DNA from: an uncultured Gammaproteobacteria bacterium
Lineage (GTDB): Bacteria > Patescibacteriota > Patescibacteriia > UBA2591 > UBA6264
NCBI GenBank assembly: GCA_964507075.1
Contig: CAZDOL010000010.1
Location: forward strand, 1-8,584
Length of the DNA: 8,584 nt
Direction of reading: 5' to 3'
Shown here: one piece after another, positions 1-8,584 of the stretch
Layout: every line of letters starts with the position of its first letter
How positions within the stretch are numbered: position 1 is the stretch's first letter
Made by a program: the position numbers and the translations under genes
Notes under the pieces: model-generated
The model's database searches: none
The model's input: only the letters and a program-made list of their open reading frames with translations
What the model was told of the DNA's origin: nothing

Positions 1-61
1 TTCTGAACCCAGCTCGCGTACCGCTTTAATTGGCGAACAGCCAAACCCTTGGGAGTTGCTT

Positions 62-95
<34 letters not shown>

Positions 96-328
96 TCGAA
101 CTTCGCCGTCGATATGAACTCTCAGGCGAAACTAACCTGTTATCCCCAGAGTAGCTTTTATCCGTTAATCTTCTCCGCTCCTATAAGCAAGAGTCGGTTC
201 ACTAAGTCCGAGTTTCCTCTCGGCGCGACTTGTAAGTCTTGCCGTCAAGCTGACTTGTGCCTTTACACGTCCAGCGCGATTTCCATCCGCGCTAAGTCAA
301 CCTTTAAACGCCTCCGTTACCTTTTGGG

Positions 329-1304
329 CATTTGTGTTAATCTAATCCTTTAAGTTTATAGTCCATAGAAGGGATAATAAATTCTTTAATCAAATTATAA
401 AATTTATTTGCTGATTCAGCTAATATCATAATTTGATATCCTTCTTTCTGCTTCCTTAATTTGCAACTTAAGTCAAATTTCGTCTGCAAAATTAGGATTA
501 ACCTTCTAATTTCCTTAACTGAAAAACATTGAGTATTAAGAATTCTAGCTCTATGATTCTTAGATTTAATTGAACCATCATCCATAAACCAAATGGCCAA
601 AGATAATGGAGTCAACCACTTATGAATCAACTTAGGAATAACTTTTTTATCCTGAGGATAAAATTGATGAGCGTAGAATCTGAAAGAACTATGACTTAAG
701 GTGTTAAACCAATATTTTTCATATGCCTTTCCATTAAATGTCTGCTTTTTAATTTGAGGCTTGGTTAAAACCCAGTCTTTAAATTCTTGATAACACCAAT
801 CAACATATTCTTTCTGTTTGAAAGAATGTTCTATCTTTAAACGATATGTCTTACCGTCATTAGATGTTTCTAGGTGTCCATCTCCTAACAACTTGCCGAT
901 AATAATCTGGCGTTGTTTAGATGTTAATTTCAATGTTTTCTTAATATTTTCAATTTTATTTGAATACATATATTTTTTGATTAGGTCTTGAGTTTATTTA
1001 AGGGCGAAATCTTAAATTTTTCCCTGATTTAAGGGTAACCCAAGTCTTTCAGTTCCCTGAAAGATCAGACTATATCATATTCCTACAAAGTGCAGGAATC
1101 TGGCGTGTAGTCGTTGAGGGGTCGTCTTTGTGACGACTTCCCTGCTGATTGCCTATCGAATCTCTATGATTCTTTTTAATAAATTTTACCATTAAGGTTT
1201 ATTAAAATTAAATAGGGTTTCCAGCATATAGCCAGTTTGCTTTTGACTTTTCAGTCAAAAGGCCCCTGAATCACAATAAAAAACGGAGAAATTGTGATCA
1301 GTTG
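329..1304 (-). mobile_element. Group I intron in 23S domain V (E. coli-equivalent site ~2262), 976 nt, carrying a LAGLIDADG ORF in its 3' portion
   Basis: Removing it restores contiguous 23S sequence GGCGGATGCCT|CCCAAAAGGTAACGGAGG at the same length as E. coli. The upstream exon ends in U (1305) and the intron ends in G (329). Minus-strand core elements match the classical group I consensus: P GGCTATATGCTGGAAAC (1217-1233), Q CAATCAGCAGG (1141-1151), R CAACGACTACACGCCAGA (1099-1116), S GATATAGTC (1068-1076). There is a P2-like hairpin CTTTTGACT-GAAA-AGTCAAAAG (1240-1261) and a P9-like hairpin TCTTTCAG-GGAA-CTGAAAGA (1045-1064), both with GNRA loops. The one-C boundary ambiguity (1304/328) does not change the spliced product. 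Confidence 0.88.
337..969 (-). CDS. LAGLIDADG homing endonuclease, double-motif (monomeric, I-SceI/LAGLIDADG_2-like), intron-encoded
   Basis: The 210-aa ORF lies entirely inside the intron. It has two LAGLIDADG motifs, IIIGKLLGDGHLE and LSLAIWFMDDGS, and a C-terminal IPSMDYKL typical of organellar/bacterial rRNA-intron endonucleases. It uses an ATG start with no obvious SD. The TAA stop is 8 nt before the 3' splice site. Confidence 0.9.
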   Translation of the reverse strand: MYSNKIENIKKTLKLTSKQRQIIIGKLLGDGHLETSNDGKTYRLKIEHSFKQKEYVDWCYQEFKDWVLTKPQIKKQTFNGKAYEKYWFNTLSHSSFRFYAHQFYPQDKKVIPKLIHKWLTPLSLAIWFMDDGSIKSKNHRARILNTQCFSVKEIRRLILILQTKFDLSCKLRKQKEGYQIMILAESANKFYNLIKEFIIPSMDYKLKGLD

Positions 1305-1607
1305 AGGCATCCGCCCCAGACAAACTAACCACCAGATACTGTCTCCCCCCCAAAGGGGGATTAAGGATCAAAAATATATAAGGGTGGTATCTCACTGGTG
1401 CTCCGAAGAGCTCCCACCTATTACTGAACAGATATACCCCTAATCCAATATCAAGCTTTAGTAAAGCTTCATGGGGTCTTTTCGTCTAACTGTGCGTAGA
1501 GCGCATCTTCACGCCCATTGCAATTTCATCGAGTCCCTCGTTGAGACAGTTGCCAAGTCGTTATGCCATTCATGCAGGTCGTAACTTACACGACAAGGAA
1601 TTTCGTT

Positions 1608-2352
1608 CAGTTTTGTTACTCTCCTAATTTTAGGAGGGATTAGTCATTTCTGCTAATCTCTTCGGCTCTCACCGAAGCTCGGACTATATCTTCCGAATAC
1701 ATAATGTTTTATGTATCTCGGTCTAGCGTATAGTCTCTGAGGATGACAAAAATTTGGCTGGCTTTTTTCGATTCATTGTTTCAATGATTCTCGCAATTCT
1801 TTCACAACCTTGTTGACTTAAATGTTTTCCTGAACGCATTATTCTTACAATTTTTGCGAATTTCCTGAAGTCATTGATTTTCGCTGTTTTTAATTGATTC
1901 TGCCGAAAAAATGGAATAATTTTATTTTCTAAATCATCCAATTTTCTCACACAGTATCGGTATAAATCTTCTCTGTGATTACCATACTTACGATTGATAT
2001 AAACCTTTCCACATTGGAAAAATTTTTCTAATTTCTTTAATACCTTTACACTCTTAGCTCCCTGAGCAACAATAAATTCTGGAAATATTTGCCAACCGGA
2101 ACTGGTAGTAGGATTTCTAAAGATGCTTACGGAAAAACATCCTTCACCATCAATGAAACCTACGATCCAACCGATTAATTTTTGCCTTTCCTGCTGATTA
2201 TCTGCAACAAATGTTTTTTTACTGTACATATAATTACCTCTATCATTAATTATCTATGGGGTAACTATACCATAGTAACATTTGTTTTGCAACTATTAAA
2301 AGTACAGACGTTCCAGCATATAGCTAGATTTTACTAAGGCAAGAAAAATCCA
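1608..2352 (-). mobile_element. Group I intron at 23S site L1931 (between U1931 and A1932, E. coli numbering), 745 nt, carrying a LAGLIDADG ORF
   Basis: Removal restores CCGTCCTAAGGT|AACGAAATTCCTTGTCG (E. coli CCTAAGGTAGCGAAATTCCTTGTCG), with U at 2353 and omega-G at 1608. The internal guide GCCTTAG (2334-2340) is complementary to exon CTAAGGT, including the terminal U.G wobble (P1). Core elements are P CTATATGCTGGAA (2311-2324), Q AATCAGCAGG (2190-2199), R TCAGAGACTATACG (1727-1740) and S GATATAGTCC (1681-1690). A P8-like hairpin lies between R and S. Confidence 0.9.
1723..2229 (-). CDS. LAGLIDADG homing endonuclease, single-motif (homodimeric I-CreI/I-CpaI-like, LAGLIDADG_1), intron-encoded
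   Basis: This 168-aa ORF has one LAGLIDADG motif, LIGWIVGFIDGEGCFSV. Its size and downstream pattern (IIPFF..., KHLSQQG, MNRKK) are typical of single-motif family members. An SD-like AGAGGT lies 7 nt upstream of the ATG. The TAG stop falls inside the ribozyme R element. Confidence 0.9.
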   Translation of the reverse strand: MYSKKTFVADNQQERQKLIGWIVGFIDGEGCFSVSIFRNPTTSSGWQIFPEFIVAQGAKSVKVLKKLEKFFQCGKVYINRKYGNHREDLYRYCVRKLDDLENKIIPFFRQNQLKTAKINDFRKFAKIVRIMRSGKHLSQQGCERIARIIETMNRKKPAKFLSSSETIR

Positions 2353-2366
2353 ACCTTAGGACGGTT
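2353..2366 (-). rRNA. rrl: 14-nt 23S micro-exon (AACCGTCCTAAGGT = E. coli 1918-1931, 3' strand of helix 69) between two group I introns
   Basis: This is the only stretch between the omega-G of the L1917 intron (2367) and the first nt of the L1931 intron (2352). Its sequence matches E. coli AACGGUCCUAAGGU except for G1921C. That change is compensated by C1909G in the opposite helix-69 strand (GGCGG/CCGUC). Confidence 0.85.
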
Positions 2367-2691
2367 CTTTCATGTTAACTCCGTTAAATAAAATTAACGG
2401 AACCTAATCGCAAATAGACACTAAATATCTAATACAATTAGCTCATAATCGCTTATGAGAGCGGACTATATCATCTCCAAAACTATATTGGAGTCTGGCG
2501 TGTAGTCTCTGAGGATTCTCCATTTTACAGGAGTCTTTCCTGCTGATTGACCGCAGTCTGACATTTTCACTGCGGTGATTAGTCTATTCTTATATAAGAC
2601 TAATACCGCGAGTAGTCAAGACATACAACGGTGTTTCCAGCATATAGCCAAATTTATTTAAGTAACTACAACCTATAACCGTTAAATCATT
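2367..2691 (-). mobile_element. Group I intron at 23S site L1917 (after U1917, helix 69 loop), 325 nt, ORF-less
   Basis: Removal restores GGCGGTAACTAT|AACCGTCCTAAGGT, with U at 2692 and omega-G at 2367. P1 forms between guide GTAGTTAC (2662-2669) and exon GTAACTAT (2692-2699), with a terminal U.G. P10 forms between ACGGTT (2677-2682) and the 3' exon AACCGT (2361-2366). Core elements are P GGCTATATGCTGGAAAC (2633-2649), Q CAATCAGCAGG (2539-2549), R TCAGAGACTACACGCCAGA (2494-2512) and S GATATAGTC (2464-2472). The P8 hairpin is CTCCAA-TATAGT-TTGGAG. No ORF of meaningful length is present. Confidence 0.9.
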
Positions 2692-3588
2692 ATAGTTACC
2701 GCCGGCGTTCATCAGCGCTTGGATTCAAAGCTCGATCAATACCGAAGTATCAACTTCACCTCTCCTCTTAACGTTCTGACACTGGCCAGGCATCAGCCCC
2801 TATATATCACCTTACGGTTTGAGCAGGGACCTATGTTTTTGTTAAACAGTCGCTTGGCGTACTTTAGCTGCGCCCCCTCTGTCCGAAAACAGAGAGAGAG
2901 TCCTTATTCCGAAGTTTCGGACGCTTTTTTGCCGAGTTCCTAAACGAGGGTTCTCTCGTCCACCTGAGGATACTCTCCTCACCCACCTGTGTCGGTTTGC
3001 GGTACGGATAATATTAGCTTAGCCCTAGAAACTTTTCTTGGCTTCCACTCCCTTCAAATCTCCCCTTGCGAGAATTTTATTCGTAGCAGGCATTACATCT
3101 TCCGGATTTGCCTAGAAGACCCGCCCAACTACTTAAACGCGTATAGCCAGAACACGCTCAAAGCTTACAGAAGCGTCATTCCATCAGATGCTAATATTAG
3201 AGACGGAATATTAACCGTCTGTCCATTATCTTTACCCTTCGGCAAAGACTTAGGGCCGCCTAACCCTGGGTTGACAATCAGTGCCCAGGAAACCTTGGGT
3301 TTGCGGTGGTTCGGATTCTCACCGAACTTTTTACTACTTATGCCAACATTCTCTCTTCTTTGCGCTCCACCAGACCTTACAGTCTGACTTCACCGCACAA
3401 AGAATGCTCCCCTACCACGCCGATGCAAAACATCGACGTTCTCATCTTCGGTATTGAATTTAGCCCCGGTACATTTTCGGCGCAAGACAACTTGATCAGT
3501 GAGCTGTTACGCTTTCTTTAAAGGATGGCTGCTTCTAAGCCAACCTCCTGATTGTCCAAGTCATTTCACTACCTTTTACACTTAATCC

Positions 3589-3620
3589 TCAGCCAATAAA
3601 GGCTGATCCGTCTGAGACGG
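3589..3620 (-). other. Small 23S expansion (two mini-hairpins) absent from E. coli
   Basis: About 32 extra nt sit between GGTCCCTAAATTTT and GGATTAAGTG relative to E. coli GGUCCCAAAGUCAUGGUUAAGUG. They fold as CCGTC-TCA-GACGG (3608-3620) and TCAGCC-TTTATT-GGCTGA (3589-3606). Confidence 0.5.
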
Positions 3621-4164
3621 AAAATTTAGGGACCTTAGATTGAGATCTGGGCTGTTTCCCTTTCGACTGATGGAGCTTAGCCCCCATAGTCTGACTCCGC
3701 TCTATTTTGGCTCTGGTATTCGGAGTTTGATTGAATGAGGTAGGATTACTCCACCCTCACTCATCCAGTAGCTCTACCCCCAGAGAGTAAAGAACGGGCT
3801 AGCCCTAAAGCTATTTCGGGGAGAACCAGCTATCACTGAGTTCGATTGGCTTTTTACCCCTATCCACAGCTCATCCCATGATGTTGTACGGTCAACGGGT
3901 TCGGGCCTCCTCTGTCAATTAAGACAGACTCACCCTGGCCATGGATAGCTCACTCAGTTTCGGGTCTTTCCCATCATATTGATAATTCGCACTTTTAATA
4001 CTCGCTTTCGCTTCGGCTTCGTCTATATTTAGACTTAACCAAACATGATAAGAAAACTCGTTGGCTCATTCTTCAATAGGAACGCCATCACCCTTCGACA
4101 AGCTCAGGGCTCTGACTCTTTGTTAGCATATGGTTTCAGGTACTTTTCATCGCCCTAACCGGGC

Positions 4165-4203
<39 letters not shown>

Positions 4204-4420
4204 ATCACCAAAAGTATTTAGTCTTAGGCGATAGTCCGCCTTGATTCATGCCAAATTTCACGGGTTTGGCATTACTCGGGTATAATTAACTATTAAAATT
4301 TAAATTTTTTTAATTTACGGGACTTTCACCCCCTATGGTTAGCAATTCCATGCTATTGAACTAAAAATTTAAACCCTAACTTTGCTCAGTAAAAAACAAA
4401 ACATTAACTACCCCACAACA

Positions 4421-4509
4421 CTTTATAGAATATTTTAGCTTTACTACCTTTCATTAAATAAAAGAAATATCCGAAGATAAGACTCCTATAAAATTTAGAT
4501 TCTATAAAG
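4421..4509 (-). other. AT-rich ~89-nt structured expansion segment (or IVS) in 23S domain I
   Basis: It is closed by a perfect 11-bp inverted repeat, CTTTATAGAAT (4421-4431) / ATTCTATAAAG (4499-4509). On the minus strand it is capped by TATC-TTCG-GATA (UUCG tetraloop, ~4468-4479). E. coli has only ~30 nt across the wider interval (~4380-4515), whereas this sequence has ~160 nt. Confidence 0.5.
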
Positions 4510-4934
4510 TTTAGACTGTTTCCCTTTCGCTCGCCGCTACTAAGGAAATCGCAGATAAAATTAAAATTTTATCATTTCGCTCTCTTTTCCTCCGGGTACT
4601 GAGATGTTTCACTTCCCCGGGTACCCCACTTAATTTGCATTAAGTTAATTCGTCTTCAACGAATTGGGTTTCCCCATTCGGAAATCCTCGGATCAAAGGT
4701 TGCTTGCCACCTTCCCGAGGCTTATCGCAGGCTGCTACGTCCTTCATCGGCTTTTGGTGTCTAGGCATCCACCATATGCACTAATTAATTCTCTAATTCA
4801 TCATTTAATTCATAATATAATATAAATTAAATAATATTTTGTTGGCGTGTGTTCACCCCATTAAATATACTCAAAACGAGATTACCTAATAAGGTTAAGA
4901 TGCTCTATACTAACTTATTTAATTTTCAAAGAAC

Positions 4935-4962
4935 AATTAAAAAAACCGCCTAGTCAGCGGTT
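4935..4962 (-). terminator. Rho-independent terminator candidate downstream of pyrG
   Basis: The minus strand reads AACCGC-TGACTAG-GCGGTT followed by TTTTTAATT. This gives a 6-bp stem (4 GC), a 7-nt loop and an effective U7 tract. It lies ~185 nt after the pyrG stop and ~140 nt before the 23S 5' end. Confidence 0.5.
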
Positions 4963-5145
4963 GAGCTTTGGTTTTATAATAACCAAAAAAATTAACCGTC
5001 CGACTGAATGGGAATATGTTTAATAGTTTTTACTAAAATAAACATTTCAAAAATAATTTTTAGAGATTAAATTATTTTATTTTTGCACAGTGATAATTTA
5101 ACCTCAGGTTTTTTTAATTAGTTTTATTATAAACGAAAACCTTAA

Positions 5146-6783
5146 TTAGTCAATTGTGGATAAGTCCTGGGAATTTGAAAGACAAGCTTTAATGAAAGCT
5201 ACAAATAAAGGATGTGGATTCATAAATCTAGATTTATATTCAGGATGAAATTGGGTAGCTATAAAAAAAGGATGCCCTGGAATCTCAATAATCTCCACCA
5301 GTTTATTATCTGGAGAAAAACCGCTAATTACCAAACCTTTCTTTTCCATAATCTCCCTATATTCATTATTAAATTCGTAACGATGACGATGTCTTTCAAA
5401 AATTTCGCTTTTTTTGTAAATTTTAGCTGCCCTACTATTCTTCTTTAAACAACAAGGATAAGCGCCCAACCTAATAGTGCCTCCATATTGCTTGTTAGCA
5501 ATCATTTCCTTTTGGTTCGGCATAAGATGAATAACGTGATATTTGGAACGGGAATTAATTTCTTCTGACGTGGCTTCTTTTAATTGGCAAACGTTCCTGG
5601 CAAATTCAATTACCGCCATCTGCATACCGTAACAAAGACCAAAACAAGGTTTTCTCTTTTCTCGGCAATATTTAATAGTTTTAATCATTCCCTCAGACCC
5701 CCTTTTTCCCCAGCCTTGAGTAATAATCAGCCCTGCCATCTTTTTTAAATCTTTTGTTCCATACTTCTCTACGTCTCGGCTATTTATCCAATGAAAAACG
5801 GGACGACAATTATTAATCCAGCAACCATGTTTAACTGCTTCAATTACTGAAATGTAGGAATCAGCTAAAGTGAATTTTCCAGTTTTAAAATATTTGCCAA
5901 TTATTCCAATATGAAGCGTATGACGGGCTTTATTAATAATCCTTGATGCCCTAGACCAATCATGGAGATTAGTTTTGCGAATGGGTAGTTTTAACTTTTT
6001 TAAAATTTTCTTACCCAACTTATCATCCTCAAAATTCAGAGGAATATCATAAATAGATTCTACATCGGGAGCAGAAATAACATCAGTTTCACTGATGTTG
6101 CAAAAAATAGAAATTTTTCCTTTGCGGACATCATCTAAGGGACTAGATGACCTGGCCAGAATAAAATCAGGCTGAATGCCAGCTGAATTCAATGTACGAA
6201 CAGCATACTGAGTCGGTTTGGTTTTCATCTCGCCAATCTTAGCGGGAACAGGTAAATAACTAAGCATAACAAAAAGAACATGATGGGAATTTTCTAGTTT
6301 CATCATTCTAGCTGCTTCTAAAAATATAGCATTTTGATATTCTCCGATTGTTCCCCCAACTTCTATCAATACTATTTCAGCCTTAGCTTTGTGGCCTGCC
6401 TTTTTAATGCGACCAATAACTTCGTTGGGAATATCTGGAATAACCTCTACGCATCGGCCATTATAATCCAAGTTCCTTTCTTTTTGAATAACTGCATTGT
6501 AAACACTTCCAGTGGTCATATAATTTAAACTGGAAATATTTTGGTTTAAAAATCTCTCATAGTTTCCTATATCTTGATCTGTTTCTAATCCATCTTCTGT
6601 AACAAAAACTTCACCATGCTCTATTGGGTTCATGGTGCCAGCATCAACATTAATATATGGATCAATTTTAATTGCTGTAATGCGATAACCCTTACTCTGT
6701 AAAATTTTACCAATGGAAGCCGTAGCAATACCCTTACCTAAGCCCGACATTACGCCTCCAGTTATAAAAATGTATTTTGTCAT
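5146..6783 (-). CDS. pyrG: CTP synthase (glutamine-hydrolysing)
   Basis: The protein shows full-length family hallmarks. The N-terminus is MTKYIFITGGVMSGLGKG, followed by DPYINVDAGTMNPIEHGEVFVTEDGLETDQDIGNYERF. The amidotransferase motifs GLCYGMQ (nucleophile Cys) and ATQFHPEYKS (His/Glu) are present. I place the start at ATG 6783, matching the conserved MTKYIF N-terminus, rather than the TTG at 6795 used by the ORF track. The stop is TAA. Confidence 0.95.
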   Translation of the reverse strand: MTKYIFITGGVMSGLGKGIATASIGKILQSKGYRITAIKIDPYINVDAGTMNPIEHGEVFVTEDGLETDQDIGNYERFLNQNISSLNYMTTGSVYNAVIQKERNLDYNGRCVEVIPDIPNEVIGRIKKAGHKAKAEIVLIEVGGTIGEYQNAIFLEAARMMKLENSHHVLFVMLSYLPVPAKIGEMKTKPTQYAVRTLNSAGIQPDFILARSSSPLDDVRKGKISIFCNISETDVISAPDVESIYDIPLNFEDDKLGKKILKKLKLPIRKTNLHDWSRASRIINKARHTLHIGIIGKYFKTGKFTLADSYISVIEAVKHGCWINNCRPVFHWINSRDVEKYGTKDLKKMAGLIITQGWGKRGSEGMIKTIKYCREKRKPCFGLCYGMQMAVIEFARNVCQLKEATSEEINSRSKYHVIHLMPNQKEMIANKQYGGTIRLGAYPCCLKKNSRAAKIYKKSEIFERHRHRYEFNNEYREIMEKKGLVISGFSPDNKLVEIIEIPGHPFFIATQFHPEYKSRFMNPHPLFVAFIKACLSNSQDLSTID

Positions 6784-6827
6784 AAACGCAATCAATTAAT
6801 TATTAAAAAAGAAATAAGAAACAAATT

Positions 6828-6871
6828 AATGTTCCAATGTTCCAATGTTCCAATGTTCCAATGTTCCAATG
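6828..6871. repeat. Perfect tandem octanucleotide repeat, AATGTTCC x5.5 (minus strand TTGGAACA)
   Basis: Read directly from the sequence: aatgttcc at 6828, 6836, 6844, 6852 and 6860, plus aatg at 6868-6871. The array begins 2 nt after the stop codon (6874-6876) of the upstream gene and ends 44 nt before the pyrG ATG. Confidence 0.95.
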
Positions 6872-6873
6872 AT

Positions 6874-8487
6874 TTATCTAATATCTTCTTTCTTCTCTTT
6901 TAGAAAATATCTCCATTGTTCTAAAAATTCTACAAATATTAAAAAGGGAGTATCAATTAAAACATTAAAAGCTACCCCCAAAATATTAATTTTTTTCCAA
7001 CGAGCAAGAAGCCATTTGCCTAAACGAATTACTGGTAAAGAAAATAGATCTACAATAACCTGGAAAAAACTTTCTTTCTTCTCTGTGACATGCAACTCTC
7101 TAGACCTGTTTCTGATTTTTGTCCCAGTAAAAGCAATCAAGGAAGTAAACATGATTAATAAAGCATAGGATAACGGTGGATAACTTAATTTATAGAGGGC
7201 AAAAAGAATAAGACCAAAACAAACACAAAAACTAATAGTGTAAAGTAAATTATTAATCAATCTAAAAATTATATTGCCCTTGGGATAGATTTCCACTTCA
7301 TAACTTTCTTCTGGTTGATCATCATAAATTATTTTTTGCACTTCTTGAATAACCAACCTTCTGTTTTCTTTGGGTGGCATTCTAACGGTAGAAATCAAAA
7401 AGAGCATTAAACAAGTTGGGCCCAAAACATCTACTATAGCTGCCACAGGATTAATATTACCCATTACATATTTAGCAAAAGGAAACTCTAAAACATAAAG
7501 GGTAAATATATTAGTACAAAAAATAGATAAAGTACTATAAAAAGCTGCTCTACCTATACGAGATCGTAGCGTTTTAAGGCGCAAAGAATATGCTTTAGAA
7601 ACCAACTTATCTAAATTATTTTGATCAGGAATTTCAACTGCAATTTCTTGAGGATTTTCAGTTATAATGTCGTCTAAGAGCAAATAAGGTGTGTCATACC
7701 TCTCTGCTATTTTATAGAATTTATCTGCCAATGGATGATCTAGCGTTTTTTCAATGTCTTCTAAAATAATACAAATATTTTGAGCAAATTCTTGAATTTG
7801 ATCTTGAGAAGCACATTCCCAAAATGGATAACGACGTTTAATAAGGTTATAGCTAATAATCGGTAAATCTAATCTAAAAAGAGCTTGTTGAGCGGCAACA
7901 TAAATTTGTATATTTATTTCTTCTTCAGTAATCTCACTCAATTTTTGAGCTCTTTCACCAATTTTTATACGCGCCCTCATTATAGTTTCTACAAAGCTTA
8001 AAAGAGCATTTTGTTTAAAATAAAAATTTGGATCTAAGGTTTCTTCAATTTCGCAAGCCGCTATACCTAATATCCCCGTATAAAGCTCGCCTTTATTTTT
8101 ATCTTTAATATCTATTTTCTTTAAATTATCTAAAATAAAAATATATTTATCTAAAATATTTTGAGTTATACCAACCTTAGCTTTCTCTATGGGGGCATTA
8201 GAAAAATATCCTCCCCTTACTAATTCAAAAATAAAGGGCTCGGAAATTTGTTGTTCTTTGGTCCTTAAAAGCAACCTTCTTTTTAAAATTCTCTCAATAG
8301 CTACCCTTCTCATTAAATGCTGTTCTTTCCAGTCTACTATCTTTCTAATGCGCTCATAAAAAGAAGCTACCTTGCTGGCTACTTCATCAACCTTAATAGT
8401 AATCGCCTCTGGATCAGGAGTAAGCGATTTTTGCCAAAATTGATAATCTTTAATTAATTTTCGTATAGCTGGAGAAATCTCTGACAT
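6874..8487 (-). CDS. Hypothetical protein: ~310-aa N-terminal soluble, helix-rich domain plus ~6 predicted transmembrane segments; no family recognised
   Basis: This is a 537-aa uninterrupted ORF with an ATG start. Its AT-rich codon usage matches pyrG. Hydrophobic stretches include AAFYSTLSIFCTNIFTLYVL, AAIVDVLGPTCLMLFLISTV, LLYTISFCVCFGLILFALYKL, LSYALLIMFTSLIAFTG and ILGVAFNVLIDTPFLIFV. I recognise no catalytic motif. Confidence 0.75.
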   Translation of the reverse strand: MSEISPAIRKLIKDYQFWQKSLTPDPEAITIKVDEVASKVASFYERIRKIVDWKEQHLMRRVAIERILKRRLLLRTKEQQISEPFIFELVRGGYFSNAPIEKAKVGITQNILDKYIFILDNLKKIDIKDKNKGELYTGILGIAACEIEETLDPNFYFKQNALLSFVETIMRARIKIGERAQKLSEITEEEINIQIYVAAQQALFRLDLPIISYNLIKRRYPFWECASQDQIQEFAQNICIILEDIEKTLDHPLADKFYKIAERYDTPYLLLDDIITENPQEIAVEIPDQNNLDKLVSKAYSLRLKTLRSRIGRAAFYSTLSIFCTNIFTLYVLEFPFAKYVMGNINPVAAIVDVLGPTCLMLFLISTVRMPPKENRRLVIQEVQKIIYDDQPEESYEVEIYPKGNIIFRLINNLLYTISFCVCFGLILFALYKLSYPPLSYALLIMFTSLIAFTGTKIRNRSRELHVTEKKESFFQVIVDLFSLPVIRLGKWLLARWKKINILGVAFNVLIDTPFLIFVEFLEQWRYFLKEKKEDIR

Positions 8488-8522
8488 ATATTATATTATT
8501 AATCAATAATAGTTACCCCTTA

Positions 8523-8550
8523 ATTCTAATACAATTAAATGATTTGTCAA
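8523..8550 (-). promoter_or_regulatory. Sigma70-type promoter candidate for the membrane-protein/pyrG transcription unit
   Basis: On the minus strand there is TTGACA (8545-8550), a 16-nt spacer and TAGAAT (8523-8528), ending ~35 nt upstream of the ATG at 8487. This rests on sequence pattern only. Confidence 0.4.
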
Positions 8551-8584
8551 AAAAATATTTTATGTTAAAGTCAATAGTATGGAA

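Follow-up and report, generated by a model that had tools for sequence, protein, structure and literature searches.

The 23S rRNA gene of the Patescibacteria (CPR) bacterium considered here is very probably interrupted by three independent group I introns, which follow the positions equivalent to E. coli U1917, U1931 and U2262 and would be spliced from the precursor RNA. Their group I identity is supported for two introns by scores above the Rfam threshold, and for intron 2 by a significant partial match together with covariation. The preliminary description had spoken of three copies of an intron; the shared core it pointed to is indeed present, but the three belong to different lineages and are not copies of one intron.

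The window, i.e. the whole stretch of 8,584 nucleotides that was analysed, contains the gene on its minus strand, from which all parts of the gene are read. Coordinates are window positions.

1..4795, minus strand: 23S rRNA gene (Rfam LSU_rRNA_bacteria), truncated where the window ends, near model position 2616 of 2925; 5' end placed approximately, at about 4795
2692..4795, minus strand: exon 1, by alignment to E. coli rrlB; unbroken in intron-less relatives
2367..2691, minus strand: intron 1 (L1917), 325 nt; Rfam Intron_gpI 74.7 bits at 2701-2442
2353..2366, minus strand: exon 2 (AACCGUCCUAAGGU), a micro-exon of 14 nt equivalent to E. coli 1918-1931
1608..2352, minus strand: intron 2 (L1931), 745 nt; partial Rfam match of 30.3 bits, E=3.6e-5, at 1813-1660
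1723..2229, minus strand: HEG2, 168 aa, single-domain LAGLIDADG_1 (PF00961), Pfam 3e-23, motif GFIDGEG
1305..1607, minus strand: exon 3, 303 nt, E. coli 1932-2262, 3' end ...GGGGCGGAUGCCU
329..1304, minus strand: intron 3 (L2262), 976 nt; Rfam Intron_gpI 76.9 bits
337..969, minus strand: HEG3, 210 aa, I-SceI-like two-motif LAGLIDADG_2 (PF03161), Pfam 3e-54
1..328, minus strand: exon 4, from E. coli 2263 onward, first letters CCCAAAAGGUAACGGAGG; truncated where the window ends

The minus-strand gene scores 1376 bits against the bacterial LSU model, and three large insertions interrupt a single LSU alignment that spans 1-2900. Their boundaries, taken from the sequence and computed, lie at 2691-2367, 2352-1608 and 1304-329 (325 + 745 + 976 = 2046 nt), the same coordinates and total as in the preliminary description. 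In the full-length contig L084, the 23S gene of 5087 nt comprises 3041 nt of mature sequence and 2046 nt of intron, and is followed by the 5S gene. The exons are richer in GC (45.5%) than the introns (31-36%) and the flanking genes (31-35%), as had been remarked before. The gene order, pyrG-23S-5S, is common to sister Patescibacteria, and no 16S gene lies near the 23S gene, in keeping with the unlinked 23S and the CPR host proposed at the outset. The 80 best pyrG relatives are likewise, judging from record titles, overwhelmingly Patescibacteria/CPR MAGs, the best being 85% identical. Some TPA titles among these 80 read Gammaproteobacteria or just 'bacterium'. The pyrG open reading frame of the window has 549 aa from a TTG; an exact-sequence look-up of this pyrG gave no match, the product in the collection being 545 aa long with a start further downstream.

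The numbering of the insertion sites comes from an alignment of the joined exons with rrlB of E. coli K-12. The rrl gene of E. coli ST2747 was dropped as a reference, since it shows offsets of -1 and +2 relative to standard landmarks. The last U of exon 1 (3' end ...GGCGGUAACUAU) corresponds to U1917 in the loop of helix 69 (H69), the second site lies at the 3' exit of this helix, and the third is located 9 nt past G2253 of the P-loop, which agrees with the placement first suggested. The distance from the first site to the last is 345 nt when counted in E. coli and 317 exon nucleotides in this gene.

All three introns are preceded by an exon U and end in G, and direct inspection of the helices reveals a U·G wobble in P1 at each 5' splice site. 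The classical core proposed from the letters is likewise found in every case, with R elements TCAGAGACTACA, TCAGAGACTATA and TCAACGACTACA in introns 1, 2 and 3, respectively, and the common S element GATATAGTC. In searches with Rfam Intron_gpI (RF00028), introns 1 and 3 exceed the gathering score of 50 bits, while intron 2 falls below it as it stands because its open reading frame splits the core; the covariance-model E-values are 1e-18, 6e-18 and 4e-5, the last being that of intron 2. The matches to the model, together with covariation, led to the rejection of an RNase III-type intervening sequence or an expansion segment as a description of the three large inserts.

Intron 1 contains no open reading frame. 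Its P1 is formed by GUAACUAU^AAU (the caret marks the splice junction) pairing with GUUGUAGUUAC, with the U·G at the splice site, and its P10 is a clear helix of 6 bp (AACCGU with ACGGUU). Beyond the core, P3-P9, come an extension of 75 nt, P9.x, and the 3' end ...GAAAG. The intron is homologous to the L1917 intron of contig L092, which contains an endonuclease gene (HEG), and L1917-family relatives carry such a gene in P6. Intron 1 has either lost its endonuclease gene or never had one.

The micro-exon that separates introns 1 and 2 takes part in helices of both: its first 6 nt pair in P10 of intron 1, and the last 7 pair in P1 of intron 2. The latter helix, CUAAGGU with GCCUUAG, ends in U·G, and the guide co-varies with the exon in contig L095 (CUAUGGU with GCUAUAG). 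P10 of intron 2 consists of 4 bp + 2 bp with a bulge, and the 3' end of the intron reads ...AAAACUG. When the open reading frame is deleted, six L1931 homologues fold in RNAalifold into P3-P9, with 55 pairs, 27 of them compensatory. The intact reading frame of HEG2 is situated within a loop closed by P6a (GGCAAAAAUU/AAUUUUUGUC), with GAGG 8 nt upstream of its ATG, and passes through P5'-P4'-P6, encoding NQQER, and through P6'-P7-P3', encoding SETIR and then the stop codon. NQQE is present in 112 of 120 HEG2 homologues, and homologues of HEG2 sit at L1931. The best PDB matches of HEG2 are halves of I-OnuI-family enzymes (I-SmaMI/I-OnuI family, 1e-36), and it is 38% identical to I-ShaI of CPR 23S, whose NQQER and ETIR ends are also encoded by ribozyme core elements. 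I-ShaI is reported to cut its insertion site experimentally and to dimerise (PMC11270868). HEG2 is a putative LAGLIDADG endonuclease of the homodimer type, for which cleavage is predicted.

In intron 3, P1 is formed by GCCU^C and GGGGC and includes the U·G pair, the core (P2-P9) occupies 1291-1046, and the open reading frame comes after P9, ahead of the 3' splice site. Five L2262 introns folded with RNAalifold, P1-P9 being recovered without guidance, have 54 pairs, 27 of them compensatory, and the U·G is invariant in all five. The 3' end, ...CACAAAUG, comes 8 nt past the stop codon and about 717 nt beyond P9, and no convincing P10 was found for this intron; given the distance from P9, intron 3 may need a protein cofactor. 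The product of its intact reading frame, HEG3, has the motifs LLGDGHL and WFMDDGS and aligns over its full length with I-SceI (3e-32), the enzyme of the yeast mitochondrial omega intron at L2449, whereas HEG3 resides at L2262. The LLGDG and FMDDG motifs line up with both catalytic Asp residues of I-SceI, D44 and D145, and both are conserved. No obvious ribosome-binding site for HEG3 was seen at the locus. An identical HEG3 protein is encoded on 23 contigs, and introns placed at exactly L2262 in four other CPR lineages contain homologues that are 57-70% identical to it. In the L2262 family, which is widespread in the CPR, the I-SceI-type gene stops 2-9 nt short of the terminal G. The expectation of two LAGLIDADG endonucleases of different architecture was therefore borne out, one being single-domain and the other an I-SceI-like two-motif monomer.

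The boundaries are also marked by relatives in which the sites are empty. All three insertions are absent from three related sequences (L004, L005 and L010) and from seven metagenome contigs (L102-L108), the closest of which share 97-98% exon identity with the window. At every base, the lineage-specific A1933 among them, the empty-site sequences match the exons as they should read after ligation. The predicted junctions read AACUAU^AACCGUCCUAAGGU^AACGAAAU and GAUGCCU^CCCAAAAGG, with the cores AACUAU^AACCGU, AAGGU^AACGAA and GCCU^CCCAAA. The empty sites of L004, ...ACCGTCCTAAGGT^AACGAAATTCC... and ...GGGGCGGATGCCT^CCCAAAAGGTAACGG..., represent candidate targets of the endonucleases.

Each intron would be transcribed within the pre-23S RNA, and its sequence folds into a group I core (P1, P3-P9). 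Its removal would most likely take the usual group I route of two transesterification steps started by guanosine, with cleavage first after the U that forms the U·G wobble of P1 and then after the terminal G. Joining of the exons would make helix 69, the junction of H69 with H71, and helix 81 next to the P-loop continuous again. As DNA elements, introns 2 and 3 probably spread by homing, whereby the LAGLIDADG endonucleases (a homodimer type at L1931 and an I-SceI-like monomer at L2262) would cut intron-less 23S alleles, and repair of the cut allele would copy the intron in.

Insertions derived from group I introns might instead be excised without exon ligation, for example by hydrolysis at the 3' splice site or by host RNases, leaving a fragmented 23S rRNA like that produced in other bacteria when RNase III processes intervening sequences. 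Intervening sequences that fragment the 23S rRNA have been described in bacteria, and some CPR insertions are suspected to be of this sort (PMC11270868); the weakness or absence of P10 in intron 3 would also fit. Yet the complete cores, the U·G of P1, the terminal G and, in introns 1 and 2, P10 have all been retained with covariation, which is hard to reconcile with dispensable ligation, and breaks in H69 and beside the P-loop would hit functional centres. Fragmentation is thus quite improbable. Somewhat harder still to accept is the possibility that one or more insertions are kept in the mature 23S as an unspliced expansion. Established ribosome structure implies that an insert of 325-976 nt in the H69 loop, at the H69/H71 junction or in H81 would disrupt a subunit bridge and the P site, and the splice-site features are conserved. 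Although the title of Everett 1999, cited in PMC11270868, reports a Simkania L1931 intron that is unspliced, insertions in CPR rRNA are described as missing from transcripts, from which they are removed (Brown 2015, as cited in the introduction of PMC11270868). An assembly artefact, in which introns of other organisms were stitched into the contig, has a negligible probability: one related contig, L088, has the look of a chimera or a recombinant, with 83% identity upstream of exon 3 and 100% downstream, but the identical arrangement is found in seven contigs that originate from different samples (six from ENA assemblies, one from JGI), at 99.8-100% identity over their overlap with the window. 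Contig L088 had been considered as evidence of horizontal transfer and was set aside, as it may be a chimeric assembly.

Systems of this kind have already been described. Group I introns with LAGLIDADG genes in CPR 23S have been surveyed (Tsurumaki 2024, PMC11270868), and intron-rich rRNA genes, named in the preliminary description as a CPR trait, are documented there: 82% of the CPR 23S genes contain insertions, the total insert length averaging 1327 bp (SD 1112) per gene. The surveyed insertions resemble the present ones in host clade, in their LAGLIDADG_1 or LAGLIDADG_2 reading frames and in clustering in the 3' half of the 23S gene, and sites 1917 and 1931 are named explicitly. The present locus and lineage are not described there, and site 2262 is not named in the main text but may be one of 23IS9-11 among the hot spots 23IS1-14 (PMC11270868).

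The statement that sites 1917 and 1931 are used in Coxiella, Thermotoga and Simkania is also confirmed by the literature, which adds cyanobacteria (PMC1995217, PMC11270868). Coxiella burnetii (L1917/L1951), Thermotoga (L1917/L1931) and Simkania (L1931) share these sites with the present gene, yet they are other hosts, whose genes each contain one or two introns and have L2262 unoccupied (PMC1995217). The closest parallel in number is Synechococcus sp. C9, in which a single bacterial 23S gene also contains three group I introns (Haugen 2007, PMC1995217); L1917 and L1931 are both occupied, and therefore the same 14-nt exon lies between them. Its third site is L2593 rather than L2262, and all three of its introns have a single-motif HEG, whereas here intron 1 has no reading frame and intron 3 encodes an I-SceI-type protein (PMC1995217). 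Site 2262 itself holds group I introns with a LAGLIDADG HEG in the mitochondrial rnl of eustigmatophytes; these are mitochondrial and not bacterial, and are likened to the CPR L2262 family by site and HEG class (PMC13449250).

The locus is thus a well-resolved example of a known CPR trait, with exact splice junctions confirmed by the empty-site alleles of sister lineages. It leaves the knowledge of rRNA introns unchanged, being a clean new example and not a new kind. Its value as a test case lies in a micro-exon of only 14 nt with which the guide sequences of two ribozymes both pair, in an endonuclease reading frame with both ends encoded by ribozyme core elements, and in one endonuclease-free intron beside two that bear endonucleases. 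The locus hence offers ready substrates for self-splicing and homing tests in Patescibacteria. A more speculative and rather unlikely proposal is that the introns are recent and still mobile, since every sister 23S found (97-98% exon identity) has all three sites empty, and also that, to locate the 3' splice site, the L2262 family relies on translation or on maturase action of its endonuclease, given the position of the gene end next to the terminal G and the lack of a clear P10. If both were true, this population, represented in >20 assemblies, would provide a natural setting in which to follow the homing of rRNA introns and their protein-assisted splicing in the CPR.

The 23S rRNA gene of the window occupies the minus strand, and a search limited to positions 1-2900 returned one LSU alignment interrupted by three large insertions. 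The segment limits were read along the minus strand and the lengths were then computed.

Segments of the 23S rRNA gene, with the LAGLIDADG endonuclease genes of introns 2 and 3 (HEG2, HEG3)
~4795 down past 1, minus strand: 23S rRNA gene (Rfam LSU_rRNA_bacteria, 1376 bits)
2691-2367, minus strand: intron 1 (site L1917), 325 nt
2366-2353, minus strand: exon 2, 14 nt
2352-1608, minus strand: intron 2 (site L1931), 745 nt
2229-1723, minus strand: HEG2, 168 aa, single LAGLIDADG_1 domain (3e-23)
1607-1305, minus strand: exon 3, 303 nt
1304-329, minus strand: intron 3 (site L2262), 976 nt
969-337, minus strand: HEG3, 210 aa, LAGLIDADG_2 (3e-54)

When the spliced exons are globally aligned to E. coli K-12 rrlB (2904 nt), the last exon bases are U1917, U1931 and U2262, and the introns sum to the same 2046 nt as in the preliminary description. 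The GC content is 45.5% in the exons, 31-36% in the introns and 31-35% in neighbouring genes. One contig with the exact HEG3 protein (L084) holds the complete gene of 5087 nt, consisting of 3041 nt of mature and 2046 nt of intron sequence and followed by 5S; its 23S gene contains no further intron, and a 16S is absent from the ~6 kb before the gene and the ~9 kb after it.

Relatives were sought by scanning species-representative genomes with the window's upstream pyrG protein. The best 80 are overwhelmingly titled Patescibacteria/CPR MAGs, the top one having 85% amino-acid identity. Three relatives (L004, L005 and L010) keep the order pyrG-23S-5S, with 23S exon identities to the window of 97-99%, 90-96% and 82-92%, respectively, and none has an insertion at the 1917, 1931 or 2262 sites. 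L004 and L005 equal the predicted ligated exons base for base around each junction, including the lineage-specific A1933, while L010, uninterrupted at all junctions too, departs from them at a few positions, 1933 (G) among them. This defines the spliced product unambiguously; in introns 1 and 3 the cuts can be shifted by 1-2 nt with the same outcome, and the U/G rule picks the positions listed. A1933 (window 1606), shared by the window, L004 and L005 as opposed to G1933 in E. coli and L010, adjoins the L1931 splice site. Searching metagenomes for the ligated 1917/1931 junction turned up seven further intron-less alleles (exon identity 97-98%), which are also empty at 2262 in every contig extending that far. 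That none of the sister sequences at 97-98% has any of the three introns fits a gain in the window's lineage, the alternative being that they may have been lost elsewhere. Coordinates, U/G ends and empty-site relatives together bear out the three 23S introns first noticed from the sequence alone.

An assembly artefact can be rejected, as a protein identical to HEG3 is recorded for 23 contigs and seven of the eight such loci retrieved repeat the arrangement at 99.8-100% identity wherever they overlap the window; these seven stem from separate samples (six in ENA assemblies, one in JGI). The eighth, L088:1-3726 (ERZ27248885 k141_566578), was treated apart. Its 23S matches the window at just 83% over the 5' 2.1 kb, and its H69 stem has a compensatory replacement of G-C by A-U; its L1917 site is empty and its L1931 intron is 77-85% identical to the window's. 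Identity rises to 100% at about nt 10 of exon 3 and stays there for 11 kb. The contig is either chimeric as assembled or a recombinant whose breakpoint lies at the intron 2 flank.

The group I assignment proposed in the preliminary description is supported by covariance scores, helices and covariation. Against Rfam Intron_gpI (gathering score 50 bits), intron 1 reaches 74.7 bits and intron 3 reaches 76.9 bits (E about 1e-18), and intron 2 gives a 3'-half match only (30.3 bits, E=3.6e-5), because its ORF parts the two halves of the core. Checked directly, the helices of all three include a P1 closed by a U·G wobble at the 5' splice site (GUAACUAU/GUUGUAGUUAC in intron 1, CUAAGGU/GCCUUAG in intron 2, GCCUC/GGGGC in intron 3), as well as P3, P4, P5, P6, P6a, P7, P8 and P9. 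The P4, R and S elements are near-identical among them, P3, P5, P6a, P8 and P9 are formed by wholly different yet complementary sequences, and a P7 G-C in introns 1 and 2 becomes A-U in intron 3. Judged from sequence comparison, these are three lineages sharing one architecture, not copies of one element.

Covariation is also seen within families. HEG3 homologues of 57-70% identity occur at the CPR loci L092, L094, L095/L096 and L097 (source names include Uhrbacteria, Doudnabacteria and 'Patescibacteria group'), all in an intron flanked by ...GGGGCGGNNGCCU and CCYAAAWKGUAACGGAGG. The HEG stop codon of the L2262 introns falls 2-9 nt ahead of the terminal G, and the cores scanned, those of L092, L094 and L097, score 70-84 bits in Rfam. 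RNAalifold on five L2262 cores recovered P1, P2, P3, P4, P5, P6, P8 and P9, with compensatory changes in 27 of 54 pairs and an invariant splice-site U·G. Similarly, six ORF-deleted L1931 introns, the window's included, fold into P3-P9 plus a P6a stem closing the ORF loop (27/55 pairs compensatory). Introns of HEG2 homologues end in G|AGCGAAAUUCC with one exception, L095, whose guide sequence has changed in step with the exon (CUAUGGU pairing with GCUAUAG). In this L1931 intron (L095:2493-3258, on the contig whose HEG3 homologue a source names Doudnabacteria), the 5' splice site follows CCUAUGGU, as set by the P1 U·G, and A precedes the 3' exon AGCGAAAUUCC (..GAUUCA|AGCG), so that the canonical terminal G appears to be missing, as is also reported for one 23S intron of Coxiella.

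In the PDB, HEG2 is matched best by halves of I-SmaMI/I-OnuI-family enzymes (~1e-36) and by homodimeric enzymes with a single domain. HEG2 is 38% identical to I-ShaI, a CPR 23S endonuclease reported to cut its own insertion site and to dimerise, by experiment (PMC11270868). The HEG2 ORF begins in the P5 loop, after a GAGG sequence, and overlaps the core at P5'-P4'-P6 (NQQER, encoded by AAUCAGCAGGAAAGG) and at P6'-P7-P3' (SETIR then stop, encoded by UCAGAGACUAUACGCUAG). NQQE is found in 112 of 120 HEG2 homologues, SETxR are the most frequent C-termini, and I-ShaI shares both core-encoded ends; such overlap was known earlier from L1917 and L1931 introns of cyanobacteria (PMC1995217). HEG3 aligns with I-SceI of the yeast mitochondrial omega intron over its full length (3e-32), keeping both motif aspartates, and its family exceeds 1300 proteins at E<=1e-10, all with CPR phyla as source names. 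Intron 1 is free of ORFs. Over its 5' 165 nt and in P7-P9 it is close in sequence to the L1917 intron of L092. In that intron, as in its counterpart at another locus (L033), P6 holds a LAGLIDADG_1 gene at the very place of the window's short hairpin.

Each intron would fold inside the pre-23S RNA and be removed by guanosine-initiated transesterification, with ligation of the exons. The 14-nt exon 2 serves two ribozymes: intron 1 forms P10 with its first 6 nt, and intron 2 forms P1 with its last 7 nt. As these segments do not overlap, no splicing order is forced. Intron 3 is the likeliest of the three to need protein help, since it shows no convincing P10 pairing and ~717 nt separate P9 from the 3' splice site beyond it. 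Intron removal is presumably essential, because by established ribosome structure the insertion sites lie in the H69 loop, at its 3' exit and in H81, 9 nt past the P-loop. Homing would be driven by HEG2 and HEG3, which are expected to cleave the DNA of empty alleles like that of L004.

The 23S gene shows a second presence/absence polymorphism, namely an AT-rich ~150-nt insertion in a hairpin near E. coli 1863-1870, found in L004 (13584-13737) and in the metagenome alleles L102, L103, L104 and L106. The same hairpin has just 13 extra nt in the window (2746-2758), and L105, L107 and L108 have no insertion. Further AT-rich expansions relative to E. coli, at window 4368-4504 (~95 + 31 nt near 277-288), 4559-4580 (22 nt near 223) and 3590-3622 (33 nt near 1013), give no group I match; ordinary expansion segments or intervening sequences are their probable nature. 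The pyrG-23S intergenic region is 88% identical to L004; on the minus strand, a strong promoter-like TTGACT-16-TATAAT site (5153-5126, 11/12) overlaps the pyrG stop codon, and a terminator-like hairpin with a T-run (4962-4944) follows pyrG and precedes the 23S start. Directly upstream of pyrG, a 537-aa ORF (6874-8487, minus strand) with no Pfam match is conserved in all population contigs.

A survey of 348 CPR 23S genes reports insertions in 82%, 45% of the insertions being classed as group I, with inserts totalling 1327 bp on average (SD 1112) and up to 16 insertions per gene; it describes LAGLIDADG_1 at sites 1917, 1931, 1952, 2593, 2604 and 2657 and 62 LAGLIDADG_2 ORFs in 23S (PMC11270868). 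The same paper cites earlier work (Brown 2015) for the removal of CPR rRNA insertions from transcripts. Synechococcus sp. C9 combines L1917, L1931 and L2593 introns in a single gene, Coxiella, Thermotoga and Simkania have introns at L1917, L1931 or L1951 (PMC1995217), and 2262 is a standard intron site of organellar rnl (PMC13449250). The other CPR loci retrieved hold between three and six endonuclease genes in this part of 23S. In L092, L094, L095 and L097, reached by way of their HEG3 homologues, the three to six LAGLIDADG genes lie in the 3' half in varied site combinations (1917, 1931, 1951, 2262 and further downstream), and site occupancy looks shuffled among lineages. Set against the survey figures and these loci, the window's gene is a typical, moderately intron-rich CPR 23S gene, a fresh example of an already known trait of this group.

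Follow-up and report, generated by a model that had tools for sequence, protein, structure and literature searches.

A LAGLIDADG endonuclease reading frame overlapping the ribozyme core of an L1931 group I intron in a Patescibacteria-type 23S rRNA gene

The minus strand of the window, the whole 8,584-nt stretch of DNA analysed here, carries a 745-nt group I intron (2352-1608) that interrupts a Patescibacteria-type 23S rRNA gene directly behind U1931; all features described below lie on the same strand. The exon flanks, CCUAAGGU and AACGAAAUUCC, can be read directly from the sequence. The 5' splice site follows exon nucleotide U2353, which forms a wobble with G2340 in P1 (2359-2334), where the exon sequence CUAAGGU (2359-2353) pairs with the guide GCCUUAG (2340-2334), a pairing also present in the aligned relatives. 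The intron terminates in the omega-G, G1608, which is followed by exon AACGAAAUUCC, and the Rfam LSU match restarts just past it at 1607. An exon of 14 nt (2366-2353; E. coli 1918-1931) lies between this intron and the L1917 intron. Upon alignment of the 3' exon to the E. coli rrl gene, CCUAAGGU ends at position 1930 of the 2903-nt copy, which equates to 1931 in the standard numbering and places the intron in the L1931 class. The standard numbering is anchored on the helix 69 pseudouridine positions 1911, 1915 and 1917. The core helices P3-P8 are backed by covariation, and the L1931 intron is predicted to be a mobile, self-splicing group I intron.

At its gathering score the Rfam model RF00028 called the two sister introns in the window and missed the L1931 intron, which falls below the threshold because the ORF splits its core at P6. 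With permissive filters the model covers the 3' half of the intron only, scoring 30.3 bits where the threshold is 50, and places the R side at 1740-1722. As Rfam aligned this half alone, the Q element was located through homology to an ORF-less intron, together with RNAalifold. The ORF-less homologue (L074), whose Q and R are almost identical to those of the window, scores 77.1 bits with RF00028, with both elements aligned. P4 and P7 are situated where the initial annotation of this DNA had put them.

The intron encodes a single-motif LAGLIDADG homing endonuclease of 168 aa (2229-1723). Its ATG is located at 2229-2227 and the SD-like AGAGGT, previously pointed out beside the start, occurs 6 nt before it (2241-2236). 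The protein contains one copy of Pfam PF00961 (LAGLIDADG_1; residues 22-128, E = 3.2e-23), and 2462 homologues were detected. Its PDB relatives align across residues 14-156 only, and those enzymes with a double motif align twice onto its single domain. The GFIDGEG motif is present, and the acidic residues D27 and E29 are invariant among 47 sequences.

The body of the ORF sits in the P6a loop. With 5' and 3' denoting the strand of each helix, its first 53 nt serve in turn as P5c 3', P5b 3', the A-rich bulge, P5a 3', P5 3', P4 3' (Q), P6 5' and P6a 5', and its last 32 nt serve as P6a 3', P6 3', J6/7, P7 5' (R) and P3 3'. Read off the minus strand, GAT AAT CAG CAG GAA AGG (2202-2185) codes for D10-R15 (D-N-Q-Q-E-R) and TCA GAG ACT ATA CGC TAG (1740-1723) for S164-R168 (S-E-T-I-R) and the stop codon, as the initial annotation had proposed. 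Its further statement that Q and R are non-coding in both sister introns also holds, these elements being located outside any minus-strand ORF of at least 60 aa, as does the placement of the ORF in an expanded P6 (P6a) loop, extending 5' through the P4 3' strand into P5 and 3' through P7. The dual use of bases is likewise upheld, but its extent was underestimated, with ~85 nt being shared rather than ~30 nt. The additional parts comprise the P5a and P5b 3' strands, the A-rich bulge, both P6a strands and the P3 3' strand with the stop codon.

Codons S3-K5 contain the P5b 3' strand AGUA (2223-2220) and the A-rich bulge (2219-2215), together corresponding to RNAalifold columns 109-117. They are followed by the P5a 3' strand ACAUUUGU (2214-2207; codons T6-V8), recovered by RNAalifold and in the MFE fold, where the P5a 5' strand AACAAAUGU (2286-2278) forms a perfect 9-bp helix with 2214-2206. 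The P5 3' strand UGCAGAU (2206-2200; codons V8-D10), identified by covariation and RNAalifold, pairs with the 5' strand GUCUGUA (2309-2303). The centre of Q is the P4 3' strand UCAGCA (2197-2192; codons N11-Q13), the 5' strand of this helix being UGCUGG (2318-2313; RNAalifold columns 11-16). Codons Q13-R15 (2191-2186) include the P6 5' strand GG (2191-2190) and the internal loop AAAG (2189-2186), while codons R15-L18, where the LAGLIDADG helix begins, contain the P6a 5' strand GCAAAAAUU (2185-2177), which pairs with the 3' strand AAUUUUUGU in codons K159-S162 (1754-1746). The register of P6a in the window is shifted by one base compared to that of the family. The R element (1742-1729; Rfam alignment and P7 covariation) consists of the P6 3' strand CC (1742-1741), J6/7 UCA, GA and the P7 5' strand GACUAUA (1735-1729), and corresponds to codons S163-I167. 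The P3 3' strand GCUAGA (1727-1722), which pairs with UCUAGC (2328-2323), holds the UAG stop codon (1725-1723). The P8 hairpin (1721-1693; Rfam alignment) and the P7 3' strand UAUAGUC (S element, 1688-1682; Rfam and covariation) complete the 3' part, the latter downstream of the ORF.

Approximately 80 related loci, out of 573 confirmed in a genome scan, were examined. Covariation was counted in 71 non-redundant sequences, with shuffle controls that ignore shared ancestry. Six loci with wrong anchors or anchors on another intron (L026, L046, L054, L056, L065 and L078) were excluded, the P4 anchor is absent in L009, and the L1917-site paralogues L048 and L051-L053 were kept in the counts. Many double changes were observed in P3, P5, P6a and P7, with 10-33 in five of the six P3 pairs, 9 and 21 in the P5 pairs a+10 and a+12, and 8-22 per pair in P6a in the family register. 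RNAalifold recovered P4, P5, P5a and P5b, with 11-19 compensatory sequences per pair in the family P5a helix. P4 and P6 are invariant in the 71 sequences, save for one compensatory change in P4. This change, in L003 (UGCGGG/CCCGCA), results in the substitution Q12P, and the P7 variants CACUA/UAGUG and GGCCAUA/UAUGGUC similarly alter residues 165-166.

When codon positions were compared across the overlaps, the synonymous sites of Q12, Q13 and E14 (CAG CAG GAA) and of S163 and S164 (TCC TCA) proved invariant, with a single codon used in 36-37 of the 37 non-redundant relatives. For conserved residues between the overlaps other than Met and Trp (G, D, E, F, P, R, L and others), codon entropy is close to its maximum, and this combination of conserved residues and free synonymous change points to purifying selection on the endonuclease family. 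The Q and R strings recur in ORF-less introns, including the L1917 intron of the window itself. Stop codons occupy 17 offsets, the extremes being -9 and +117 nt relative to R, and a higher GC content goes with a larger offset (rho = 0.40, p = 0.003); in about eight loci the ORF ends 8-9 nt before R. The frozen synonymous sites, the covariation, the RNA-driven residue changes and the labile stops together argue that RNA constraint dictates the sequence of the protein tails. The alignment of R by Rfam, the Q and R of the ORF-less homologue and the invariant synonymous sites in the overlap codons argue that the overlap is not due to chance. The simultaneous RNA and coding constraint envisaged in the initial annotation is hence borne out by the frozen codons, covariation, RNAalifold and the alignment of the ORF-less homologue.

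The peptides ADNQQER and SSETIR are nearly invariant among proteins that are ~60% identical overall, as would be expected if a role of theirs in DNA contact or dimerisation were under selection in the protein and the overlap with Q and R were secondary. The AF2 model, in which residues 10-17 form a helical extension of the LAGLIDADG helix so that a single helix spans residues 10-29, is in keeping with this explanation, and for this reason the Q, P6 and P6a codons may matter to the protein too. Protein selection would not, however, freeze third codon positions, and it is at odds with the presence of the same nucleotides in ORF-less introns, the alteration of the residues by compensatory RNA changes, the loci in which the ORF stops short of R, and the predicted disorder of residues 164-168, which, like residues 1-9, have pLDDT values below 50. 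As the primary cause of the conservation, it is improbable.

The overlap is very probably the result of the endonuclease gene having "crept" into the ribozyme, with the RNA setting the sequence of the overlap and the protein accepting the resulting residues. The folded part of the enzyme would be encoded in the P6a loop and the reading frame would begin in the peripheral P5b/P5c loop, crossing the 3' strands of P5b, P5a, P5 and P4, and then P6 and P6a, to reach the LAGLIDADG helix. Past the domain, it would cross the 3' strands of P6a and P6, J6/7 and P7, and find its stop codon by chance in the P3 3' strand, ADNQQER and SSETIR thereby representing translations of Q and R. The 5' extension occurs family-wide and may have originated through the recruitment of an upstream start. 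Because P4-P6, P7 and P3 would be opened as the ribosome passes, splicing and translation would exclude each other on one RNA. The excised intron, or else a distinct internal transcript, would most likely serve as the template for translation, and the folded precursor would presumably hold initiation back.

Overlap of the ORF and ribozyme has already been described for the same intron family, under the term "core creep". In Haugen 2007 (PMC1995217), the ORFs of cyanobacterial L1917 and L1931 introns extend into the core, leading from a peripheral loop across P7, P3 and P8, and the double constraint is noted. The Synechococcus L1931 introns treated there share with the window intron the insertion site, the kind of enzyme, the lack of P2 and a complex P5, and Synechococcus sp. 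C9 has L1917 and L1931 introns together, as in the window; the window host, in contrast, is a Patescibacteria-type genome. Table 1 of the same source lists, for the same site in Thermotoga spp. and Simkania negevensis, introns of 654-700 nt that carry single-motif LAGLIDADG genes measuring 143-162 aa. LAGLIDADG_1 insertions at 23S position 1931 have been catalogued in CPR bacteria (Tsurumaki et al. 2024, PMC11270868), and the window intron, which agrees with these in clade, site and Pfam family, is an instance of that class.

The core-creep model and its predictions, namely variable start and stop positions, a GC-dependent stop and dispensable terminal residues, were formulated by Edgell, Chalamcharla and Belfort 2011 (PMC3073962). 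In the L1931 introns the start and stop positions vary among the homologues and the stop depends on GC, while the terminal residues may be dispensable, as the ORFs that end before R and the tails with pLDDT below 50 would suggest; residues 10-17, however, are predicted to be helical. Whereas core creep is a model, the L1931 introns make up a very large family, in which the 5' extension is a fixed trait and does not differ between cases. The understanding of group I introns or homing endonucleases is unchanged by the L1931 overlap, which provides a clean, quantified natural case in which the same bases serve a protein gene and a ribozyme, and the ~80 loci together with the 2462 protein homologues confirm the published predictions of labile starts and stops, a GC-dependent stop and RNA-dictated terminal residues.

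Since mis-called ends can yield extensive overlaps (Edgell 2011, PMC3073962), the annotated start might be wrong and translation might begin downstream of Q, in which case the 5' overlap would not exist. Between Q and the LAGLIDADG helix, however, ATG, GTG and TTG are all absent in frame, so the start upstream of Q given in the initial annotation survives, and AGAGGT precedes this ATG by 6 nt. Furthermore, an in-frame start is present at least 9 nt upstream of Q in 71/71 non-redundant members (modal distance 30 nt; mostly -9 to -63 nt from Q), and the distance between the A-rich bulge, whose motif AGUAAAAA is kept in 61 loci, and Q is 24, 39, 42, 45 or 48 nt, a multiple of three in 61/61 loci. 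A downstream start is thus very improbable. Equally slight is the chance that the ORF is a decaying remnant, with an overlap of no present function for either partner. L029 does carry an internal stop, and the spacing from Q to R is not a multiple of three in L041, L055, L062 and L066, but the window ORF is intact and retains GFIDGEG, a copy with 98% identity exists elsewhere and the codon pattern of the family reflects purifying selection on the protein. Least credible of all is a direct gating of the start codon by the ribozyme fold through the pairing of CUGUAC (2307-2302) with GUACAG (2227-2222), as suggested in the initial annotation, given that, although these six bases are complementary, CUGUA is part of the P5 5' strand and covaries with 2206-2200, the pairing would compete with P5 and together with P5a would make a pseudoknot, it is unused in the MFE fold, and GUACAG is limited to the closest relatives (MYSKK...), with others carrying AUGCCAAGU. 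The position of CTGTAC is one base removed from that first given for it (~2303-2308).

The associated idea that translation is coupled to ribozyme folding persists as the hypothesis of a structure-gated start, since a different, predicted hairpin overlaps the SD in part and takes in the first two bases (A and U) of the AUG. In the MFE folds, 2270-2260 pairs with 2238-2228, and this hairpin, together with a -10-like TGGTATAGT (2272-2264), AGAGGT and the A and U of the start codon, makes up a putative L5b/P5c start module (2274-2228), which 17 ORF-less introns belonging to this class lack. The stability of the window hairpin does not exceed that of shuffled sequence (z = -1.06). Start codons with at least 2 nt paired occur in 53/62 family members versus a background of 0.70, and the proximal 8 bp of the hairpin are conserved without covariation, while the covariation of the distal part is weak (anchor-based). 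A promoter scan lists TTGCAA-17-TATAGT at 2292-2264; on its own it provides no evidence for a promoter, because the six sites found between 1500 and 2800 are at chance level (4.0 +/- 2.4 expected). The motif TGnTAnnnT occurs in 35/71 ORF-bearing P5 regions versus 0/17 ORF-less ones.

A similar arrangement is known from the td intron of phage T4, where the I-TevI ORF occupies the P6 loop and contributes P6a/P7 nucleotides through its 3' end. There, a hairpin over the ribosome-binding site limits translation, and a promoter whose transcript escapes the hairpin relieves the block. I-TevI differs in being a GIY-YIG enzyme, in having a protein-coding host gene and in a 3' overlap of only 20 nt, and the T4 promoter and hairpin have been demonstrated experimentally, whereas those of the window are hinted at by the sequence. 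It is possible, if doubtful, that the P5b/P5c module is a T4-type expression switch combining an SD/AUG hairpin with an internal promoter. In such a switch, the pre-rRNA would hold the SD and AUG in the hairpin, whose 5' arm would carry an extended -10 (TGGTATAAT in low-GC hosts, TGGTATAGT in the window), and a transcript begun ~7 nt downstream, without the 5' arm and the 5' half of the ribozyme, would be freely translated. If true, this would explain how the endonuclease is expressed inside an untranslated rRNA without disturbing splicing. In a term search of Tsurumaki et al. 2024 (PMC11270868), start codons and promoters are unmentioned and "overlap" appears twice, both times in a methodological sense. 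The start module in the P5 extension bears on how endonuclease genes inside bacterial rRNA get expressed and offers a testable lead. In actinobacterial hosts, the module instead carries TAGGGT or TATGGT, which precedes the ATG or GTG by 5-7 nt, a spacing that corresponds to the geometry of a putative leaderless mRNA.

The ORF (2229-1723) of the L1931 intron (intron B; minus strand, 2352-1608, inserted after U1931 as read from the exon flanks) codes for a single-motif LAGLIDADG_1 protein and is threaded through the core of its own ribozyme. The first 53 nt of the ORF (2229-2177) and its last 32 nt (1754-1723) both fall within ribozyme strands, and dual use therefore extends over ~85 nt, rather than the ~30 nt estimated in the initial annotation. 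On the minus strand, the A and U of the AUG (2229-2227) lie in a putative P5c stem, followed by the 3' strand of P5b (2223-2220), an A-rich bulge (2219-2215), the 3' strands of P5a (2214-2207) and P5 (2206-2200), J5/4, the P4 3' strand (2197-2192), the P6 5' strand (2191-2190), an AAAG internal loop and the P6a 5' strand (2185-2177). [quoted passage not shown] As had been proposed, the Q overlap reads GAT AAT CAG CAG GAA AGG (2202-2185; D10-R15) and the R overlap TCA GAG ACT ATA CGC TAG (1740-1723; S164-R168 and stop), and the Q and R strings recur in the L1917 intron of the window, a sister without an ORF, and in 17 introns of this class that also lack one. The threading of the ORF through the core is thus confirmed, and its earlier interpretation holds in its central claim but errs in one detail.

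The possibility that R lies outside the ORF is contradicted by covariance-model alignment with Rfam under permissive filters, in which the 3' half of the intron aligns with R (UCAGAGACUAUACGCUAGA) at 1740-1722, followed by P8, GAAGAUAUAGUC and P9. The 5' half is left unaligned by the same search because ~440 nt of ORF occupy P6, and was placed by three independent routes, namely ORF-less homologues, RNAalifold and anchor-based pair counts. Two related loci carry ORF-less L1931 introns with Rfam scores of 67-77 bits, and one of these introns reads, in full, GCAGA(C)AAUCAGCAGGAAAG, a short hairpin and then AAUCCUCAGAGAC, which correspond to the P5 3' strand, J5/4, P4 3' strand, P6, P6a, P6 3' strand, J6/7 and P7; the window is almost identical at these core strands. 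RNAalifold on 32 related 5' halves recovered P4, P5, P5a and P5b, with both sides changed in 11-19 sequences per pair of P5a. Across 71 non-redundant loci, double changes number 10-33 in five of the six P3 pairs, 9 and 21 at two pairs of P5, up to 19 in P7 and 8-22 per pair in P6a, which closes off the ORF loop as a long-range helix. While the shuffle controls for these counts ignore shared ancestry, the helices are secure from the number of distinct pair types.

Within the overlaps, codon usage is frozen. Among the 37 non-redundant members that share the common Q-R spacing of 459 nt, Q12 Q13 E14 are encoded by CAG CAG GAA and S163 S164 by TCC TCA (36-37/37 for each), while conserved residues other than Met and Trp between the overlaps (G24, D27, G28, E29, G30, P50, F107, K117, N153 and others) draw on every synonymous codon available to them, with near-maximal entropy. 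Three loci encoding relatives of the intron B protein, L003, L023 and L060, fall outside the motif filter, yet are informative rather than exceptions. In L003 (1407-1544), P4 UGCGGG/CCCGCA replaces UGCUGG/UCAGCA, a compensatory change through which the otherwise invariant Q12 becomes P (ADNPQER in its protein, P0080), and L023 and L060 carry compensated P7 variants which alter residues 165-166. The P7 of actinobacterial copies is GGCCAUA/UAUGGUC, and in P6a, the Leu-161 codon, ~440 nt away, varies in step with changes at residues 16-17 (LK, PE, QK). Given the frozen codons, the compensatory changes and the presence of Q and R in ORF-less introns, it is therefore the RNA that holds the nucleotides in the overlaps, and the residues follow.

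Both ends of the ORF were compared among relatives. A start codon downstream of Q, which would have removed the 5' overlap, finds no candidate in the window, where no in-frame ATG, GTG or TTG occurs between Q and the LAGLIDADG helix. An in-frame start lies upstream of Q in 71/71 relatives, the nearest at 9 nt and the commonest, as in the window, at 30 nt. Between the A-rich bulge and Q lie 24, 39, 42, 45 or 48 nt, a spacing divisible by three in 61/61 loci, which speaks for translation of the frame 5' of Q. Ten loci (L010, L016, L017, L027, L031-L033, L036, L040 and L042) have an extra 15-24-nt hairpin between the P5a and P5 3' strands, in the N-terminal coding region, which in every case adds a multiple of three nt. 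Stop codons occupy 17 offsets, from 9 nt before to 117 nt after R, in P3, P8, P7 (AAG AUA UAG) or P9, and the offset increases with the GC content of the copy (rho = 0.40, p = 0.003, uncorrected for phylogeny). Broken relatives occur in L029 (internal stop) and in L041, L055, L062 and L066, where the Q-R spacing is not a multiple of three. In these spacing-shifted loci, and likewise in L044, L059, L061 and L074, the ORF stops 8-9 nt short of R, and the 3' overlap is therefore not universal. The anatomy of the overlap, the dominance of RNA constraint and the lability of the ORF ends are shown by these comparisons.

The intron B protein has 2462 detectable homologues, and relatives were confirmed in 573 stretches by genome scan, the best 80 of which were analysed using peptide patterns for selection that exclude Q and R. 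Although overall identity among these proteins is only ~60%, ADNQQER and SSET(I/K/T)R hardly vary. Solved double-motif relatives (I-SmaMI, I-OnuI etc.) cover only residues 14-156 in alignment, and in an AlphaFold model (47 sequences) pLDDT is below 50 at residues 1-9 and 164-168, while one helix spans residues 10-29. On this model, the extreme tails of the protein look dispensable, and residues encoded at Q/P6/P6a may cap the LAGLIDADG helix at its N-terminus. The best 80 of the 573 stretches carry MAG labels of Patescibacteria, Actinomycetota, Acidobacteria, Gammaproteobacteria, Planctomycetota, Bipolaricaulia, Thermodesulfobacteriota and Kiritimatiellia, along with one Nanoarchaeota contig, which suggests wide horizontal spread or else binning noise.

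The host gene is a bacterial 23S rRNA gene on the minus strand (Rfam LSU, 1376 bits) with three interruptions, in a small source genome (613 kb, 30 contigs); the closest named relatives of the intron protein originate from Patescibacteria/CPR assemblies. Insertion-site numbering was checked on a 2903-nt copy of the E. coli rrl gene, in which CCUAAGGU ends at 1930, equivalent to 1931 in standard numbering when anchored on the helix 69 residues 1911, 1915 and 1917. Read likewise from exon flanks on the minus strand, intron A (L1917; 2691-2367) lies after U1917 and intron C (337-1291) in domain V, the latter with a LAGLIDADG_2 ORF downstream of the core, entirely 3' of the Rfam-matched part, in contrast to the threaded ORF of the L1931 intron. 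Introns A and B are separated by 14 nt of rRNA (2366-2353; E. coli 1918-1931), seven of which form part of the P1 of the downstream L1931 intron, and this micro-exon is therefore common to both splicing reactions, as in Synechococcus sp. C9. Introns L1917, L1931 and L2593 have been described in Synechococcus, with ORFs that reach from a peripheral loop across P7, P3 and P8 and are thereby doubly constrained (Haugen et al. 2007, PMC1995217), and LAGLIDADG_1-encoding insertions at 1931 of CPR 23S genes have been catalogued (Tsurumaki et al. 2024, PMC11270868). ORF/ribozyme overlap has been drawn as a standard variant (Hausner et al. 2014), and "core creep" was proposed with a Synechococcus lividus LSU example of 81-nt overlap (Edgell et al. 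2011, PMC3073962). This model predicts variable ends, GC dependence and dispensable tails; the first two are seen in the family studied here, whose tails also look dispensable. Three refinements to this known arrangement possibly go beyond the cited descriptions: a 5' overlap long enough to take in P4 and all of the 3' side of P5abc, the pairing of codons 15-18 with 159-162 to form P6a, and the quantitative codon test.

A ribosome on the ORF would have to unwind P5abc, P4, P6, P7 and P3, so that translation and catalysis would be mutually exclusive per molecule, and the enzyme would presumably be made from excised intron RNA or a separate transcript. The ATG and the SD-like AGAGGT (2241-2236) are as initially annotated, and CTGTAC is present, at 2307-2302, one base from the approximate position first given. 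Its suggested pairing with GTACAG beside the start fails, as CUGUA belongs to P5, GUACAG is confined to the nearest relatives of the window and the MFE fold lacks the pairing. In that fold, 2270-2260 instead pairs with 2238-2228, taking in GG of the SD and the first two bases of the AUG. At least two of the three start-codon bases are paired in 53/62 family MFE folds, against a background of 0.70; the hairpin shows weak covariation, and in the window it is no better than shuffled sequence (z = -1.06). In many low-GC members TGGTATAAT makes up its 5' arm, replaced by TGGTATAGT in the window, where TTGCAA lies 17 nt upstream of TGGTATAGT; the TGGTATAAT-type element is followed by four variable bases and CCATAG. 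This P5b/P5c loop module is absent from ORF-less introns, with TGnTAnnnT found in 35/71 ORF-bearing P5 regions and 0/17 ORF-less introns of the same class. The TGGTATAAT/TGGTATAGT element resembles an extended -10 and, together with TTGCAA, occupies 2264-2292 (minus) in the window; it also lies 5' of the start codon in L004, L010, L013 and others. Matches in a promoter scan were at chance level. The module resembles that of T4 I-TevI, in which a hairpin covers the ribosome-binding site and a promoter yields a transcript that cannot form it, although an equivalent arrangement in the window is a tentative and rather doubtful reading of the sequence. High-GC, mostly actinobacterial versions have TAGGGT, TATGGT or TAGGAT 5-7 nt before the ATG/GTG and ~42 nt upstream of Q (L034, L045, L048, L050-L053, L058, L063, L068, L075 and L076), a gap that would be expected for a leaderless mRNA. 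At ~1185 in L050, a short ORF-less P6 accompanies a start-module remnant in P5 (TAGGGT, 6 nt, ATG AGC AGT GAC), as if the endonuclease body had been lost and the start module retained.

Follow-up and report, generated by a model that had tools for sequence, protein, structure and literature searches.

Two group I introns flank a 14-nucleotide helix 69 exon in the 23S rRNA gene of an uncultured bacterium

Two group I introns separated by only 14 nucleotides of rRNA raise the question of whether the two ribozymes compete for the exon between them, and whether that exon is retained once both introns have left. We examined such a pair in a stretch of 8,584 nucleotides of DNA (the window), the minus strand of which is a bacterial 23S rRNA gene with exons and three introns (positions 1 to 4781, minus strand; matches to the Rfam model LSU_rRNA_bacteria of 1376 bits over 4781 to 1521 and 83 bits over 1462 to 1309). 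Exon sequence resumes after the third intron and reaches window position 1, and the gene continues past this low end of the window. The source contigs have no genes annotated on the rRNA, and the best 23S match to the window gene among the loci that we fetched was 75%. We joined the predicted exons (2760 to 2692, 2366 to 2353 and 1607 to 1530) and aligned them to E. coli rrlH, which gave a gap-free alignment over E. coli positions 1877–1981. Window position 2692 corresponds to U1917, positions 2366 to 2353 to 1918–1931, and position 1607 to 1932. This ungapped alignment places the insertions directly after E. coli 1917 and 1931, that is, at sites L1917 and L1931. The boundaries of the L1931 intron are unambiguous; those of the L1917 intron could be shifted over one or two A residues, and only the position used here gives both a U before the 5′ splice site and a terminal G. 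The first-pass annotation had separated the L1917 and L1931 introns by 14 nucleotides only, and this spacing, between what are indeed two group I introns, agrees with the alignment.

Exon 1 ends in GUAACUAU (2692–2699, minus strand; E. coli 1910–1917), which supplies the L1917 intron with the 5′ strand of its P1. The 14-nucleotide exon, AACCGUCCUAAGGU (2353–2366, minus strand), reads AACCGTCCTAAGGT in the DNA from 2366 to 2353 and comprises the 3′ strand of helix 69 and the linker that follows it. Exon 3 starts with AACGAAAUUCC (1597–1607, minus strand; E. coli 1932–1942). It opens with AACGAAAUU (1605–1607, minus strand), in which A replaces the usual G1933, whereas all 87 other loci with a locatable downstream exon, among the matches listed, have AGCGAAAUU at this point. 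A1933 gives the two 3′ exons the same opening AAC, and it leaves the L1931 intron, as read from the sequence, with a weak P10 of about two base pairs (UU/AA) in the window. Splicing of both introns is predicted to give the ligated sequence GGUAACUAUAACCGUCCUAAGGUAACGAAAUUCC, or the longer diagnostic string GGTAACTATAACCGTCCTAAGGTAACGAAATTCC, with the exon kept. Skipping of the exon would join GGUAACUAU to AACGAAAUUCC (diagnostic string GGTAACTATAACGAAATTCC), and the predicted intermediates would contain GGTAACTATAACCGTCCTAAGGTTGGATTTTTC if the upstream intron were removed first or CATGAAAGAACCGTCCTAAGGTAACGAAATT if the downstream intron were.

In a scan of bacterial genomes, one for each species, we looked for GTCCTAAGGT followed, after a gap of 18–48 nucleotides, by TATGCTGG, and obtained at least 120 loci. 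Of the matches listed, about 100 represent 23S genes that contain an L1931 intron. Upstream of this intron, 65 of the listed loci have an unbroken helix 69, and in 36 of the roughly 100 (35 other genomes and the window) non-rRNA sequence ending in G stands directly before AACGGTCCTAAGGT. The 5′ exon GGCCGTAACTAT lies 249–804 nucleotides upstream in 31 of the 35 other genomes that carry this double signature among the matches listed. The two introns therefore assort independently, since among these matches L1931 occurs alone in 65 loci and with the L1917 signature in 36. The hosts of double loci include Dormibacteraeota, Gammaproteobacteria, Solirubrobacterales, Nitrospira, Chloroflexi, Peribacteria and a Coxiella endosymbiont of a tick. 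Five more double loci came from metagenomes that we scanned for the C1921 exon variant (described below), and the window organism was present, with the same arrangement, in at least six independent metagenome assemblies (ERZ27248920, ERZ27248953, ERZ27248954, ERZ27248939, ERZ27248936 and JGI 3300028191). The pairing of L1917 and L1931 introns is neither rare nor new, and, being both published and present in roughly one in three of the listed 23S genes with an L1931 intron, it is compatible with working ribosomes. L1931 introns as such were found, among the matches listed, in metagenome-assembled genomes (MAGs) of Actinomycetota, Acidobacteriota, Gammaproteobacteria, Nitrospirota, Planctomycetota, Armatimonadota, Chloroflexota and Patescibacteria. 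Two loci, L001 and L103, have sequence ending in ATG joined directly to AACTATAACGGTCCTAAGGT upstream of the L1931 intron, and in L103 the exon GGCGGCCGT lies 350 nucleotides further upstream; this points to a putative group I intron at about L1911, with a 20-nucleotide exon before the L1931 intron.

These loci also bear on the fate of the short exon. The 14-mer differs from E. coli only at position 1921 (C for G), with a compensating G1909 in exon 1. Watson–Crick pairing of 1909 with 1921 in helix 69 holds in 37 of 37 scorable double-intron loci (31 from the genome scan, among the matches listed, five from the metagenome scan, and the window), 31 of them with C–G and six, including the window, with G–C. 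Positions 1909 and 1921, which belong to exon 1 and the short exon, respectively, thus covary across the L1917 intron, which argues that the 14-nucleotide exon is part of the mature rRNA. Judged from this covariation, the short exon is kept and its inclusion is the selected outcome. Skipping would delete the 3′ strand of helix 69, as had been pointed out earlier, in agreement with the E. coli numbering of nucleotides 1918–1931.

The upstream, L1917 intron is 325 nucleotides long (2367–2691, minus strand) and ends in G at 2367. It matches the Rfam model Intron_gpI (RF00028) with 74.7 bits against a gathering score of 50, from 2701 to 2442 and over the full model (1–253), so that its group I core is identified by a covariance-model score above the curated threshold. 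This intron contains no endonuclease open reading frame (ORF), the longest ORF within it being 32 amino acids. Of the 62 consensus pairs that RNAalifold gave for 15 L1917 relatives, the window sequence forms 52. P1 pairs GUAACUAU (2699 to 2692) with the guide strand GUAGUUAC (2669 to 2662; 2662–2669, minus strand), placing U1917 opposite G2669 as the wobble pair by direct reading, and the last base of the intron is G2367. The same P1 was recovered in the Rfam alignment, in the RNAalifold consensus and in the local minimum-free-energy fold, and GTAGTT stands at the homologous spot in nearly all L1917 introns of relatives.

The downstream, L1931 intron is 745 nucleotides long (1608–2352, minus strand), ends in G at 1608 and has a core that is interrupted by an endonuclease gene. 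As a contiguous sequence it scored 30.3 bits in Rfam (E 1e-5), below the gathering score of 50 and over the 3′ half only (1813 to 1660), a low and partial score that we attribute to the 507-nucleotide ORF that splits the core. We removed the 431-nucleotide P6 loop and analysed the remaining sequence with 35 ORF-less L1931 introns from other genomes (RNAalifold, 36 sequences in total). Of the 55 consensus pairs, 42 form in the trimmed window intron and six fall in gaps, and 35 show two-sided compensatory changes somewhere in the set. One ORF-less L1931 relative, in L026, reached 74.5 bits in Rfam; its 259-nucleotide L1917 partner was not above threshold in this run, which reported only the L1931 intron. 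The guide strand GCCUUAG (2334–2340, minus strand) pairs with exon nucleotides 8–14 (CUAAGGU) by direct reading, with a U1931/G2340 wobble at the 5′ splice site, and this P1 hairpin is also present in the local minimum-free-energy fold. Among the matches listed, 68 of 100 L1931 introns have the heptamer GCCTTAG at the same spot, and 97 have GCCY there. The first-pass annotation had assigned nucleotides 8–14 (CTAAGGT) and GCCTTAG to the downstream P1 with its U·G wobble, and the pairing was found as proposed, at 2340 to 2334. In a simple exon alignment of the L1931 introns of L002–L120, 27 of 87 end in A and six of 87 in C or T rather than the canonical G; 13 of them have an AG repeat at both ends, which leaves their boundary ambiguous by two nucleotides.

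The ORF in the L1931 intron (1723–2229, minus strand; 507 nucleotides) encodes a single-motif LAGLIDADG homing endonuclease of 168 amino acids. Its translation contains the motif GFIDGEGCF, an identical protein carries the Pfam domain LAGLIDADG_1 (PF00961), and matches to LAGLIDADG meganucleases in the PDB have E values of about 1e-36. In domain, size (about 160–180 amino acids) and location within an intron, the product of this ORF (2229 to 1723) falls among single-motif LAGLIDADG proteins. AGAGGU lies seven nucleotides 5′ of its AUG. From its start in the P5 extension, the ORF extends over P4′, P6, the 431-nucleotide P6 loop, J6/7 and P7 to a UAG stop in the 3′ strand of P3. Because it overlaps strands of the ribozyme core, translation and ribozyme folding should be mutually exclusive on any one RNA molecule. 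A similar overlap of endonuclease ORF and ribozyme core has been described for Synechococcus introns (PMC1995217).

Within a single sequence, the complementarities between introns and exons go modestly beyond chance. In mononucleotide shuffles of the intron 5′ ends, the frequencies were 0.08 for P1 of the L1931 intron, 0.04 for P1 of the L1917 intron, 0.05 for a 6-base-pair P10 and 0.21 for a 4-base-pair P10. Such frequencies (0.04–0.21) are unconvincing alone, so the case for the pairings rests on comparative data. Both P1 and the helices of the core appear in the RNAalifold consensus of relatives, with which the window sequences agree. For P10 of the L1917 intron, two registers can be drawn. 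The candidate at the canonical position, GGUU (2670–2673, minus strand), abuts the 5′ side of the guide strand and pairs with exon nucleotides 1–4 (AACC); in the precursor, the same bases (2673 to 2670) could alternatively pair with the first intron bases, AAU, as the P1 extension of the RNAalifold consensus. The first-pass annotation had instead paired nucleotides 1–6 (AACCGT) with ACGGTT. This complement, ACGGUU in the RNA (2677–2682, minus strand), is a perfect match of six base pairs at 2682 to 2677, but its assignment as P10 is ambiguous, GGUU being the more canonical choice. The guide region (2662–2682, minus strand) reads AACGGUUAUAGGUUGUAGUUAC, a complement to the ligated exons that contains a 7-nucleotide insert or duplication.

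It is quite possible, although we lean away from it, that ACGGUU/AACCGU is not a functional P10 but a chance match or a leftover of the 7-nucleotide duplication, and that the 3′ splice site is set by GGUU, P9.0 and the terminal G. ACGGUU lies seven nucleotides from the P1 guide strand, whereas the ACCGUU or GACCG of relatives with the usual AACGGU exon stands only 0–3 nucleotides from P1; GGUUAUA-GGUUGUA in the guide region looks like a tandem 7-mer, offering two alternative P1/P10 registers; and the 6-base-pair match has the shuffle frequency of 0.05 given above. Moreover, the C1921-variant relatives from the metagenome scan (L121–L125) have a P10 of only three or four contiguous pairs, with three in L121, L122, L124 and L125, which form a separate lineage with the same exon variant. 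On the other side, the P10 strand appears to track the exon: where relatives with the AACGGU exon have C, the window and L123 (AUGG) have G, a difference that matches the exon change G1921C. The motif is also unaltered in the variant strains L127 and L131 despite changes close by. With this moderate comparative support, a P10 between the L1917 intron and the start of the short exon is likely, in either the GGUU or the ACGGUU register.

Another possibility is that the introns form one cooperative unit, in which the upstream 5′ half would pair with the downstream 3′ half to excise 2691 to 1608 whole, and in which skipping would be frequent enough to matter, as a regulated event or a costly by-product. 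The two introns have near-identical core strands (GCTATATGCTGGAA, AATCAGCAGGAAAG, CCTCAGAGACTAyACGCyAGAC and GATATAGTCCG), including a common P7 3′ strand, GAUAUAGUCCG; P3 UUUGGC of the upstream intron can pair with P3′ GCUAGA of the downstream intron with two wobbles; and AAC opens exon 3 as well as the short exon. The earlier description of the catalytic cores as near-identical is thus right for the core strands, but the whole introns are 57% identical and differ in P1, P5abc, P6, P8 and P9. Skipping also has precedents in tandem group I introns, namely introns 2 and 3 of phage Twort orf142 (23-nucleotide exon) and engineered Tetrahymena pairs (24 nucleotides) (Ueda et al. 2023, PMC10136302), and, in the account given in that paper, the tandem introns of Coxiella 23S (34-nucleotide exon). 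Two routes have been distinguished, one through a hybrid large ribozyme and the other with the upstream junction acting as a distal 5′ splice site (PMC10136302). The window, with two group I introns around an exon of at most a few tens of nucleotides, is a tandem-intron locus of this kind, and, as in Twort and Tetrahymena, the ribozymes around the short exon are similar. Those exons, however, lie in protein-coding or reporter contexts, unlike the rRNA of the window, and the guide sequences there are similar or identical, whereas those of the window (GUAGUUAC and GCCUUAG) are entirely different. In the Tetrahymena model, differentiated splice-site sequences suppressed stepwise skipping (PMC10136302), so the unrelated guides of the window should suppress this route; the mismatch of GUAACUAU with GCCUUAG likewise makes skipping through a distal 5′ splice site unlikely. 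A hybrid ribozyme is the more conceivable route here, given the like core strands, the identical P7 3′ strands, the P3/P3′ match and the AAC common to both 3′ exons. As described in PMC10136302, the Coxiella pair differs from the window in exon length (34 versus 14 nucleotides), in its second site (L1951 versus L1931) and in having introns of different subgroups (IB2 and IA3), whereas the two cores in the window are of one type. Each intron in the window has a complete helix set of its own and relatives that occur singly, exon 1 covaries with the short exon, which is conserved, and local helices would be transcribed and able to fold long before their distant partners appear. We therefore regard a cooperative unit as very unlikely.

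Many bacterial 23S inserts are excised without ligation, and one or both introns might in the same way remain unspliced, being retained or cut out without ligation to leave an insert-bearing or fragmented 23S rRNA. The L1931 intron of Simkania has been reported as unspliced, according to a title cited in PMC11270868, although the text of the same paper describes rRNA inserts of candidate phyla radiation (CPR) bacteria as removed from transcripts. In the window, both introns have a group I core, a U–G wobble at the 5′ splice site and a terminal G, their relatives show compensatory changes, and an insert left within helix 69 would break the intersubunit bridge. Failure to splice is, on this evidence, highly improbable.

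The reading that we favour, and hold to be quite probable from the sequence comparisons, is that the 14-mer is 23S positions 1918–1931 lying between two independent and complete group I introns at the classical homing sites L1917 and L1931, each with its own guide and each self-splicing separately. The pairings occupy separate exon nucleotides, 1–4 or 1–6 for P10 and 8–14 for P1. The earlier claim that the exon is contested, and that this implies either ordered splicing or a risk of skipping, was overstated, because pairings with disjoint nucleotides impose neither conflict nor a splicing order. Any constraint on order would be steric or kinetic. In the mechanism that we propose, GUAGUUAC of the L1917 intron would pair with exon 1 to form P1, and GGUU or ACGGUU would align the first four to six bases of the short exon as P10; GCCUUAG of the L1931 intron would pair with the last seven bases as P1. 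Since these pairings share no nucleotides, each intron could splice out separately, and the short exon would end as the 3′ strand of helix 69. Once the upstream intron has gone, helix 69 (1906–1924) can form beside the downstream P1 (1925–1931), not over it. Two active sites 14 nucleotides apart would be too close to dock jointly, so the reactions may be sequential. The L1917 intron is probably spliced first, because it is transcribed first, compact and ORF-less; the L1931 core would have to close across a 431-nucleotide, ORF-bearing loop that is possibly also being translated. The arrangement would then exist because two mobile introns have adjacent target sites, and not because the exon has a special role.

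Published relatives have the same layout. Group I introns occupy L1917, L1931 and L2593 in the 23S gene of Synechococcus sp. C9 (Haugen et al. 2007, PMC1995217), and the plastid rrl gene of the diatom Navicula vanseea has introns at 1917 and 1931 (PMC11019260). Both share with the window the two sites, the 14-nucleotide exon, an intron class that lacks P2 and has a complex P5 (called IB4 or IC1-like), and single-motif LAGLIDADG genes that extend into the ribozyme core. They differ in having endonuclease genes in both introns, whereas the window L1917 intron is without one, and the window host, an uncultured AT-rich bacterium, has an additional, third intron at L2262. The short exon common to both introns is not discussed in PMC1995217 or PMC11019260. 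The window host might itself belong to the CPR, a guess prompted by its base composition and intron load. Positions 1917 and 1931 are also described as frequent 23S intron sites in CPR bacteria (Tsurumaki et al. 2024, PMC11270868), where sites 23IS6 and 23IS7 (1917 and 1931), like those of the window, hold group I introns with single-domain LAGLIDADG_1 genes in small-genome uncultured bacteria; the text of that paper contains no analysis of the co-occurrence of both sites per gene, and its supplement has no per-genome site table. I-ShaI, from site 23IS7, is described in the same paper as cleaving its own insertion site in vitro. By analogy with this same-site enzyme, the window endonuclease may cut an intron-less target near 1931.

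Were it to do so, the pair might move as a composite element, the L1917 intron being co-converted when the L1931 endonuclease cuts 14 bp away, with a fixed upstream-first order and a measurable by-product lacking helix 69. We consider this extended scheme doubtful. Hints of it are an L1917 intron in about a third of the L1931 carriers listed, the AAC with which exon 3 of the window, like the short exon, opens, and the distribution of endonuclease genes. Among the 33 complete double loci in the matches listed, endonuclease genes are present only upstream in five, only downstream in eight, in neither intron in 20 and in both in none; the zero, against about 1.2 expected by chance in these 33 loci, is not significant for hitch-hiking. 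L1917 and L1931 introns are somewhat more similar within a genome than across genomes (mean 0.73 versus 0.67), a comparison that is confounded by host lineage and base composition. In Dormibacteraeota MAGs (L002, L026, L058, L085 and L102), the two introns of one gene share 75–79% identity over their full length and have nearly alike P4–P6 domains. This likeness, itself confounded by lineage, suggests a recent origin of one intron from the other or an exchange between neighbours.

Elsewhere in the window, a third group I intron of 976 nucleotides follows E. coli position 2262 (329–1304, minus strand; 76.9 bits in Rfam from 1291 to 1046, full-length). It carries a two-motif LAGLIDADG_2 gene of 210 amino acids (ORF 337–969, minus strand) downstream of the ribozyme core. 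On the strand of the 23S gene, what comes before it (4782–6795) is a CTP synthase gene (5146–6795) and an AT-rich spacer rather than a 16S or tRNA gene, and ARAGORN found no tRNA in the window, so the rRNA genes appear to be unlinked. A perfect tandem repeat, 5.5 copies of AATGTTCC, lies at 6828–6871 between the CTP synthase gene and the next ORF.

The intron pair in the window is a real but ordinary addition to an arrangement that was already known, and it leaves the current understanding of group I introns unchanged. It adds a divergent AT-rich bacterium to the natural cases in which two similar ribozymes lie only 14 nucleotides apart on a strand of the bridge helix 69, with an exon shorter than those of the tandem-intron systems studied experimentally (23, 24 and 34 nucleotides). 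L1931 introns, often accompanied by L1917 introns, extend in MAGs across many bacterial phyla, far beyond the handful tabulated in 2007 (PMC1995217), and cross-talk between ribozymes and the fidelity of splice-site choice could be studied on the window locus as a natural test system.
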